Of a DNA stretch of 64,000 nucleotides, positions 1 to 64,000 are shown one piece after another (within the stretch, counting starts at the first letter, position 1; every line of letters starts with the position of its first letter). The position numbers were made by a program, and so were the translations under genes. Below the pieces are notes generated by a model. It worked only from the letters and a program-made list of their open reading frames with translations. It was not told where the DNA came from and did no database searches. The stretch comes from a virus (lineage: Duplodnaviria > Caudoviricetes), in the IMG/VR virus record IMGVR_UViG_3300011871_000002, positions 64,001 to 128,000 of that record, one strand, 5' to 3'.

Positions 1-2
1 CT

Positions 3-962
3 TTGGTGCGTGGTAACCGCCACATCTTGGCCTACAACTTGGAATTGGATAGCAGTAGCGGGGTGGTGGAATTTAGCCTGACGCATCTGGCCAACCGGGG
101 CGGTTCGATCACCAACCGGGTCATGCAAATCCCGATGGGCGAACTCGACGTGTTCATGAACCGTCGCTCTTTGGTTGAAGGGGTGGACTACTACGTCAAC
201 TTCCCCCAGATCGTGATCGTCAATAAGGCATACCTGAACGACAACGGCAAGCAGCAGATCACGGTCCGCTTTACGGGGCTGTGTAAGTCCGATCTGTCCA
301 GGGAAGCATTTAACGAAAGGGGCTTTATCGACCACGGCTTGCTTTCGGCCAACGATCGCTTTGATATCCGCGACGACAAGGTGCAGCGCATCGTGGTGGG
401 TGGTGCACTGTATGACCGGCGTGAACTGCTTTTTGCTGAAGAAGATGCTGCGGTCCGGGTACCGGATGCCCGTAATGGCCTTCCTTACCTCATCCGCGAT
501 CTGGTGGTACCGGTGCGCGGTCTGGCAGCGGACGACACGTACGAGCTGCGTGCCAAGTCGCTCGTGATCGACAAGAAGGTGAGCGACTACCTGACGGAAA
601 AACTGCCGCAGCAACCGTTCACCAACCCCAACGCGATCGTCGACCTGTACCCGGTGGTCAGTCCATTCTGTGCCAAACTGCTGTTCGATCTGAAGAACGG
701 TTTCTTGGTCGACCCGCGCATCAAGAGCTTCTATGCGGATGCAGATGTGTATGAAATCTGTAAACCGTATGAGTATCTGCTCGCGTTTGACCCCACTCAG
801 GATGCATTGCGCCCTGATCCAAAGTATGTCGCCATCCATCCGCACCACTTGAAAACGGTGGTGGAAGTGGATCTGTACTGCTATAAATTCCTCGCCCGTG
901 CGGTGAAGCTGTATCTGAAAGACCGAGTGAACTTGTCGCACTTCCTCGTGCTTTCGGCTTAA
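3..962 (+). CDS. Virion structural protein, 5'-truncated (phiKZ gp27-like by position)
   Basis: ORF open from the window edge; lies two genes upstream of the terminase, as in phiKZ-like phages. Confidence 0.55.
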   Translation: MVRGNRHILAYNLELDSSSGVVEFSLTHLANRGGSITNRVMQIPMGELDVFMNRRSLVEGVDYYVNFPQIVIVNKAYLNDNGKQQITVRFTGLCKSDLSREAFNERGFIDHGLLSANDRFDIRDDKVQRIVVGGALYDRRELLFAEEDAAVRVPDARNGLPYLIRDLVVPVRGLAADDTYELRAKSLVIDKKVSDYLTEKLPQQPFTNPNAIVDLYPVVSPFCAKLLFDLKNGFLVDPRIKSFYADADVYEICKPYEYLLAFDPTQDALRPDPKYVAIHPHHLKTVVEVDLYCYKFLARAVKLYLKDRVNLSHFLVLSA

Positions 963-974
963 TGGAGAAAGAGT

Positions 975-2654
975 ATGTCTGAAATTGCGCTTCAAGGCGT
1001 AGCAGGTAGTGTGGACAATATCCCGCCTGTCTACGACCCCAACCGTGGTTTTCGTCTCTGGGCACTGTTTGAAATCTTTGATGGCTTGATCGGTGAAAAC
1101 CGGTTTGTCCCGAACGTCAAAGACCGCGTGCTCGATACGGACACCGAAACCATGTACCGGGTCACCGCCATCAACCCGACCACCTATGTCCCGACCTTGG
1201 TGAAAGCCACCGCAACGGTCTACGACGGGGTGCTCCCGGAAGAAGATGTGTTACTGGGCGTGGGGCCAGGTCCCCAGAACAACACCTACCGTGCCTACCT
1301 CAACACCAAGGTGATGCCTTTCCACATGGAAGTCGACCATCGCTGCTTCGTCTGGGGTAGCCGGGCGAAATACATGCGTCTGTTCCGGGGCAGTGTGCTC
1401 AATTCGTCGAGCAAGGTCATCAGTGCTGTGTACGACTCGGCCGGAAACTACCTCGGCCAAGATGTGCCGTTGGAACTGGCCCAGATCGAAGGCAACAAAA
1501 CGCGCATGAACGTCACGTCGTTCAAGTGCACCGAAAAGGTGCCGGATGGCGAAGTGGTGTATGCGGTATTCTACTCGTCGGGTAACGAGGTACTGTCCAA
1601 ACAGCAGCTATTGGTAGAAAACACGGATGTGATTGCGCGTCCGAATAGCGGCGTGAAGTACGTCACCGACATCTATCTCGACACGCCATTCCTGTCCGAC
1701 GCTGACAGCGCCCTGATCCAGTATCCGATTAACGTGCTGATGCAGGGCCTGAATCTGATGGGTGTGGTCAAGTACAGCGATGGCGAAACCCGTCGCTTGC
1801 CGATCGACGGCACCAAATTCGAACTCTTCGGCCTGGAGGATTATCTCCTGACGGTGGTGGGCGAGGAAATCCCGGTGCTGCTCAACTACAACCTGTCGCC
1901 AGAAGAAATCGCCATCGGCCTGACCGTGGGAGAAAATCGCAACGTACCGAAGCATTACCGCGCGCAGTCGCTCACCGCCAACGGTTCGTACTCGGTGAAA
2001 CTGTTCGCCTACCCGGTTTGGCTGGGACCACAGGACGGCTACCGTCTGGAATGGTTCCTCGCCAATCTGGAGCGCACCAATATCTGGCGCGCTACGCCCT
2101 ACGTGCGAATGAACGAAGGTGGCCCGACCTTCAGCCCACGCGCTTACGGTACCAACCAACGCCTCGTGGTATCGGTGGACCTGCAAGCGGTGAACGCGTC
2201 GTTCAACAAGTACAAGCACGTCGAGACGATCGACGTCACCTTGCTGCGGCCCGGTACCGAGCACGAAACCAACTGGCAGATCGGCTTTGAACCAAGCCAG
2301 AATCCGCCGTATGGTGTGCAGAACTATGCCTCCTCGACTTTCGTTGACACCAACAACTGGAAGATCAAGGTGGACATGGGTGCTGCAACGCTCGACGACT
2401 GGCTGGCGCGGCTGTACTTCCGCACCATTCCGTTGTACGACCCGCAAAAGGAAGCGGCGCCACCGCTGCCAACGCACTTCGCGTTCGTCTTCACCAACCG
2501 CTCGATCGAATTCCCGATCGCCGAGTGGAAAATGCAGCACACCATCAGCGAAGCCGTCCCCAATGGCGGCACGCTGTTTGTGCGCTTCTTCAAGCGAACG
2601 CCTGACAACGACATCCAGCTGAGTATCGCTGGTGTGCCGATCTACCAAACGTAA
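975..2654 (+). CDS. Virion structural protein (phiKZ gp26-like by position)
   Basis: 559 aa, beta-rich, GGAG RBS; directly upstream of the terminase. Confidence 0.55.
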   Translation: MSEIALQGVAGSVDNIPPVYDPNRGFRLWALFEIFDGLIGENRFVPNVKDRVLDTDTETMYRVTAINPTTYVPTLVKATATVYDGVLPEEDVLLGVGPGPQNNTYRAYLNTKVMPFHMEVDHRCFVWGSRAKYMRLFRGSVLNSSSKVISAVYDSAGNYLGQDVPLELAQIEGNKTRMNVTSFKCTEKVPDGEVVYAVFYSSGNEVLSKQQLLVENTDVIARPNSGVKYVTDIYLDTPFLSDADSALIQYPINVLMQGLNLMGVVKYSDGETRRLPIDGTKFELFGLEDYLLTVVGEEIPVLLNYNLSPEEIAIGLTVGENRNVPKHYRAQSLTANGSYSVKLFAYPVWLGPQDGYRLEWFLANLERTNIWRATPYVRMNEGGPTFSPRAYGTNQRLVVSVDLQAVNASFNKYKHVETIDVTLLRPGTEHETNWQIGFEPSQNPPYGVQNYASSTFVDTNNWKIKVDMGAATLDDWLARLYFRTIPLYDPQKEAAPPLPTHFAFVFTNRSIEFPIAEWKMQHTISEAVPNGGTLFVRFFKRTPDNDIQLSIAGVPIYQT

Positions 2655-2722
2655 GCATCACCGCCACCACTCGCCCGCTACCATAGGGACGAGTGGTGGC
2701 GGCTTTTACCTTGGAGGAGAAC

Positions 2723-4972
2723 ATGATTCTCTTTAAGAAAGACTGGCTTAAATATCCGACCGCACAGGCGGACTGGGATACGCGCAACCAAAGCTTTGTG
2801 CGCATGGCGCTACTCCTGCACTCGATGGGTGTGGAAAACTGCGTCTTCATGCTCGCTCTCATCAATCCGCGTCTCAAGGGAGTCGACCCCCATAGCAAGA
2901 ATTTGACGGTTGAGCAAATGACCGACATCGGTGTCGAGTGCAAACTCAATCCCTGGTACTTCTTCCGCGAAGTCGCCTTAGCGCCGGGTAACGGTAGCAA
3001 CGAGGGCGTCATGGTGGAAGCGAACCGCGGCAACATTTGCCTGTGGTGGTGTTTCTTCAACCACATCACGATCTTCCTGATCCAGATTCGTCAGACCGGT
3101 AAATCCTTTTCCACTGACGTCTTGATGGTGCTCCTGATGGAATTCATCTGCGAGAAGACCACCATCAACCTGTTGACCAAGGACGATACGCTGCGCCGTT
3201 CGAACATTGAGCGCATGAAGTCGATCATCGCCGACTTGCCAAAGTACCTGCAACACAAGCACCCGGACGACGCCAATAACACGGAAGAAATTACCGTGAT
3301 GTCGCACGGTAACCGTTACAAGACGCACGTGCCGCAGTCTTCACCTAAGCGCGCCATTAACATGGGTCGCGGTCTGACCTCGCCGATCTTCCAGATTGAC
3401 GAAGCCCCGTTCCAGCCAAACATCGAAATTGCATTGCCAGCAGCACTGGCAGCAACGGGTGCAGCAGTGGACCGCGCCAAAGCACAAGGTTCGCCTTACG
3501 GCACCATCTTCACCACAACGGCTGGTAAAAAGGACGACAAAGACGGCGCCTACATGTACCGCTTAATTTCCAATGCCGCGGTGTGGTCGGAAGCTTTCTA
3601 CGACTGTGTCGACCAAGCGGACTTGGAAAAGACCGTGCTGTCAGCCTGCCGTGTGGAGGGCAAGGTCAAGAAGGCGGCGATCAATGCTACTTTCAACCAC
3701 CGCCAGTTGGGTAAAACCGACGAGTGGCTGGCGGGCAAACTGGCTGACTCGTTTGCCACAGGTGAAGACGCGAACCGAGACTACTTCAACATGTGGACCT
3801 CGGGTAGCCAAACGTCGCCACTGCCGATTTATGTCCTCGAAGCCATGGCACGCTCAGTCAAGGATGTGGCCTACACTGAGATTACCAAGCCATACAACTA
3901 CATCACGCGCTGGTACATCCCGAAAGACCAGATTGCACAGCGCATGGCGAGCGGCAAGTTTGTCATGGGTATGGATACCAGTGAAGCAATTGGCCGAGAT
4001 GAAATCTCGCTTGTGCTGATGGATGTGGAGACGCTGGAAGTGATCGCGGCTGGTTCGTACAACGAACTGAACCTGATTACTTTCTCCGAGTGGCTCTGTA
4101 CGTTCATGATTCGGTTTGAAAACGTGACCGGCATCATTGAGCGTAAATCCACGGGCGGCATGATTCTGGACTACCTGATCCTGAAATTGGCATCGGCCGG
4201 CATCGACCCCTTCAAGCGACTCTTTAACTGGGTAGTCAACGATAACGCCTTGCATAAGGACCGTTATCGGGAAGTCGCCTGCACGCCGATGCATCGGCGC
4301 CAGCACGGTTGGATGGATCTGTACAAACGCCTGTTTGGCTTTGCTACATCGGGTAGCGGCGCCACTAGCCGTAATGAACTCTACTCGACTACGCTGCAAA
4401 ATGCGGCACAGTTGGGAATGAACTGCATGAACGATAAACCACTCGTGGACCAGACCGCGGGTCTTATCACAAAGAATGGTCGCGTGGACCACCCGCCGGG
4501 CGAGCACGACGACATGACCATCGGTTGGCTGCTGTGCAACTGGATGCTGTCGCAGGGTACGAACTTGGTGCACTACGGTATCGATCCTGGTCGCATCATG
4601 TGCAAGGTTTCCCGTGGCGGGAAACAGAAATCCCAAGAAGAACAGTGGATTGAAGAAGAGCAGGCAGCTTACCGCCAGCGCATGGATGTGCTGATGGAGC
4701 GCCTGAAGAATGAACCGGACGAGTACGTTTCGCAAAAGCTCGAACAAGAACTGCGTATGATCGACTCGCGCTTGGTCCGCGAGATCGGTGAAACGTTCAG
4801 CTTGGAACAACTGTTGCAAAACGTCAAGGACGCGAAGTGGAATAAGCGGCGTCAGAACAAGACTGACCCCTACGGCCACCTGCGTCATTTCACGGGTAAC
4901 CATTCGTACAGTAATAACGAGCACGGGTTCATATCGAGTGAGCCAGCATACCGCTCAAGCCGCTATTTTTGA
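2723..4972 (+). CDS. terL: Terminase large subunit
   Basis: Walker A IRQTGKS, Walker B FQIDEA, nuclease acidic motifs MGMDTS and HDD; GGAGGAG RBS before ATG 2723. Confidence 0.9.
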   Translation: MILFKKDWLKYPTAQADWDTRNQSFVRMALLLHSMGVENCVFMLALINPRLKGVDPHSKNLTVEQMTDIGVECKLNPWYFFREVALAPGNGSNEGVMVEANRGNICLWWCFFNHITIFLIQIRQTGKSFSTDVLMVLLMEFICEKTTINLLTKDDTLRRSNIERMKSIIADLPKYLQHKHPDDANNTEEITVMSHGNRYKTHVPQSSPKRAINMGRGLTSPIFQIDEAPFQPNIEIALPAALAATGAAVDRAKAQGSPYGTIFTTTAGKKDDKDGAYMYRLISNAAVWSEAFYDCVDQADLEKTVLSACRVEGKVKKAAINATFNHRQLGKTDEWLAGKLADSFATGEDANRDYFNMWTSGSQTSPLPIYVLEAMARSVKDVAYTEITKPYNYITRWYIPKDQIAQRMASGKFVMGMDTSEAIGRDEISLVLMDVETLEVIAAGSYNELNLITFSEWLCTFMIRFENVTGIIERKSTGGMILDYLILKLASAGIDPFKRLFNWVVNDNALHKDRYREVACTPMHRRQHGWMDLYKRLFGFATSGSGATSRNELYSTTLQNAAQLGMNCMNDKPLVDQTAGLITKNGRVDHPPGEHDDMTIGWLLCNWMLSQGTNLVHYGIDPGRIMCKVSRGGKQKSQEEQWIEEEQAAYRQRMDVLMERLKNEPDEYVSQKLEQELRMIDSRLVREIGETFSLEQLLQNVKDAKWNKRRQNKTDPYGHLRHFTGNHSYSNNEHGFISSEPAYRSSRYF

Positions 4973-4977
4973 GTAGT

Positions 4978-5027
4978 CGGAAATAAACCCTCCTCCCGGC
5001 TTTACGCTAGGAGGAGGGTTTATGCCG
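4978..5027. terminator. Bidirectional hairpin with TTTATGCCG motif
   Basis: ATAAACCCTCCTCC...GGAGGAGGGTTTAT inverted repeat between convergent genes. Confidence 0.75.
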
Positions 5028-5041
5028 CTAAACTTACTGGA

Positions 5042-5431
5042 TCAAGATGTAGGCAACCGGGCAATCACCAAATCGAGATAAGCCGATACCGCTGACATGC
5101 GCTGCAAGTTATCGTCCACAAACGACGGTAACTGGGCAGGTATATCGGCTTCGATCTGGCATGCTTGGATTACACTACCAGGCGCACCTGCACTTGCTCT
5201 GCTAAAGACACGGTAGAGGACGAACGTACGGTTAGGTACAAACCATCGTCGGTACACGCGGCAGTATTGCTTGCGCTGGCAATAAATGTGGATTTCATAA
5301 TCAGCAAACGAATGCCCGACCAAGTGACTCATGTGTTTCTGGTCGGTCTTGGTCAGGGTAAAGGTTTGCTCCCCTTTGATTCTCTCCAGAAGCAGGACAA
5401 GCGCGGATACCAACTTTGCGATGATAGCCAT
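5042..5431 (-). CDS. Hypothetical protein
   Basis: ORF with GGAG RBS before ATG 5431 (MAIIAK...). Confidence 0.55.
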   Translation of the reverse strand: MAIIAKLVSALVLLLERIKGEQTFTLTKTDQKHMSHLVGHSFADYEIHIYCQRKQYCRVYRRWFVPNRTFVLYRVFSRASAGAPGSVIQACQIEADIPAQLPSFVDDNLQRMSAVSAYLDLVIARLPTS

Positions 5432-5462
5432 AACTGTACTCCAGAGAGCCGAATGCAAGAAG

Positions 5463-6698
5463 TTAAGCGTGCGTCTTGTAGTAGCGCATCGTGAAGGACC
5501 GAAGCACGACGTACAGGAGCACCCCGGTGCGAATACTGGCAATCACGTTGTCATTGCGATTTTTGGTAGCGCGCCCCACGATGCGCTCGGCTGTTTCACG
5601 CAAGTAGAACAATTCCGGGTCCGTCGAGCGGGAGGAGGTGTACACGCCTCGCAGCCTGCTAAGTAACTCTGCCAGATCCGTGTTCTTGTTTACGAGTTCG
5701 CGGTTATCAGCGAGGTACGCAAAACTATGGATCAGGGTTTTGTCTAGGAGCAACTCGATGTCCTGCGACTGGCGATGTCGGTAGTTATCCGACATGTACT
5801 CCAGCGTCTTGCGAAAGAGTGCCTCAGGCATCGTCGCCATGGCGGACATAACGACATTGACCAATTCTTCACGAATGAACGAGTTACGATCCGTGATGAT
5901 CGAGTGGATGTAACGCGTATAAGCCGTAAGGTTCTTGGTCTTGTCACGTAAGATCTCGGCGCCATCGTGTTCGACCACCGAACTGGTCGACAAAATACGG
6001 CTACCTTGTTTGTGCACGATCATGAATTCGGCGTAAATATTCTTCATGATGTCACGGATGCGCCCCTGGATATCGTTGAGCACATACTGGCAATCCTCGT
6101 CGTTTTCCATCTTCTTGATGGTATCAAAGTGGATGCCATCCTTCTTGATGATTTCTTCCGCACGGCCACGGAACAAATCAAACCAATTCTTGTACTGCTT
6201 GATCAAGAATCGACCCGACAGTGACGCATAAGTCGCTTCTGCGACACTCTCGTCAGCCTGGTAGGCAAAGTAGTGGCCGAGCAAACTCGTAAAGAGCTTG
6301 TACTGCAAAGCAAGCATTGCATCGACCATGGCGGCGTGTTTTTGTTGCTCACTGATGTATTTGCTGTGCATAATCGCATGGGCGAGCCACAGCGCCGACA
6401 GGTTCATGGTATCGCTACCGACGATGCGGTTGGTATAGTCAATGACTTCCAATTTCGATAATCGACTGGTAAGCGGACCTTCTTCGACTTTCATGACTTC
6501 TTCGAACCACCGGCTACGGTCGCCCGAAGTAAAACGCACCACTTGAACACCTAGGAGATGTCCACCAAAGAACTGGATGTGGTCGCGGTTCTTGTTGACA
6601 AACGAGACTTGGTACAGATGCAGCGCTTTCACAAAGTGCGCATCGATCTTCAACGACGCACATTCTTCGTCAAAGATACTTTTGATGGAATCAGGCAT
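5463..6698 (-). CDS. Conserved phiKZ-like protein, probably virion-associated (gp32-like)
   Basis: 411 aa ORF; resemblance recalled, not searched. Confidence 0.5.
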   Translation of the reverse strand: MPDSIKSIFDEECASLKIDAHFVKALHLYQVSFVNKNRDHIQFFGGHLLGVQVVRFTSGDRSRWFEEVMKVEEGPLTSRLSKLEVIDYTNRIVGSDTMNLSALWLAHAIMHSKYISEQQKHAAMVDAMLALQYKLFTSLLGHYFAYQADESVAEATYASLSGRFLIKQYKNWFDLFRGRAEEIIKKDGIHFDTIKKMENDEDCQYVLNDIQGRIRDIMKNIYAEFMIVHKQGSRILSTSSVVEHDGAEILRDKTKNLTAYTRYIHSIITDRNSFIREELVNVVMSAMATMPEALFRKTLEYMSDNYRHRQSQDIELLLDKTLIHSFAYLADNRELVNKNTDLAELLSRLRGVYTSSRSTDPELFYLRETAERIVGRATKNRNDNVIASIRTGVLLYVVLRSFTMRYYKTHA

Positions 6699-6723
6699 AG
6701 GCGGCTCTCAGAAAGAGTAGGGT

Positions 6724-6734
6724 ACACAAGATTA
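6724..6734 (-). promoter_or_regulatory. TAATCTTGTGT motif, putative middle/late promoter
   Basis: Identical 11-mer also at 21331 and 54862, each just upstream of a start codon. Confidence 0.5.
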
Positions 6735-6798
6735 ACGCGTTTCGTGCATTCGTTGCAACGTGCGGCATAAAGGCCAGCGCGTACGCGCTGGCACCTTA

Positions 6799-7296
6799 TT
6801 AGCCGAAATGCGCTTTGGCAAACGCTTCCAGGCTCGGGTACACCTGGATGCCAAACACCTTGGCAAACGACTCCATCGCCGAGACAGCTTCGACGCTGGC
6901 TTCGCTTTGCTGAGTGTCGGGCTCTTCTTTGATGATGAGCACGTATTCGTCGCGGTGTTCGGATGGCAGGGCGGCCACGTCTTGCGTCATTTGGATCACG
7001 TCTTCTTCGGTGGCTTCGGTTTGCGATACCCCGAACACTTGCAGGACGCTTTGGTTGGACGAGACTTCGCCACCAGTGAGCATCAAAGCGACGCGCTTGA
7101 GGGTTTCCTCTTCGAGCTGCTGGCTTTCGGTAGCGAGCTGACCTTCTTCGGTAGCTTCCGGGTCTTTCTTGGCGTACTCGTGCTGGAGCATCTCGGTGAA
7201 TGCTTGGCCGAGGGGGCCAGTCAGTTTGATGGGGCGCGCTTCAGTTTCGGCTTCTTCGAGCGCGCGGCGCAGATGCGTGGTAAGACGTTGGGTCAT
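6799..7296 (-). CDS. Acidic hypothetical protein, possible head protein
   Basis: 165 aa; several A-x-E motifs (ALE, ATE, AME) like phiKZ prohead-protease sites. Confidence 0.5.
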   Translation of the reverse strand: MTQRLTTHLRRALEEAETEARPIKLTGPLGQAFTEMLQHEYAKKDPEATEEGQLATESQQLEEETLKRVALMLTGGEVSSNQSVLQVFGVSQTEATEEDVIQMTQDVAALPSEHRDEYVLIIKEEPDTQQSEASVEAVSAMESFAKVFGIQVYPSLEAFAKAHFG

Positions 7297-7993
7297 GGCG
7301 TGTCCTTAGTAAGAGACGAAAAAGGGCTGTCACATAATGAGTGGCTCTGCCTACAAAGACATTAAAAGAGACAAGATGCATTTAAACGCGTTCTAAGCGT
7401 TTATAATGGAGGTTGGTAGATTGTGTCGTCCACCTTCTCAGTATGGCCACAGAAGGCTCCTGATGAGCTGCTAGGGGTATTCGCGCGGCCGCCGCGAGCC
7501 GCCCGGCCCGGCCCGCGCGCCTATCAATATCACTTTTTTTTCACTAAATTGTATCAGGTAGTCTTTCAACAAAAACATGTAATGTGTTTCCAACTTCGTT
7601 TGCTGTTTTCCTCGTATGTTGGGTGTTCTGTTGCGAAGCAAACAACTACCTAAAGGGATTTTTCTCCTAGAAAAAATCCCGTTTAAAATATTTTTATACT
7701 TGAGTTTACCTACCTTATGTGTAGACTTGTAGTTCCCAATTTTTCATGTTGAAAAATCGTCTACTCATAAATAAAGAACCGTGGCGATGGCTTGCGTTGG
7801 GGGTGGGGGGCCTTTATTATAGAGTAGGAGGCTCCAGAGGGCCTCCTACTCTCTATATTTTACGAGTGAAATTTTGGGGGGAGGGAATCCCTTTTTTATT
7901 CCGAAATTGTAGAGTTGCCGAAGTGACATCTTACACAAGGTGAAAACTTACTGAAGGAAGGGATGGTGTAGACATTTAACTTGGGGACCCATC
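7297..7993. other. Long divergent intergenic region with palindromes and AT-rich tracts
   Basis: No convincing ORF; near-pure GC run 7482-7521; hairpins 7655-7680 and 7821-7852. Confidence 0.6.
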
Positions 7994-8608
7994 ATGGCAC
8001 TGATTGCACGCGATACATCGCTCGAACCAGCTCTTGGAAAGGGCGCACCACAAGACGGCACGATCTTTTTTGGCCCCAAGATCGAGATGCCGAAAGGTTT
8101 CGGTAGCCAATTCAACGATCAGTGGATCGCTCTAATGAAACAGGCCGCAGAAGAAGCCTTTGGTGCGACGAAAGACCAAGTCATGGGTTTTGACTTCGGT
8201 GACGATGGCCGTGTCACGGCAATGGCGGCTACGATCGTGAATGTGTCCGAGAGCCTTAAGCAGCGGGTGGAGGAATTCACCAAGAAAGTGGACGGAGCCG
8301 TCAAGGAGGCTACCGAGAAGTTTTTCAAGCGCGATCTTGTCGTGGTGCGGTTGGACTTTGTGGGTTACGGTGTGGGTAAGCGTTTCCAGCAACGTTCCTG
8401 CTCGATGCGGCATAAAAAGCGCCGCCGCAGCCGCGCACTGGAACGGGTCTACAAAGAACGCCGCTTCCGGGAGTTCAAGAATATCTGGCCAAAAAGTATC
8501 GAACCTAGCGGATCGCTCAACTTACCAGAAATGCTCAAGCAATACAGCGCCGGTAATGTCACGCTCAATTTTGCTTTCCAACCAGGATCTTCTCCACAGC
8601 CCAAATAA
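7994..8608 (+). CDS. Hypothetical early protein with Arg/Lys-rich patch
   Basis: 204 aa; GGGGA RBS; RHKKRRRSR motif. Confidence 0.7.
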   Translation: MALIARDTSLEPALGKGAPQDGTIFFGPKIEMPKGFGSQFNDQWIALMKQAAEEAFGATKDQVMGFDFGDDGRVTAMAATIVNVSESLKQRVEEFTKKVDGAVKEATEKFFKRDLVVVRLDFVGYGVGKRFQQRSCSMRHKKRRRSRALERVYKERRFREFKNIWPKSIEPSGSLNLPEMLKQYSAGNVTLNFAFQPGSSPQPK

Positions 8609-8609
8609 C

Positions 8610-8774
8610 ATGCCACTCAACCACAACATGGAAGCGCTCATCCGGCGCATGAAAGAGGAAGGTTTACTTCCCGACATGCCGCCATCGTCCAACCTGAAAG
8701 AACAATATGCGCTACCTGCTCGATCTCTCCATGAGACGCAGCGCGAAGTTTGTCTCTCGGTCGATAGTGTATAA
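8610..8774 (+). CDS. Small hypothetical protein (54 aa)
   Basis: ATG one base after the previous stop; followed by a hairpin. Confidence 0.5.
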   Translation: MPLNHNMEALIRRMKEEGLLPDMPPSSNLKEQYALPARSLHETQREVCLSVDSV

Positions 8775-8854
8775 AAGTGTCATGTTCGACCCTGAGTAGG
8801 GAATCACGGCAGAGGGCGACCCCCTCTGCCTTATGCCGTAAAACCTTGATTGAA

Positions 8855-8883
8855 GGAAATTATAACCACATATCACGCACTGG
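8855..8883 (+). promoter_or_regulatory. Phage early-promoter motif driving tnpB
   Basis: AAATTATAAC-CACATATCAC matches the motif repeated at 15055, 23547, 26229, 34618, 39501 and 46273. Confidence 0.75.
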
Positions 8884-10174
8884 ATAAACCACTAGGGAGG
8901 TCTTATGCAAGAGAATCAAGACCTTCAGCAAGGTCAGGTAAATATTCACAAAACTTTTTGCTATCGCCTTCAACCAACAAAAAAGCAAGAACAACAGTTG
9001 AAGCAGTTTGCTGGATGTTGTCGTTTTGTATATAATTGGGGTTTGGCACGTTGGCAAGAACGATACGCAGCTAATGAATCAACTAGCGTTTTTGCTATTA
9101 GCAATGAATTGGTTTTGTTGAAGAAAGAAACTGAATATGCTTGGCTAAATGAATGTTCAGCACAGGCACTGCAACAGTCATTAGCAAATCTTGGTTCAGC
9201 ATTCAAAGCGTTCTTTGAGAAACGTTCCTCTTATCCGGTTTTCAAAAAGAAAGGAAAAAGAGAAGCATTTCGTTTTATGCAATATTTCAAAGTTCTAGAC
9301 AGGCACCTACAGTTACCTTTACTGGGTTTTGTAAAGTATCGAAAAAATCGTCCTGTCGAAGGTACTGTAAAACATGTTACGATATCACTGTCTGGCGAGC
9401 ACTGGTACGCTAGTGTAACTTGTGAAGTCAGAGTTGAAAAGAAGTACAACAATCCAAGAACTATCGTAGGTGTTGATGTTGGCGTAAAGAACTTTGCGAC
9501 AACGTTTGATGGTAATGAATCAAAACACCATCATCATCTTTTAAGCTTGCAACAAGAAACAGATAAACTCAAGAAACTTCAGAGACAGTTTTGTCATAAA
9601 CAGAAAGGATCAAATAACCGTAACAAAGCTCGATTGAAGCTCAGTAAGCAACACCAACGCATTAAACACATTCGCCACGACACCATCCACAAACTCACTA
9701 CTGCATTATGCAAAAACCACGCAGCAGTAGCGGTTGAGGATTTGTGTATCAAACACATGACGAAAAGTGCACGCGGTACAAAAGAGTATCCTGGTAAAAG
9801 AGTAGCCCAAAAACGTGGTCTTAACCGATCCATCGCTCAGCAAGGTTGGGGTATTCTTTTTCGTCAACTACTTTACAAATGTAACTGGTACGGTTCGTTG
9901 TTTGTGTTAGTTTCAGCAAAAAATACCAGTCAGATGTGTCCTTGCTGTGATTTCATTGCAAAAGAAAATAGACCAACACAATCTGGTTTTAAATGCATAG
10001 ACTGTGAATATACACAACACGCCGATATCGTTGGTGCAATGAATATTCGCCGCCGCGGTATGTCGTGTTTTGGCTAGAGTCTTAAAGGGTCGGGCAGACC
10101 CGGTTCGCCTGTGAAGTGAGGGATGTAGTAGTGTCTCCAGCAGCAGGAATCTCGATTTTAGGGAATGTCATCAC
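8877..10174 (+). mobile_element. Non-autonomous IS200/IS605-type tnpB-only element (boundaries approximate)
   Basis: AT-rich relative to flanks; tnpB plus IS605-like right-end sequence; no tnpA; flanks rejoin into an intact promoter. Confidence 0.75.
8905..10077 (+). CDS. tnpB: TnpB RNA-guided endonuclease
   Basis: N-terminal YRLQPTKKQ...AGCCRFVYNWGL helix-turn-helix region; RuvC D/E/D in VGVDVG, VAVEDL, HADIVGAMNI; Zn finger CPCC...CIDC. Confidence 0.95.
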   Translation: MQENQDLQQGQVNIHKTFCYRLQPTKKQEQQLKQFAGCCRFVYNWGLARWQERYAANESTSVFAISNELVLLKKETEYAWLNECSAQALQQSLANLGSAFKAFFEKRSSYPVFKKKGKREAFRFMQYFKVLDRHLQLPLLGFVKYRKNRPVEGTVKHVTISLSGEHWYASVTCEVRVEKKYNNPRTIVGVDVGVKNFATTFDGNESKHHHHLLSLQQETDKLKKLQRQFCHKQKGSNNRNKARLKLSKQHQRIKHIRHDTIHKLTTALCKNHAAVAVEDLCIKHMTKSARGTKEYPGKRVAQKRGLNRSIAQQGWGILFRQLLYKCNWYGSLFVLVSAKNTSQMCPCCDFIAKENRPTQSGFKCIDCEYTQHADIVGAMNIRRRGMSCFG

Positions 10175-10192
10175 GCCACTGAGTAGAGTAAC
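10030..10192 (+). ncRNA. Putative omegaRNA (scaffold plus guide) of TnpB; 5' end uncertain
   Basis: GGGTCGGGCAGACCC hairpin, then CGCCTGTGAAG...GCAGGAATC...ATGTCA, resembling IS605-family right ends; guide is the following flank. Confidence 0.65.
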
Positions 10193-10237
10193 ATCTGCTT
10201 CTTAACAATCATTCAAGAAAATAGGAGAATAGCAACT

Positions 10238-10804
10238 ATGGCCGTTTCACTCACCTTTGATCTTCAAAACGCTACGACTGACTGGCAAATCTACTGGCGT
10301 CTCGTGATGGAGAACCCAGAAAGCTTCTTGTCGGATGAACACCGCAAGACCATCCGTGAGCAACTCCCGCAGGAAATTCTCGACATGGAGATCTCGCCTG
10401 CCGAAAAGGAACGAGTCATTACCATGGCCGCGAAAGCGTGGGAGGAAGTCAAGACTCCGTCCAATATCTGGAGAAAGCATATCTACGCTTCTCAGCCGGT
10501 CGCTCGTGAGGAAAAGCCGCTGGCTGAGTACAAGAAAATGTTGCTCGGTGTCGCGGATGAGTTTATTGCTGAAGTCGATAAGATCGCGGAGATAAAGCAA
10601 CGCGTTGCCACGGCCAAGACCTTCCGGGTGAAGTTTTCGCAAGCCTTCCACAACGCCATGGTTAAAGCGCTGGTTAAAGAGAATTATCCGCACCTCAACC
10701 AAGGTGGCACCAGCCAGCGTAAACGTCGTCGTGTCAAGTCGATCATCGCCGCCAATCGCGCTCGTCTCAAAATGAAAATCATCAAGAAAGAAGGGAACAA
10801 GTAA
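10238..10804 (+). CDS. Hypothetical early protein, basic C-terminus
   Basis: 188 aa; AGGAG RBS; SQRKRRRVK motif. Confidence 0.75.
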   Translation: MAVSLTFDLQNATTDWQIYWRLVMENPESFLSDEHRKTIREQLPQEILDMEISPAEKERVITMAAKAWEEVKTPSNIWRKHIYASQPVAREEKPLAEYKKMLLGVADEFIAEVDKIAEIKQRVATAKTFRVKFSQAFHNAMVKALVKENYPHLNQGGTSQRKRRRVKSIIAANRARLKMKIIKKEGNK

Positions 10805-10806
10805 TC

Positions 10807-12396
10807 ATGGACAAGAATAAAACAATCTACAAACTCATCGGAAAAGAGTTCGAGATCAAAACGAGCAACATCGAAAAGATCTTGCTGGAAGGCGATTACC
10901 ATGCGATCCCGGCGATCATGTTGGGCATGCGGGTACTGCCGCAGCAAGAGCAAGACGACATCTTCGAGATCGTCTCGAACTGGGTCGCGCACGAAGTTCG
11001 CCGTGGTCGCTTCACCAAGCAAGTGGACGTCGATTCGCGGATGCTGAACGAAGAAGGCGAGCAGTTCCAGGCCATGCTTGACCGGCTCGATCAGGACGGT
11101 TTGCGTAACCCACGCCCGCGTATTAATGCGAAGATGGAATCTGGTTGGAAAGGAGATGATTACGTTTTTTCCCACATTCCACCAGCCCGTGATCTGGGTG
11201 AAAAGTTTCACATCAAGGGTGTGCACCTGACATCCTCAAATATGAAGATGAACAGGCACGTCATTGCGTCGATCAAACCGTGGCTGGCGCAAGGCGATTT
11301 CATCCACCCAAGCCAGCCAGACGTTGATATCGTGAAAGATATTGCAGCCAGCAGTCTCGACCTCGATGGCGACATGTCGACGTCAAAAGGAATCGCACGC
11401 AAACACCTGTCCGCGGTCCAGCCGCGCACCGTAATGCGTGCGACATTGTACACAATTCAAGGTGAAGGTGCTTACATGAAGTTTACGTTCGGTGAAGAAA
11501 AGATCACCCTGTCCAAGGACACGATCGCCACCATCCTCAAAAAAGGTGGCGCCCCGGCAGCCCAGGCCATCACGGGTGAGCGCCACAAGTTTACCCGTGA
11601 AGACTGGGAGCAGTACAATGACGCGATCCTGACCTGGATCAACAAGGATCGCGACGTGAGCGTGGCACCGGCACCGTACGATCTCAATTTCTATGGCATC
11701 GGTTACGGTAGCCAATTCGATGAGTTCGGTGATCCGGCATCCGAGTCCTACCGCACACTGACCTGGACCGACCGGACCAAACGTGACGCCTGCCGGGTAC
11801 CACTCGAAAACCGTACCATGATCGTGACGGAAGACCGTGATGAACATCGCCGTAAGTTGGATGAGATCGTGGAGCGGATGAATATCCAAAATCCGCCGCG
11901 TAGCCTACAACCACCTATCTTCAAGCTGGATATCGGTAACGGTGATAAGCCGCTCAGGCATTTCGGTGTGCTGAGCAGTGTATCGCAAAATCACGCCGCG
12001 AACATGCAGGGCCTGTCTCGTCTGAAACGCCCGCTGACCTACGAAGAACGCTTGAACAACAAGCGCAAGGGTACGCGCAAGAAACTGTTGGCGGCGACGA
12101 TCAGCCCGATCAAGGCGTACGGTGAAATCGAATCGCGCTACAGCAATCCGTATCGCTACATTACCAAGTACTTCAACGGGCAGATGAAAATCAGCGCGTC
12201 GCCAGGCGGGAGCGTCTTCGAACCCAATAACTACCATGGCGTTACGATGGTCCGTATCAAGCATCGTAAGCAAACCGGAGGCTCGATGCGCAAGAAAGCC
12301 AAGTTTCGTTCCCTCACTAGCAATACCAGTTGGATGGGGAATTTGTTCTCATTCAGGGATACGGTTCAGTCTATCCTTGATCAACCATCGCAGTAA
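10807..12396 (+). CDS. Hypothetical protein with an internally repeated domain
   Basis: 529 aa; residues ~8-65 resemble ~224-282. Confidence 0.7.
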   Translation: MDKNKTIYKLIGKEFEIKTSNIEKILLEGDYHAIPAIMLGMRVLPQQEQDDIFEIVSNWVAHEVRRGRFTKQVDVDSRMLNEEGEQFQAMLDRLDQDGLRNPRPRINAKMESGWKGDDYVFSHIPPARDLGEKFHIKGVHLTSSNMKMNRHVIASIKPWLAQGDFIHPSQPDVDIVKDIAASSLDLDGDMSTSKGIARKHLSAVQPRTVMRATLYTIQGEGAYMKFTFGEEKITLSKDTIATILKKGGAPAAQAITGERHKFTREDWEQYNDAILTWINKDRDVSVAPAPYDLNFYGIGYGSQFDEFGDPASESYRTLTWTDRTKRDACRVPLENRTMIVTEDRDEHRRKLDEIVERMNIQNPPRSLQPPIFKLDIGNGDKPLRHFGVLSSVSQNHAANMQGLSRLKRPLTYEERLNNKRKGTRKKLLAATISPIKAYGEIESRYSNPYRYITKYFNGQMKISASPGGSVFEPNNYHGVTMVRIKHRKQTGGSMRKKAKFRSLTSNTSWMGNLFSFRDTVQSILDQPSQ

Positions 12397-12429
12397 TTTC
12401 AATCAATTTAATCAAGAAGGAGTTTTACC

Positions 12430-13218
12430 ATGAACCAAGCCAATTCCGATCTGGACCTGTTCGCCACCATCTACGAAGACGTGGAGCGTCGCAAGCAAGA
12501 GCGCCAAGCGCAAGACACCGCCGACAAGCGCGCCGACTTCACGCTGGAAGACCTGTGGCACTTCCGCCCCGGCCACGAGGCCGAGCTGTCGTTCTCGCTG
12601 TTCCGCAACCACGAACGCGAGCGCATGGCTGAACGCATCGAGCACCGCCAGCGGCGCGCCACCCTCATCGCCGACACGTTCTACGACATCATCATCAAGG
12701 TGACCGAAGAAGACACCGGCCGGGCGTTCTTCACGGATGCTGGCGAAGAGCGTAGTAATCTTGCGCTTGTGCTGCACGACGCCGCCCTGTTCGACTACCG
12801 TGGCATAAACTTCGACCGGACGTTCGACATCATCGAGTTCTCGCTCACCCACGAGAACCCGGTGTTCGTCTACGAAGCCGTCACCTGGCTCGTATCCAAC
12901 GTCATCCAGCCGGCAATGTCAGTACCCGCCGCGAACGAGAAGTATGAAATGCTGATGAGGACGGTTGGCGTCGACGCACCCAACTTCGTGCAGATGCTGC
13001 ACGATGCGTTCATGCTGAACGAGGGCTTCGAATCCAAGCGCCTCGGCAAAACGGAATACGGTTACGATTTCGACTTCAATGCGTTCGAATCCGACACTGC
13101 CGCCGACGCTGCCCAGAACACCGCAACGCCCGATCCTTCGACCACCAGTGACAAGCCGGAATCGACCGTCGTCGTCGATGCCAAGCCGGTGCAAGAAGGT
13201 GCGCACCAGCAGAAGTAA
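12430..13218 (+). CDS. Hypothetical protein
   Basis: 262 aa; AAGGAG RBS; strong C/G-ending codon bias. Confidence 0.8.
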   Translation: MNQANSDLDLFATIYEDVERRKQERQAQDTADKRADFTLEDLWHFRPGHEAELSFSLFRNHERERMAERIEHRQRRATLIADTFYDIIIKVTEEDTGRAFFTDAGEERSNLALVLHDAALFDYRGINFDRTFDIIEFSLTHENPVFVYEAVTWLVSNVIQPAMSVPAANEKYEMLMRTVGVDAPNFVQMLHDAFMLNEGFESKRLGKTEYGYDFDFNAFESDTAADAAQNTATPDPSTTSDKPESTVVVDAKPVQEGAHQQK

Positions 13219-13373
13219 GAATTAACACAACCAGCGTGGGGTATGAAAGCCCCACACATTTCTTAAAGGAAAAGAGCATGTAGCCGTTTGTCTGTTTTCG
13301 TGCAACACCCACGTAGACCTTTACTGTTACCGCTTTGGTAACTTGGATTGACTTCTTTTGGAAGGAAGAAAAA

Positions 13374-14123
13374 ATGGAAAAGAATTCCGAGATCGCAGCA
13401 CAAATGAACGACTTCGTGTCGCTCTTCAATCGCATCGAGAAAACCCTGAGCTTTAACCGCCAGTGGCTCGGTGAAAAAGGTACGCTCGCCGGCGTCGTTA
13501 CCGACGAGAACCATCGCCTGATCATGGAACACGGCGAACTGGCCCGTACCACTGACCAGTACAAGCGCAAGGTCATCCTGATCGGCACCCATTTCGGCCT
13601 CGTCGCAGTGTATCCAACCATGATCCAACCGAGCCGCTCGGGCCTGCCGACACTGTCGTACTACATGACCGAAAGCCTCGCCAGCGCCTTCGGCCTGTAC
13701 GCTGGTAGTGGCACCGCACTGCCGGTCACGGCAAAGCTGGTCGACCACCTGGACTTCCCGGTGCTCGATACTGAAGCGCTGTTAAAGCTGGTCGGTGAAA
13801 TCGCCGAGTACTACCAAGAGCGCCACATGTACGTGGGCGATGGCATGAAGAAAGCCAAAGCCAAACGCACCTTCCACAAGAAGCCGGCCCAAGCGAAGAA
13901 GCCGGAAGCAGCAACTAACAAGACCAACAACCAGCCGAAGAAGCACGGCAAACCCAAGCCGAACAAACAAAAGCAGGTAAGCAAGACGAAACCGGCAGAA
14001 ACGCAGGAAATCGGCATCATGGAATTCGGCACCACAACGGTGACCCCTGAAGACCTAACACCGCCAGCCGCGGCATCGATGGAAACTGCGAAGTTCGACG
14101 ACGCAGCTGCACTGGCCGCATAG
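13374..14123 (+). CDS. Hypothetical protein with Lys-rich disordered tail
   Basis: GGAAGGA RBS before ATG 13374; followed by a terminator. Confidence 0.75.
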   Translation: MEKNSEIAAQMNDFVSLFNRIEKTLSFNRQWLGEKGTLAGVVTDENHRLIMEHGELARTTDQYKRKVILIGTHFGLVAVYPTMIQPSRSGLPTLSYYMTESLASAFGLYAGSGTALPVTAKLVDHLDFPVLDTEALLKLVGEIAEYYQERHMYVGDGMKKAKAKRTFHKKPAQAKKPEAATNKTNNQPKKHGKPKPNKQKQVSKTKPAETQEIGIMEFGTTTVTPEDLTPPAAASMETAKFDDAAALAA

Positions 14124-14125
14124 TG

Positions 14126-14215
14126 CGGCATAAAGAGCTAGGGAATATCCTAGCTCTTTTTTTTTTGTCTATTCGGCAAAGGAGGACGGGAAACCCCGTC
14201 CTCGGTTTTATGCCG
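14126..14215. terminator. Two back-to-back terminator hairpins bracketed by CGGCATAAA and TTTATGCCG
   Basis: AAAGAGCTAGG/CCTAGCTCTTT with T-run; GAGGACGGG/CCCGTCCTC; between convergent genes. Confidence 0.85.
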
Positions 14216-14220
14216 CACGT

Positions 14221-15030
14221 TTAACGGTGGCCACCCACCAGCTTGCGTAAGAAACGGGTGTGCGATTCCACATCGTTCATGAGTGCAATCTTGGCCCACT
14301 TGGTTTTCAAGTAGGTACGGTAGAGTTCGTTACATTCGCGATACTCTTCCACCATGGTCTTGATCGCGCCGAGTTCTTTACCACCCACCAGCACCCCCAT
14401 GTCCATTTCCAGAATGAGTTCTTTGTAGATGTGGCTCTTGACCGCATAGAGCACGAGTTCTGAAAATGCCAGGTAACTCTTCAGTTGCAGGTGGCCCATC
14501 TGTTCGTCGTTAGCGAGCAGGCAGCGCAAGAAGCAATATCCTGGCATCATGATGGGGTCACGCACGGCTACCACGTTTTCACCGATGAGGGAAATCTTGG
14601 CGGTGGAAATGTTAGGAATATTGCCATGCGCATCCATCATGCCTTGCGCCAGGTTCATGATGGCCGAACCCGAGGCAGTGGCCATGCCGCCTGCGTAGTT
14701 GAGCGAATCTGGACTCGTGAAGGTGATGTTCATCACCGACAAAATACTGCGCCCTTGCGTCAAGGATTTGGGAATCCGGTACACGGTAGCGAAGTCTTGG
14801 GTCTTATCGGTCTGTAAGCCAGCCAGATTGATGTACGTTTCCGTACCCCCCATGAGGTTGCAATCCACCATCACGCGTGGTCGAATCACTTCATGCATGA
14901 TCCGTTCGTCGAGCGACACAGGTGGTGCGTTTCCCCACAAGCTGGCGTGTTGGGGTTTGAACGCGAGGTCGAGAATACGCAAGGGAATCTCGCGTTTGCA
15001 CTCGTCGATCGCTTTTGAAATAGGGTTCAT
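14221..15030 (-). CDS. Conserved phiKZ-like protein
   Basis: 269 aa; AGGAGG RBS; divergent from the tubulin gene. Confidence 0.65.
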   Translation of the reverse strand: MNPISKAIDECKREIPLRILDLAFKPQHASLWGNAPPVSLDERIMHEVIRPRVMVDCNLMGGTETYINLAGLQTDKTQDFATVYRIPKSLTQGRSILSVMNITFTSPDSLNYAGGMATASGSAIMNLAQGMMDAHGNIPNISTAKISLIGENVVAVRDPIMMPGYCFLRCLLANDEQMGHLQLKSYLAFSELVLYAVKSHIYKELILEMDMGVLVGGKELGAIKTMVEEYRECNELYRTYLKTKWAKIALMNDVESHTRFLRKLVGGHR

Positions 15031-15042
15031 ATACCCCTCCTA

Positions 15043-15072
15043 AAAAGATTTAACCACATATTACCCTTGTGA
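15043..15072 (+). promoter_or_regulatory. Phage early promoter
   Basis: AAAAGATTTAAC-CACATATTAC-N5-TGA upstream of phuZ. Confidence 0.75.
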
Positions 15073-15169
15073 AGTCACATACGATTTCAATTGTCGTAGC
15101 ACTATTTTTTAACAACGTTGTGCTAGGTTATGTACCAAACGCAACACCATAACGAAAGAGGAAAGAAAC

Positions 15170-16183
15170 ATGAACGAACAAAAGAAAACCGGTACTGTCC
15201 AACTGTTTGCCAATGGCGGCTTGGGCTTCAACATCGGTGCCCAGCTGCAAGCCTTCTGTGACAACAGCGTCGCCGGTGCCGCGCACCTGAAGATCGGCTA
15301 CATCGACACGTCGGATTCGAACATGACCGACACGATCGACGCCAGCAACTGCTACTTCCTGCCGAAAACCGACGGCTCCGGCAAGAACCAGGGCGAACAC
15401 CTCGACCTGATCGACCAGCACGCCAAGCAGATCCTGCAAAAGTTCCCGCCATCGAACGACCTGAACATCGTCCTGTCCTCGGCCGGCGGCGGCTCCGGCG
15501 CCGTGATCAGCAGCACGCTCGCCTCGATCATGATCGAGGAAGGCCACAACGTGATCGCGATCGTGGTCGGTTCGACCGGTGACCTGAAAGAAATCCGCAA
15601 CACCAAGAACGTCATCACGACCTACCAGAACGTCTCCGACGAACTGGGCAAGCCGATCTCGATGGCCTACTTCCAGAACAGCGAAGCCACCCCGCAAGCG
15701 AAGGTCGACCGCGCGATCGTGTCCCTGGTCGGCGCCCTGTGCGTGCTGTTCTCGCGCCAGAACCACGGCATGGACCGCCAAGACCTGAAGCACTGGCTCC
15801 AGTTCAGCGAGAAGAAGATCACCAACTACGGCCCGCGCCTGGCACTGCTGAGCATGTTCGAAGGCAACCAGCCGCTCGGCGACATCGGCGCTGTCATCAG
15901 CGTAGCCACCCTGACCAACGCACAGTCGGGCAGCGGCATCTCGCAGACGCCAGAATACCAGTGCGTCGGCGTGATCCCGGACTACGCGGACAAGGTCGTC
16001 ATCGGTGCCGCGCCCGTGCACTTCGTCAACTCGACCGGCAAGTTCGCCAGCATCAAGGACTCGCTCGACGAGATGAAGAAGAACATCGACCGGCAGCGTG
16101 AAGCGTTGGTCGAAGAAGAATCGGTGAACCTGGCCGCAGTCAAGGGCAAGGCAAACCGCCGGGGCATCGTCGTTGACGATTAA
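15170..16183 (+). CDS. phuZ: PhuZ tubulin/FtsZ-family GTPase (phage spindle)
   Basis: GGLGFNIG, IDTS, DGSGK and the tubulin signature AGGGSG. Confidence 0.92.
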   Translation: MNEQKKTGTVQLFANGGLGFNIGAQLQAFCDNSVAGAAHLKIGYIDTSDSNMTDTIDASNCYFLPKTDGSGKNQGEHLDLIDQHAKQILQKFPPSNDLNIVLSSAGGGSGAVISSTLASIMIEEGHNVIAIVVGSTGDLKEIRNTKNVITTYQNVSDELGKPISMAYFQNSEATPQAKVDRAIVSLVGALCVLFSRQNHGMDRQDLKHWLQFSEKKITNYGPRLALLSMFEGNQPLGDIGAVISVATLTNAQSGSGISQTPEYQCVGVIPDYADKVVIGAAPVHFVNSTGKFASIKDSLDEMKKNIDRQREALVEEESVNLAAVKGKANRRGIVVDD

Positions 16184-16583
16184 ACCCCGCATCCTGGTGT
16201 TAGGGGGTGGCCGGCTCGGCGTGGAATTACTTGTCCGGTTAAGGGAGATGGCGGATGTGGTAGTTTACCACCCCGACGAAGTCGCTTTGGTTGATGAAGC
16301 CATCGAGGACAAAGTCGCCCAGCTCGAAGAGTTGTGTGCGCCTCACTTCTCCCCTGTGCCCCGTCTCGCTGAGCAGTTTGACAAATGTCTTCCTGCGTAT
16401 ATCGACTATGGCTGGGGCACTGACCCGGCTGTGCTGTCGAGACCCATCGAGAACACCATGCCTACCAATCCCCGTGTGTGGTCAACACGGGGACAAAGCG
16501 ACAACCTCCGGAATGCCGGCTGCCACAAGGTAAAGGGCCTTGTCAGGCAAGTGATCATGCCGGTCCGTCGTGTACGTGTTTAA
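16173..16583 (+). CDS. Hypothetical protein (start uncertain)
   Basis: Overlaps the phuZ stop; N-terminal ILVLGGGRLG resembles a Rossmann beta-alpha-beta start. Confidence 0.45.
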   Translation: MTIKPRILVLGGGRLGVELLVRLREMADVVVYHPDEVALVDEAIEDKVAQLEELCAPHFSPVPRLAEQFDKCLPAYIDYGWGTDPAVLSRPIENTMPTNPRVWSTRGQSDNLRNAGCHKVKGLVRQVIMPVRRVRV

Positions 16584-16797
16584 AAAATAGGCTTTAGACC
16601 GTAGCAAAGGCGAGTGCCACCATCACTTCGCGCCCAAAGGTAACTTGACCCTTTTCGCAATTGACAACCTGCCTCCACCGGAGGGCAGAGGTCGCGTTAC
16701 ACTTGATCAGTTCCGCCCGGAGGTCACCGCGCTACTTAGACAGACTGAGTAGCCGCTGAGCCAGACGCCGAGTACTCGATCTGAAACGCAATGACCA

Positions 16798-16879
16798 GCA
16801 AGGGAGAGGGATAATTCGAGCCGCTGACCACATTCGTGTGGAAAGCATCTAGTGCCGTCACGCCCCTCCCCTTGCACCA
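16798..16879 (+). ncRNA. Candidate small structured RNA ending in ACCA
   Basis: GCAAGGG(A)GAGGG pairs with CCCTCCCCTTGC, then ACCA; internal CCACA-TTCG-TGTGG hairpin. Confidence 0.5.
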
Positions 16880-16898
16880 CCGCAGTAGTTATATCAAA

Positions 16899-17005
16899 GT
16901 CGAGACGGGCGGATGTTGGTGGACGCACAGCCAAAGATGGGAAACCATGCGAGTAGCTGCGATCCTTTTTAGGACCCGGAGGTTCGATTCCTCCTCTCGA
17001 CATCA
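16899..17005 (+). tRNA. tRNA-like RNA (class II, Leu-like body) with a non-canonical anticodon arm
   Basis: 7-bp acceptor GTCGAGA/TCTCGAC; D arm GCG...TGG...CGC; T arm GGAGG-TTCGATT-CCTCC; long variable arm; ~24-nt insert in place of the anticodon loop. Confidence 0.7.
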
Positions 17006-17042
17006 TTGAAATGAATAAAACGTTTCTTGTCACTCTTCTCAC

Positions 17043-17565
17043 GAGGGGTAGCAGGAAACGTTTTATGTTCGATTAAGGAGATTTGAATTATGGCCAATGT
17101 TACCCCATATGGTGTTGATCCTGAAAAGGACAACGCTATTTTGCGTTTTCCTACTGGATTGACTGATTCGGAAGAACATCAAGGCCTCAAGAAACTCATG
17201 CAATTACAATTACAGGCACTAGAACCTAATTTCTTGCTGGAAACCAACCCAAGAGGTGTTCGACTCAAATGCCTACCAATTCCCGCAGTCACGAGCGGCT
17301 TTACCACTATGCTGACAGCGTGGATCACACAGCTTGTCATGAATCCTGCACGTAATCTGCCGCGACAAGATATCGCAACCGACCCTAAGCACTACTCGCT
17401 CAGTGTCTTTTCGAAAGGAATTGTGTTTGTCAATATTGTTCCACTGACAAATACTCCTGACGAGGAAGGTTTCTTTTTGTTCTCGTGCGGTGACGCCGTA
17501 ATAGTCTAAGGTTTATGGGTTTCCTGCTACTCTTCGTTAAGAGGGGTAGCAGGAAACGTTTTATG
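17043..17565 (+). repeat. 25-nt direct repeat (17043-17067 and 17541-17565) forming terminator arms around one gene
   Basis: GAGGGGTAGCAGGAAACGTTTTATG occurs twice. Confidence 0.85.
17090..17509 (+). CDS. Hypothetical protein
   Basis: 139 aa; TAAGGAG RBS; lower GC than core genes. Confidence 0.7.
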   Translation: MANVTPYGVDPEKDNAILRFPTGLTDSEEHQGLKKLMQLQLQALEPNFLLETNPRGVRLKCLPIPAVTSGFTTMLTAWITQLVMNPARNLPRQDIATDPKHYSLSVFSKGIVFVNIVPLTNTPDEEGFFLFSCGDAVIV

Positions 17566-17634
17566 CCGTGTAATAAAAAACACCATGCACCTATTTTATG
17601 GAGGGGTACCCCTCCCTGTTTAAGGAAAAAAGAG

Positions 17635-18003
17635 ATGAAACCACACGCATGGATCATCCAGAACTTAAGCGGGTACTTGGCTTACCTTGAACCTGTATTA
17701 ACAAACGTACTGAAAGACTATCCAGCGGTTGAACGGAAGGAATTCATCCAGTGGGTAGTACGGCGCGAGCTGACAGAAATCTATTGTCTTTACGAGATGG
17801 AGAACTTCTGCTTTCCTTACGAGTATTTCAAGGTGTACCAAGCGCTTGCTGATTCTGTCGACTTCAATATCCAAGCCTGCTTTAGTCATTACTTCAAGGC
17901 ACCACACTTATTCGACAGCAGTAACGCCATCAGGATAAAATTCTACCCCAACAATGTAGTTTGTGTTGGGTACCTAACAAACCAAACGAAGTACGTACCC
18001 TGA
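17635..18003 (+). CDS. Hypothetical protein
   Basis: TAAGGA RBS before ATG 17635. Confidence 0.65.
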   Translation: MKPHAWIIQNLSGYLAYLEPVLTNVLKDYPAVERKEFIQWVVRRELTEIYCLYEMENFCFPYEYFKVYQALADSVDFNIQACFSHYFKAPHLFDSSNAIRIKFYPNNVVCVGYLTNQTKYVP

Positions 18004-18004
18004 C

Positions 18005-18772
18005 ATGTTGCCATCCAAATATCCAACCAAGAAAACCGCGATCATCGAACTCTTGCCGTACGCGCAGATGTTCCATGATCAGTTTGAGAAGTATTTGATT
18101 TCACCAGCACCGGGCGTGTATGTACGAGGGGAAATCGCACCGCGCATGCGTGCTGGCACGGTGTATCGCCAAACCGTGGTGAGTGACGCGCCAGACGGCA
18201 AGGGCGTGAAAGCAGAAGTGCCGGTCACGTATCTGGATATCGACCAGATCGAAAGCCCGGTGTTTGACGACGTCGGAGAAGTCGTCATCGGGTCGCGTCA
18301 CCTGCATCTGCTCTCCTCGACTCCAACCGCGCCGGCCGTGGCATTGCAATTGATTTACAAGCTCATGGACTTCGAACTGGAAAAGCTCCAAGAGTGGACG
18401 AGTTACGGTCGTGGCCTCGGTCGACCCAAGCTGGCTATCGATGGTGACCGTGTCGTGGAAATCGAGCCTGAACACCGGCAGTACGATCTCATCATGAAGT
18501 TTTTGAACCAAGCAACGATTGATGAGTTGCGCCGAGTGTATGGGGAATTCGAGTACCAGAATAGTGCCGGCGACGTGATGGTTGATCTGCTCGAAGACAT
18601 GATCAAGTCGCTCGCAACGCTACGCATGAAGGTGGCGTCGTTCGTGGGTGACGACAACTGGTGCGTGCATTTCATGCACATGGACCATCCCCATACGCTC
18701 GTGATCAACAAGAGCGTCGATTACCGGATCATCGACTGGCATGTCAAGAACAATGTGCCGGTGGACTACTAA
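18005..18772 (+). CDS. Conserved hypothetical protein
   Basis: 255 aa, coupled to the previous stop. Confidence 0.7.
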   Translation: MLPSKYPTKKTAIIELLPYAQMFHDQFEKYLISPAPGVYVRGEIAPRMRAGTVYRQTVVSDAPDGKGVKAEVPVTYLDIDQIESPVFDDVGEVVIGSRHLHLLSSTPTAPAVALQLIYKLMDFELEKLQEWTSYGRGLGRPKLAIDGDRVVEIEPEHRQYDLIMKFLNQATIDELRRVYGEFEYQNSAGDVMVDLLEDMIKSLATLRMKVASFVGDDNWCVHFMHMDHPHTLVINKSVDYRIIDWHVKNNVPVDY

Positions 18773-18784
18773 GAAGGAACTAGC

Positions 18785-19243
18785 ATGAAAAAGCGCAGGG
18801 CTGTGTTGTTAGATTTGACCGGCCCTGTGGCCGTGCTTGCTCAGGATTTTTACGAATGGGCGATCACTTATGTGAGTAATCCGGCCTGGGTGTCGTCGCC
18901 TTTTGCCATGATCCAGACCGAGATGTTCCGGCACTTCATCGAGTCGGTGCTCTACGAGATTTTCAAGGAACACCACCATTCGCTGCTTATCGATGTGGAA
19001 CCGGAGTCGAACAAGTTTTTGCGTGAGCAAGGCATGCCACAGGAACTCGTGCTCAAGCTCAAGTGTGAATTTCTCAATAGCGTATTGGCCATCATCTACC
19101 GTGCCTTGCCTGACATTTACTTTGCGGAAATCGAAGCTTGTGATTACGGTTTGACAAATAGCAGTACGCTCATGATTCATATCAACGAAGACGCCGATCA
19201 GCCGATGTTTTTGGCAGCAACACCACCGCCTTCGCGTGTTTAA
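18785..19243 (+). CDS. Hypothetical protein (possible paralogue array member)
   Basis: 152 aa; AAGGA RBS. Confidence 0.7.
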   Translation: MKKRRAVLLDLTGPVAVLAQDFYEWAITYVSNPAWVSSPFAMIQTEMFRHFIESVLYEIFKEHHHSLLIDVEPESNKFLREQGMPQELVLKLKCEFLNSVLAIIYRALPDIYFAEIEACDYGLTNSSTLMIHINEDADQPMFLAATPPPSRV

Positions 19244-19289
19244 TATCCCCCACCGCAGCTTGTTTAGTGCGGTGGCTTAGGAGAATTCC

Positions 19290-19784
19290 ATGATCAATGT
19301 TTTTATTCTGGATTGTCATGATGCCATCAAACAGTTTGTAGGAGAGACAGTGGATTTGGATTTTCCTGTCATTGAAATGCCTACCATTATGCGAGATGTG
19401 ATGGCGGTTTTGGAAAATGAAGAACCCGAAGCCACCGATCTTCATAGCGCAGCCTGCCACTACATTTATGACCATACCGGCCACATCGATCACTTTGATC
19501 CGTATGTGTACGAAGGTATGGAAGATCGTCTTTATTCCGCAATGTTAAAGCTGGCTGGCCGCGTTAGAAATAAACTGCGTCACCACCATGCGTATGCAGA
19601 CGGCCACTTCCCATTTACTTTTACGAAATTCGTCAACGATGGCACATTCATACTCACCCGAAAACGAGAAGCAGACGGCTCCTTCGCACATCATCCTCGA
19701 CACACGGGTGATGCTGAACGAGCTGATGCCGATCATGATGCCGTATCTAGAAGAAACCGAGAGCGCGCCTACGCGTACCGCTAA
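19290..19784 (+). CDS. Hypothetical protein (paralogue array member)
   Basis: 164 aa; AGGAG RBS. Confidence 0.7.
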   Translation: MINVFILDCHDAIKQFVGETVDLDFPVIEMPTIMRDVMAVLENEEPEATDLHSAACHYIYDHTGHIDHFDPYVYEGMEDRLYSAMLKLAGRVRNKLRHHHAYADGHFPFTFTKFVNDGTFILTRKREADGSFAHHPRHTGDAERADADHDAVSRRNRERAYAYR

Positions 19785-20112
19785 GCAGTTCTGGCGGGAA
19801 GACATGGACAAGGTGCTGACTGAGATCATCCAGATCATCGCATTCAAGAAGGATGCCGAACTGTCGCTCCAGTACGAGAGCATGCAGATTGTGCAAGAAG
19901 CCATGCAAGAGCGCGACATTGCCCAAGTAGTGGAGTACACCCGCTTCTTGGTCAATCTTGGCATGGCCTTGGTCGGCAAACTCCAGTGCATCGGTGCGTA
20001 CAGTCACGGTAAGCTGATGTATGCGTACAAGTGCATGCAAAACGAAAATATCGTGCTGGAGCATGTGTTGTTCACTCCCCGTGACCAAGATGCACCCCAC
20101 GCCACCAGTTAG
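19639..20112 (+). CDS. Hypothetical protein (paralogue array member; start uncertain)
   Basis: Shares IILD and AY-x-x-G motifs with its neighbour; overlaps the previous ORF. Confidence 0.6.
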   Translation: MAHSYSPENEKQTAPSHIILDTRVMLNELMPIMMPYLEETESAPTRTAKQFWREDMDKVLTEIIQIIAFKKDAELSLQYESMQIVQEAMQERDIAQVVEYTRFLVNLGMALVGKLQCIGAYSHGKLMYAYKCMQNENIVLEHVLFTPRDQDAPHATS

Positions 20113-20476
20113 GGTGATCGTAGAAGTGCCGAAGTACTATTTTGTCTTTCTGACCCACTTCTACGACTCCCCGCCATGTATCGAAGATTTTCAAGAACTG
20201 TTGCGGCAAATCTTAAACGAGATGCTCAACTACCCGTATGAAAAGGTTATTCAGCATGTGGGGTTTCTCATCCCTGACGCCAATCTTATGCGAGACAAGC
20301 GATTACAGCAAAGTGCTGTACACGCCAATCATTTAACTTTGGCAACGGCAGAAATCACTGCCATGCTGTGCAATTTCTTCCGCAGTGCCGACTTGTTCGA
20401 TATTGACGGAACATTGCCCTATACCCCACATACCGTAGACCAAGATGTCATGGTACTGCACTACGTGGGGGAGTGA
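20090..20476 (+). CDS. Hypothetical protein (paralogue array member)
   Basis: ATG overlaps the end of the previous ORF; similar C-terminal pattern. Confidence 0.6.
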   Translation: MHPTPPVRVIVEVPKYYFVFLTHFYDSPPCIEDFQELLRQILNEMLNYPYEKVIQHVGFLIPDANLMRDKRLQQSAVHANHLTLATAEITAMLCNFFRSADLFDIDGTLPYTPHTVDQDVMVLHYVGE

Positions 20477-20501
20477 ATAACCATTTCTTCAGGAAACTAT
20501 A

Positions 20502-20909
20502 ATGGCTGCCCCATTTGAAATCGATAGCGTTTATTCGTTTGACCTTTGGCCAGCTGCGGTCTTGGGTTCCAGCCACAAGAACGTCACTTGCATGGGGGTG
20601 ATGACCGAGCGCAGCGCAATTCGTCTGGGTTGTAATACCCGCGAACTGCATGCGCAGGTCTATTCATCCCTGCCCGCAGGTACGCCGAATAATCCGGCCG
20701 CCTACAGTTACGCCGAGTTCAAAACTGAACTGGGTGTGAGTTTTATCGTAGGCATTCCTTGGATCAAGGAAGCCAGCATCCAGAAAATTCTGTCACGTTC
20801 GTATAACGTCAAAGTGGGTAACACGACCGCCGAAGACTTGCCACGTCTGCGTAACGCGTTGCTCACGAGTGGCTTCAAGGATTTTGTCATCGAACTGGCT
20901 GAAGACTAA
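20502..20909 (+). CDS. Conserved phiKZ-like protein (gp49-like by position)
   Basis: 135 aa; last protein gene before the DNA polymerase. Confidence 0.55.
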   Translation: MAAPFEIDSVYSFDLWPAAVLGSSHKNVTCMGVMTERSAIRLGCNTRELHAQVYSSLPAGTPNNPAAYSYAEFKTELGVSFIVGIPWIKEASIQKILSRSYNVKVGNTTAEDLPRLRNALLTSGFKDFVIELAED

Positions 20910-20973
20910 GAACAGTGCGCTGTATGTTATGCGCAAACAAAACGTGGTAGGAACGCTTGGTTTTTTTACTGGG

Positions 20974-21295
20974 TTACTACATGTTTTGAGTAGTAAGAGG
21001 GGTTAGGCTGACCCCGCTGCTCACCCCTAGCACCAGCTGTCTCTCCCACGCTAGGGGCGAGAACCTCTTAACGCATGGAGGATGCCAACAAACACCGCCA
21101 ATGCCCGATAGCTCGTCATTCCTTCTTCAGCGAGTTAGTCCTAATCGATCGACTAGGCGCTTGCGCTTTGCCTGTTTCCCCCTCTTTCCAGGCGAATTGA
21201 TGCGCGCTACGGTTGACGGGTGGCGTGGTTTGTGACGTGATGCGTTTTAGGGGACAGGGCTTTCGGGTCCTGTCCTCATTTTTTCTTTTATGCCG
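20974..21295 (+). ncRNA. Candidate ~300-nt multibranch structured ncRNA
   Basis: Eight or more nested stems, pyrimidine-rich loops, terminal terminator hairpin; no credible ORF. Confidence 0.65.
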
Positions 21296-21363
21296 CATGC
21301 TTCTTTTTTTGCAAAAAATACCCGCAGTAGTAATCTTGTGTTACCGTAAAGGAGTTTCCCAGA

Positions 21364-23529
21364 ATGAACGCACTAGCCGACAATCCATTTGTTCTGCCTA
21401 TCGAGGCGTACACCCGCGACCTCGACGTAGTGAAGCATTACAAATCCGATGCTGCCTGCTATTTGTCGATCATGTCTGGTCGCCCAGTCGAACACTGCGC
21501 GGCGTGGATCGAGAAACAACTGGCCAAGGGTGGCAAGTTCGAATTCAAAGACCCCAAAGTGATGTTCCTGCACCGTCAGGAAAATGGCGACCGCATCAAG
21601 CGTGCCATGCCATTCATGGGTTACCTCAACGAAGCGATCCGTAACCAAGAATTGATCGCAGCTACCTTTACCACGTATATTCATCCGTCGAAGAAGCAAT
21701 CACTCCTCGTGGACTATATCGACGATAACGTGGCAATGCGCAGCAAAGCCAAGAAGGCGATGTTCGCCGCCGATGCTGCCGGCGACAAGGCCACGGCAGT
21801 GCTCAAGAAGATCGAGCAGAATAACCGCAAGATCCGTAACAACGCTATTTCCGGCTCACACGTGACTCCGTCCACTCCGATGTATAACCCGACCGGTCAC
21901 AGCACCCTGACCTCGACCTGCCGTGTCACATCTGGTTATGGCAACGTCAACAACGAAAAACTGGTGGCAGGCAATCGCCATTACTGGTCACCGCAGATAG
22001 TAGTCAACAACATTATCTCCATCGTCAACCACAGTGACTACCAGGCCATCCGCGCGGTGATGGAAAAGTACGACCTGCATTATCCAACAACGGATGAGAC
22101 GATGGCGTGCATTCGGTATTCGACCGACCTGTACTGGCCGCGTAACCTCCAAGCACTGGCGCGCATTCGTCTGTTGGTCGACAAACTCACTCCGATCCAG
22201 CGCGCTGCATTCATGTACACGGGTGATATGTATCACCTCATGAAGCACAATGAAGCATTCGTGCGTTCGTTCCTGGATCAGTTGTCGTATCGTCCGAGCG
22301 AACCCCATGCGCATCCAGAAAAAATCATTTCTAAGGTGCGAGGCGACTATCTGAATCTGGCCGGCGTCATTTGTGCTGACATCATCATGGCGGTCAACCC
22401 TGGCAAAAACCAAGAACCGCCGTATGCGAACCTGAAAGGCACCCACGTCTATGGCATCATTGCTGCCACGTCGGAAAATATCGCCAACGTGCTGCAAAAG
22501 TATGCGGACCTGATCAAAGCGTTCTGGGTGACATCTAACGTACCAGCATCTTTGGCCAAACTGCCAGATAGCATCCGTCGTGTGGCACTCGTGTCCGATA
22601 CTGACTCGACCATTTTCACGGTTCAGGATTGGGTGATCTGGCACCAAGGCCGCCCTGGCTTTGACCCCAAGTGTAAAGCCATCGGTGGCTGCATGATCTT
22701 CTTGGCGTCGCAAACCGTCACACACATCCTGGCCAAGATGTCGGCGAACTTTGGTATCGAGCAAAAGCGCTTGTTCCAAATCGCCATGAAGAACGAGTAC
22801 TACTTTGACGTGTTCGTCCCGACCCGTGTGGCTAAGCACTACTATGCGATCAAGTCGGTACAGGAAGGTCAAATCTTTGCCAAACTCAAAGACGAGATCA
22901 AGGGTGTGCACCTGAAGTCCTCCAACGTGTCCAAAGAAGTCATCGAGGAAGCTGCGGTGATGATGCGCGACATCATGGATTTGGTTATGAATGAGCAAAA
23001 GATCAATTTGCTCACCATGGTCCAGCGCGTAGCGGATATTGAACGTCGGGTGATTGCGACCATCAAGCGTGGCGACGAAGATTATTTTAAGTCGACCCAG
23101 ATCAAGGCTGCTGAATCGTACACCAAGGCCAAAGAGGATTCGCCTTTCCAGCACCATACCTTCTGGCAAGAAGTGTTCGCACCCAAGTACGGCTATGCAG
23201 AAGAACCGCCGTATGCAGTGCTGAAGATTTCGGTGGACTTGTCCTCGAACGTGAAGATGCGCCAGTGGATGGACGGCTTTAAGGATCGCGCATTAGCCGA
23301 TCGTATGGAGAAGTATATTGCGAAGACTGGTAAGATGAAGAACATCACCACCTTCCAGTTGCCGCAACCGGTCATCGCCCAGTGCGGCATTCCGGAAGAA
23401 ATCTTCGAAATGATCAACTACCGCCGCATCGTCATGGATACCGTCAAGGTGATGTACCTCGTCCTCGAAACATTAGGTTTTTATATGGCCAATGATCGTA
23501 TCACCAAACTCGTCAGTGACGATTATTAA
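21364..23529 (+). CDS. Family-B DNA polymerase, catalytic subunit (phiKZ gp50-like)
   Basis: Motif B K-x3-N-x2-SG (KIRNNAISG), motif C SDTDS, K-x-Y and KG motifs. Confidence 0.88.
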   Translation: MNALADNPFVLPIEAYTRDLDVVKHYKSDAACYLSIMSGRPVEHCAAWIEKQLAKGGKFEFKDPKVMFLHRQENGDRIKRAMPFMGYLNEAIRNQELIAATFTTYIHPSKKQSLLVDYIDDNVAMRSKAKKAMFAADAAGDKATAVLKKIEQNNRKIRNNAISGSHVTPSTPMYNPTGHSTLTSTCRVTSGYGNVNNEKLVAGNRHYWSPQIVVNNIISIVNHSDYQAIRAVMEKYDLHYPTTDETMACIRYSTDLYWPRNLQALARIRLLVDKLTPIQRAAFMYTGDMYHLMKHNEAFVRSFLDQLSYRPSEPHAHPEKIISKVRGDYLNLAGVICADIIMAVNPGKNQEPPYANLKGTHVYGIIAATSENIANVLQKYADLIKAFWVTSNVPASLAKLPDSIRRVALVSDTDSTIFTVQDWVIWHQGRPGFDPKCKAIGGCMIFLASQTVTHILAKMSANFGIEQKRLFQIAMKNEYYFDVFVPTRVAKHYYAIKSVQEGQIFAKLKDEIKGVHLKSSNVSKEVIEEAAVMMRDIMDLVMNEQKINLLTMVQRVADIERRVIATIKRGDEDYFKSTQIKAAESYTKAKEDSPFQHHTFWQEVFAPKYGYAEEPPYAVLKISVDLSSNVKMRQWMDGFKDRALADRMEKYIAKTGKMKNITTFQLPQPVIAQCGIPEEIFEMINYRRIVMDTVKVMYLVLETLGFYMANDRITKLVSDDY

Positions 23530-23546
23530 TAGTAGGTTATTTTAAT

Positions 23547-23584
23547 TACATATCACCTCAGTGAAACTAACACTTTCACTGAGG
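23547..23584 (+). promoter_or_regulatory. Early promoter overlapping an RBS-sequestering hairpin
   Basis: TACATATCAC-N5-TGA; 11-bp stem CCTCAGTGAAA/TTTCACTGAGG covers the GAGG RBS. Confidence 0.75.
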
Positions 23585-23593
23585 AATATTTCC

Positions 23594-24271
23594 ATGATAG
23601 AAAACTTTCGAGCATTTCCGGAATTCAACGAAGGAAAAATATGCGGCGTGTATGTTCTTGTTCATGTCGCTAGTGGGAACTGGTACATAGGTAGCTCTGA
23701 TGATTTGTATTCACGCCGAGCTAACCACGAAAGCCAGTTACGTCGCGGTGTGCATTATAATCACGCACTTCAAGAAGCATACAACATACACAATCAAATT
23801 GACTATATCTGTCTTCATACCCCTACGCGCGACATTGCGTTTGAGATAGAAGAAATGATTATTCAAAGTCATCGCGCATCGGGATTTTTGTTCAACGTTG
23901 CTGATGATGTATATTCCCCTAACAAAGGAAGAGTCTTTTCGGAAGAAACCCGGAGAAAAATCAGCGAAGCAAGAACCGGCATGACACTTTCTCCGGATCA
24001 TGTAGAGAAAGTCAGATTGGCCAATATCGGTAAGAAACGCACGCCTGAGTTTTGTGAACAGATGCGTCAACTTAACATCGGCAGAGAACGTACTCCTGTC
24101 CAGCTGGAAACGATGCGGAAGTACAACACCGAGATATCAAAGAAAGTATCTGTTGACGGTATTATTTATGAAAGTATGAGCGCGGCGGCTCGCGCGCACG
24201 AAGTAGCTGTATCTACTGTCAGGCAACGTGTTAATAGCCAAAATTTTCATAATTGGAAAAATGCTGAATAA
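23594..24271 (+). CDS. GIY-YIG homing endonuclease with NUMOD3-like repeats
   Basis: GVY...WYIGSS, catalytic R and E region, SEETRRKISEARTG repeats; AT-rich. Confidence 0.9.
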   Translation: MIENFRAFPEFNEGKICGVYVLVHVASGNWYIGSSDDLYSRRANHESQLRRGVHYNHALQEAYNIHNQIDYICLHTPTRDIAFEIEEMIIQSHRASGFLFNVADDVYSPNKGRVFSEETRRKISEARTGMTLSPDHVEKVRLANIGKKRTPEFCEQMRQLNIGRERTPVQLETMRKYNTEISKKVSVDGIIYESMSAAARAHEVAVSTVRQRVNSQNFHNWKNAE

Positions 24272-24286
24272 GAAAAGGAATCACGA

Positions 24287-24469
24287 ATGCAACCAACCAG
24301 CAACGAACACAATAAGGTCGAACCCAAACCCGCGCACAAGCAGGTACCGATCCCCGTTAAACGGGTGCCGCCTGACCACCGTTTGGTCGGCAATGACGAT
24401 CGCGACTACCTCGCGAGCTATACCAGCGTACGGGTGAACTACCACTACGCCGGCCCAGACGGAGCATGA
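24287..24469 (+). CDS. Small hypothetical protein
   Basis: 60 aa; AAGGA RBS. Confidence 0.5.
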   Translation: MQPTSNEHNKVEPKPAHKQVPIPVKRVPPDHRLVGNDDRDYLASYTSVRVNYHYAGPDGA

Positions 24470-24470
24470 G

Positions 24471-24659
24471 ATGAAGATCATTTACGAACAACCCGGCAAG
24501 ATCGTTGACGTCTCCAAAATTGGCGTTACCCCGACAGCCGGTATCGGAACCATCAACCACGGTCTGGACCGGGTCAACCACGAAAAACGCGATGAGCTGC
24601 TGCACAGTGGCCAACTGAGCAAGCGCGGTGAAGACTGGGTCAGGAAGAACCGACCGTAA
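24471..24659 (+). CDS. Small hypothetical protein
   Basis: 62 aa; GGAG RBS, coupled to the previous stop. Confidence 0.55.
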   Translation: MKIIYEQPGKIVDVSKIGVTPTAGIGTINHGLDRVNHEKRDELLHSGQLSKRGEDWVRKNRP

Positions 24660-24880
24660 CTCATGCGGCATCAAGGGGAAACGCTTATGTCAGCTGAAGA
24701 TGACAAAAAAGTTGGAATCTATTCTCCAGCAACCCGGTTCTTTTAATCGTAGCCGCCCTACAGCTAAAGGTGGCTATCTTTGGCCCAAACATTCTTGTGG
24801 ATTTCGCCGTCTTACTGAGAACGGGAAGAGTGAGTGGGTCGCCCCGGAAGAAGTACTGGGTTTGCCAGAAATAAAGTAAG

Positions 24881-24923
24881 CGGCATACAGGAGAGGCAAG
24901 CGCCTCTCCTGTCTTTTATGCCG
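24881..24923. terminator. Bidirectional terminator with CGGCATA/TTTATGCCG
   Basis: ACAGGAGAGGC/GCCTCTCCTGT stem. Confidence 0.8.
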
Positions 24924-26015
24924 TCAATTGTAGGACTTGTCGAAAATCTCATCGAGTTCAAGTGCTACCTCGATGTAGTCTTCAATCGGCAATACACTGC
25001 TTAGCAAGTTATCAGCCCGGTATGAAGTGATGGCACGGCGTACCGCATTGATTTCTAGTTGGTTGAGAGTATTGACCCGCTCGCGTCCTGCTCGGAACAA
25101 GAATGCAGTGGTTTGGAGCCGCGCTACCAACAGTGCCCAGACCACTTGACGGGTGGCTGGAACATCTGGCATTTCCATGACTTCAGCCATTGTCGGCTTG
25201 ATGGCGGCCGGAATGGTTTTGAGTACCCCCAGAAAGTCTTGGCGCTTCTTGTGGATATACGTCAAGACTTCAGTGTGGACTTCAGTGACGCGCTTGGTAT
25301 AGTCAACCAGAGCAAACGAGTGCTTTAGTTTGCTCTCCCCCAAGGGCGCACCCTTTTGCATGTTGTCGATGCGATTGAAGAGTGCCACATCCAAGTGCGA
25401 AGGCAACATGTTGGGTAACACATACATGCGCAAGAAATGGTACACTGACAGTTGCGCGCTTTCATTGGCAGTAGCAGCTTCATAGTTACAGAAGGCGCGG
25501 TACATGATCGCCAGCATCGGGATGTTGATGGCAATGACGGCCATCCCGGTTTCACTACCCGTATTCTTGCCATCCGGTAGATTCATCATCAAGTCCGAAC
25601 GCGGGTGCTTGAGTACCTTCACCGGCTGCAAGTTGCGCCAATCCTTGTCAGCTTCGTAGATATCGAAGTAGTCGTTATGGGCAAGAAGGATTTCCTTGCA
25701 GCCTTCGCCGTAGAAGATACCCTTGTGCAACACCCCTCTAGAAACAGGTGATGTCAATTTTAACGCACTTGCGGTATTGAATGTACCAGCGTCGACATTC
25801 TCGAAATAGCGCTCCAAGTTCAGTGCATGCGGCACCGTGATCGCATACAGCAGACGAACTAAAAAGTGCGATCCCTGTACTGCTTGGGGATTTCGGCGAT
25901 GGTAGCGCAAGATGACTTCAAGGTTGCGTCTGAGTCCATCTCGCACGTAGGGCCAGTGGACGGACTGCAACACACCGTATTCACTTGGTGGTTTGAGATT
26001 AAACAAAGTACGCAT
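24924..26015 (-). CDS. Conserved phiKZ-like protein, probably virion (gp52-like by position)
   Basis: ~363 aa from MRTLFN; lies between the DNA polymerase and chimallin genes on the opposite strand. Confidence 0.55.
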   Translation of the reverse strand: MRTLFNLKPPSEYGVLQSVHWPYVRDGLRRNLEVILRYHRRNPQAVQGSHFLVRLLYAITVPHALNLERYFENVDAGTFNTASALKLTSPVSRGVLHKGIFYGEGCKEILLAHNDYFDIYEADKDWRNLQPVKVLKHPRSDLMMNLPDGKNTGSETGMAVIAINIPMLAIMYRAFCNYEAATANESAQLSVYHFLRMYVLPNMLPSHLDVALFNRIDNMQKGAPLGESKLKHSFALVDYTKRVTEVHTEVLTYIHKKRQDFLGVLKTIPAAIKPTMAEVMEMPDVPATRQVVWALLVARLQTTAFLFRAGRERVNTLNQLEINAVRRAITSYRADNLLSSVLPIEDYIEVALELDEIFDKSYN

Positions 26016-26214
26016 GGGGGATTGTCCAGTCGATAGATGAGAGGAAACACATAACATGAATCATCACGCTACTCTCACCACAGAAATGACAGTGCAATAA
26101 TTTTTTACTGTCCAACTGCTATGTTATAGGAATAGACTTGACCGTCTTGCCTACTGCTTCTAGATGCGTCTAGAGGCGGGACCTTAACAAAGGGAGTTAT
26201 GATTTCCATGAATG

Positions 26215-26246
26215 AAAAAATTCATGGACACATATAACCTAGGTGA
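26215..26246 (+). promoter_or_regulatory. Phage early promoter of chimallin
   Basis: AAAAAATTCATGGA-CACATATAAC-N5-TGA. Confidence 0.7.
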
Positions 26247-26325
26247 GCATGTAGCACCACACTGCTCTAATAACGTTTGTTTGCGCAAACATAAATCGTT
26301 AAACTAAGTAAAGAGGAAAAAAACC

Positions 26326-28287
26326 ATGGCAATCAAAGACGACAACCAGCCGACCGCACTGGGCGCTGCAATGGCCAATGCAGGCGTGAAGTCGAACAAC
26401 AGCAACCAAGCCGATACCCAGCAATCGTCGAACACCAGCACCGACCAGGGCTTCACCAACACCGGCACCGGCAACAACGGCAAGATGTCCTTCTCCAGCA
26501 TGGGCATGGGCCTGGCGGCACCGATCCCGCTGAGCAACACCAGCGAAACCCTGGGCAAGTTCCAGCGCGCGATCCAGGAAGTGATCGACAGCTACAAGCA
26601 AGACACCGCCGCCGTCCAGACCACCCTGATCCCGGTCGATCGCCACGACGGCGCCATCGGCGTGCCGATCTCGTACCTGATCGTCGCTGTCCAGCTGACC
26701 AAGAACCGCGAGGCCGGCGTCGGCTACCTGCCGCTGATCATCGAAGGTTCGATCGACCCGATCCCCGTCACCGAAGAATACGTGGCCGGCGCCCCCGGCG
26801 GCAAGGTGCAGGTGCTGCGTACCGCAGGCGACGCCGACGTGCCAGCAGTGCGTGAAAAGATCCACAAGATCGTCATGGCGCGTTTCCAGACCGACAAGGC
26901 TTACCCGGCCATCGGCATGGTCGTGCCGCGTGACTTCACCGACAACCTGAACGATCCGCTGGCCCTGAAGAACCTGGCCAGCCGTGCCAGCTACGCTGCC
27001 GCCATCGCGCTGCAAACCCAGCTCGGCACCAAGCCGCTGAACCTGGCCGACTACATCGGCGGCGCCGACACGCTGCAAGCCCGCCTGAGCCTGGACTCGC
27101 GTCCGGTGATGAACCTGTTCAAGCAGCCGGTGCGTTCGGACATGAAGGTCACCGTCGTGTCCGAGCCGGTCGCCAAGCAGCAGGTGCCGGGCTTCAGTGC
27201 CACTGGCGGCACCGAGATCGCCAATACCTCGGCCTTCGTCAACGTGATCTACCAGCCGAAGAACGTGGCACAGTCGATCCCTGGCTTCAGCAGCATGACC
27301 CAGCCGTCGCCGGACATGTACATGAAGTACCTGGCCCGCATCGTGCTGACCGACCTGCGCGCTGAACGTATCCAGACCATCGGCGGCCAGCTGCTGGCCC
27401 TGGTATCGGCCATCTCGCTGCGCAACAACGACCTGTGGAAGGCCGCGTTCCTGCCGCGCCGCGACATCGATCCGAACCAGCTCGACCTGCGTGACGTCGG
27501 CGTGCTGAATCAGGAAGTGAACTTCGGCGGCGACCCGAACGTGCCGGGTCCGGTCATGGACATCAAGGCCGACAGCTTCGGTACCCCGCAGCTGATGACC
27601 TTCCTGCGCGCGATCTTCCATCCGGGCGTCGTGTTCGCAGTGGACGTGTCGCTGCGTGGTCCGGACACCTCGTACAACGGTGTGCTGGCCGCAGCAGACG
27701 ACGGCGATGCCGGCGCGATCGCAGCGATCAAGAACGCCGCGAACGCCCTGACCAACGGCGAGTTCCTGAAGATCTTCCCGGCCAACGGCGAAATCACGCT
27801 GAAGAAAGGTGAAAACATCCACCTGGGCTACTACCGCGCCGCCAACGGCGAAGTGCGTGACCTGCGTGACGTCGACGACTACCTGACCATCATGGCCCTG
27901 TTCGGCAAGTCGGCGCCGAACCTGGTGCGTGACTACTCGGACAGCTACCTGAAGACGGCCTACCCGGAAGCCCAGCGCATGGCTGGCCGCCTGGAAGTCC
28001 TGAAGCAGGCTGCACCGAACCTGGTGGTCACCAGCACTGCCCGCCGCGTCACCTTCGCCGGCGTCTTCATCGATTCGCTGGTGCAAGCTGTCGAGAAAGT
28101 CGGCGCCGCCATGCCGATCACCGGCAACGCCTACCTCGACACCGGCACGGCCGATCGTGCAGTGGGCGACTTCAGCAGCGGCCTGACCAGTGCTGCTTCG
28201 TCCGTCCTGTTCACCCGCGCACCGGTCGGCGGCCAAGCCAACAACAGCGCACCGGGCAACCAGTTCGCTGGCATCTGGCGTCCATAA
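26326..28287 (+). CDS. chmA: Chimallin, major phage nuclear shell protein
   Basis: 653 aa, disordered termini, extreme high-expression codon bias, own early promoter and terminator; directly upstream of nvRNAP beta'-N, as phiKZ gp54 is of gp55. Confidence 0.85.
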   Translation: MAIKDDNQPTALGAAMANAGVKSNNSNQADTQQSSNTSTDQGFTNTGTGNNGKMSFSSMGMGLAAPIPLSNTSETLGKFQRAIQEVIDSYKQDTAAVQTTLIPVDRHDGAIGVPISYLIVAVQLTKNREAGVGYLPLIIEGSIDPIPVTEEYVAGAPGGKVQVLRTAGDADVPAVREKIHKIVMARFQTDKAYPAIGMVVPRDFTDNLNDPLALKNLASRASYAAAIALQTQLGTKPLNLADYIGGADTLQARLSLDSRPVMNLFKQPVRSDMKVTVVSEPVAKQQVPGFSATGGTEIANTSAFVNVIYQPKNVAQSIPGFSSMTQPSPDMYMKYLARIVLTDLRAERIQTIGGQLLALVSAISLRNNDLWKAAFLPRRDIDPNQLDLRDVGVLNQEVNFGGDPNVPGPVMDIKADSFGTPQLMTFLRAIFHPGVVFAVDVSLRGPDTSYNGVLAAADDGDAGAIAAIKNAANALTNGEFLKIFPANGEITLKKGENIHLGYYRAANGEVRDLRDVDDYLTIMALFGKSAPNLVRDYSDSYLKTAYPEAQRMAGRLEVLKQAAPNLVVTSTARRVTFAGVFIDSLVQAVEKVGAAMPITGNAYLDTGTADRAVGDFSSGLTSAASSVLFTRAPVGGQANNSAPGNQFAGIWRP

Positions 28288-28319
28288 GCTACGGGTTGCA
28301 ATGACGCGTAGTTAAGTAA

Positions 28320-28352
28320 AATAAGGAACCCTTCGGGGTTCCTTATTTTTTT
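28320..28352 (+). terminator. Intrinsic terminator after chimallin
   Basis: AATAAGGAACCC-TTCG-GGGTTCCTTATT plus T-run. Confidence 0.9.
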
Positions 28353-28382
28353 CTATTTTGTATGGACTGACAGGAGAACACT

Positions 28383-29906
28383 TTGGGCGTTGGAATTTCA
28401 CTGGAAAATTTCGATAACCTGCACCGCAACCAAAGTCGTCGGATACGGGTCTACATCAATGATCTCGATAACTCCACCACAGGAGATCGCGAGCGCATTG
28501 AAAAGCTGCTGTGCACACGGTATGACTCCACGGACTTCTTGTCCAATATTCCGTCGTGTGGCTGTGGTAAAACCACGGGTAAATATGCGGAAGGACTGGT
28601 GGGTTTTGTGTGCCCGTTTTGTGGCACCCATGTGACGAACCAGTTGGAGCAGGATCTGGAACCCTTGGTGTGGATACGCGCACCAAAAGGCGTGGACGCA
28701 TTGCCCAATCCGAATTTCTGGATCATGGCAATCGAGCGGTTCAAGCTGAAAGGGTTTGACGTTATTAACTACCTGACGGATCGCACCTACAGGGCAACAG
28801 TTAAAACGCCGATGGAAATTGCACAAGTTGATGCATTGTTGGCGTCGCTCAAGGTCGAGCGCGGCTACAATAACTTCGTGCGCAACTTCGACGCCATCAT
28901 GGATGGTTTGTTGAAGATGAAGGTATTTAAGAAGGGTACCAAGAAGAAGGAAGTGTTCGATGGCTTCCCGATTCTTATCAAGGAACAGCGCGAGTGCTTG
29001 TTTGCGCAGTACCTGCCAGTACCTAACCGGGTACTCTTCGTGCTGGAGAACACGAACCTCGGTGAGTACGGTGACCTGACGATGAATGGTCTCATCGATG
29101 CAGTGAACATGATGACCAACATCGATTCGGACCTGAACATCGTGAAGCCGGCGAAGAAAGAAACGCTGGTGGTCAAGATGGCCAATAGCCTCTGTGCGTT
29201 TTACGACGAGATTTACCGCAATCGTATTTCGCCCAAGGAAGGCTGGTTCCGGAAGCATGTCTTCGGCAGTCGTTCACACTTTAGCTTCCGTGGTGTGATC
29301 GCGTCGCTGACGGACAAACACGACTACGACGAGATCCATGTGTCGTGGGGTATTGGTGTGTCGGTGCTGTCCCTGCACCTGACCAACAAGCTCCTGAAGA
29401 TGGGGTGGAACAATTACGAAATCAACAATCTCCTGTACGAGTACGCCCAGAAATGGCACCCGTTGCTGGACAAGTTGTTCAAGGAACTGATCGACGAAAG
29501 CCCCTACAAGGGTATCCCGGTCATCTTCCAGCGTAATCCATCACTGGAACGCGGCTCCGCGCAAGCCATGTTCATCACGCAGGTTAAGGGTTCGGCAGAA
29601 CGTCCACAGGACGCTGAAATCCCGACGGTGTCAATGAGTATTCTGTCGGTTACCGGCTTTAATGCCGACTTCGATGGCGACCAGCAAAATGGTACGTTGT
29701 CGATTGACCACATGACGACGGAACAACTCGAACGACTGGCACCGCACATGAGTGCTTGTGGTTTCGATGGCGTACGTACGCTGTCACGTAACCTGTCCAT
29801 TCCGAAGACAGTCGTGGCAACGATCGCCAACTGGCTCCACTATAAAGAAGAACCACTGACGGAAGAACAGCAACAAAAAATGGCGCTGATTCCGACACTG
29901 GACTAG
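28383..29906 (+). CDS. Non-virion RNA polymerase beta'-like subunit, N-terminal part (gp55-like)
   Basis: Catalytic NADFDGD, Zn site CGC...CPFC, RNPSL motif. Confidence 0.92.
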   Translation: MGVGISLENFDNLHRNQSRRIRVYINDLDNSTTGDRERIEKLLCTRYDSTDFLSNIPSCGCGKTTGKYAEGLVGFVCPFCGTHVTNQLEQDLEPLVWIRAPKGVDALPNPNFWIMAIERFKLKGFDVINYLTDRTYRATVKTPMEIAQVDALLASLKVERGYNNFVRNFDAIMDGLLKMKVFKKGTKKKEVFDGFPILIKEQRECLFAQYLPVPNRVLFVLENTNLGEYGDLTMNGLIDAVNMMTNIDSDLNIVKPAKKETLVVKMANSLCAFYDEIYRNRISPKEGWFRKHVFGSRSHFSFRGVIASLTDKHDYDEIHVSWGIGVSVLSLHLTNKLLKMGWNNYEINNLLYEYAQKWHPLLDKLFKELIDESPYKGIPVIFQRNPSLERGSAQAMFITQVKGSAERPQDAEIPTVSMSILSVTGFNADFDGDQQNGTLSIDHMTTEQLERLAPHMSACGFDGVRTLSRNLSIPKTVVATIANWLHYKEEPLTEEQQQKMALIPTLD

Positions 29907-29923
29907 CAAAGAGGAGGATTTAA

Positions 29924-30559
29924 ATGTCAAAGTATTCCGGAATGCTGGATGAGTTCGGTGTTCTGGCGTATGCACAGAAGAACCCCGCAACGATTCAGTT
30001 CATGCAGAATCGGTTCAATGAAACGATCACCAACATGGGCCACATGCTCACGGACTATGGTCGATCGTTCATGGAAACGAGTAAGAAGGCATTCGATTAC
30101 GTGGTCGGTTCCGAAGCAATGCGCTTTAGTAGTGGCGTGCTGCGCAAGATGAAGGGACTGTTCGAGCGTAACGAATTCCGTGATCTGGAAACGGTGGCTG
30201 ACATTCAGCAATCGCCCCAGGTCATGCATCGCTGGCTCATGGCGGTACCTGAACTGCGTACCATGTATCTGGATCAACGGGTGTGCGGCTTCGAAGAAAC
30301 GTACGTAAATACCGAGGGCAATGCGGTGGGCGCCGATCAACGCGACTACCGACTCATTAACCACGGCCTCGTGCACGACGACGAAGAACACGGCTGGCGT
30401 CAAAGCTATTACTGCGATGGCATGGAGGAGGTGACGGCGGTGGATCGCGTCCACCCTGACATGAAGTTCACCATCCAGTCGGCTGCGGCGCTGATTCGGC
30501 ATGCGCTCGAACAACCTAACGGTGACGACCCTTCGTCGCCGCTGGGTGATAAACTGTAA
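29924..30559 (+). CDS. Conserved chimallivirus core-block protein
   Basis: 211 aa; GGAGGA RBS; position in the core block. Confidence 0.6.
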   Translation: MSKYSGMLDEFGVLAYAQKNPATIQFMQNRFNETITNMGHMLTDYGRSFMETSKKAFDYVVGSEAMRFSSGVLRKMKGLFERNEFRDLETVADIQQSPQVMHRWLMAVPELRTMYLDQRVCGFEETYVNTEGNAVGADQRDYRLINHGLVHDDEEHGWRQSYYCDGMEEVTAVDRVHPDMKFTIQSAAALIRHALEQPNGDDPSSPLGDKL

Positions 30560-30670
30560 GGGAACCCGAAGAAGCCCCTATTTACCGAAAAACGGTAGAT
30601 AGGGGTTTTTTTTTTTCCTCGATTCTATGAGTCGTTTTCGTTGTTTTCCCTTACTCTTACAGGTGCCTTC

Positions 30671-31087
30671 ATGCCAAAAAATGATGTAGCCACGCTCTCG
30701 CCAGCGGGCTTTCTTTCCACGCCCGCTGAAAAAGCCGACGCCTTGATGGCGCATGCGGCCGCAGCCGACAAAAGCCAAACCCGGCTTTTCGGTAGTCAAG
30801 TCATGAGCCTAGCGTGGTTATTTGAACGCCACAGCGCCGACCTGATGGATTTGACGCAAGCGATCCGACAGGGTTATTCGACCTTGTTTTCCCGGCACTT
30901 TGACGATGTGGATGTCGAGGTGTACATGCAACCGACCCGCGAAAACAATGACAACATCTTGACCTTGCGCTTGTCGATCCGGTTTAGCCAAGACGGTAAG
31001 CGTTATAGCGTTGCCCAAGAACTCTACGGTCTCAACGGTAAATTCCACGGCACGCAAAAAGTCAAAGAACAAGGCCTCACCTCTTAA
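30671..31087 (+). CDS. Conserved hypothetical protein
   Basis: AGGT RBS before ATG 30671. Confidence 0.6.
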   Translation: MPKNDVATLSPAGFLSTPAEKADALMAHAAAADKSQTRLFGSQVMSLAWLFERHSADLMDLTQAIRQGYSTLFSRHFDDVDVEVYMQPTRENNDNILTLRLSIRFSQDGKRYSVAQELYGLNGKFHGTQKVKEQGLTS

Positions 31088-31111
31088 TGAACTAGAAGAA
31101 AGGATACACGA

Positions 31112-31711
31112 ATGAATCAGCAAGAACAGTTGCGCGATCCGGCGGATGAATTGCGCGAAGAAATGCTCGCGCAATCCTCCGAGCAAATTCACGCCATTGC
31201 CAATAGCTTGGCCAATACCCGCCCCAAGGAACAAGAAAAGACCCGGCTTTACGAACCCATCTTCCGTGATGTGTTCTTGCCGATGTTCCTGAACCAACCC
31301 AATGCGCGTTACCCAGACATCACCGGCGGCAACTGGGTGACCGTGGCCGGTTCGCCGTACATGGAAGTCGACGTCATCGACCAAGCAGGCAAGGTGCTCT
31401 TTACGGTACCACCTTTCATGGAAAATGGCATGGTGCAACCGGTGACGGGCCAGGCCGATACCGACATGAGCTTCGTGGTCAAGCAGGCCCAGCTCTACGA
31501 AAACACCCTGCCCATGGTGGCTGAACGCTACCTGAGCGAAGAATTAACTAAGAGGCTAGACACTATGAAGGGCAATGTCGACACCTCCAAGATGGCCGAA
31601 GCGTGGTTCAAAATCCTCGCACACTACAACATCAAGGTCCAGTCGACGGCGCCGGGCAAGACTCCCGAATCCACTGACCCGACCGACGATTATGAAGAAA
31701 TCGCACCCTGA
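31112..31711 (+). CDS. Conserved hypothetical protein
   Basis: 199 aa; AAGGA RBS. Confidence 0.65.
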   Translation: MNQQEQLRDPADELREEMLAQSSEQIHAIANSLANTRPKEQEKTRLYEPIFRDVFLPMFLNQPNARYPDITGGNWVTVAGSPYMEVDVIDQAGKVLFTVPPFMENGMVQPVTGQADTDMSFVVKQAQLYENTLPMVAERYLSEELTKRLDTMKGNVDTSKMAEAWFKILAHYNIKVQSTAPGKTPESTDPTDDYEEIAP

Positions 31712-32819
31712 GCTTTACATCGTGAATATTGGCGATGTGCACCTGCTGCATCGCCAAACATCCACCGAGCATATCCTCAGTAATCTAAACCAAGTCTTGG
31801 CCGATCCCGTGGAAACTGCCAAGATCGATATGCTGTGTTTTACCGGAGACATCTTCGATACCCGAGGAAGTTTGTCTGACCCCGCTGTTCCCCGCATCAA
31901 TGAATGGATCGCCAACACCTTGAAGAAGGCGAAACAACATGACATCGTGGTGCGCGTGCTCAAGGGCACGCCACTACATGACTGGGAGCAATCCCAGTTG
32001 TGGGAGAGCATCAATGCAATCGCTGATATTGGCGCTGATCTTAGATACGTGAAAACAGTTTCTGTCGAGTACATAGAGCGATTGGGGATCTCCATGCTCT
32101 ATGTACCCGACGAGGCTAATTCGTCAACTCAAAAAACCCTCAGCCAAGTCCGCGAATTACTGCATGCCAAGGGGATGGATCAAGTTGACTTTGCCATGAT
32201 GCACGGGCAATTTGATTACCAGATTGATGCGCTTTTGGATGCGCATAAAACGCATGATTCGGATGCCTATTTGGCACTCGTGCGTGAATTTATCATGGTG
32301 GGCCATGTGCACACCTATAACCGCCGCGGTCGCATCATCCCGCCCGGTTCGTTTGACCGGCTCAAGCACGGTGAAGAAGAAGCCAAAGGCCATGTGCGAA
32401 TTCTCACCAAGAAAGACGGCGAACATGAGGTAAGGTTCATTGAGAACAAAGGTGCCAAGCGCTACGTCACTGTGCCGTGTAAAGGATTGGACTTAACGGA
32501 AACGTTGGCGCAGGTAGATAAGTACATCAAGGACTTGCCAATCGATTCCTATGTACGCATCGAAGCAGATACAGGCAACCCAGTCTTGACCAATATGCAG
32601 CAAGTCGTACTTAAGTACCCTGAGTACAACTGGTCCAAGATTTCCCGCAAAGAAAAGAAAGTACAGGAAGAAGAAGCCGCAGCACTGGAGAAAACCTTCC
32701 AGCACGTGGCACTCACGAAAGACAACCTCGGCGACATGTGGCTGGCACGGGTAGCAAAAGCCAATCCTAAACCTGAAGTGCTGGCTGCGGCGCGCCAATT
32801 GATCGGGGAGGTATTGTAG
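31692..32819 (+). CDS. SbcD/Mre11-like metallophosphoesterase nuclease
   Basis: GDVH, TGDIFD, KGTPLHD, MHG and GHVH motifs. Confidence 0.85.
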   Translation: MKKSHPELYIVNIGDVHLLHRQTSTEHILSNLNQVLADPVETAKIDMLCFTGDIFDTRGSLSDPAVPRINEWIANTLKKAKQHDIVVRVLKGTPLHDWEQSQLWESINAIADIGADLRYVKTVSVEYIERLGISMLYVPDEANSSTQKTLSQVRELLHAKGMDQVDFAMMHGQFDYQIDALLDAHKTHDSDAYLALVREFIMVGHVHTYNRRGRIIPPGSFDRLKHGEEEAKGHVRILTKKDGEHEVRFIENKGAKRYVTVPCKGLDLTETLAQVDKYIKDLPIDSYVRIEADTGNPVLTNMQQVVLKYPEYNWSKISRKEKKVQEEEAAALEKTFQHVALTKDNLGDMWLARVAKANPKPEVLAAARQLIGEVL

Positions 32820-33659
32820 ATGTCTCTAGCAAATTACCCAGGCCGTACTACAGGGCAGTTTCCGATCTCGGTGGCCACCAGCTTGGCCATTGAAGCCGCG
32901 CTGGGGATGTATCCGGATCGTCCAGTGGACCCACCGCCGATTTTGGACTACGAAGAGTTGTGGATCAACTTGCGCACCTTGTTCCGTAACATCTACGGCG
33001 CGTTTGATAAAGGAGTACCAGAAACTGTTTCAGTAGAAGCGTATGCAGAAGCGCTGGACAGTGAGATGGAGCAGATTTACGAGATCATCACGGGCCGAAC
33101 CAATGGCTTGACCCGCGTGATTTACTATGTTAGCGATTATGCTGACATGGACAAGAAGTACCCCTACGCGGTGATTCGCCGCGATAGTACCGCTAAACAG
33201 AAAATGTTTACGGCCATCATGAAAGACAGTATCGGCATGGTCCTCAAGAAACATCCCAAGGGCAATATCCGTACAGTCCGGTTAAAGCTCAAGCCTGAGC
33301 ATAAAACCAAAGCGATGATCATCACCCACATCGCGTTTGATTTAGTGGCCTACCAAGAATTCAAGGAATTGGTCTTGCTGGAAAGCCACACAGGTGCCAT
33401 TAAGCGACGTGAACAATGGCATACCAAGTATTACGATGGGAAGAATCTGGCGATGATTCCCTTCCGCGAAGACTTCTTGCAAGTTTTCGGTGACAACGAA
33501 TTCTTCCGCCCCACTGACATCAAACTCCGTAAAGAGATTTTGGAAGTGGCGGTAAAGAATCGCTGGTCAGCCATCACGACTCGTGAAAAGATCCGTTTCG
33601 GGATCGAACAACTGACCAATCCTTACGCCAAGGAAATCCTGAGAAACATTCTCGTTTAA
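32820..33659 (+). CDS. Conserved core protein, possibly PIN/5'-nuclease-like fold
   Basis: 279 aa coupled to the nuclease gene; fold guessed from LWINLRTLFRN and THIAFDL patterns. Confidence 0.5.
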   Translation: MSLANYPGRTTGQFPISVATSLAIEAALGMYPDRPVDPPPILDYEELWINLRTLFRNIYGAFDKGVPETVSVEAYAEALDSEMEQIYEIITGRTNGLTRVIYYVSDYADMDKKYPYAVIRRDSTAKQKMFTAIMKDSIGMVLKKHPKGNIRTVRLKLKPEHKTKAMIITHIAFDLVAYQEFKELVLLESHTGAIKRREQWHTKYYDGKNLAMIPFREDFLQVFGDNEFFRPTDIKLRKEILEVAVKNRWSAITTREKIRFGIEQLTNPYAKEILRNILV

Positions 33660-33754
33660 CCATGATCCGGTTAAAGGGTGAAATTTTACTTATGATATTC
33701 ATCATGTAGACATCACCCACACGCCGAAACCACAACAACAGAAGGAGGGCCACG

Positions 33755-34531
33755 ATGGCCGATTTTAACAACCGACCCAAGGCGCCGAAGACGCTGCTGG
33801 ACGACCCATTCCTGCGTCTGACGACCGATTGCCCCACGCCTGCCGGCCAGGGTCGCAAGTCGAAGCTGGCGGTGGTGCTGAAGAAGTACAACCCGCAAAG
33901 CCTGCGCAACCCGCACATGGTGGTCTACACTGGCGATCCCACCGAAAACGACCAGAGCACGGACTACGGCAAGATCACCGCCAAGTTCGACTACGGTAAC
34001 TGGGGCACTGCGATGGAAACCATCGCCGACGCCGTGAACTGGGAACCAGGCGAGCGTGAGATGATCGTCTGCAAAGATACCGTGTTCACCGGCGGCGGTC
34101 AACGTTCGAAAGATCCGCTCCCGCAAGCAACCCTCATCGTCGGCAAGGACAAGGACGGCGTGGTGTGCCTGTCGATCAAGCACTTCAAGGAAAACCGTCC
34201 GGTCATCGTCTTCAAGATGCTGCCACCGCCGAACTTCCACGAATTCAAGAAGGCCGACGGCACGCCGCTGCCGCTGGCTGAACTGTCGAAGCGTTTCGTG
34301 CGTTCCTACGTGCGCCGCATGGAAGGCGTGGTCAAGCATCTGATGGTCACCACCTACGAAGAACCGGCCCCGTACGATCCGAACAACCGTGGCGGTGGTG
34401 GCGGTAACAACTACGGTAACCGTGGCGGCAATGGCGGCGGAGGTAATAACTACCGCAGCAATAACGACGGCGGTAACGGCGGCGGTAGCAGCAACGGCGG
34501 CGACGAATGGGCGAGTGATATCCCGTTCTAA
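33755..34531 (+). CDS. chmC: ChmC-like (phiKZ gp67-like) nucleic-acid-binding protein
   Basis: 258 aa; Gly/Asn-rich low-complexity tail ending SDIPF; directly upstream of the sigma-like subunit. Confidence 0.6.
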   Translation: MADFNNRPKAPKTLLDDPFLRLTTDCPTPAGQGRKSKLAVVLKKYNPQSLRNPHMVVYTGDPTENDQSTDYGKITAKFDYGNWGTAMETIADAVNWEPGEREMIVCKDTVFTGGGQRSKDPLPQATLIVGKDKDGVVCLSIKHFKENRPVIVFKMLPPPNFHEFKKADGTPLPLAELSKRFVRSYVRRMEGVVKHLMVTTYEEPAPYDPNNRGGGGGNNYGNRGGNGGGGNNYRSNNDGGNGGGSSNGGDEWASDIPF

Positions 34532-34604
34532 CAGGGTAGTAAAGTAGCATGAGGCTGGGTGGGATTCCACCCAGCTCTTTTGCCTTGTGGTGTGTGCTTA
34601 CACT

Positions 34605-34635
34605 AAAAATTCTTAGTCACATATCACGTACATGA
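34605..34635 (+). promoter_or_regulatory. Phage early promoter
   Basis: AAAAATTCTTAGT-CACATATCAC-N5-TGA. Confidence 0.75.
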
Positions 34636-34666
34636 GCTGGTAAACAGAGTCTTTAGGGAGAGACCA

Positions 34667-36226
34667 TTGAAGATCATCGTCAAGAAGAAGATAGTGGCAG
34701 AAGACAGCGCCATCGTCTCCATTGTACACAACAATGAAGAATTGGACTGGGTGGTGGATTTCTTGGAAATCGCGACCAAGTCCAAGAAGGAGAAGTCCGT
34801 CTTCGACGCCGAGATCGATCCGTACGACCTCATCAATCGTTACTGGGATTCGCTGCCGCGCACCCGACAGGATCAAATCTTTGGCGTGTATCGCGACATT
34901 CGCGATGTGTTCTCGTCGTGCTTCGATTACACGGAAATGACGAAGTCGCTCTTTCCACTGGTGGCGCGACTCATCGAGTTGCACAGTATCGATGAGCTGA
35001 AGAACTGGTCGGACTACCGAAGCGGTGCGCGGATTCCGACCAACGACCCGAAGTTGCTCGTGTCTTACGACATGGTCAACGTCAGCAAGAAACCGCCAGA
35101 AGGCACTTACCGCCTAGAAGACTACAAGTGGTTGATTGCCATCTCGATTCTGGTGCGCTCCATGGTTCCGGTCTGGGGGCTCTACATCGAGCGGGTCAAG
35201 AAAGTGGTGGGCACCAACTTCAAGGAGTACAAGGCGTATCAGCTTCTGAGCCAGTCGGAACTGTTCGAGCACGCGGCCATGCAAAAGCTGCGTGACTACG
35301 TGCGGTTCAATACCAAGCCCGATCAGGTCAAGGTATCGGCGATGCGCAAGGGCTTGTCCACACAAGAGTATTCGGAATGGATGCTCGGGGTGGTGGTGGT
35401 CCGTAAGCTGGGCTGCCTGGACTTGATGGGTGGCGAGTCGAACAACTCGTCGGTCAATGTGCTGTACAATTACATTGGCCACAAACTCAAAAATAGCGAC
35501 AACAGTTTCGGTGGCGCTATTAATGAGAAAAAGTTCGAAGGCCTGAATGGGGAAGGAGAAAACAATCTCTCGACCCTCGAAGGCTACCGGACGCCGCAGG
35601 AGATTTCCCAAGGTAGCATCCTCGCATTCCAAGTGTATGCAGAGAATGTGGTAGCCATGGCGCAGCAAATCTGCCCTGGTATTCCCGCTGCCATGGTGAA
35701 CCGCTCGGTGGGGCACGTGCGCCTACTGCATGGCGTCATTCCAACCAACGAGCAATTGATCCTCATGCAGTTGACGGTCAAGAAAGTGTTGTCGCCGCAG
35801 TCGCTCAAACTGCTGAACCACGAAACCATTATGGGAGTGATGGGGGTGGTGCAGGCAGTGCTGTGGCACAAAGGGTATCCCGATCTGGCTGCTGCGGCAT
35901 CGGCCAAACGGGTGGAGGCGGACAGCATCGGCGGGAGTGACCACCGTTCACGGATTTTGCCTAACCAGCTGGAAGAGTTGAAACAGCTCTACCCGTATGT
36001 CAGGCGTGTGACTGCCAAATCCAAAACCGAGCAGGAAAATGTCGCACAGAAAGAAATCGAAACCATCGAGAAGGAGTTGAGCAAGAAAAGTTGGGCACTG
36101 ACGCTACCTAAGGAATGGGTGGCCGAACTCAACAAGAGTGAAAACAACAGAAGGTACTTTGTACCAAGTAATTTCAGGATCATTCTGGCACAATTTGTCA
36201 TTGCAGTAGCGAAAGGGGAATTTTAA
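34667..36226 (+). CDS. Non-virion RNAP sigma-like subunit (phiKZ gp68-like)
   Basis: 519 aa helical protein; size and position match gp68. Confidence 0.7.
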   Translation: MKIIVKKKIVAEDSAIVSIVHNNEELDWVVDFLEIATKSKKEKSVFDAEIDPYDLINRYWDSLPRTRQDQIFGVYRDIRDVFSSCFDYTEMTKSLFPLVARLIELHSIDELKNWSDYRSGARIPTNDPKLLVSYDMVNVSKKPPEGTYRLEDYKWLIAISILVRSMVPVWGLYIERVKKVVGTNFKEYKAYQLLSQSELFEHAAMQKLRDYVRFNTKPDQVKVSAMRKGLSTQEYSEWMLGVVVVRKLGCLDLMGGESNNSSVNVLYNYIGHKLKNSDNSFGGAINEKKFEGLNGEGENNLSTLEGYRTPQEISQGSILAFQVYAENVVAMAQQICPGIPAAMVNRSVGHVRLLHGVIPTNEQLILMQLTVKKVLSPQSLKLLNHETIMGVMGVVQAVLWHKGYPDLAAAASAKRVEADSIGGSDHRSRILPNQLEELKQLYPYVRRVTAKSKTEQENVAQKEIETIEKELSKKSWALTLPKEWVAELNKSENNRRYFVPSNFRIILAQFVIAVAKGEF

Positions 36227-37711
36227 ATGTTCAACAACAATCAAGAAAGAATCATCGTCACCAGTTTCTTGGTGCAGGAGTCGGCTACGTACCAGCCGCA
36301 ATACCGGCGTGAATGGCGCGCCAACGTGGATGCCGATATCCAAGGCATGCTGATCAACCGCTTCAAGAACCTCAAAGGCAGTACCGCTACCGGTGCCCTG
36401 GCTTCGGGTGTTGCTGAAGTGTTCCTGATGCCGGCCAACCAGCCGGGCAAGGAAATCGCGATCAACGGCAACTGGCAGCATCCGGTGTACCGCGCCCTGT
36501 TGACCGTGGAAGTGCATTCGGCAACCGGCCACGTGGTGCGCTTCGTGGTCACGGCATTTAGCGACCCAGTCGAACGAACGCTGGGTGGTTCGATCAATAA
36601 CCGCATGCCGTTCTACATCACCAACATCGTGCAGCTGCGCCAGTTCGTCGATCGCACCAGCGGCATGGCGGTTCCTGTCACGGCGCTCGGTAGTGCCAAT
36701 CAAATTCTGGCCGACAACCGCTTCGGTGGTTACAGCAGCAAGTACGATTTCCGCATGCGTCCGATGGACGTGTTCAGCTACATCAGTCAACAAGCGATGG
36801 ATCTGGACACTCCCCAGACCGACATTTACGACGAGCGCACCGTGCTGTCGCAAACGCCGATCAAGTCGGAAGTGCGTAACGCCCTGCCGAATGCATTCGT
36901 CGGCAAGGTGCTCTCGGCGTACAAGCAAGCGCATGATAGCTCGGGTGAAATCGGTGGCACCGACATGGATCAGCTCTCCGAAGCGCAGGGCTTGATCATG
37001 GAAGCAGAAAGCGCGCAAGACATTTTCCTGCGTGCGCTGCGCGGCATTCGCCGCCATGGCCTGAGCGACACGGTCAGCAACTACTTCACGCTCGAAGAGC
37101 TGGTGGCGCTGTCGCCCACCGAGTGCGTGGTGCGTCCGAAAGTGATTCCGATCACGCCACAGGTGCAGAAGATGCGCGCAGACGGTCCCGGCGAAACCTG
37201 GGGCAAGACGCACGAACTGCAACGCATGGCTTCTTTCATCAAGGACACGATTCCGGCCCTGATGATGGAAAACATGATCATGCGCGCCCACATCAAGTGC
37301 AGCAACCGCACCTTCGTGGATGGCCGCATGACGGCGCAACTGCTCGACTGGGGTACTTTCTCGGACGTGGACGTTTCGGGCCAGATCGTGCAGCTGGAAA
37401 ACCGCATCGTGCGGGAAGTGCTGTTGCCGCTCTCGGAACAAAACACGCGCGGCCTGGAAATCGACATGCTGATGTTCGTCGATAGCGACAGCCGTTTCGA
37501 GATCTCCCTCGATGGTGCACCGAAAGTCGAGTTCGTCTCGCCGACCTTCGCCGGTTCGCTGCTCACGCCGGTACTGACCGACAACCCGCAAGCGGCATTT
37601 ACCATGGCTGGTGCATTCAAGGACCTGGGTGACATGCTGACCGATGCGGCCACGCAGTTGCCAGCGCTCAAGAATGCCTTCTTCCAGATCGGCACGAAGC
37701 GCGCCTTCTAA
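36227..37711 (+). CDS. picA: Nuclear import factor PicA/Imp1-like (phiKZ gp69-like)
   Basis: 494 aa, directly after the gp68-like gene; assigned by synteny. Confidence 0.6.
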   Translation: MFNNNQERIIVTSFLVQESATYQPQYRREWRANVDADIQGMLINRFKNLKGSTATGALASGVAEVFLMPANQPGKEIAINGNWQHPVYRALLTVEVHSATGHVVRFVVTAFSDPVERTLGGSINNRMPFYITNIVQLRQFVDRTSGMAVPVTALGSANQILADNRFGGYSSKYDFRMRPMDVFSYISQQAMDLDTPQTDIYDERTVLSQTPIKSEVRNALPNAFVGKVLSAYKQAHDSSGEIGGTDMDQLSEAQGLIMEAESAQDIFLRALRGIRRHGLSDTVSNYFTLEELVALSPTECVVRPKVIPITPQVQKMRADGPGETWGKTHELQRMASFIKDTIPALMMENMIMRAHIKCSNRTFVDGRMTAQLLDWGTFSDVDVSGQIVQLENRIVREVLLPLSEQNTRGLEIDMLMFVDSDSRFEISLDGAPKVEFVSPTFAGSLLTPVLTDNPQAAFTMAGAFKDLGDMLTDAATQLPALKNAFFQIGTKRAF

Positions 37712-37756
37712 ACCAACAAGAAACGCCCCCGCACATGGGGGCAGAAAGGAAACACC

Positions 37757-39085
37757 ATGAAGTTGCTGAAATGGTATCAAGAACTGATGAAGGCGCTCGG
37801 TCTGGTGTACGACCAAGACGGTTTCGTCTCGCGCCTGGAAGACGGCAAGCCGGAACCGCTGACGATCAAGGACCAGCGCCTCGTGCTGCCCTACGATGTC
37901 CAGCTGGAAAACCCGAACTGGGAAGGGCGCATCGCCTTCAACCCGCTGTACGAATCGCTGGCTCGCAAAGAGTCGCCGGTCCACGAAGCGATCCGCACCC
38001 AGCTCAACCTGCGCCTGAACACGATCTTCGGCATGATGAATGCGCGACTGGTGAAGATCTCGGGCGACACCGGCATGCATGCTACGCTCACCGCTGACCA
38101 GACCGAGTATCTCGACTACGTCAAGAAGGTCGACAAGCACACGTTCGACAACTACATCAAGCTGATCGATGCGTTTCCTGGTGACCGGGCGTTCGTCAAC
38201 ATCTACAGCCGGCCAGGTGGCATGGTCAAGGGCGAGAAGTTTTCCCGCGCTGCGATCGTCAGCTTCCCGATTTACGAAGCACTGGCCAGCGCCGAGGACG
38301 GTACCATCAAGACGCCGACCAAGAACGTGCGCCTGCGTCCGAAGGACATCGACACCTTCATGCGCATCCTGGAATACGTGATCCCGAACATCAAGGAAAA
38401 GCACCACTACGATGTCGGTAGCGTGTCCAACATGGCACCCACGCTGGAGTCGCTCCTCGCGGCGGCAGCACCAATCTTCCGCTGCCTGAACGACCAGCTC
38501 GACCTGTTCCACGACCGCATCGCGGAAGCGGACGAGCTGAAAACCGAGCTGGCCTGGGTGGACGAACTCGATCGCATCGGCCAGCTCTACACCGAGGCTA
38601 AGCGTCTGGGGATGATGAATGGCAATGAAGGACTGCCTTCCAGCATCAACACGCCGACCTCCAGTGCGGCGCCAGTCGCAGCAGCACCAGCGGCGCCGGC
38701 TCCGACCAAACAGGTCACCATGATCAACCCGATCACGGGTGAACCGGTCAAGGTGGCCGAACCGGCAGCACCTGCCAGTACGTTCACGGCGCCGAACGCC
38801 GCGCCGGCTCCAGCACAAACCAGCTGGGCACAGCCGACGATGTTCACGGGTACTGCACAGCCGTTCCGTGCAGCGCCTTCGACGGTTACTGCCAACGGCA
38901 AGGCCGACATGAACGCCATTCTGGCGAGCAACCCGGCACTGGCGGCGCAGTTCGGCGCACCGGCCCAGAGCTTCCATGGGCATGCCGGCGTGAGCCAGCA
39001 AGAGCGCGTACCTGGCTGGGCTACGGGTGGCGGGATGTCGTCTGGATTCACCTCCGGCTTCAGCACGCCGCGCCGGAACTTCTAA
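37757..39085 (+). CDS. Conserved core protein (phiKZ gp70-like) with Ala/Pro-rich tail
   Basis: 442 aa; synteny. Confidence 0.6.
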   Translation: MKLLKWYQELMKALGLVYDQDGFVSRLEDGKPEPLTIKDQRLVLPYDVQLENPNWEGRIAFNPLYESLARKESPVHEAIRTQLNLRLNTIFGMMNARLVKISGDTGMHATLTADQTEYLDYVKKVDKHTFDNYIKLIDAFPGDRAFVNIYSRPGGMVKGEKFSRAAIVSFPIYEALASAEDGTIKTPTKNVRLRPKDIDTFMRILEYVIPNIKEKHHYDVGSVSNMAPTLESLLAAAAPIFRCLNDQLDLFHDRIAEADELKTELAWVDELDRIGQLYTEAKRLGMMNGNEGLPSSINTPTSSAAPVAAAPAAPAPTKQVTMINPITGEPVKVAEPAAPASTFTAPNAAPAPAQTSWAQPTMFTGTAQPFRAAPSTVTANGKADMNAILASNPALAAQFGAPAQSFHGHAGVSQQERVPGWATGGGMSSGFTSGFSTPRRNF

Positions 39086-39088
39086 AGG

Positions 39089-39130
39089 CGGCATAAAAAG
39101 ACCGATCCCAAAAAGGATCGGTCTTTTTTC
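39089..39130. terminator. Terminator with CGGCATAAA
   Basis: AAAAAGACCGATCC/GGATCGGTCTTTTT stem. Confidence 0.85.
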
Positions 39131-39147
39131 TTTGTACTGAACACCCT

Positions 39148-39474
39148 TTATTTCATGGTACTGGCTTGGCGGATCAGGTCGACGACACTAAAGTCGGGAA
39201 CCAAAATTTCGCTTAGGTCTTCGGGAACGACCAACGAGGAGGACAGTTCGTTCATCTGGCGCACACAGTAGTGATATTGCGGTGGGATTTCCAGCGCCGC
39301 AAAGAGCCCGTAGAGGTCACCCTTGAAATGCTCCACTTGCTTTGGTGTGACAGGGATGACCGTATTGCTAGGGTGGTAACGCAACAAGCTCATGTGATCA
39401 TCGATGACGTTTCGGATTGTGCGGGTATAAAACGAGGTAGGACCCGCGTCGTACGCTAGGTTATTAATGTCCAT
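39148..39474 (-). CDS. Small conserved protein, possibly LysM-like virion/baseplate protein
   Basis: 108 aa; GAGGA RBS; GDLYGL...MN...ILVP pattern. Confidence 0.45.
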   Translation of the reverse strand: MDINNLAYDAGPTSFYTRTIRNVIDDHMSLLRYHPSNTVIPVTPKQVEHFKGDLYGLFAALEIPPQYHYCVRQMNELSSSLVVPEDLSEILVPDFSVVDLIRQASTMK

Positions 39475-39488
39475 GGTTTTCCTCTGTA

Positions 39489-39518
39489 GATATTTAAGGT
39501 TACATATTACCGATCTGT
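39489..39518 (+). promoter_or_regulatory. Phage early promoter
   Basis: TACATATTAC-N5-TG upstream of nvRNAP beta. Confidence 0.7.
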
Positions 39519-39588
39519 ACTGGAAACAGTACCATTGTCATACAAAGAGTCTGTTGTTACAACACGAAAGAAAAGGAAGACAACACAA

Positions 39589-41736
39589 ATGCCATATGGA
39601 CACAATCCATCAGCACTCTACTACATCAAGACTGAACCCAATGAACTGAGAAGGGAGTTCTTGGGGGTGTGCGGGCTGAATCCATGGTTCGCGCACGATT
39701 CCTCGCCACGTCAGCAAATGTTCGCCAGTCACTTGGGACAGGCGCTGGTGATCAGCGGGGTCAGTCGCCGGTTCTTTCAGACCGGCATGGAAAGGGAATA
39801 CGGGAAGTACACGTTCTCGGTCAAGATGCCTACCACGGGAGACATCATCAAGATCGTGGAACGCTATCGCCGCGGGATCGACGCAGGCCAGGTCAATGCA
39901 TTACAGTGCCCGCAGCGCGTGTTGATTTACGAAGACGAGCGCACCAAAGAAATCGGCTGCATCGATTTGCCTACGCACCCGCAGAATCACCCGTACTTCA
40001 GTTTCGAGTACAAGGCATGCGATGCACTGCATCAACTGGCGGCCGGGAACCGCGAGTCGTTCATGAAGGGCGAAATCTTCTTGGACTCGCCAGCCAAGTT
40101 CAAAGGCGGTCATTACGGCTATGGGTTGGAATGCAACATGGCATTCATCTCGTTGCCAGAGACATCCGAGGATAGTGTGCTGGTCTCGGAAGAGATTCTG
40201 CCTTTGATGTCGTTCAAGATCTACGAACGACGTACGGTGGAATGCGGGCGTGATAGCTTCCCGCTGAACATGTTTGGCACCAAAGACGTGTTCAAGCCGT
40301 TCCCTGAGATCGGCGAATACATTCGTCCGGATGGCCTAGTCATGGCGACGCGGCGCTACAGTGAGAATTCGGCGCTGTTTGAAATGAGCGTGGAAGACAC
40401 CATGAAGTTGAACATCCCGTTCGACTGGCCCTGCTATGCATCGCCTGGCAAGGGCAAGGTGGTGGACATCATCATCTGGCACGATCCGATGAATACTTCG
40501 GGACTCGTGCCGTACGGCATGGATGAAATGTTCAAGAAGTACCACCGTGGCATGCGTGCGTACCATCAGGAAATCTTCAACGAGTGGAAACGTTTGAAGC
40601 GGGCGCGCGGTAACTCGCTGCGCTTGACGCCGGCGATGAGCAACCTGGTGAAAGAATCGATCGCCATGGTGGGCGAGCATAAAGAGCGCATTCACATGCA
40701 TCGCCGCCGCAAGCCACTGGACGATTACACGATTGAATTCGTGATCGAGTACGAAGTCGTACCCACCGAAGGCTTCAAGCTGACGGACTGCCATGGCGGC
40801 AAGGGCGTGATCTGCAAAATCAAGCCAGCCCATGAAATGCCGGTGGATGCAGACGGCCGCCGCGCCCACATCGTGATGGACCCGAATTCCACCGTGTCAC
40901 GGATGAACATCGGGCGCTTGTACGAGCAGTACCAAAATGCTGCGCGTGACAAAGTGCGGCGCGACCTCCAAGCTATGTTAGGGATCGAGCATAAGGACCC
41001 GAGAGCGATCCACAAGGTTACCGAAATCAAGTACAGTGACCCGGAATTGTTCAACCGCGCCTGGGACTACCTGATGGGGTTCTACAAAATCATTTCGCCC
41101 ATCCAGCACAACTGGCATGCGACGGGAGAATACAAAGACCCGCCAGAAGTACACCTCGGCAAGTGTATCGGTGACGACATCTATGTCTTCTTGCCGCCGG
41201 AAAATGAACCAGAGTCGGAACAAATTGTTCACGACCTGCAAAAGTATTATCCGCCGACGTATGGTCCAGTGTGGTATGTGGGCAATTCGGGCCGGCGCAT
41301 CTTGACCAAAGAAAAGGTCATGATTGGTAGCATGTACGTGATGCTGCTGGAGAAGACGGGGGACGATTGGACAGCAGTGGCGTCGGGCAAGACCCAGCAC
41401 TTCGGGGTACTGTCGCAGATGACCAATGCCACCAAGTACCTGCAACCGACTCGCAATTCGCCGATCCGTTCGGACGGTGAAGCAGAAAACCGCATCTTCG
41501 TGTCGTACTGTGGCTGGGAGTTGGCTGCTGAGCGTCACGATCGTAACAACAACCCTGCCACCCACCGCCAAGTGGTGTACAGTGTGTTGACAGCGGATAA
41601 ACCAACCGACATCCAGTGCGCAGTCGACCGTGTCAAGGTGCCGCGTGGTCAGAATCGCCCACTCATGATGGTGAAGCACCTGTTGCAAACCGGTGGTACC
41701 CGTGTCGATTATACCGACGTGGGGTATGTACACTGA
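39589..41736 (+). CDS. Non-virion RNAP beta-like subunit, C-terminal part (gp71-73-like), uninterrupted
   Basis: GFKLTDCHGGKGVI (compare GDK...RHGNKGV), SRMNIG and SEDS motifs. Confidence 0.9.
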   Translation: MPYGHNPSALYYIKTEPNELRREFLGVCGLNPWFAHDSSPRQQMFASHLGQALVISGVSRRFFQTGMEREYGKYTFSVKMPTTGDIIKIVERYRRGIDAGQVNALQCPQRVLIYEDERTKEIGCIDLPTHPQNHPYFSFEYKACDALHQLAAGNRESFMKGEIFLDSPAKFKGGHYGYGLECNMAFISLPETSEDSVLVSEEILPLMSFKIYERRTVECGRDSFPLNMFGTKDVFKPFPEIGEYIRPDGLVMATRRYSENSALFEMSVEDTMKLNIPFDWPCYASPGKGKVVDIIIWHDPMNTSGLVPYGMDEMFKKYHRGMRAYHQEIFNEWKRLKRARGNSLRLTPAMSNLVKESIAMVGEHKERIHMHRRRKPLDDYTIEFVIEYEVVPTEGFKLTDCHGGKGVICKIKPAHEMPVDADGRRAHIVMDPNSTVSRMNIGRLYEQYQNAARDKVRRDLQAMLGIEHKDPRAIHKVTEIKYSDPELFNRAWDYLMGFYKIISPIQHNWHATGEYKDPPEVHLGKCIGDDIYVFLPPENEPESEQIVHDLQKYYPPTYGPVWYVGNSGRRILTKEKVMIGSMYVMLLEKTGDDWTAVASGKTQHFGVLSQMTNATKYLQPTRNSPIRSDGEAENRIFVSYCGWELAAERHDRNNNPATHRQVVYSVLTADKPTDIQCAVDRVKVPRGQNRPLMMVKHLLQTGGTRVDYTDVGYVH

Positions 41737-41785
41737 TGCGTTCCCCTTAGGAAAGAGGGTGCATGACAATACAAAAGGAGGAACC

Positions 41786-43885
41786 GTGAACAAATTGAAA
41801 CGTATCAGTGCGCGTGCCCTGCTCGATTTTACCCAAGAACAGCTGTGGGAAAATCTGCACGGACCATTTACCTTGGTGTTCGACGATGGTTTCGCCATCG
41901 ACACCAATGCGCGTGAAACCATCTTCAGTGGTTACGGCTGGGAACTGCACCGGCTTTACCGGCAAACCCCGCTGCTGTACAAGCACCACGTGCGCTTCGT
42001 ACTCAATGGTGGATTGCTCAACTCCGACACCCACTTGCTGATGCTCAGTAACTGCATGTGGAGTGTGTATGACCAATACCTGCTGCCAGACTACAAAGCA
42101 CGCCTGCTGAGTAAGAATGAAGAAGGCCAGGTCATCGAAAAGGTAGTCGCAGAAGTGGTGATGCGCGAACACCTGTTCAAGCGGGCGTACGAGTTGACCA
42201 ACTATATTTACAACGACCTCAGCTATCGTTGTGAAGAGTATGTGGTTTCACTCAACATCCTGGACTTCATGGAGATCCTTGCGCACCCCAAAGTGCGCGA
42301 GATCAACAATACCTTGCAGCCGACTCCCACGTCGGTGAACAATGCGTACAAGGTGGTCAAGGAGACGCTGCGCAATGCGCCAGAACTGCAACACAATCCG
42401 CTGGCCAAGGCAGTGCATTCGCGTACTGTGAAAGAAGACCAGCTGATGCAGTGCTTGACGGCGCGTGGTACGCTCACGGACGTGGACTCGTATGTGTTTC
42501 GTCCGCCGGTATTGCGCGGTTACGCACGCGGTTTCCGCAGTCTCTACGAGGCGCTGGTGGAATCGCGTTCGGCCGCCAAATCCTTGGCGTCGTCTAAGGC
42601 CCAGCTGCAAGATGCGGAATACTTCTCGCGCCGCCTGCAACTGATCGACCAGATCGTCCAGAATCTGCACATGGGCGATTGCGGCTCGACCCAGTACTTG
42701 AACTGGTACATGCGACCAGAGCTGAAGGAGGGTGGGCGGGTGGTGCGCAAGTCCGACCTGAAGGGTATGGTCGGCAAGCACTACGTGGACGACAATGGCA
42801 AGCTCCAGACCATTGGCGATAAGGATACCCACCTGATCGGCCAGAAGCTGCGGCTGCGGGCGGTGCGTTTCTGCCGCCACCCTGACCCGTACGGCATTTG
42901 CAGTACATGTTTCGGTGAACTGTCCTTGTCAGTGCCGGCCGGTTCGAATATCGGGCACATGTGCTGTACCCACATGACGCAAAAGAGTAGCCAGTCGGTG
43001 CTCTCGCTGAAACACCTCGACATGTCCTCGGACGTGGATGGCGTGGTCATCGATACGTTCATGCGCAAGTTCGTGCGGGCTTCGTCTGACGAAAGCTCGT
43101 ATGTGCTGGCACCGGAACTGAAAGCGGCAGACTCGGTTAGGCTGATCGTGGCGATTTCGCAAGCACGTGGCCTGACAGATATCCGCGATGTGGACGATGT
43201 GGAAAAGCTGACCCTGTCGCACGTGTCGGAGATGGAAACCATCACCATCGAAACCGCATTGAATGGCATCGCGGCAACCGATGTGGTGCCGGTCAAGTTG
43301 GCTAACCGCAACGCCAGCATGACCCATTACCTGCTGGATTACATCAAGGAGTTTGGCTGGGGGATGGACGATAAGGGCAACTACGTGATTGACATGGGTA
43401 AGTGGGATTGGGACCTGCCGTTCCTGACCCTACCGCCTAAGCATTACAACATGAGCGACCACTCGGCCGCTATTGCGAAGATGCTGGAGTCGACCGTGAA
43501 CGAGGCAGAAGACCGTGACAATAACACCGATCCGTCGGAGTTCTTGCGCGAGTTCCATGACCTTGTCAACGACAAACTCAATGTCAATTTCGCAGTCAAC
43601 GAAGTGATCGTGCTGGGTGTCACGATCCGCTCGGCCAAGGACTTTGACTACCGTCTACCTAAGCCGGGCACGCCAGAAGGTTTGGGTGTGCGTTCCAACA
43701 TCATGTACTACCGTAGTGCAACTGCACTGTTCGCCTTCCAAGGGCACCGCGAGTTCTTGCGGCATCCGACCTCGTACCTGAAGGAGGTGAACAAGCGTCG
43801 TCCAAATCACCCAATGGACGGTTTCATCGCGCCGCAAGAAGTGTTGGCGGCGGAACAGCAAAGGAAAGGTTGGGTCAACGACTAA
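41786..43885 (+). CDS. Non-virion RNAP beta'-like subunit, C-terminal part (gp74-like)
   Basis: Bridge-helix-like SRSAAK...YFSRRL, DCGS, C...GICSTCFG Zn site, trigger-loop-like QSVLSLKH; AGGAGG RBS before GTG. Confidence 0.88.
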   Translation: MNKLKRISARALLDFTQEQLWENLHGPFTLVFDDGFAIDTNARETIFSGYGWELHRLYRQTPLLYKHHVRFVLNGGLLNSDTHLLMLSNCMWSVYDQYLLPDYKARLLSKNEEGQVIEKVVAEVVMREHLFKRAYELTNYIYNDLSYRCEEYVVSLNILDFMEILAHPKVREINNTLQPTPTSVNNAYKVVKETLRNAPELQHNPLAKAVHSRTVKEDQLMQCLTARGTLTDVDSYVFRPPVLRGYARGFRSLYEALVESRSAAKSLASSKAQLQDAEYFSRRLQLIDQIVQNLHMGDCGSTQYLNWYMRPELKEGGRVVRKSDLKGMVGKHYVDDNGKLQTIGDKDTHLIGQKLRLRAVRFCRHPDPYGICSTCFGELSLSVPAGSNIGHMCCTHMTQKSSQSVLSLKHLDMSSDVDGVVIDTFMRKFVRASSDESSYVLAPELKAADSVRLIVAISQARGLTDIRDVDDVEKLTLSHVSEMETITIETALNGIAATDVVPVKLANRNASMTHYLLDYIKEFGWGMDDKGNYVIDMGKWDWDLPFLTLPPKHYNMSDHSAAIAKMLESTVNEAEDRDNNTDPSEFLREFHDLVNDKLNVNFAVNEVIVLGVTIRSAKDFDYRLPKPGTPEGLGVRSNIMYYRSATALFAFQGHREFLRHPTSYLKEVNKRRPNHPMDGFIAPQEVLAAEQQRKGWVND

Positions 43886-43972
43886 TCCACAAGGGCGGAG
43901 GGATGCTTAGTTGGCATCCCTCCATTTTTGGTGCGGCATGTTGTCGTTCGTTTTTTGCAAGAAAGGTCCTCA

Positions 43973-45517
43973 ATGCCAGAACTTCGCGTCCATGTACGCA
44001 CCCATCACATTTTGATTCGTGACATTGCCCTCCGAGCGCGTCCTGCGCTATTGGAGCTGGTGCGTCGGTATTCAGAATTTGGCAGCCAACGTTTGCCCAA
44101 TGGACGCTACGTCAAAATTCACGTGCGTACGTACGCTGCCAGAACTCAAGATTGGCAAGAGTTACGGTTTCACATCAACCAGTTGCCCGCGCTGAAAGAG
44201 GTACTGAAGAAGCACCAAATCGAGGGCGACATGGTGGAATACATCACGACGCCTACCTATGAACCCACGCGGGTCGAGTTACGGATTCTGGATAAATGGC
44301 AGCCGCGCGATTATCAATTGCCGGTGCTGGAATTCATGAACACCCGCAACCCCCCACCTCCGTTTCCGCAAGGTTATACGGCAGCCAAACTGGTGGCAAT
44401 CCAAACCGGCAAAGGCAAAAGCTTTTGTGGGATGAATTCCATGTCCCATTACGGTGCGCGTGCATGGATTAACATCAAGCCCATGTACATCGAGAAATGG
44501 ATTGAAGATGTGCTAAAGACGTACGACATTACGGAAGACGATATCCGGGTCGTGCAAGGTGGTGCGGCAATGATGAAACTACTGGACGATGCGTTAAACG
44601 ATAGCATCACCGAAAAGATCATCATTACCAGTAACAAGACGTATCAGAATTACCTCAAGATGTACGAGCTATTTAGCTACAAGCTCGCAGACCATGGTTA
44701 CGCGTTTCCGCCTGACCAGTTCTGTGAAGCATGTGGTATTGGCTTTCGTTTGATCGATGAAGTCCACCAAGACTTCCACCTGAATTTCAAGGTCGACCTA
44801 TACACCCATGGGCCGGTGTCGATTTCCTTGTCTGCCACACTCACTTCGTACCAGTCGTTCATGGAACAGATGTACGAGATCGCGTATCCGCGTGAAGTGC
44901 GGTATGACAAGATGGAGTATCACAAGTACGTATCCGCGCGTTCCTTGATTTGGGGTTTGCAGTTCCCGCAAAAGGTGAAGTACAAAAACGGCGGCAGTTA
45001 CTCGCACAATGTGTTCGAGCAAAGCATCCTCAAGTACAAGGGGATGACGAGTAACTATCTGGAAATGATGCGCTCTACCATTAACATCGATTTCATGCAG
45101 GATCGACGCGAAGGTGACCGCTGCTTGATTTTCTGTGCATCGATCGACATGTGTACGGTCGTCACGGATTACATGAAGGCTCAGTACCCGAACTTGGATG
45201 TTCGTCGGTACGTAGAGAAAGACCCGTACGAGAACGCAATGGAGCCAGACATCATTGTCTCCACCATGTTATCGGCAGGCACGGCTCTGGATATTCCTAA
45301 TCTGCGCATGGTCTTCATGACCACCTGTATGCAAAGTAAGCAAGGCAATATCCAAGGGTTCGGGCGGTTGCGTTTTATCGAAGGGGTGAAGTTGCGTTTC
45401 GTTTATACGGCATGCGAGAGTATTCCCAAGCAGATGGCTTATCACGAAGAAAAGAAAACCTTGCTTCGTGATCGTGCTTTGTACTACCGCACGGATTATT
45501 ATCGCACGCCTGTATAA
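43973..45517 (+). CDS. SF2 (DExH) helicase (gp75-like)
   Basis: QTGKGKS, IDEVH, LSAT and QGFGRLR motifs. Confidence 0.9.
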   Translation: MPELRVHVRTHHILIRDIALRARPALLELVRRYSEFGSQRLPNGRYVKIHVRTYAARTQDWQELRFHINQLPALKEVLKKHQIEGDMVEYITTPTYEPTRVELRILDKWQPRDYQLPVLEFMNTRNPPPPFPQGYTAAKLVAIQTGKGKSFCGMNSMSHYGARAWINIKPMYIEKWIEDVLKTYDITEDDIRVVQGGAAMMKLLDDALNDSITEKIIITSNKTYQNYLKMYELFSYKLADHGYAFPPDQFCEACGIGFRLIDEVHQDFHLNFKVDLYTHGPVSISLSATLTSYQSFMEQMYEIAYPREVRYDKMEYHKYVSARSLIWGLQFPQKVKYKNGGSYSHNVFEQSILKYKGMTSNYLEMMRSTINIDFMQDRREGDRCLIFCASIDMCTVVTDYMKAQYPNLDVRRYVEKDPYENAMEPDIIVSTMLSAGTALDIPNLRMVFMTTCMQSKQGNIQGFGRLRFIEGVKLRFVYTACESIPKQMAYHEEKKTLLRDRALYYRTDYYRTPV

Positions 45518-45576
45518 AAAGGTGGAGGAGGCAACTCCTCCACCTATGCCGGACAGTTAAAAAAGAAGGAGTAGCA

Positions 45577-45864
45577 ATGAATACGTACCACGTCCTCATT
45601 GAAGGGAACGTCTTGACCAAGGAGCAAGCAGCAGCGGTCAAGCTCTCGGTAGAGTTATTGTTTAATCGCACCACGCGCTTCTTGCGTGACTATAGCCACT
45701 GGAAGGAGGAACGGATCAAAAAGTATGTGAGTGACTATCTGCACTCCGCAGAAGTCTTGCGTGCCTTTGACCCCAACTGGAGTTGCCCCAATATTGTCTT
45801 TGTTGCGGGAGTAGCCCAGTTAGTCAAACCTGCCGATGAACTATTCGGCAACAAAAATAGCTAA
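45577..45864 (+). CDS. Small hypothetical protein, paralogue of the next gene
   Basis: 95 aa; AAGGAG RBS. Confidence 0.7.
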   Translation: MNTYHVLIEGNVLTKEQAAAVKLSVELLFNRTTRFLRDYSHWKEERIKKYVSDYLHSAEVLRAFDPNWSCPNIVFVAGVAQLVKPADELFGNKNS

Positions 45865-45879
45865 GAAAGGAAAGAGGAA

Positions 45880-46200
45880 ATGGAAATCGAAACCATGCAA
45901 CATACCGTCATCATCGATGGTCACGAACTGAACCCGGCGCAAGCCAACGCAGTGGTACAAGCCATCGAAGACCAATTCAGTCTCGGGCTCGACGAGATGT
46001 ACGACAACGATGTCGATGAAAATGCCAAGATGGATTCGGCGCCGTATCTGCTATCGCTGGCAGAAGTGCTGGCCAAGATCGATCCCGAATTTAGTCCGGA
46101 CGACATCGCCATCGTGGAAGGCGCTGCCGACTTCACCGGTAAACTTTCGGAGTATGGCGTCGATGAAGTACCGGTCGACGATCTGGACGAAATCGAGTAA
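45880..46200 (+). CDS. Small very acidic protein
   Basis: 106 aa; about 28 D/E against 3 K and no R. Confidence 0.75.
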   Translation: MEIETMQHTVIIDGHELNPAQANAVVQAIEDQFSLGLDEMYDNDVDENAKMDSAPYLLSLAEVLAKIDPEFSPDDIAIVEGAADFTGKLSEYGVDEVPVDDLDEIE

Positions 46201-46202
46201 GT

Positions 46203-46241
46203 CGGCATAAAAAGCTAGGGGAAACCCTAGCTTTTTTCTTT
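46203..46241 (+). terminator. Terminator with CGGCATAAA
   Basis: AAAAGCTAGGG/CCCTAGCTTTT stem plus T-run. Confidence 0.85.
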
Positions 46242-46259
46242 GTCATTTTGGTGGATTCA

Positions 46260-46290
46260 AACAAATTATGGTCACATATTCTTTCGGTGA
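46260..46290 (+). promoter_or_regulatory. Phage early promoter
   Basis: CAAATTATGGT-CACATATTCT-N5-TGA. Confidence 0.65.
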
Positions 46291-46343
46291 ATTGGAAGTA
46301 GTAACTTCTATTTGTTCATTTATTCACTGGAGAATTTGCAACT

Positions 46344-47042
46344 ATGACGACCATTATTTACAAAGCTGGTAAACTCTACGCTGACAGCCGCATCACTCAA
46401 GTCGCCCTGAAAGATGGCGAATGGGTTTCGGAGTCGCACAGCGATACCGAAGTAAAGATTTACGAACCACGCCACCTCTACATGGGCGGTAAGCGTATTC
46501 TCGCTGTAGGTATTGCTGGCTTAGCGAGGATGAAACAAATGCTCGAAGGTCTGGATGACATCGCAGAGAAGAGCAGTGGCTTTTTCAACATGGATGATGC
46601 GGATGTTCCTGCCGCTATCCAGGCACACCTGCCGTTCAAAAGTTCCCTCGTGATGGTCACGACCGCCAATGTGTTTGTGATCGAAGCTACCAAGGAAGAG
46701 TACAAGGTGTCGAAGTTTAACCTTGCGCACTACCTTGCAACGGGTAGTGGTGTTGACAAAACACCGCAAATTATCGAGACTGTAAAGAAGGTCTCGCCTG
46801 AAGTGGCCATGGTCGATGCGATGCTGGCCGATAGCGCTACGGGCGGTGAGGTGTCGGTGTGGCAGTACGGCCGTACCGGCATCGAGCGCTATGTGCCGAA
46901 GCGCGCATACTCGAAACTGGATCGCTATATGACGGCGTGGTGCCACTCGATCGCACTGGTGCGCGATGTGACTCGCATGATCATCTCGTTGGCGAAATAC
47001 CAAGCAGAAGATCAAAAGAGCGCTAAGCTGGTTTGCCAGTAA
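46344..47042 (+). CDS. Ntn-hydrolase (HslV/proteasome-beta-like) protein
   Basis: N-terminal M-TTII...ADSR, ATGSG and DSATGG motifs. Confidence 0.7.
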   Translation: MTTIIYKAGKLYADSRITQVALKDGEWVSESHSDTEVKIYEPRHLYMGGKRILAVGIAGLARMKQMLEGLDDIAEKSSGFFNMDDADVPAAIQAHLPFKSSLVMVTTANVFVIEATKEEYKVSKFNLAHYLATGSGVDKTPQIIETVKKVSPEVAMVDAMLADSATGGEVSVWQYGRTGIERYVPKRAYSKLDRYMTAWCHSIALVRDVTRMIISLAKYQAEDQKSAKLVCQ

Positions 47043-47125
47043 ACGCGCGTTAATTAATTAAACAAGAAAGAAGGGAGGGGACTACCCTCTCTTTCTTCAA
47101 ATAACTATTCAAGAAAGGAAGTACC

Positions 47126-47254
47126 ATGCAACACGCACAAAACAATTTCAAAGACACCCAAGCCAAGAACAAAGATGGCTGGGTGATGGTCGCGGTAGCA
47201 GTGTTCGTTCTGGTGAGTGTGTCGGTACTGTTCGCTCACGCGGTGGGGGGTTAA
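47126..47254 (+). CDS. Small single-pass membrane protein (42 aa, not in the ORF track)
   Basis: AAAGGA RBS; MQHAQNNFKDTQAKNKDGWVMVAVAVFVLVSVSVLFAHAVGG. Confidence 0.6.
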   Translation: MQHAQNNFKDTQAKNKDGWVMVAVAVFVLVSVSVLFAHAVGG

Positions 47255-47257
47255 ACA

Positions 47258-47692
47258 GTGAGTATGAATTTTAAGGGAGCGTTTCATCAGCTCGAGGCTG
47301 ATCTGCAAGTGAAGGTCTTCGAGGAATTCGTCGTCAACGGTCTTAGTTATAAGAAGATCGATGAAAAGTATGGGTTCGGCGCTGGTCGCGCTAAGCGCTA
47401 TGTGTCGGAGGCGAGTATCATGCTCTGGCGCGGCTACAAGGATTGTGTTTTGTTTCCAGAACCGCACGGCTACGATTCTGGCTACCTTATCCATGAAAAC
47501 AGTAGCCACCATGTACTTGGTAAAATGGGTGATGGTCGGGCATTTTTCCCTAGCCACCGCGAGGTCCATGAAATCGAAGTCCGGAACAACTGGCCCTTTG
47601 AAACGGATAAAATGCGAGAGCAAAAGGACATTTACGCCCACGTGATCTACCTTTACCGGGCGGATCGTAAGAAAACAAAAGAAGCAGCATAA
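47258..47692 (+). CDS. Hypothetical protein, possible N-terminal HTH
   Basis: 144 aa; GLSYKKIDEKYG pattern. Confidence 0.6.
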   Translation: MSMNFKGAFHQLEADLQVKVFEEFVVNGLSYKKIDEKYGFGAGRAKRYVSEASIMLWRGYKDCVLFPEPHGYDSGYLIHENSSHHVLGKMGDGRAFFPSHREVHEIEVRNNWPFETDKMREQKDIYAHVIYLYRADRKKTKEAA

Positions 47693-47708
47693 CAAGAAAG
47701 GAATCACT

Positions 47709-48212
47709 ATGTCACAGCACCACATTAGCGCACGCGGTCTGCTCAGTCTTCTGGTGGGTAAAGACATCGGTTGCCCGATCACCTTGGAGAATATCATCGA
47801 AGACTGCATCCATAATCGTGACCGGACTGCCGAACCAAGAATCACCATGCTCAATGGTGACTCCTCGGAAAGTCAAGAAGTAACGATCGCCAAGCAGTTG
47901 TTGCAAAGTCTGGACGAAGTGGGGTACCAAATCGTGCGGAAAGATACCCCCGCCATACCTATTATCGAACCCGACAATCAGCTCAAGCCACTTGAGTGGC
48001 GTCAGTATCACTACAAAGCAAAAGTTGTTGACAAAGAAGGTGTAACCCATCACGTAAGGGGAAGCACCAGGTTTCCTGTCGGAGATAGTGTTAAAGCTGA
48101 AGACATCGTGCGTTCAGTAAAGTGTGCGATTCTTATTAAGCATTTTGAGTCAGGAATAGCCAATGACCTAGACAAAGTCACACTCTTGGAAAACGTCAGG
48201 ATCGACGGTTGA
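47709..48212 (+). CDS. Hypothetical protein
   Basis: 167 aa; AAGGGA RBS. Confidence 0.65.
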   Translation: MSQHHISARGLLSLLVGKDIGCPITLENIIEDCIHNRDRTAEPRITMLNGDSSESQEVTIAKQLLQSLDEVGYQIVRKDTPAIPIIEPDNQLKPLEWRQYHYKAKVVDKEGVTHHVRGSTRFPVGDSVKAEDIVRSVKCAILIKHFESGIANDLDKVTLLENVRIDG

Positions 48213-48296
48213 CGGCATAAAAAGCATTTCGAGGAGGACTCCGTAATGGGGTCCTCCTCTTATGCCGCGAAAAGAGCGATGCTCTTTTTTTTTTGT

Positions 48297-48770
48297 CTAG
48301 ACGACCGGTTCGCAGTCAAGCCAACCGTAAGGCAGGTAGACCGTGGTCTTGAGAGGTAACGGCCCCAAGATCCGGGAAACTACCGGTTCGACTTCTTCCC
48401 ACCACAGTAGGCCGCCATTGCCACAGCCCGGTGGCGGCATGGCCAATTCCGTGATCCCATATTTCTCATAGTTCTTGGCGATGTCGTTCAACGCCGCTTC
48501 GATCCATTCGATCTTAGATGGGTTCTTCCAGTGCATTTTAGTGGGCATGCACAGGACTTTACGGGTGGGTGAATGGTCCCAGAGGAAGTTTCGGTTCGTC
48601 CTGAAGAAGTAGCCCCGGCAGGCGCGCTTGTACGCTACATATAGCGTCGGATACTGTTCCTTAAACCACTTGGCCACACCTGCTCCCATGACTCCCACAG
48701 TATTGACCGTGCAGGTGATGGTTTGTGCGTCGCTATCGGCGATGCTTCCTTCTACAAAGAAAACAGGCAT
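48297..48770 (-). CDS. Macrodomain ADP-ribose glycohydrolase (DarG/TARG1-like)
   Basis: VNTVGVMGAGVA, PTKMHW and PGCGNGGL motifs. Confidence 0.85.
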   Translation of the reverse strand: MPVFFVEGSIADSDAQTITCTVNTVGVMGAGVAKWFKEQYPTLYVAYKRACRGYFFRTNRNFLWDHSPTRKVLCMPTKMHWKNPSKIEWIEAALNDIAKNYEKYGITELAMPPPGCGNGGLLWWEEVEPVVSRILGPLPLKTTVYLPYGWLDCEPVV

Positions 48771-48785
48771 AGTGCCTCCATGTGA

Positions 48786-49157
48786 TTAAGTGCCAAGTGG
48801 TGGCGCGCTGGCGATGAGCTTGCTATCGGCAGCTTGCTTGGCGCGACATTCTTCGATGATGATCTCCACCTTTTCACGGGGATATTCCATCAACTCTTTC
48901 AGGGACAAACCAGTGTACTTCAAAACATCAAAGGCCATGAAGTCTTTCACGCGCCGCTGGAATGCCCCACCTTTGGAGCTATTCTCAGCGGGTCGAAGCG
49001 TCACAAGTGCGAGTGGATGAACATTGGGCTGATCGTGGTTGAAGATACCAAACACGGTTTCATACCGCTCGCGCATGGCTAACTGCGTGTCCGAAGAGAG
49101 CATCTTCGGTGCCTTCTCCAATGCACTAGCGATCTCGGTGCGCATCGCTAGGTCCAA
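48786..49157 (-). CDS. Conserved protein, possibly tail/baseplate assembly chaperone
   Basis: 123 aa; GLSLKELMEYP resembles tail-chaperone motifs. Confidence 0.4.
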   Translation of the reverse strand: MDLAMRTEIASALEKAPKMLSSDTQLAMRERYETVFGIFNHDQPNVHPLALVTLRPAENSSKGGAFQRRVKDFMAFDVLKYTGLSLKELMEYPREKVEIIIEECRAKQAADSKLIASAPPLGT

Positions 49158-49207
49158 CTCCGGGTCTTCTCCGAAGTGTGAATGTGCAAGGTGGACCAGT
49201 GGAACCG

Positions 49208-50731
49208 TTACTTCCTCTGGTCCAACAACTGCACTTTCTGGAGGAGAAGGATAAAAAAAGTCGACATCGTGTCCAGCACCATGAAGTTCGGGAACTTCTT
49301 CATCACGGTCGACGGGTTTTCGTAGTCACCGCGCGGAACAGCCACGACCGAGACAGTCGAGTCTTCCACGTACTGCTTGATGGCGTCGAAGAACACCTCG
49401 CTGTACTGATCTGCGCTACTGTAAACATCGAGGGCGTTGTCGATGTCTTCGCGTTCGTCGAGGATATCGGCGCCGACATTGATCTGCTTGACCCAGTGCG
49501 AGAACTGGCGCAAGTTGGTGGCCTTGCCCAGACGCTGGATGTAGGCCACGCGCTGACGCTCGTCGGTGTTCAGCCCGAGCGCCTTGTCGACCATCGCAGT
49601 GATGTTGTTGACCCAGCGGGCACCGTTTTCCAGGTACTCTGCAATACTCGGTACGGACAGCACGAACGAGAGCTGGTCGTTGACGACCACCCGGCGTTCT
49701 TGGCCGCGCAGGAACTGCTCTTGGTAGATACGCAGCGTTTCGCGGTTGACCTTCTGGCCGCGCTGCTTGGCCATGTGGGCGCGCTGGCGATCGGTAATGG
49801 CCAGGTTGTCGGTGATCTGGCAGCTACCCAGTTTGAGGATCGCTTCTTCGGTGATGTATTCACCGTTGTCGTTGATCTTCACACGGCTATACGGGTAGCC
49901 TTGCGGCCAGACCGTGTAGGCCAGTCCCCAGATCAGCAGTGGCAGATCCAGCACACTGATGACTTCGTGATACGAGCGTTCGTGCTCGATCAGGTTGCTG
50001 TTGTAGATGTGCTCGATGGCGAAGTCGGCCAGCACACCAGCGAAGATGGCCGAGTTGTTACCGAAGATCATGCCGTGGGTTTGGCGACCCAGATTGACTT
50101 TCTCTTCAGTCAGCTTTCGATTCAGCTCGACCAGTTCTTCGTCGCTCGGCGCCTTCATCGTGACCCAGATGCCGGTGTGGTACAGCGGGATGGTGAAAGT
50201 AGTGCCTTGGCCCAGCGCTTGACGCACCCGCATCATTGCCGCTTCCCCGGTCAGCTTCTTGCCGTCGCCCGACTGCCAGCTACGCTTGGTAGCAAACAGC
50301 GGGCCGTTCTCGCTCGGCACGTCCTGTACCCAGTAACTGCCTGGGCGGTAAGTGATTTCCGAGTACCAGCTGTCGTAGGGGATGGTGAACATCGCCCGCT
50401 GGAAACTTTCGAGGAAGCGTCGACCCGACTCCGACTTGCCCCAGTCTTCGTTGGGCATGTTGTTGAGCTTGTCGGCGGTCTCGTTGTAGGTCTCGTTGGC
50501 CAGATCGATCTGGCCTGGCGGACGCGGTTGGCCGACCGCGTGCTCGATGAAGATCTCGCGGGTTTGTTCGCAGGTCGGTGCTGCTGCGACTTTTTCTTCA
50601 GGTACTGCGCCGCCGTCGGCGGCATCTTTCAGGGCGGCGTCGTCAGCGACGTTCGGATTTGGAGACGGCAACGGCGCGGCGAGGTCGCCGAGCGATGGTG
50701 CTTGATAATTGCTGTTGTCTTGGGTATCCAC
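49208..50731 (-). CDS. Conserved phiKZ-like protein, possibly baseplate hub assembly
   Basis: 507 aa; AGGAG RBS; function is a guess. Confidence 0.45.
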   Translation of the reverse strand: MDTQDNSNYQAPSLGDLAAPLPSPNPNVADDAALKDAADGGAVPEEKVAAAPTCEQTREIFIEHAVGQPRPPGQIDLANETYNETADKLNNMPNEDWGKSESGRRFLESFQRAMFTIPYDSWYSEITYRPGSYWVQDVPSENGPLFATKRSWQSGDGKKLTGEAAMMRVRQALGQGTTFTIPLYHTGIWVTMKAPSDEELVELNRKLTEEKVNLGRQTHGMIFGNNSAIFAGVLADFAIEHIYNSNLIEHERSYHEVISVLDLPLLIWGLAYTVWPQGYPYSRVKINDNGEYITEEAILKLGSCQITDNLAITDRQRAHMAKQRGQKVNRETLRIYQEQFLRGQERRVVVNDQLSFVLSVPSIAEYLENGARWVNNITAMVDKALGLNTDERQRVAYIQRLGKATNLRQFSHWVKQINVGADILDEREDIDNALDVYSSADQYSEVFFDAIKQYVEDSTVSVVAVPRGDYENPSTVMKKFPNFMVLDTMSTFFILLLQKVQLLDQRK

Positions 50732-50736
50732 GAACT

Positions 50737-51453
50737 TTACTCCTGTGGCGTCGTGTTGGTGGTGGCTTCTTCAGTGATGGCGTCTGCCGGCGTCTCGGTG
50801 AACGCCACGTCCGACACGACGTTCGGGTCGACCAGTTCTTGCGCGGCCGTTTCAGCAGCCAGCTTGGCGCGGCGGCCTTCGTCGTACATGGCGCCCAGCT
50901 CGCTCAGGGTCATGCCCAGCAGGTTTTGCGCTTTCACGCTCCAGGCACCGTAGAGTTCGGCGATTTCCATCGCGGCCAGGGTTTCCCGGTTGCCGGTCTT
51001 GTCTTTGGCGCGGTGGGCGTGCATGTCGTGGATCTGGTCCAGTTCTTGCTTGAAGCGTTCGCAGTCCGCTTGCAGGATGCGTACACGTTCGTTGAACTGG
51101 CGCTCGTCTTTCATGTGGGCATGGATCGATTTGTCGCGCATGCCGCCGTGGCGCACACCGGGGTTGTTCGGGTCGGGGTAACCGGCGACTTCACCCATCA
51201 TGATCGGCAGCATGCCGTTGCAGGCGCGGTAGGTGCTTTCGAGGTCAGCCCAGATATCGCGCGCCGCTTCGCTCAGTGCCGCGGCTTCTTGCTTCTCGCT
51301 GTCGCTGATCTTGGCCAGTTCTTCTTTGGCCATGCGGCCGACCGGATCGTTCTTCAAAGCTTCGGCGTCGGCCTTGGCTTTGTCACGCGCTTCCTGTTCG
51401 GCGCGTGCTTTTTGCATGTCGCGCAGTTCGCGACTTTTGGACTTCTTGACCAT
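50737..51453 (-). CDS. Hypothetical coiled-coil protein
   Basis: 238 aa; GGAG RBS; strong codon bias. Confidence 0.7.
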   Translation of the reverse strand: MVKKSKSRELRDMQKARAEQEARDKAKADAEALKNDPVGRMAKEELAKISDSEKQEAAALSEAARDIWADLESTYRACNGMLPIMMGEVAGYPDPNNPGVRHGGMRDKSIHAHMKDERQFNERVRILQADCERFKQELDQIHDMHAHRAKDKTGNRETLAAMEIAELYGAWSVKAQNLLGMTLSELGAMYDEGRRAKLAAETAAQELVDPNVVSDVAFTETPADAITEEATTNTTPQE

Positions 51454-51616
51454 GATGGCTCCACTTAGGTTTTATAAGGAATGAACGCAAATCATCTGAC
51501 TCAATGGTGGCAGAATCAAAGTGATTGCAGGTGAAATCAGAAGGCCACTGAAAAAATCAGCACTCTCCGCTACTTTATTTAAATCAACAATATTTTTCGA
51601 CACACATGGAGCAACC

Positions 51617-52450
51617 ATGCTCGACCTTCACCGCCAGTACGTGGTAGAAAACGCCACGCCTGAACTCAGGACTGTTATTGAACGGGCCTATGCTATCTTG
51701 GTTACGATGGGTAGCCCTGAACTCGATGACAGTCTCGAAGAACTGATCATGCTCGATACGACCGTAGAGACGGGCGTGACGATGACCCGTATTAACAATT
51801 TGTTACGGGACCTCCAACACGATATGCTCAAACAACATGAAGTTTGGGTCGTGGAAGACGCACCGCTGAGCCTGACCACCGCGCTGCTGGAAGGCTTACT
51901 GAACATCCAAGAATACGAGGACATGGGAAGCGTCTATCGCATCACCACGAGCGACCAGGAACCCGCCGATACGTTCGCTGAAACGATGACGCTGGTGACT
52001 TCGCTGGAAGCGCACAACCTCGTGATGAGTCTGGAAGAAGTGGGGCCGAGCCTCATTCGGCGTCTGCGTGAAATCGCCGGTACCCGTGAAGAAGAAATCA
52101 TCACGGACGAAGAACGAATCGAGCGCGCCAATTACATTAGCCGCATCAACCAGTTCTGCCACTATACCCGTTCGCGCCACTACAAGCTCATTGAGCTGAT
52201 CAAAGGCGGCTGGAGCGTGGGCTACCCCTTCACTACCTATGCTGACCATGTGGGGCGGGAATTCGAAGGCATCATTCCAGAACAGATCGCCAAGGAAATG
52301 ATCTTGATGGCCCTAGCCTCGTGTGATGGTGCCCTTAATCCCCGTACCGTGATCAAACCGAACCTCGAACGGTACATTGCCAGTGTGAACGTGACCACCA
52401 AGGTCGACATCGAGGTCAACCGACTATTACAAGGATTTACCCATGAATAA
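51617..52450 (+). CDS. Conserved phiKZ-like protein (gp79-like by position)
   Basis: GGAG RBS before ATG 51617; overlaps the start of the vRNAP gene. Confidence 0.6.
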   Translation: MLDLHRQYVVENATPELRTVIERAYAILVTMGSPELDDSLEELIMLDTTVETGVTMTRINNLLRDLQHDMLKQHEVWVVEDAPLSLTTALLEGLLNIQEYEDMGSVYRITTSDQEPADTFAETMTLVTSLEAHNLVMSLEEVGPSLIRRLREIAGTREEEIITDEERIERANYISRINQFCHYTRSRHYKLIELIKGGWSVGYPFTTYADHVGREFEGIIPEQIAKEMILMALASCDGALNPRTVIKPNLERYIASVNVTTKVDIEVNRLLQGFTHE

Positions 52451-53753
52451 GCGCGATTTTTTCCTGCGCGCCATGAAAGCAGAAGAGTTTCGCCGGCGTG
52501 CGTGGGTGATCTCTGCTTTCAGTCTTCTCAACGAAGGTGGTGACGCATGGAAGCAAGAAGCCTACCCGTACCGGATCGTGCAGATGCCTACCGGGCACTT
52601 TTTCGTCGATCCGGAAAAAGGCAATGACCTGACCAAGATCGACGACGCCAAGGCCGGCGAGCCGCCGTTTGCGTTCAAGGACAGGATCAAGCTCGCTAAG
52701 GGCGATTTGCCGAATGTGTTTGACAACATCGAAACCAACTACGGTAACGTACTGGCCAACTGTCTGTTGTTTGTCTACCCATTCGGCCACAAGATTCCCT
52801 TCGTGCTGGGGCGCATGAAGCCCCGTAAGCTTGAAGCCATGATTCTGGAAAAGGGCCTGAAAGATACCCCCAAAGAAGGTGCAGTGCGAGACGACAAGTT
52901 TCTCTACGTGGATGAATACAAGAAGTTCGCTGACGCCGCGTTTTCTTTGGTGGCCTATACCCAGCTATGTGTGCCGGCTGCGACGCCAAAGACCTTGGTG
53001 CCGCCGGAGGGCATTCATGAGCTGCGTGACCGGCTCTTTGAAGAAAACAAAGACCGTCTGCACGATCCGGCCGTGATGGCTAAGATCGACGCCGAACTGG
53101 TGGCGTTTGACCGCGCATGGCTCAAAGGTGATCCGGGAGAGAATTACCTGATCACGGACAAGAACATGACGATTACCCGCAAGAAGCAATTCGGCACCAT
53201 GGGCGCGGAAGGTGGCTTGAGCGAAGGCATCAACGTCAATCCGATCCGCAAGTCCTTAAGCGAAGGCTGGGAGATCGAAGCCTTCCCCCAGATGAACGAC
53301 ACGCTGCGGGCAGGTTCTTATAACCGCGGTGCCCAGACCATGCTCGGTGGCGAATCGGTGAAGTGGCTCCTGCGCGCCTCGTCGAATATCAACATCAAGG
53401 AAGGTGACTGTGGCGCTACCTTGGGGCGCCGCTGGGATGTAACGAACGATAATGTGGACCAGTTGATTGGTTTTCACTTGGTCATTCAAAACAAACCGGT
53501 CCATGTACCTGACCGGGAAGCGGCGCAGCAATACTTGGGCAAGAGCGTTGTCATGCGTAGTCCCCAGTACTGCAAACTGCCATTGACAGACTTCTGTGCC
53601 TTTTGCGTTGGCGACCGTTTGGCGGCTAACCCGTTCGCTGCCGCTACTGCTGTGGCTGGCTACGGCTCTGCCTTCCTTGACATCTATATGCAAGCGGGTC
53701 ACGGAAAGAAGCTTACAGTTGCTAAGTTCGACTGGCAAAACGACATCTTTTAA
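52443..53753 (+). CDS. Virion RNA polymerase beta'-like subunit, C-terminal part (gp80-like)
   Basis: RAGSYNRG...T...G bridge-helix-like segment, DCG, RSPQYC...FCAFCVG Zn site. Confidence 0.85.
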   Translation: MNKRDFFLRAMKAEEFRRRAWVISAFSLLNEGGDAWKQEAYPYRIVQMPTGHFFVDPEKGNDLTKIDDAKAGEPPFAFKDRIKLAKGDLPNVFDNIETNYGNVLANCLLFVYPFGHKIPFVLGRMKPRKLEAMILEKGLKDTPKEGAVRDDKFLYVDEYKKFADAAFSLVAYTQLCVPAATPKTLVPPEGIHELRDRLFEENKDRLHDPAVMAKIDAELVAFDRAWLKGDPGENYLITDKNMTITRKKQFGTMGAEGGLSEGINVNPIRKSLSEGWEIEAFPQMNDTLRAGSYNRGAQTMLGGESVKWLLRASSNINIKEGDCGATLGRRWDVTNDNVDQLIGFHLVIQNKPVHVPDREAAQQYLGKSVVMRSPQYCKLPLTDFCAFCVGDRLAANPFAAATAVAGYGSAFLDIYMQAGHGKKLTVAKFDWQNDIF

Positions 53754-53770
53754 GTAAATAAGTAGTTATC

Positions 53771-53828
53771 CACGGTAAAACTCCTCATCTTATGTGCAAA
53801 ATATTTGATTTATAGGAGTTTTACCGTG
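53771..53828 (+). promoter_or_regulatory. 15-bp hairpin covering the RBS and start codon of the HNH gene, with TATG in the loop
   Basis: CACGGTAAAACTCCT/AGGAGTTTTACCGTG perfect inverted repeat. Confidence 0.8.
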
Positions 53829-54821
53829 ACCGAAAAAATAGAGGTTATTAGACCAAATGGGTTTTACGATGTTCCTGGAAATGAATTAGTCTGGGTAGCA
53901 CGTAATGGTCGGTGCATGAACCGTCGGACTGGAAAGTTAATCTCGATAACACCAGTACAAGGTGGGTATAAGGTTGTGTCGGTATATTTGGCTCAAGGTA
54001 AGACAGCGACATTCTATCATCATCGTCTTTTGGCTTTGGCGTTTGTTCATCGACCGCCTCGTCATTTTGAGAAAACGTTTGATGAACTTGAAGTGAATCA
54101 TATTGACGGTGATAAGTGGAACAATGACCTTAGTAATTTAGAGTGGTGTACACCTGAAGAAAATGTCGATCATGCCATTCGACTTGGACTGTACACCCAC
54201 GAAGTCATCCTTGCTCGAAATATCTTAGATAATTCCATTAAGCGTTTCCTAGGCGTGACGGGGTGCTCTAGGGCGTTCAATATAGATCACAAAAGGTTGC
54301 GGCGCCATGTCGAATCTAGGTTAGCGGGTTATGTGACGTGTGGGTGGCATGTTTTTAAGTATGACGACAAGAAACCTTGGCCTCGACTCGAAGACGAACA
54401 TTACCAAGAGAATACATGGGAAAAACACTTTGGTATGTGGGTAGCAAAGAAGGTAACAGACCCGAGTAAAATCATTATCTCTTCAACTGTTGCCGGTTTA
54501 TCCCAGATGTTGCAGATCCCCTATCATGTTCTTCGAAAACATTTAAGAAATAAAACAGATGCAATTCTCTTCGATGAATGGGTGTGTTCGTACGATGAGT
54601 TCTCTGTTGAACGTGCTAACGATCGTGCGTCTATCTACATTGACCGCGTTATTTTTCCACCCAAAGATGTTACAGTAAAAAACCGAATCACTGGAGAAAT
54701 CCAAACCTTTGCTAGTCGCAATATTGCCGCGACTTCGCTAGGAGTACATCCAGACAGGATTCGATATGCCCTAAAGGCCAAGGGCGGTGTTATCGGTGAT
54801 TTACAATTTATTGAAGCTTGA
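53826..54821 (+). CDS. HNH homing endonuclease
   Basis: HRLLALAF...VNHIDGDKWNNDLSNLEWCT...NVDH; C-terminal DNA-binding repeats; AT-rich. Confidence 0.9.
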   Translation: MTEKIEVIRPNGFYDVPGNELVWVARNGRCMNRRTGKLISITPVQGGYKVVSVYLAQGKTATFYHHRLLALAFVHRPPRHFEKTFDELEVNHIDGDKWNNDLSNLEWCTPEENVDHAIRLGLYTHEVILARNILDNSIKRFLGVTGCSRAFNIDHKRLRRHVESRLAGYVTCGWHVFKYDDKKPWPRLEDEHYQENTWEKHFGMWVAKKVTDPSKIIISSTVAGLSQMLQIPYHVLRKHLRNKTDAILFDEWVCSYDEFSVERANDRASIYIDRVIFPPKDVTVKNRITGEIQTFASRNIAATSLGVHPDRIRYALKAKGGVIGDLQFIEA

Positions 54822-54834
54822 TAAAGAGTTCACC

Positions 54835-54864
54835 AAGTTCGATTGGCAGAAAGATATCTTCTAA
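54835..54864 (+). pseudogene. Displaced copy of the vRNAP gene 3' end (KFDWQKDIF*)
   Basis: 25/30 nt identical to 53724-53753; all differences at third codon positions. Confidence 0.8.
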
Positions 54865-54914
54865 TCTTGTGTAGGCGACATCGCCACTTTCATTCATTTC
54901 TCTGAGGTATTTCC

Positions 54915-55703
54915 ATGTCCAAAGATCAGCGTCAAAAACAAGGCAACAACAAACCTTCCGCCCAGTTCACGGGTAACCAACCGAAGACGGCCATGAACAA
55001 TGAACAAGACAACCAACACCAGCAAAACAATGACGGTGGCGGCACTGCTGCTGACACTGCAACGCACTCCAACACCGGCGCCGTTCAATCCCAGCAAGAT
55101 CATGGCGGAGCAGCGCCGGCAGTTCAATCCAGCGAAAATCATGGCGAAGCTGCGGCAGGAGCGTCGACTGGCGAACAGCACGACGATGTGACCAGCCGTC
55201 GTGCAACCGAAGAAGAGCAAGACAGCCGCTGGTTCCCGCCCGCCGAACTGTGGGCACGCCCGGCCATCTCGCAGCACGCCAAGGGCCTGCTGGAAGACCT
55301 GCATGCGTACATCGAACGTATGGGGCCGACCTGCCCGATGACCGTCGCCATGGGCGCCACCAACCAACGCCGTCTGTTCCGCACTCTGCAAGGCATCATC
55401 AACGACCTCGACGGTACCGACTTCGACCTGGCCTTCGGCACCCTGCTGAAACTGATCGAGACGCACGCCAAGGGCGCCTTCTACGACCTGAACGTGTACC
55501 GCTTCCTGGACTCGGCAGAACTGACCCTCACCCAATCCGAGCGCCGTGCATTCCGCGACATCCTGAACTTCCTGATCAAGATCGCCCCGGAAGGTTCGCG
55601 CCACCATGTGGTGAAACAGGTGAACCTCGAAGTGACCTTCGCCGGCCGCAGCTTCAGCGAAGACGGCCGTCAGCGCGTGCAGAACTTCTGCCACATCCGC
55701 TAA
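54915..55703 (+). CDS. Hypothetical protein with disordered N-terminus
   Basis: 262 aa; GAGG RBS. Confidence 0.7.
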   Translation: MSKDQRQKQGNNKPSAQFTGNQPKTAMNNEQDNQHQQNNDGGGTAADTATHSNTGAVQSQQDHGGAAPAVQSSENHGEAAAGASTGEQHDDVTSRRATEEEQDSRWFPPAELWARPAISQHAKGLLEDLHAYIERMGPTCPMTVAMGATNQRRLFRTLQGIINDLDGTDFDLAFGTLLKLIETHAKGAFYDLNVYRFLDSAELTLTQSERRAFRDILNFLIKIAPEGSRHHVVKQVNLEVTFAGRSFSEDGRQRVQNFCHIR

Positions 55704-55766
55704 TACCTGCCACGATCGGGGCGGTAGTCACTGCCCCGATTCGACTACCATCAAGGGGAGAAAACA

Positions 55767-56588
55767 ATGCATGCGGCTATGCCCGCCTATTTCACACGCG
55801 AATACATTCGTCAAGTGCAAATGGCATTGAATGAGAAGACCAAGATGAATCTGCCTACCACGGGTCGCTTTAATGCGGGTTGGGCAGAGTTACTGAAGCG
55901 GGTGCAGATTGAAAACGGTTTGCTGCCAACTGCCAAGTACGACCAAGATACCCAGGAACTACTCGAACCATTTATCCAGATGAAGTATCTGCAAGATGGT
56001 GACTTCGAGGAAGCCGCAGCACTACTGGGCTGCGAGAAAGAGGCCATCAAGGCCGTCGCGCGCACTGCGATGTACGCTTCTGGTTTCATCAGTAGCGGCA
56101 AGTGCCGGATCACGTTCAAGCGTGAACGTTTTTACCAAGAGTTGCGAAAGCGCTTGTCGGAAGAAGAAATCAAGACGCACGAGCGGCGTAACCCTTCCGT
56201 GGTCGCACCTAATGGCGGCGGCTACCTATGTGACGACTATGAATACGTGCGCTTTTGTGCTGCCGTGTCGATCGACTCATACGCAGCGATGGTCTCGACT
56301 AGCTGGGGGATGTTCCAGTTGCCGGGTGCGAATTACCGCCAGTGTGGCTATACTGCTGTCGCTTCGTTTGCGATGGACATGCAACACTCTGAGCGCCGCC
56401 AGATGCTGGCTCTGGCCAAGTTCATCAAAGCGTCACCTACACTGCTCAAAGCGATCCGGGAGAAGGACTGGAATGCTTTTTGCTTACGCTACTTTGGTGA
56501 CGCCTACAGCCTGTACCAGTACGATCAGCGCATGCGCAGCAGCTACACCGATTTGACCCGTCAACGCAAAGCATCCATTGCTGCGTAG
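55767..56588 (+). CDS. DUF3380-type N-acetylmuramidase homologue with peptidoglycan-binding N-terminus, possibly inactive
   Basis: AAALLGC...AIKAV, STSWGMFQ-x-x-G-x-N...CGY and KDW...Y-x-G...YD motifs. Confidence 0.7.
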   Translation: MHAAMPAYFTREYIRQVQMALNEKTKMNLPTTGRFNAGWAELLKRVQIENGLLPTAKYDQDTQELLEPFIQMKYLQDGDFEEAAALLGCEKEAIKAVARTAMYASGFISSGKCRITFKRERFYQELRKRLSEEEIKTHERRNPSVVAPNGGGYLCDDYEYVRFCAAVSIDSYAAMVSTSWGMFQLPGANYRQCGYTAVASFAMDMQHSERRQMLALAKFIKASPTLLKAIREKDWNAFCLRYFGDAYSLYQYDQRMRSSYTDLTRQRKASIAA

Positions 56589-56632
56589 TCGGGCATAAGA
56601 GCCGAGGAAATGCTCCCCGGCTCTTTTTTCTT

Positions 56633-58459
56633 TTATGCCGCCATTTCAAGTGGCTGCGCCAAAGTCGACTCGTACGCAATCGGGCCGATGGTGATCGGTG
56701 GCAAGCCTTCGTCCATCAAGAAGGCATCGAGCAGGGTATCGAGTTCTGGTACCTTGAGTAGCACCGTGCAGAATTCCACCGCGTTGGTATGGCCACCTGA
56801 GAGGTTGATACCCTGTTCACGCTGGTCTTCAAAGTCCACACCCTCGATCCGGTGGATTTCACGCACCGTGGTATCTTTCGAGGTATTGAAGACCGCGCCG
56901 CCATTGGGGTAACTCGCGGCCACATCCAGGTCACCCACGTGAATCCGGATATTGGTTTCACGGCTTGGCCAATCTTCCAGCACCTTCAGGCCATTCATGG
57001 CGATGTTCGAGGCCGGTAGCGTACAAATCCAACCATCGAGCGGCACCACTAAACTATCGAGTTCATGGGCCATCTGGTCACTGGTCGTACCCAGCACATA
57101 GTTCTTGGTCTGCACAAAGAAGTGCAGGTTGTCAGCTGAGCAACGCGGCTGGGAAGAGAAGTCGCGGAAGTCGCTCGACCCGGCCATCATCGGCATCGTC
57201 AAGCGCAAGTCGTTGGTCTCTTCGTCCAGTAGTTCTGGCCCCACACAGTCGAACACGTTGTAGATGATGTATTCGAGCGGGTACTTGCTCTGCATCAGGC
57301 GGTGCCATGCCAGCCCACCCAGGTTCTCGGCTTCTTGCACGGTTTTTAGTTTACCGCGACCCTTGAGGTGTTTCTTCTGGATCGCATCCAGTGCGTAACT
57401 TGGCTCATCGGCTTCAGCGCCAGTACGGATGCGCTTATACGCACAGGCATTGTCAACGAAGTAAAAGCCAGCCGGCATGGCAACCGTGTGCCATTGCTCC
57501 ACCCATTTGAGGGGCTTGACCTTGCCCGAGGCCGTCACCATTTTGTTCTTGCCTTGGATGTACTCGAAGTGGCGATACTTGCGTCCGAGTTTCGGGTCGC
57601 AGAAGATTTCCTTGGGATCGATCCCGTTGCGCTCCAGTGTCGCCAAGGTTTTCGGAATATCGTAATTGATGTTCCAGATACCCACAAAGTCAGGTTGCCA
57701 CTCGTGAGCACGCGCAAAGACATACTTGATGATCTGTACTGGACCGTCGACGATCTTCAAGTCCCACTTGATCTGACGTTTTTCCACGTCTTCGGCCATG
57801 AGCTTGTTGAGAAGCTCCTGTAACTGCTTTTCGACATTCAGGTAACCGTTGACGAACTTTCTGTCCACAGCGGTCACGATGCGGTCCCTATAGGAAAGGG
57901 TCGCCATGATGATCTCGGTGCCGTCGCCATTGACCACATCGGTTTCGATGTCGAACACTGCCAAGGAGTTCGGTGTGGTCAGGTTGGGAAAACGCTGTTG
58001 GTAGGTGCGCTTGATCAGGGTGGTCGACTTGATGTCGGCGCCGTAGATGTACGGGTTACGCAGCAGTTGGCGCACCGAGCCACTGACCATGCGCGGCACT
58101 TCGGCCGAGCGTTTGAAACTTGGGTTGCGTGGCTGTGCGGCGATCACACCAGCCATCTGGCGGTGCATCCTGGACTGGGTGCAGACAAAGCGATCCAGTT
58201 TGCTTTTGTGTTCCCACTCTTTCTTTTCCAAGTGATTTTGGAAATTAACCTTGGTGACGTAAAAGGGTCGCTCATAGTTCTCGATCAAGACCGTGCGCGG
58301 TACCTTGCGGCCGTCTTTGAAATGCACCACTTCTTTCACGAGATGATAGTCGATGTTTTGGCCCAGCGGGGCTTCACAAAAGACTACGTGACGCGCTTCG
58401 ATCCCGAGCACGTCCGCCGGTAGGTTCTTCAGGTAGTCAATGAGGTTTTTGATAATCAT
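56633..58459 (-). CDS. Family-B DNA polymerase, exonuclease plus motif-A subunit (phiKZ gp82-like)
   Basis: ExoI FDIETD, ExoII WNINYD, ExoIII YNVFD, motif A DLDVAASYP. Confidence 0.85.
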   Translation of the reverse strand: MIIKNLIDYLKNLPADVLGIEARHVVFCEAPLGQNIDYHLVKEVVHFKDGRKVPRTVLIENYERPFYVTKVNFQNHLEKKEWEHKSKLDRFVCTQSRMHRQMAGVIAAQPRNPSFKRSAEVPRMVSGSVRQLLRNPYIYGADIKSTTLIKRTYQQRFPNLTTPNSLAVFDIETDVVNGDGTEIIMATLSYRDRIVTAVDRKFVNGYLNVEKQLQELLNKLMAEDVEKRQIKWDLKIVDGPVQIIKYVFARAHEWQPDFVGIWNINYDIPKTLATLERNGIDPKEIFCDPKLGRKYRHFEYIQGKNKMVTASGKVKPLKWVEQWHTVAMPAGFYFVDNACAYKRIRTGAEADEPSYALDAIQKKHLKGRGKLKTVQEAENLGGLAWHRLMQSKYPLEYIIYNVFDCVGPELLDEETNDLRLTMPMMAGSSDFRDFSSQPRCSADNLHFFVQTKNYVLGTTSDQMAHELDSLVVPLDGWICTLPASNIAMNGLKVLEDWPSRETNIRIHVGDLDVAASYPNGGAVFNTSKDTTVREIHRIEGVDFEDQREQGINLSGGHTNAVEFCTVLLKVPELDTLLDAFLMDEGLPPITIGPIAYESTLAQPLEMAA

Positions 58460-58601
58460 GGCAGCTCGTCTTCTTGTTGGGCGTGTATTTCGATAATCAC
58501 TATGAGTTTCAGCTACATTTTAGTGTAGCCTTCTCGGTCAGAATATCTACCGAGATTGTTATATTTGACTTTCCTGACTTATACGACCAAAGGACAGCAC
58601 C

Positions 58602-59831
58602 ATGGGCATCATGCGTAACACCAGTCTGGAGTCGATCAATTTCCAATCCCAACAGTTCTACAACGAACTGACGCTGGCAATGGAAGCCATCGACGAACTG
58701 GACCCGAAAAAGGTACCAGACAGCGAACCTGAAGAGCGGCTCAGCAAAATCATCCGGGATTACACCGGCATGAGTATTACGGTCACGTTCGGCCAGCACA
58801 TGCCGTCGATCCGTATTCCTGAAGTAAGCAAAAACAACATCCTGATCCAGAACTACCTGCGTAACTATGTCGATGGTGTCGACGGTCTGGCTGCGCTGCA
58901 AAAGAACGATGGTGTCATGCGCGGCACGGTCGACCTGGTGCGCAACAAAGTTACGGGGGTATTCTCCGAATTCCCAGCCACGCTGCGCATGCCGCTGTCG
59001 ATGGTCAAGAGCAAGTACACCGCGCGCCAAAAGGCCGCGATCGTGCTGCACGAAGTCGGCCACCTGTTCTACTTCTTCGCCTTCATGGCCAATCTCGTCT
59101 CGGTCAACCAAGCTCTGTCGGCGGTGTCCAAAGCCATGGACGGTTCGGGTTCTATCGAACAGCGCGAAGTCGTGTTCGTCTCGGTCAAGAAAGCCCTGAA
59201 GCTGCCGGACCTGGACGAGAAAGAACTGGCCAAATCGACCGACAAGAAAGTCGTCGAAACCGTGATCCTGTCGGCGGTGGCGCGCGAGTCGCGCAGCCAG
59301 CTGGGCCGCAGCCTCTATGACAGCAATAGCTGGGAGTACCTGGCTGACCAGTATGCGGCGCGCTGCGGCGCCTACCGCGACCTCGTCACTGCGCTCGAAA
59401 CGCTGTACAAGGGTTACGGCAACATTTCGTTCCGCTCCCTGCCGGTGTACCTGTTCATGGAAGTGATGAAGATCGGCTTCCTGTTCCTGCTGCCGGTTGT
59501 GACGGTGGTGCTTGCCGCGATGGATGGCAGCGACGCCTCCTACGACAAACCTGGCGCCCGCATGCTGCGTATTCGCAGCCAGATCATCGAGAACCTGAAA
59601 GACCGCGACCTCGACAAAGACGATGTCGACCGTCTGCAAGAAGACATCCGGGTCATCGACAGCGTTCTGCAAGGCGTGAACGACCGCCGCCAATTCTTCG
59701 AGGTGATGTGGGACACGCTCATTCCTTCGGCGCGCAAGGACCGTAATTACGTCCATCTCCAGCAAGACCTCGAAAAGCTCGCCACCAACGAGCTGTTCCT
59801 GAAGGCTGCGCAACTGCGCACCGCCGCTTAA
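58602..59831 (+). CDS. Virion protein with HExxH zinc-peptidase-like motif
   Basis: VLHEVGH...EYLADQYA; N-terminal SLE/AME candidate processing sites. Confidence 0.65.
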   Translation: MGIMRNTSLESINFQSQQFYNELTLAMEAIDELDPKKVPDSEPEERLSKIIRDYTGMSITVTFGQHMPSIRIPEVSKNNILIQNYLRNYVDGVDGLAALQKNDGVMRGTVDLVRNKVTGVFSEFPATLRMPLSMVKSKYTARQKAAIVLHEVGHLFYFFAFMANLVSVNQALSAVSKAMDGSGSIEQREVVFVSVKKALKLPDLDEKELAKSTDKKVVETVILSAVARESRSQLGRSLYDSNSWEYLADQYAARCGAYRDLVTALETLYKGYGNISFRSLPVYLFMEVMKIGFLFLLPVVTVVLAAMDGSDASYDKPGARMLRIRSQIIENLKDRDLDKDDVDRLQEDIRVIDSVLQGVNDRRQFFEVMWDTLIPSARKDRNYVHLQQDLEKLATNELFLKAAQLRTAA

Positions 59832-59857
59832 CTCTTTTTTCCTCCAGAAGGATCATC

Positions 59858-60340
59858 ATGAAAGAACTGTTCCACCAATTCGACGCACAGGCGCGTCACC
59901 AGATTCAAGATTCGCTGCTGCGTAGCCGCATTATCGCGGCGGCCGTGGCCACCGCCATCGCCCAGTCGCAACCCCTGCCCAGTAGCGAAGTGGCGCACGC
60001 CAGCGAATACTTCACCAATCACGTGATGCCGGCAGCGATGTCGATCATCTCCGAATTCAACGAAAGCATCGTGTTCGACACGGCCGCCACGCTCGACCAG
60101 ACCCGCATGCTGTGGCAGCTGCGCTACTTCTCGGCATACCGCCCGAACCACCAACTACTGCTGGGTGAAGGAAACTTCTTCACCGCCTTTACCGGGATCG
60201 ACGTGATCGTCTCGGACAACTTCTACGCCTTCATGAATAGCAACGCGGCCGCAGTCGTCAACCTGTCGCTGTTCGCCACCGACATCATCCGTTCGCAGGC
60301 CGCCGCGCAAGTCCAGGCCGCAGGAGTGGCCGCGCGATGA
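59858..60340 (+). CDS. Putative virion protein
   Basis: 160 aa in a structural operon; AAGGA RBS. Confidence 0.55.
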   Translation: MKELFHQFDAQARHQIQDSLLRSRIIAAAVATAIAQSQPLPSSEVAHASEYFTNHVMPAAMSIISEFNESIVFDTAATLDQTRMLWQLRYFSAYRPNHQLLLGEGNFFTAFTGIDVIVSDNFYAFMNSNAAAVVNLSLFATDIIRSQAAAQVQAAGVAAR

Positions 60341-61752
60341 ACCAGAGTCTCAATGCCGGCGCTGAGCTGGATGATGAACCAACTGAAACGCCTGTCGAAG
60401 AACTCGACCTGAGCGGCGAGACCGAGCAGTTCGTGGCCATGGAAGCGGCCCTGGCTGACCTGGCGGGCCTGATGGATGAAATCCAAACCACCGGCGGCAT
60501 GTCCAAAGGCTTTGCCATGGAAGCGCACCGGATCATGCCAGAAGTCCTGTCGGCCCCGCCAGAATTCTTCTCGATGTCACCCACCGCCACGCGCTACCGC
60601 ATGTCGCTCGAAGAGATCGACAAAGGCATGTGGGGGCTGATCGCAGCGGCCGTGGCGGCAGTCATCGCGGCCATTTACAAAATCTGGAAGTGGCTCTCCG
60701 GCGACAAAGACGGCGACGGCAACAATGCTACCGCTACGAAGAATGCTGAGCAAAAGGTCGAGGATGTTCAGCAAACCAGTGAAGCCACCGTCGAGATGGC
60801 GGAAGGCATGGTCGAAGCCGGCCGTGAACTGCGTTCGAACCCGATCCAGTTCCAAGGCAAGGACGGCACTGTGCGCTGGAACAGCATGGACCAGCTGATC
60901 GACTCGGTGTTCGTCAACGACGAGCGTTACGGCGAAGAGAAGAAGTTCTTCCTCAACCCGAAACCGATCCACCGCGACATCATCAAGCACGGCAAGTACA
61001 GCGAAGCCATCGGCCACCTGGCCAAGGCCCAGGTGTTCAATCGCGCTGCCGAGGCCATCATGGCCAAGATTCGCCTGCTGCAAGACATCGAGCACCGCGA
61101 CCGCAATGCTCAGGGCCAGCAAATCCCCGGCATCGACAAAGAGCTGAACCAGATCGCCGCACCCATTACCCTCACCTACGAGGGCAAGACCTTGACCTTG
61201 CAGCAACTGGCCAATCTCCTACGCACCAAGCGCGAAGAAGCCGAAGCCAACAAGGACACCCATCGTCTGCACTACGATGAGATGTTCAACGAGGTGGCGA
61301 AAGCCTACAAGAACAAGGAGCTGGTTGAACTGCTCAAGCAGATGGTCAATTATCTGCCAGTACTCAACGAAATGCGCGAGGGTCTGCAAAAGACGCAGGA
61401 CTATGTGGGTGACCTTACCCAAGACGGCCAACCGGGCGGCAACTCGCCCCAAGTCGCGCAGCGTATCCGTGCCTTGATTTCCACCATGCACGAGCAGCTG
61501 GTGGGTTTCACGGCACTGGCCAACGAAGTCGACCACTATGTGCACCATTTCAAGAGCCTCTCGTCCAATACGGTCGGGTTCGGCAAAGAGATCGTGCGCA
61601 AGGTCACCAAGCACATGAGCTTGGCAGAGGTGGAAGAAATTCCAACCGAATGGAAGAAGATCGTGGCTGGTATTGAAGCCACGCTCGATGCCATGGAAAA
61701 GAGCCACTTCCCCAGTGGCGTGCACCGCGGCCTGCGCGGCTTGCTGCGCTAA
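60337..61752 (+). CDS. Putative internal head protein with acidic propeptide
   Basis: Acidic N-terminus with AME, AME and SLE sites, followed by a hydrophobic helix. Confidence 0.65.
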   Translation: MNQSLNAGAELDDEPTETPVEELDLSGETEQFVAMEAALADLAGLMDEIQTTGGMSKGFAMEAHRIMPEVLSAPPEFFSMSPTATRYRMSLEEIDKGMWGLIAAAVAAVIAAIYKIWKWLSGDKDGDGNNATATKNAEQKVEDVQQTSEATVEMAEGMVEAGRELRSNPIQFQGKDGTVRWNSMDQLIDSVFVNDERYGEEKKFFLNPKPIHRDIIKHGKYSEAIGHLAKAQVFNRAAEAIMAKIRLLQDIEHRDRNAQGQQIPGIDKELNQIAAPITLTYEGKTLTLQQLANLLRTKREEAEANKDTHRLHYDEMFNEVAKAYKNKELVELLKQMVNYLPVLNEMREGLQKTQDYVGDLTQDGQPGGNSPQVAQRIRALISTMHEQLVGFTALANEVDHYVHHFKSLSSNTVGFGKEIVRKVTKHMSLAEVEEIPTEWKKIVAGIEATLDAMEKSHFPSGVHRGLRGLLR

Positions 61753-61758
61753 GCTAGT

Positions 61759-61811
61759 CCGGCATAAAGCCCCTAACCCGCCGTGATGGTAGGTTAGGGG
61801 CTTTATGCCGG
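61759..61811. terminator. Bidirectional hairpin closed by CCGGCATAAA/TTTATGCCGG
   Basis: Long inverted repeat between convergent genes. Confidence 0.85.
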
Positions 61812-61818
61812 ATTGGCA

Positions 61819-64000
61819 TCACTCCATCAGGTCAAACTCCACCGACACGTCTTCGCGCGTCACAAGCGTACCATCTGCCAGTGCCACCAAACGCTTGCGC
61901 AGACTGCAACGGTTCGCTTCACTCAGTACCCGCAGCGAAGAGAGCTGTTCAGCGCCACCCAGACCCGAGACACGGAAACTAATCACATCGTCACCGTATT
62001 GCTCGGCCAGTGCTTGGTTAATCGCGCTATCGGCCACCGTGGTGTTTTCCAGCTGTTCGCTAAGTGTTCGGATACTCACCGCTTCGAGCTGCTTACGCAG
62101 TTCGTTATCGCGATAGACCAGTGACGGCACAGCCAAGCGCAGCACGAACGATTGCTCTGCCTGGATGGACTTGGTCAGGCCATTGCCCACTGACACATCG
62201 ATCATTCCCAGTGTCGTTTTCGGATAGAAATAAACACGGGTCTTTTCAAGGACTTTCTTCGACAGGTTGGCCAGATCGTTGACCAGCCAATCCACTACTT
62301 TCTTGGTCAGCTCCTTGCGGTAGTTGACCGTGGTAACGTCATTGGCAAACCAGTAGGTGCCATCGACCATGAACAGGTCAAGCACTCGGCGCACACCTCG
62401 GCCTGATACAGCGATGGGTTTGCCTTCCGTGTCGACTTTGATGTCACCTGCACGGTACTTGTAGACGGGTTCTCCGTTTGCATTGAGTACCGGGGTACCT
62501 GCGGCATGCAAGACATTGAAAACAACCTGGCCGTTGGCATCGAACTGCACTGGCGAGCCGTCGACCAGTTCGTACACATCTTTATCATAGTACAGCGGCA
62601 CATCCACCGCATGCTTTTCGTACTCGGTACCCAGTGTGTAACTGCGGCTACGCGACCACAGGGTTTTGAGGGCGTTGCCGAACTTGATCTTGAGTTTTTC
62701 GTGCGTGACACCCGCTACGACTGCCGGCAAGAACAGCCGCCCCAGTGCTTCATCGATATCGCTTGGCACCCACTGGGTATCCATGGGGGTACTCACCGCA
62801 TACAGGATGTCAAACTCCGTGGTGAGTCCCACGCCAGTCAGGCGCGCTTCATTGCTATACATCAGGAACTTGGTCAGTTGCAGCAAGTTCTCGCTGTTGA
62901 CATGGAAGTTGGTGGCCAGGTCGAATTCATAGATGCGTTCTTCCGATGCATTGCGACCCACGTAGCGACCATTGAGATACGCCCGTTCGCGCTCACCACT
63001 GGGGACAAAGGCCAATTGAACAAAGATTTCTTCATCCGGCAAGTTGCGCACCGTCTCAGACGAGTTAGTGACAATTTGCAACATGTAACCGGAACCCACG
63101 CGGAACACGCCATAGGCGGCGGTGGAGATCTGAAGCAGTGTGGTCGCATTTTCTGCCACAAACGTTTTAGACAGGGCTTCCGGCGCGTCTAAGTGATATG
63201 GACGCAGGTCGAACTCTGTCCCACTACTGTCTAGCACGTAGTGGAAAGGATTAAAACGCCAGTTGGACTGGGATACTGCCAGTGCCCGCTTCTCGGGCGG
63301 CATGGCGAGCAACACATCCACCTCGCTCTTAGAAACCGGCGAGGTCACCCCGTTGATTTGTCGGTACAGCGTGTCAGGCGTGATGGTTAGGGCAGTGCCG
63401 TTGTTAATGACAGTGTCGAGTAAGGCGAGTTTATTCATCTCCACCGACACTGACTCGATCGCGGCTGCCGCTGCTGTCAACAGTTTCTTGTCCGACGGCT
63501 CTGGCATCGGCTTGGTGGCCAAGAATACCCGCTCGGTGATGTTGTCAACTTCGAGCACGACGCCGTAGCCGTTTTGCTCCAGCTTGGTTTCCAGTTGCAC
63601 GGTGGAAATCGGATACTCGATTTCCACGCCAGTCGTGTTCTTTATCACACGCTCGCGCAGCGTGTGCAGCGGAAGCGCCACCGAACCACCAGTGACCGCG
63701 CTAACCGGGAAGGGGATCAGTTGCTGGAAGTTGTTCATCGGGGCGGTGTAGACCGTCTCTTCCGATTTGTCGTAACTCATCCAGGTCACACCGAATTCAT
63801 CCGACGGGTATTCTGCCAGATCCAGTTCCAGCTTGCCGTAAGTCTGGTACAGGTCTACCCGAATCTTTCGGCTGGACAGAATGGTGTTGGTGTAGATCTG
63901 GGGGATACGCACTTGCAACGTTTTGTTCACGACTCGCAGTACTGCGGTAATGACGGTGGGGTCATATACCTGTTCGCTGTGGGTGGTGGCAATTTCTTGC
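61819..64000 (-). CDS. Large virion structural (baseplate-type) protein, probably 5'-truncated by the window
   Basis: Over 700 aa; the frame appears to continue to the window edge. Confidence 0.6.
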   Translation of the reverse strand, partial: QEIATTHSEQVYDPTVITAVLRVVNKTLQVRIPQIYTNTILSSRKIRVDLYQTYGKLELDLAEYPSDEFGVTWMSYDKSEETVYTAPMNNFQQLIPFPVSAVTGGSVALPLHTLRERVIKNTTGVEIEYPISTVQLETKLEQNGYGVVLEVDNITERVFLATKPMPEPSDKKLLTAAAAAIESVSVEMNKLALLDTVINNGTALTITPDTLYRQINGVTSPVSKSEVDVLLAMPPEKRALAVSQSNWRFNPFHYVLDSSGTEFDLRPYHLDAPEALSKTFVAENATTLLQISTAAYGVFRVGSGYMLQIVTNSSETVRNLPDEEIFVQLAFVPSGERERAYLNGRYVGRNASEERIYEFDLATNFHVNSENLLQLTKFLMYSNEARLTGVGLTTEFDILYAVSTPMDTQWVPSDIDEALGRLFLPAVVAGVTHEKLKIKFGNALKTLWSRSRSYTLGTEYEKHAVDVPLYYDKDVYELVDGSPVQFDANGQVVFNVLHAAGTPVLNANGEPVYKYRAGDIKVDTEGKPIAVSGRGVRRVLDLFMVDGTYWFANDVTTVNYRKELTKKVVDWLVNDLANLSKKVLEKTRVYFYPKTTLGMIDVSVGNGLTKSIQAEQSFVLRLAVPSLVYRDNELRKQLEAVSIRTLSEQLENTTVADSAINQALAEQYGDDVISFRVSGLGGAEQLSSLRVLSEANRCSLRKRLVALADGTLVTREDVSVEFDLME

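What the first reader, a model, noticed from the sequence alone, without database searches (positions are those of the whole stretch)
8855..10200. TnpB cassette inserted inside a phage early promoter, with a guide that targets the empty promoter
Seen: the left flank reads CACATATCAC|GCACTGGATAAA. The right end reads GGAATGTCA-TCAC|GCCACTGAGTAGAGTAACATCTGCTT. Removing the cassette gives CACATATCAC-GCCAC-TGA, an exact fit to the (C/T)ACATATYAC-N5-TGA early-promoter consensus in this window, followed by a leader hairpin (GAGTAGA/TCTGCTT) like those at the other promoters. The cassette's own 5' copy lacks one C (GCACTG against GCCACTG) and then diverges. All three RuvC residues are intact, there is no tnpA, the leader is under 30 nt and the right-end hairpin looks degenerate. 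Established: TnpB uses the flank downstream of the right end as its guide and cuts next to a 5' TAM; TCAC is a known TnpB TAM. Inference: this acts as an RNA-guided homing endonuclease. It would be expressed from the captured promoter, cut the element-free allele of co-infecting relatives, and avoid self-cleavage through the seed mismatch. It would also need access to DNA inside the phage nucleus.
Basis: partly seen in the sequence, partly recalled or inferred. Interest (0 to 1): 0.9.

Follow-up and report, generated by a model that had tools for sequence, protein, structure and literature searches.

The report
TnpB element splitting a jumbo-phage promoter
A 1.3-kb selfish element that carries only an RNA-guided nuclease gene (tnpB) and its guide RNA sits inside an early promoter of a nucleus-forming jumbo phage, and a natural relative still has the uninterrupted promoter that the guide matches exactly, so this looks like a gene drive between phages, though no activity has been shown.

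Summary
A metagenomic relative (L097) carries the element-free allele. It reads ...ACATATCAC-GCCAC-TGAGTAGAG..., exactly as predicted, and its flanks are 96-100% identical to the window.

The insert is 1,298 bp. It holds an intact TnpB (390 aa, with the RuvC residues D191/E278/D374 and the zinc finger) and a conserved, covarying guide-RNA scaffold. There is no tnpA, and neither end has a DNA hairpin.

The host genome is a 218.7-kb chimallivirus (nucleus-forming phage). The nearest TnpB relatives (45-68% identity) lie at other sites in other chimallivirus contigs. Five of them again sit about 30-40 nt behind a (T/C)ATAT|YAC early-promoter-like core.

One correction: independent copies across the wider family show that the right end stops at ...GTCAA/GTCAT and that the TAM (the short motif required next to the target) is TT(T/G)AT. 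Here, therefore, the TAM is most likely CATAT inside the promoter, and the guide starts at CACGCC (10172). TCAC is not the TAM. The right junction escapes self-cutting because GTCAT replaces the TAM.

Homing, early expression and access to the phage nucleus are all inferred, not shown. A third natural allele, with tnpB deleted internally, suggests a cycle of invasion and decay.

This scan has noted TnpA-less TnpB elements in other jumbo phages before. Verdict: a new variant of a known kind.

The parts
8808..8838 (+). Terminator hairpin of the upstream gene plus the TATGCCG tail. This is native phage sequence, not part of the element.
   Evidence: Sequence. The same hairpin+TATGCCG design recurs about 45 times in the genome and is present in the empty allele L097.
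8850..8876 (+). Early-promoter-like element: an AT-rich stretch plus the core ACATATCAC (8868-8876).
   Evidence: Motif enrichment. The same motif is kept upstream of the PhuZ (phage tubulin) gene in the syntenic relative. Its function as a virion-RNA-polymerase promoter is inferred from PMC7598289.
8869..8873 (+). Inferred TAM, CATAT: the last bases of the left flank in the IS605 register.
   Evidence: The family TAM is TTTAT/TTGAT, taken from independent copies. Clade members have TATAT, TTTAT, ACTAT or CATAT at the same place.
8874..10171 (+). The inserted element, 1,298 bp. The register is chosen by homology to the family ends; any register from 8872-10169 to 8879-10176 gives the same empty site.
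   Evidence: Absent from L097, which otherwise matches the window at 96-100% on both sides.
8874..8904 (+). Left end and leader, 31 nt. It starts with CAC, which completes ATAT|CAC, carries the RBS GGGAGG (8895-8900), and has no hairpin.
   Evidence: -1 kcal/mol, no better than shuffles. Clade left ends are compared.
8905..10077 (+). tnpB, 390 aa, with catalytic residues intact.
10085..10171 (+). Conserved guide-RNA (omega-RNA) scaffold downstream of the stop codon, ending ...GGGAATGTCAT. Its 5' start, possibly inside the ORF, was not mapped.
   Evidence: Alignment and consensus fold of 8 phage-clade loci: 21 pairs, 11 of them with compensatory changes. No Rfam family matched.
10172..10187 (+). 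Inferred 16-nt guide, CACGCCACTGAGTAGA. It is the displaced 3' half of the promoter (CAC, GCCAC, TGA) plus the first bases of the leader.
   Evidence: Right-end boundary. The L097 target is identical for more than 30 nt. The only perfect match in the phage's own genome is this junction.
10181..10200 (+). Leader RNA hairpin of the downstream gene.
10238..10804 (+). Downstream gene (188 aa, no known family). Its promoter was split by the insertion.
   Evidence: The 83%-identical homologue P0122 sits behind the intact promoter in L097.
8872..8878 (+). Left copy of the 7-nt direct repeat ATCACGC. The right copy is at 10170-10176.
   Evidence: a single copy in the empty allele.

Best explanation
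This is a non-autonomous IS200/IS605-type element that has been reduced to tnpB plus its guide RNA. It lies between the ATAT and the CAC of an early promoter in a nucleus-forming jumbo phage.

Shown:
- It is a 1,298-bp insertion relative to a natural sister allele.
- The nuclease gene and the structured RNA scaffold are intact and conserved.
- The bases just right of the element match the empty allele perfectly.

Inferred mechanism:
- The phage's virion RNA polymerase starts at the promoter, which the element's own first bases (CAC) rebuild.
- The transcript runs through tnpB and the scaffold into the flank. TnpB trims it into a guide RNA whose guide is CACGCCACTGAGTAGA.
- In a cell co-infected by an element-free relative, the complex recognises CATAT plus that sequence in the rival's promoter and cuts it.
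- Repair from the occupied genome copies the element in (homing), or the rival is simply damaged (interference).
- The element's own right junction is spared because GTCAT replaces the TAM. The left junction is spared because only 5 nt match.

The lineage appears specialised for such phages, and its TAM overlaps the conserved core of their early promoters.
For: - Empty allele: L097 reads exactly as predicted, and its flanks are 96-100% identical to the window. There is 1 difference in the 378 nt upstream and none in the first 29 nt downstream.
- TnpB: domains, catalytic D-E-D and zinc finger are intact, with a full-length match to ISDra2 TnpB.
- Guide RNA: the scaffold is conserved with compensatory base changes in 8 phage loci.
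- Boundaries: the right-end boundary and the TAM were fixed from many independent family copies.
- Guide specificity: there is a single perfect match in the phage's own genome, behind GTCAT, and no 20-nt match in about 185,000 prokaryote genomes.
- No route for TnpA-driven movement: no tnpA, and no DNA hairpin at either end, against -11 kcal/mol for the IS609 left end.
- Lineage: the nearest relatives sit at other loci of other chimallivirus contigs. They form a separate clade (SH-aLRT 100, quick tree).
- Promoter association: W, L003, L004, L016 and L098 all have (T/C)ATAT|YAC 28-41 nt before the ATG.
- Literature: TnpB homing, and the high sensitivity of cutting to TAM mutations, are established for ISGst2. 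TnpA-independent spread into plasmids or phages has been discussed. A protein homing endonuclease that acts between co-infecting nucleus-forming phages is known (PMC11620839).
Against: - There is no RNA, cleavage or co-infection data, and no RNA run holds the locus.
- TnpB would need to reach DNA that chimalliviruses shield. Nothing here shows import.
- The TAM is assigned by homology only. CATAT differs from the family's TTTAT at two positions.
- A natural allele with tnpB deleted internally (9052-10113) shows the element can be lost without obvious harm.
- The relative L002 has an altered right end that doubles as the start of the next gene, so not every clade member need be active.
- How the lineage reaches new sites without TnpA or end hairpins is unexplained.
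- Near-identical flanks would also result from a recent precise loss.
Confidence: 0.55

Rival explanations
1. It is an ordinary non-autonomous insertion sequence, moved in and out by a TnpA supplied in trans (from a host IS or the missing 18% of the phage). TnpB only restores excised copies, and the empty allele is a precise TnpA excision product.
For: The insertion is seamless and lies next to a family-type TAM. The right end is homologous to the IS609-type ends. The record is only 82% complete. Precise excision would give exactly L097.
Against: The left end is 31 nt with no hairpin, and the last 52 nt of the right end do not fold as DNA, whereas IS609 has a clear left-end palindrome. No tnpA lies next to any of the nine phage-clade copies examined. 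A lytic phage offers little time for peel-and-paste on host terms.
Confidence: 0.15
2. It is a stranded, functionless passenger: a past insertion that is drifting towards loss. The guide/empty-site match is only the automatic by-product of any IS605-type insertion.
For: The match between the right flank and the empty site follows from the insertion geometry alone. A deleted allele exists in a metagenome. The downstream gene may simply be read through.
Against: The 390-codon ORF is open with every catalytic residue invariant. The RNA scaffold keeps its helices through compensatory changes across loci that share only 50-68% protein identity. The lineage has colonised several different phages and sites.
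Confidence: 0.2
3. It is a domesticated regulator. The TnpB-guide RNA complex binds early promoters without cutting (they all share TAM-like ATAT plus YAC...TGA) and tunes early transcription, as TldR repressors do.
For: The TAM and guide positions 1-3 and 9-11 coincide with the promoter consensus. The left junction carries a TAM plus a 5-nt match.
Against: The RuvC triad is intact, whereas TldRs are nuclease-dead. Other promoters match at only about 6 of 16 guide positions. The element is absent from a close relative and deleted in another, so it is not a fixed regulator.
Confidence: 0.05
4. The 'empty' allele is secondary: the cassette was deleted by recombination between the two ATCACGC repeats, so the promoter in L097 is a chimaera rather than the ancestral site.
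For: A 7-nt direct repeat brackets the insert exactly, and short repeats do mediate deletions.
Against: The restored sequence fits the genome's own ACATATYAC-N5-TGA spacing and the leader-hairpin design. The right-hand CAC-N5-TGA would otherwise have to be there by chance. L003 and L004 show the same N5-TGA after their right ends. Much of the repeat is explained by the element-borne YAC meeting the promoter's own YAC.
Confidence: 0.05

Closest known systems
IS609/ISGst2/ISDra2-type TnpB with omega-RNA (IS200/IS605 family)
   Same: Same three-domain TnpB with the D-E-D RuvC triad and zinc finger (E 1e-53 to ISDra2, 44% identity to E. coli InsQ). The scaffold has the same 3' motif, GGAATC-stem-GGATGTCA. 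The guide is taken from the flank right of the element, there is a 5' TAM of the TTTAT/TTGAT type, and the guide plus TAM equals the empty site.
   Different: No TnpA. The left end is cut down to 31 nt without a palindrome, and the right-end palindrome is reduced to a 4-bp RNA stem. The right end stops in GTCAT instead of GTCAA. The left end begins with YAC so that TAM plus left end spells a phage early-promoter core. It lives in lytic nucleus-forming phages.
TnpB-only (IS1341-type) non-autonomous elements
   Same: tnpB plus guide RNA without a transposase gene.
   Different: Those elements keep both end hairpins and depend on TnpA in trans. Here neither end folds.
Free-standing and intron-borne homing endonucleases of phages (T4 Seg/Mob; PhiPA3 gp210)
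   Same: A nuclease gene present in one phage and absent from a near-identical relative, whose target is the empty allele. gp210 shows that such nucleases can act between co-infecting chimalliviruses (PMC11620839). The same genome also carries HNH and GIY-YIG elements (first-reader notes).
   Different: Target recognition would be by RNA guide plus TAM rather than by protein. The target is a promoter rather than a conserved coding sequence.
TldR (nuclease-dead TnpB-like repressors at promoters)
   Same: A TnpB-family protein whose guide matches a TAM-flanked promoter sequence.
   Different: The catalytic residues are intact here. The guide matches the promoter only in the element-free allele.

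Membership tests
TnpB (OMEGA RNA-guided nuclease) | HTH/WED-REC, RuvC (OrfB_IS605) and zinc-ribbon TNB domains | tested here: met
   Pfam hits at 2.5e-19, 9.8e-24 and 3.3e-18, all above their cut-offs. Full-length match to 8h1j/8bf8.
TnpB (OMEGA RNA-guided nuclease) | RuvC catalytic D-E-D and CxxC...CxxC zinc finger present | tested here: met
   D191, E278, D374 and C345/C348/C364/C367 are invariant in 16 sequences and align to the ISDra2 motifs.
TnpB (OMEGA RNA-guided nuclease) | Structured guide-RNA scaffold at the 3' end of the gene, running to the right end of the element | tested here: met
   Conserved block 10085-10171. The consensus fold has 11 of 21 pairs with compensatory changes. No Rfam model exists or matched.
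TnpB (OMEGA RNA-guided nuclease) | Guide (the flank right of the element) matches the element-free site next to a TAM | tested here: met
   L097 carries CATAT followed by the guide-matching sequence, identical for more than 30 nt. The TAM identity rests on homology.
TnpB (OMEGA RNA-guided nuclease) | RNA-guided, TAM-dependent DNA cleavage | not testable with these tools
   Needs biochemistry.
Autonomous or TnpA-mobilisable IS200/IS605 element | Y1 (HUH) TnpA in the element or genome | tested here: not met
   PF01797 has no match in the 218.7-kb record, while the control genomes do match. The record is 82% complete.
Autonomous or TnpA-mobilisable IS200/IS605 element | Subterminal imperfect palindromes at the left and right ends | tested here: not met
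   Left end -1 kcal/mol and last 52 nt of the right end -0.2 kcal/mol, no better than shuffles. The IS609 left end folds at -11.1 kcal/mol.
Autonomous or TnpA-mobilisable IS200/IS605 element | Insertion 3' of a fixed short motif, without target duplication | tested here: inconclusive
   The junction fits TAM|left end. However, a 7-nt repeat ATCACGC brackets the insert. It is partly explained by the left end and the promoter both carrying CAC.
Chimallivirus (nucleus-forming jumbo phage) | Chimallin shell protein, split multisubunit RNA polymerases, PhuZ-like tubulin | tested here: met
   phrog_4795 at 1.2e-72 and RNA polymerase beta pieces. The PhuZ homologue is matched to a TubZ-annotated gene in the relative.
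Virion-RNA-polymerase early promoter | Conserved AT-rich motif of about 10 nt, over-represented, upstream of operons, centred near -10 | tested here: met
   The motif is kept upstream of PhuZ in the relative although the spacer has diverged. The definition comes from PMC7598289.
Virion-RNA-polymerase early promoter | Mapped transcription start and early timing | not testable with these tools
   No RNA run holds the locus.
Homing genetic element | Occupied and empty alleles in otherwise near-identical genomes | tested here: met
   The window against L097, plus a deleted allele in run X1.
Homing genetic element | Super-Mendelian transmission after cleavage of the empty allele | not testable with these tools
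   Needs co-infection experiments.
TldR nuclease-dead repressor | Loss of RuvC catalytic residues | tested here: not met
   All three residues are present.

The most novel reading that the evidence does not exclude
A TnpB lineage has become a transposase-free gene drive of nucleus-forming jumbo phages. Its TAM (xxTAT) is the conserved core of their virion-polymerase early promoters, and its left end starts with YAC. Every insertion therefore rebuilds an immediate-early promoter for tnpB, while the displaced promoter half becomes the guide. The nuclease then acts on co-infecting genomes despite the phage nucleus, perhaps before the shell closes or by being imported.
Probability: 0.3. Interest if true: 0.85.

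Novelty: new variant of a known kind. Interest (0 to 1): 0.68.

Why it matters
TnpB is the ancestor of Cas12, and its natural role has been shown mainly as a helper that keeps bacterial insertion sequences from being lost. This locus offers four things:

- **A natural homing substrate.** It provides an occupied/empty pair, plus a decayed allele, in a lytic phage. This is the situation in which TnpA-independent 'non-restorative' homing has only been proposed.
- **A specialised lineage.** The lineage seems adapted to chimalliviruses, and its TAM overlaps their early-promoter core.
- **A test case for nuclear access.** It allows a direct test of whether an RNA-guided nuclease can reach DNA that these phages hide from CRISPR and restriction enzymes.
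- **Practical leads.** It points to compact nucleases that tolerate the phage-nucleus life style, and to promoter motifs for uncultured jumbo phages.

If TnpB proves inactive or excluded, the locus is still a clean example of promoter-targeted insertion in a jumbo phage.

Tried and rejected
**Searches that found nothing**
- DNA searches of the locus against GenBank phages, near and distant: no match.
- tblastn of the 529-aa neighbour: no match.
- IMG/VR scans with the 188-aa neighbour, with TnpB alone, with the right flank and with the empty junction: nothing.
- JGI metagenome scan with the right flank: nothing.
- The upstream 204-aa protein has no relatives.
- Relatives of the L016 flank gene: only L016 itself.

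**Relatives and runs that did not help**
- The syntenic relative L013 has unrelated genes in place of window 7400-10800, so it gave no empty allele.
- No RNA holder is listed for the locus.
- Run X1 covers only parts of the stretch at low depth. The uncovered parts say nothing.
- The X1 contig that joins the right end to the L097-type flank could be an assembly path through the 36 nt shared by both alleles. I therefore do not rely on it for haplotype arguments.

**Readings I considered and dropped**
- TCAC as the TAM, in favour of the family boundaries.
- The whole promoter as part of the mobile unit, because L097 keeps everything up to ACATATCAC. L002, however, does carry a promoter-like piece inside a longer left end.
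- The TATGCCGTAAAAC resemblance to IS609 left ends as a sign of a longer left end. It is a genome-wide terminator motif.
- The 8-nt CTGAGTAG repeat (8792-8799 and 10179-10186) as a boundary. Both copies are in the empty allele.

**Not resolved**
- The variable direct repeats (3-9 nt) between left-end starts and right flanks are only partly explained. L006's 8-10 nt repeat remains unexplained.
Full report
**What is at the coordinates**

ACATATCAC lies at 8868-8876 behind an AT-rich stretch, followed by GCACTGGATAAACC. An RBS (GGGAGG) precedes a 390-codon ORF at 8905-10077. After the stop comes about 95 nt of non-coding sequence ending GGGAATGTCATCAC (10161-10174). This is followed by GCCAC-TGA and a stretch that folds as a 7-bp RNA hairpin (10181-10200, -7.2 kcal/mol).

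The ORF has the three Pfam domains of TnpB. It aligns end to end with ISDra2 TnpB (E 1e-53). It keeps D191, E278, D374 and the four zinc-finger cysteines, all invariant among its 15 nearest relatives. The cassette is AT-richer (about 39% GC) than its flanks (about 52%).

**The genome**

The window is part of a 218.7-kb IMG/VR virus record, estimated 82% complete. The record encodes chimallin (the phage-nucleus shell protein), split RNA-polymerase beta subunits and a divergent DNA polymerase. It is therefore a nucleus-forming jumbo phage. It is only distantly related to cultured ones: the best chimallin identity is 30%. It has one TnpB and no Y1 transposase.

**The promoter motif**

ACATATYAC is enriched in the window, 6 copies against 0.44 expected. 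The extended form with N5-TGA occurs 3 times against 0.00 expected. In the whole genome there are ten copies on the + strand, each behind an AT-rich run, and nine are followed by N5-TG. The copy upstream of the PhuZ (phage tubulin) gene is retained in a syntenic relative although the surrounding spacer differs.

Reviews of RNA-polymerase-encoding jumbo phages describe early promoters as just such conserved AT-rich motifs of about 10 nt, centred near -10 (PMC7598289). Its function here is inferred.

**The decisive test: the empty allele exists**

The 188-aa downstream protein has a single relative, at 83% identity. Its 2.8-kb contig, L097 (Logan, SRR27257357), reads upstream of the gene: terminator hairpin, TATGCCGTAAAACC, AT-rich stretch, then ACATATCACGCCACTGAGTAGAGTAACATCTGCTTCTTAA.

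With 1,298 bp removed from the window, the two sequences align at 96-100% identity over about 2.2 kb. There is one difference in the 378 nt to the left and none in the first 29 nt to the right.

A 7-nt repeat ATCACGC (8872-8878 and 10170-10176) brackets the insert. The register of the junction is therefore ambiguous, but the restored sequence is not.

**Where the element really ends**

I fixed the boundaries from relatives.

- *Right end.* Two independent insertions of the E. coli IS609-type element (TnpB 44% identical, same 3' scaffold motif) diverge immediately after GGAGGATGTCA(A). Many pairs of copies in IMG/VR contigs do the same: the right end is always ...GGATGTCAA|.
- *Left end.* On the left, the conserved block of these copies begins with TTTAT or TTGAT. 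These are the experimentally known TAMs of ISGst2 TnpB2 and ISDra2.

By homology, the window's right end stops at GTCAT (10171). The guide starts at CACGCCACTGAGTAGA (10172-10187), the left flank ends in CATAT (8869-8873), and the left end starts CACGCACTGG. TCAC is a real TAM of another TnpB, AmaTnpB, but it is probably not the TAM here.

In that model the same TCAC would precede the guide match at the element's own right junction. In the corrected register that junction has GTCAT where the TAM should be. ISGst2 TnpB2 is highly sensitive to TAM changes. The left junction has the TAM but matches the guide for only 5 nt before a one-base gap.

In the phage's own genome the guide has no other match with fewer than 3 mismatches, and none of the near-matches lies behind TAT. 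A 20-nt version has no match in about 185,000 prokaryote genomes.

**The guide RNA**

The block from about 10085 to 10171 is conserved in eight phage-borne loci whose proteins share 50-68% identity. The consensus fold has 21 pairs, 11 of them with compensatory changes, including the short terminal stem (UCUC/GGGA in the window; UCUC/GAGA and UCCU/AGGA elsewhere). No Rfam family matches.

The last 52 nt do not fold as single-stranded DNA, and the 31-nt left end has no hairpin at all, whereas the IS609 left end has a clear palindrome. With no tnpA as well, TnpA-driven movement looks unlikely. This is an inference.

**A phage-adapted lineage**

The nearest proteins in a 5.8-billion-sequence search lie on contigs with chimallivirus markers.

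| Protein / locus | Identity | Contig context |
|---|---|---|
| P0002 | 68% | 140.9-kb contig with PhuZ-like, DNA polymerase and chimallin genes; syntenic with the window |
| L016 | 58% | 322.6-kb IMG/VR contig |
| P0006 | 52% | Beside phiKZ inner-body genes |
| P0008 | 50% | Just upstream of PhuZ |
| P0016 | 45% | 254.8-kb contig with the phiKZ-type capsid gene |

Each sits at a different locus, in the same orientation as its neighbours, with no tnpA nearby. A quick maximum-likelihood tree puts 21 sequences, including all of these, on one side of a branch with SH-aLRT 100. The named bacterial homologues are on the other side (the careful search did not finish).

In the window, L003, L004, L016 and L098, the sequence 28-41 nt before the ATG is (T/C)ATAT|YAC behind an AT-rich run. 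In L003 and L004 the right flank again reads YAC-N5-TGA. In L098 the flank reads TAG, so the consensus TAC is supplied by the left end alone.

This suggests that the left end of this lineage carries YAC, so that TAM plus left end spells a promoter core. That also explains most of the direct repeat seen in the window: the element's CAC and the promoter's own CAC. Extra matches remain unexplained, namely GC in the window and an 8-10-nt repeat in L006.

**Other alleles and relatives**

A marine metagenome run (X1) holds a close relative at low depth. One 396-nt contig joins 9051 to 10114. This removes most of tnpB but keeps the last 58 nt of the right end and the flank. Another contig matches from 8783 onward with unrelated sequence upstream. 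Three states therefore exist in nature: full, internally deleted and empty. That is what one expects from the invasion-decay-loss cycle of homing elements. The X1 evidence is thin.

In the relative L002, the homologous element is inserted after TTTAT inside the first codons of another gene. The window provides the empty site there: ATG ATC AAT GTT TTT ATT CTG GAT TGT. Its longer left end carries a degenerate promoter-like piece, and its altered right end supplies a new start codon for the interrupted gene.

**How it most likely works, and what is not shown**

*Shown:*
- It is an insertion into a promoter-like motif.
- The nuclease gene and the RNA scaffold are intact.
- The guide matches the natural empty allele perfectly, next to a family-like TAM.
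- The element's own junctions differ from that target.

*Inferred:*
- Early transcription from the rebuilt promoter, and read-through that yields the guide RNA.
- Cleavage of element-free relatives in co-infection, followed by homing or interference.
- Access to shielded phage DNA.

*Literature context:*
- TnpB homing is established in bacteria (PMC10055086).
- TnpA-independent spread into homologous plasmids or phages has been discussed as 'non-restorative homing' (PMC13565253).
- A protein homing endonuclease that works between co-infecting chimalliviruses is known (PMC11620839).
- I found no paper describing TnpB in chimallivirus promoters.
- Earlier notes of this scan describe TnpA-less TnpB elements in other jumbo phages, one at the edge of a promoter. 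None shares sequence with this one.

**Verdict**

- It is a new variant of a known kind of element. Interest is fairly high, because the natural empty/occupied pair and the promoter-core targeting make RNA-guided homing in nucleus-forming phages directly testable.

Noticed in passing
whole genome; in the window e.g. 5021, 8832, 14209, 17562, 21289, 24917, 45545, 48261, 56634, 61804: About 45 terminator-like hairpins share a conserved base: CGGCATAAA...stem-loop...TTTATGCCG. Many are readable on both strands. TATGCCG occurs 60 times against about 27 expected, and nearly all copies lie directly behind a hairpin. The same tail follows hairpins in other chimallivirus contigs (L098, L010). It may be a phage-specific termination or 3'-end signal.
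   Followed up: partly
L002:7870-9300 compared with window 19240-19310: In the syntenic relative, the homologous TnpB element sits inside the first codons of a conserved gene, after TTTAT. Its altered right end contains a new RBS and ATG that restore an in-frame N-terminus (MEVKLKIVILDC against MINVFILDC in the window).
   Followed up: partly
window 9052-10113 (run X1): A metagenomic contig joins 9051 directly to 10114 with no shared bases at the joint. This is a natural internal deletion of 1,062 bp that removes TnpB codons 50-390 but keeps both ends of the element.
   Followed up: partly
window 7300-10800 compared with L013:5356-8692: This interval is a hypervariable island. The close relative has four unrelated genes here, although the genes on both sides are 46-80% identical in protein. 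Run X1 also switches to unrelated sequence upstream of 8783.
   Followed up: partly
L006:5950-5975 and 7280-7300: In the element upstream of PhuZ in another phage, ATGTGGAGCT occurs both at the start of its left end and immediately after its right end. This 10-nt direct repeat is too long for chance and is not explained by the promoter logic.
   Followed up: no
window 7994-8774: The differences from L097 fall on third codon positions of ORF 7994-8608, not of the overlapping ORF 8241-8774. The real genes are therefore probably 7994-8608 (204 aa) and a small ORF at 8610-8774.
   Followed up: partly
L104:569-2113: A 57.5-kb NCBI metagenome-assembled contig carries two TnpB genes 3 kb apart. One is 514 aa with an extra N-terminal region that gives a faint acetyltransferase hit.
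   Followed up: no
window 22223-22231 (- strand): The only minus-strand copy of ACATATCAC lies inside the DNA polymerase gene, without an AT-rich run before it. It is probably a chance match.
   Followed up: no

Follow-up and report, generated by a model that had tools for sequence, protein, structure and literature searches.

The window, that is, the whole stretch of 64,000 nucleotides that was analysed, comprises bases 64001–128000 of an IMG/VR virus record of 218.7 kb. The predicted gene content marks the source as an uncultured phiKZ-like jumbo phage of the nucleus-forming type (chimallivirus-type). Judged by the polymerase, the cultured phages closest to it are Burkholderia phage FLC9 (51%) and the Ralstonia phages RP31/RP12 and FLC1-1B (48–49%). 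At the locus described here, a gap of 454 nt lies between the SH3DP gene and the gene encoding a divergent family B DNA polymerase, which is followed by a GIY-YIG/I-TevI-like gene. As judged from sequence comparison, this gap is occupied by one structured non-coding RNA gene of approximately 300 nt, extending from about 20985 to 21289 on the + strand. We are highly confident that it is a real, independently terminated, structured ncRNA gene. It is present in a single copy in the phage record, and no paralogues were found elsewhere in the genome. A group I intron or homing-element remnant was considered and ruled out, as both flanking genes are complete and no intron model matches. The features of the locus are the following:

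20502–20909, + strand: SH3DP gene, the upstream neighbour (Pfam PF20287, E 1.1e-28)
20923–20931, + strand: pair of overlapping TATG motifs (TATGTTATG) seen in the sequence; possibly an extra upstream start site of the nvRNAP type
20961–20990, + strand: promoter-like element recognised by sequence conservation, T7AC (20961–20969) and then CATGTTTTGAG; predicted 5′ end of the RNA at about 20983–20990
20996–21018, + strand: hairpin H1 (helix 2), stem 20996–21004 with 21010–21018, loop AGGCU
21020–21061, + strand: hairpin H2 (helix 3) with loop 1 (21032–21049; core CUCUCCC at 21041–21047)
21064–21081, + strand: hinge hairpin (helix 4), CCUCU (21064–68) with GGAGG (21077–81), loop UAACGCAU
21088–21233, + strand: long-range closing stems of the 3′ domain (helices 5 and 6), ACAAAC/GUUUGU, CGCC/GGCG and GCCCG/CGGGU
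21109–21137, + strand: hairpin H3 with loop 2 (21116–21130; invariant core UUCCUUCUU at 21119–21127), from a separate stem test
21146–21215, + strand: compound stem (helices 8 and 9) ending in the hairpin TTTGCCTG/CAGGCGAA with loop 3
21250–21289, + strand: intrinsic terminator (terminator scan; helix 10), 12-bp stem 21250–21277 and U-tract 21279–21289, with UUUUA just before
21286–21295, + strand: TTTTATGCCG motif overlapping the U-tract (enriched in the window, conserved in relatives)
21364–23529, + strand: divergent family B DNA polymerase gene, the downstream neighbour (Pfam PF20286, E 1.2e-254, full-length match)

Comparative evidence for the RNA fold

The 391-nt region folds better than dinucleotide shuffles, with z-scores of −3.09 for the + strand and −2.69 for the − strand. 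Taken on their own, such scores prove little; comparison with relatives carries far more weight. Guided by the polymerase, a scan of IMG/VR yielded three contigs of uncultured relatives (L005, L006 and L007), which together with the window constitute group A. Their polymerase is about 80% identical, and their intergenic region shares approximately 75% nucleotide identity with the window RNA. Two IMG/VR scans with DNA patterns for further close homologues returned the same three relatives or chance matches only. Scanning metagenomes with the N-terminus of the polymerase recovered only loci at 42–57% identity, and scanning with SH3DP recovered none.

The original prediction had described three pyrimidine-rich loops displayed by a large multibranch ncRNA of the + strand that has its own terminator, and the stems, loops and coordinates that it quoted are all present in the sequence. 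This description is backed by covariation in the related phages, the check that had been suggested for it. RNAalifold gave 75 consensus pairs for the four sequences, 20 of them compensatory, compared with 1–4 compensatory pairs in slid controls, in which the pairing partners were shifted by 1–3 columns. In the model-based alignment, 96.7% of the cells are paired versus 40–48% (about 44%) in the slid controls. None of 500 shuffles matches the observed values. The claim that wobble pairs favour the + strand also held: a number of G-U pairs do not vary among the four sequences; read from the − strand they would be A-C, which identifies the + strand as the RNA strand. A small-protein gene was ruled out, since no ORF is conserved among the four homologues; ORFs of at least 25 aa vary in start, frame and length, and indels of 1–3 nt are scattered across the group-A alignment.

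The RNA is laid out as H1, H2 with loop 1, the hinge hairpin and a multibranch 3′ domain that carries loops 2 and 3. H1 is preceded by the invariant purine tract GUAGURAGAG; its 8 pairs are formed in 96.9% of the cells, with one-sided changes only. In the H2 stem, CTCACCCCTAGC/GCTAGGGGCGAG, 6 of the 9 pairs are compensatory, and the loop 1 core is kept in all four sequences. For the following segment a stem TAAGAGG/CCTCTTA had been drawn; the data favour instead the local hinge hairpin CCUCU/GGAGG, in which C-G is replaced by U-A in two sequences. The ACGCAU of the hinge loop could pair with AUGCGU at 21240–21245. Of the stem AACGCAT/ATGCGTT that had been proposed here, the conservation on both sides was borne out, ACGCA and UGCGU being invariant in the four sequences and mutually complementary, whereas no compensatory change occurs there.

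In the 3′ domain, the closing stems (helices 5 and 6) comprise 15 pairs, formed in 97.5–100% of the cells, with one compensatory pair. H3 was tested on its own because the loop-2 hairpin is misaligned in the long alignment. Its stem TAGCTCG/CGAGTTA contains 4 compensatory pairs out of 7 and is paired in 85.7% of the cells, compared with 21–50% in slid controls; in L005 it is one column out of register. The compound stem has 20 pairs, 7 with two-sided changes and 96–98% paired, and its terminal loop 3 is located at 21175–21188 with the core CCCUCUUU at 21180–21187. The stems backed by covariation or by strict two-sided conservation include ACAAAC/GTTTGT, CGCC/GGCG, GCCCG/CGGGT, TTTGCCTG/CAGGCGAA and the terminator.

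Promoter-like signals and terminator

A scan of the region for sigma-70 promoters gave no match. The T7AC element and the downstream CATGTTTTGAG are invariant across all four group-A sequences, and GTTTTTTTACTRGG is likewise unchanged in all of them. The distance from T7AC to CATG/TTTTGAG is 14–21 nt, and three further sites of the form T6AC-N12-16-TATGTTAT are found in the genome. In phiKZ, middle promoters are characterized by an AAanTTACc motif centred near −24, and late promoters by a TATG core with the start at G (PMC4666361). The T7AC element resembles the phiKZ middle-promoter motif, and by analogy with the phiKZ promoter rules the 5′ end of the RNA is predicted near 20983–20990. The RNA is probably transcribed from a phage-RNAP promoter composed of the T-rich/TAC element and an ATG-type start; we infer the transcription start and the timing of the RNA. 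The overlapping TATG motifs further upstream are shared with L006 and absent from L005 and L007.

The terminator, which had been placed at 21252–21290, was called by the scan at 21250–21277 on the + strand. It is 100% paired and includes 2 compensatory pairs. The segment 21245–21289 contains a U-rich stretch, a Rho-independent terminator and a tail of at least 6 U. A U-rich stretch, a terminator and a long U-tail make up the usual 3′ module of Hfq-type base-pairing sRNAs. The motif TTTTATGCCG occurs in 17 copies in the window versus 3.9 expected, a number reached by none of 100 shuffles, and relatives, among them FLC9, RP31, Goslar, RTH11 and LucasX, keep it behind the terminator. It may serve the polymerase mRNA as a TATG-type start (G at 21292), or it may belong to a phiKZ-style terminator motif (PMC10914365). 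A look through the listed sequencing runs turned up no RNA run with the sequence of this phage; two DNA sequencing runs gave only a 151-nt contig, over 21305–21400, which has no bearing on the RNA.

Pyrimidine loops and target tests

The three pyrimidine-rich loops bear out the original prediction: their cores CUCUCCC, UUCCUUCUU and CCCUCUUU are nearly invariant while the stems beneath them mutate. All three are predicted to be unpaired in the four homologues (probability 0.52–1.00 versus about 0.38 for the whole RNA), with 0.52–0.96 for loop 1, 0.88–1.00 for loop 2 and 0.91–1.00 for loop 3. The loops had been described as complementary to the purine-rich ribosome binding sites of the phage, among which the 5-mers AAGGA, AGGAG, AGGAA and GGAGA are the commonest. 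This complementarity was assessed with 224 crude phage translation-initiation regions. The mean duplex energies of the loops with these regions are −6.0 to −7.0 kcal/mol, compared with −4.2 to −5.8 kcal/mol for coding controls, and the duplexes are about as stable as those formed by the 16S anti-SD tail. The claim thus stands against coding sequence but not against loops of the same composition: loops 1 and 3 pair with the initiation regions no better than their permuted versions, and loop 2 does so only marginally better, 2 of 60 permutations equalling its share of strong duplexes. The complementarity of the loops to ribosome binding sites is therefore largely compositional.

Target prediction, also suggested at the outset, did not single out a specific target: none emerged from the duplex and polymerase-RBS tests. 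A 12 × 12 matrix of loops and polymerase RBS from 12 phages had no diagonal signal and hence no own-versus-cross preference. A genome scan for generic CU-loop hairpins was uninformative. TATG lies within 25 nt of the start in only 6 of the 224 crude genes, 3 of which retain an SD; a switch to SD-independent late mRNAs is unsupported, as SD-less genes with short leaders are few. Within the molecule, a 7-bp pairing AGAGGGG/CCCCUCU between the 5′ end and loop 3 is possible in all four homologues. As a pseudoknot this pairing was set aside, since covariation does not support it and the FLC9 group offers no equivalent.

RNAs at the same locus in other phages

Unannotated gaps of 430–540 nt are present at or beside the locus in FLC9, RP31 and FLC1-1B. 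The FLC9 group, consisting of FLC9 and the uncultured L008 and L009, shares an RNA of about 450 nt with 21 compensatory pairs; three of its hairpin loops, UUCCUCCUC, UUUCCUCCUUGUUU and CUCCGCAA, contain literal CCUCC. RP31 and FLC1-1B (RP31 group) share an RNA with a UUUCUUUCCUUUA loop, and the gene that follows this analogous RNA is a different one, not the polymerase gene. A GUUUCCUUU loop is found in both L010 and L011. Pfam searches with the neighbouring proteins in RP31 and L010 gave no clue. The SH3DP–polymerase gap of the E. coli phage Goslar folds well (z −3.4) and displays the loops AUUCCUUCUUU, which almost equals loop 2 of the window RNA, and CCUCCCUCU; the 5′ end of the Goslar RNA, UUUUGAGUGGU, is very similar to UUUUGAGUAGU of the window RNA. 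RTH11, LucasX and pVa-21 each have a shorter structured RNA with the same terminator and TTTATGCCG ending, and PhiPA3, 201phi2-1 and RSF1 have only a terminator at the SH3DP–polymerase locus. In group A, the FLC9 group, Goslar, RTH11 and LucasX, the RNA is immediately followed by the polymerase gene.

The locus RNAs of the other chimalliviruses (FLC9, RP31/RP12, FLC1-1B, Goslar, RTH11, LucasX, pVa-21), which carry no annotation in the sequence records, are about 150–450 nt long and have one to three CU loops. Like the window RNA, they occupy this locus, run in the same (+) direction as the polymerase gene and have TTTATGCCG after the terminator; the window RNA itself lies between the SH3DP and divergent-B polymerase genes, on the same strand, and ends in a terminator and TTATGCC. 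Most of them also have, like the window RNA, a purine-rich 5′ leader, a small first hairpin and then a hairpin whose loop is CU-rich. When the 5′ parts were folded independently, this same order emerged, with a large pyrimidine-rich loop on the second hairpin; in the RNAs of FLC9, RP31, L010 and Goslar, a small hairpin like H1 comes after the purine-rich leader. The motifs and the hairpin order common to the phage groups were seen by eye only. The group-A covariance model (R1) and nhmmer found no match in FLC9, RP31, Goslar or other loci, and RNAalifold returned no consensus structure for a joint alignment of 11 sequences. As these three approaches were all negative, homology beyond group A is limited to synteny and short motifs. 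Common descent of the locus RNAs across the phage groups is plausible from the sequences, though unproven.

Relation to known RNA families

A search of the whole window against Rfam 15 at gathering thresholds gave no match. At E≤10 over 20700–21500, only chance-level matches were obtained, mostly on the terminator; the best of them, sbrA, scored 21.7 bits versus a threshold of 45. The families without a match include RF00503 RNAIII, RF02278, group I introns, riboswitches, 6S and tmRNA, and the FLC9 and Goslar regions likewise matched no family. The Rfam comparison that had been proposed as a check therefore identified no known family or cis-element.

RNAIII of S. aureus is a large multi-hairpin RNA in which three C/U-rich apical loops pair with Shine-Dalgarno regions. 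RNAIII (RF00503), 6C and RsaE/RoxS resemble the window RNA in that stable hairpins display C/U-rich apical loops; in those RNAs, the pairing of the loops with Shine-Dalgarno regions does not involve a long antisense stretch. 6C is a C-rich-loop sRNA of Mycobacterium (PMC6486639). The window RNA has no sequence or structure homology to RNAs of the RNAIII/6C type, as indicated by the lack of Rfam matches even at E≤10. Unlike RNAIII, it is phage-encoded, the hosts of its relatives are Gram-negative, it contains no embedded peptide gene, and its trans-acting role is only putative. RNAIII and the 6C-type RNAs can be regarded as its closest functional analogues, and it belongs to neither.

Toxic small RNAs with pyrimidine anti-SD-like motifs, thought to block ribosome binding, were reportedly described by Kimelman et al. 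in 2012. The family RF02278 resembles the window RNA in comprising small structured RNAs from the clade that the related phages infect (Burkholderia, Ralstonia). This Betaproteobacteria ‘toxic small RNA’ family occurs in Burkholderia (PMC4603805). Its members are 57–92 nt long and chromosomal, whereas the window RNA is about 300 nt long and phage-borne, and a search for RF02278 gave no match in the window, the FLC9 region or the Goslar region. RF02278 is thus the closest analogue in the probable host clade, and the window RNA is not a member of it. The CsrB/RsmY/RsmZ sponges share with the window RNA the repetition of one short motif in many apical loops of one RNA. Their motif, however, is GGA, bound by CsrA/RsmA, whereas the motif of the window RNA is the complement UCC, and no Rfam match to them was found.

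Among nucleus-forming jumbo phages, sRNAs of phiKZ and 201phi2-1 have been reported from dRNA-seq and ONT-cappable-seq (PMC8244752, PMC11512511). Like the window RNA, they are small non-coding transcripts, and some are conserved across genera. The conserved sRNA that was reported lies upstream of a tail gene (phiKZ gp182 / 201phi2-1 gp277) and not at the polymerase locus, and the candidates were filtered to <250 nt. The main text of the two papers mentions no sRNA at the polymerase locus. A described jumbo-phage RNA at the SH3DP–polymerase locus was not found in the literature searched; a 2026 review states that ncRNA is expressed by phiKZ and gives nothing more.

Possible function of the RNA

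Our tentative preference is for a trans-acting RNA with three exposed CU-rich loops that pair with SD-type purine tracts in an RNAIII-like manner. According to this proposal, the phage RNAP would transcribe a stable RNA of about 300 nt that ends at the strong intrinsic terminator. The 5′ domain (H1 and H2) and the multibranch 3′ domain would hold the three apical loops single-stranded. The loops CUCUCCC, UUCCUUCUU and CCCUCUUU would then serve as seeds for base-pairing in trans with purine-rich SD-type tracts in mRNAs of the phage or the host. The pairing would occlude ribosome binding, as with S. aureus RNAIII or other C-rich-loop sRNAs, and up to three sites could be bound simultaneously. 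We infer the trans action, the base-pairing and the identity of the targets. Anti-SD pairing is preferred because anti-SD-like loops alone recur at the locus while all else diverges. The original prediction had offered an anti-SD trans regulator or an RNP scaffold. The accessible loops and the duplex energies similar to those of the anti-SD tail agree with this, but the largely compositional complementarity leaves it conditional.

Several observations speak against the seed function of the loops. Phage mRNAs also use SD sites, and the selectivity of anti-SD loops is left unexplained. A multidomain scaffold of 300 nt exceeds the needs of a simple seed-bearing sRNA. The AGAGGGG at the 5′ end could sequester loop 3 within the molecule, which counts against the seed model. 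A related proposal, which we regard as unlikely, is that the chimallivirus locus RNA is a multivalent mimic of the 16S rRNA 3′ tail, acting in mid-infection as a decoy that competes transcriptome-wide for SD sites; several hairpin loops would present anti-SD sequences of the CCUCC/UCCUU type to these sites. The literal CCUCC loops of the FLC9-type RNAs make the idea of an anti-SD mimic attractive, without proving it.

As the loops fit the ribosome sites of the phage no better than shuffled loops do, a protein-binding role is a serious rival, although we consider it rather doubtful. The three CU-rich loops with their UCC/UUCC core would be repeated sites for an RNA-binding protein of the phage or the host, such as ribosomal protein S1, Hfq, Rho or a phage protein of the kind of a nucleus-associated RNA binder, and the RNA would work as a CsrB/RsmZ-type decoy or as an RNP scaffold. 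The repeated presentation of a short motif by the apical loops of a large conserved scaffold would suit this role, as would a merely compositional fit between loops and RBS, the recurrence of UCC-containing loops in the locus RNAs of other phages and the conservation of the locus beside replication genes. However, no known CU-loop binder is encoded nearby and no candidate protein is singled out, and the variation of loop details between loops and phage groups suits degenerate base-pairing equally. A link to replication appears highly improbable; the RNA would then be a primer or an origin transcript, or would assist the chimallivirus replisome as a cofactor. Distant chimalliviruses share the position between the SH3DP gene and the polymerase gene; in chimalliviruses no primase has been identified, and they carry an RNase H-clamp subunit (PMC13648687). 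This argument is, however, purely positional, and it is not obvious why a primer or an origin transcript should need covarying, strand-specific G-U hairpins and conserved CU loops.

Two further readings keep the action of the loops within the transcript that carries them. A self-contained tertiary fold, such as a pseudoknotted aptamer or a ribozyme-like RNA, is quite unlikely. Here the loops would dock on purine tracts of the RNA itself rather than on outside targets, AGAGGGG at 20997–21002 with loop 3 and GGAGG/GAAGG with loop 2. The possibility of the 7-bp AGAGGGG/CCCCUCU pairing in all four homologues speaks for such a fold, together with the purine tracts GUAGURAGAGGGG and GRAGG, which are as conserved as the loops, and the invariant, complementary ACGCA and UGCGU. 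None of these contacts, however, is backed by compensatory change; GGGG is already engaged in H1 and GGAGG in the covarying hinge hairpin; the FLC9-group RNAs, on inspection, have no matching purine partner for their CCUCC loops; and no Rfam ribozyme or riboswitch matches. We consider it very unlikely that the RNA is a cis-acting leader of the polymerase mRNA, in which read-through of the terminator would create a long structured 5′ UTR that acts by attenuation or by masking of AAGGAG. A leader would fit the placement of the RNA immediately ahead of the polymerase gene, as found in group A, the FLC9 group, Goslar, RTH11 and LucasX, and the CUCC or UCCUU of the loops, complementary to the polymerase RBS. 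This reading is weakened by the strong terminator with its long U-tract, by the recurrent TATG start motif that comes after it and before the polymerase gene, and by the different gene downstream of the analogous RNA in RP31 and FLC1-1B. Moreover, the loops do not prefer the polymerase RBS of their own phage, and the terminator showed no conserved alternative.

Nucleus-forming jumbo phages are models of viral compartmentalisation and candidates for therapy and biocontrol, and their non-coding RNAs are almost unexplored; the searchable literature on them contains only short sRNA candidates with no function assigned. The RNA described here is large and supported by covariation, and its three anti-SD-like loops are invariant; the locus that it occupies also carries structured CU-loop RNAs in phages that infect Burkholderia, Ralstonia, Xanthomonas, Vibrio and E. 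coli. Since FLC9, RP31/RP12 and Goslar are cultured, the partner of the RNA is directly testable. If the RNA acts on ribosome binding sites or sequesters a host RNA-binding protein, it would add an RNA layer to the takeover of host expression by jumbo phages. If it is a mimic of the 16S tail, it would represent a new RNA-based way of reprogramming or shutting off translation by a phage, distinct from the ribosome-binding proteins of phiKZ.

Structured RNA in the FLC9 group

The search of the entire window against Rfam at the gathering thresholds gave no match. In Burkholderia phage FLC9 and two uncultured relatives of its group, a structured RNA of approximately 450 nt was identified by comparison of the three sequences:

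L002 (FLC9), 2709-3244, minus strand: structured RNA
L008, 3466-3998: structured RNA
L009, 2855-3390: structured RNA

This RNA carries CCUCC-type anti-SD sequences in three hairpin loops, and 21 compensatory pairs were found among the three sequences. It is not annotated in the FLC9 record. In L010, an uncultured relative, an AT-rich ORF, which is possibly an insertion, separates the RNA-like region from the polymerase gene:

L010, 3337-3915, plus strand: ORF of 192 aa, no match in the Pfam search

Motifs and genes around the RNA

The sequence TTTTATGCCG, one-mismatch variants included, occurs 17 times in the window versus 3.9 copies expected (for example at 5018, 8408, 14206, 17559, 24914, 39089, 46203, 48213 and 56631). 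It is a candidate phiKZ-style terminator/TATG start motif, which is also located 3′ of the RNA terminator in the relatives examined, and its conservation spans the Burkholderia phages through Escherichia phage Goslar. The motif search of the genome revealed approximately 14 sites of the early-promoter-like motif CACATATYAC and a second promoter-like class, in which T6AC is followed 12-16 nt further on by TATGTTAT. This class is similar to the motif preceding the window RNA gene:

C1 (whole record), 53466, 90101 (window 26101) and 166234, all plus strand: T6AC-N12-16-TATGTTAT

Two metagenome runs, X1 (labelled as soil) and X2, each contain one 151-nt contig identical to window 21305-21400. Because both contigs read TTATATGCCGACCTCCGTTC directly upstream of this part, they suggest a variant or relative with another sequence ahead of the polymerase leader. 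The DNA polymerase gene is complete, and directly 3′ of it the Pfam search identified a homing-endonuclease-like gene:

window 23561-24271, plus strand: GIY-YIG / NUMOD3 / I-TevI DNA-binding-domain gene

The Goslar locus

The gap between the SH3DP and polymerase genes of Goslar was analyzed by folding:

L146 (Goslar), 2669-2966, minus strand: unannotated gap, folding z of -3.4

The hairpin loops of the gap RNA are AUUCCUUCUUU and CCUCCCUCU, and its 5′ end resembles that of the window RNA. Since Goslar is a cultured phage, an experimental test of the RNA is possible there.
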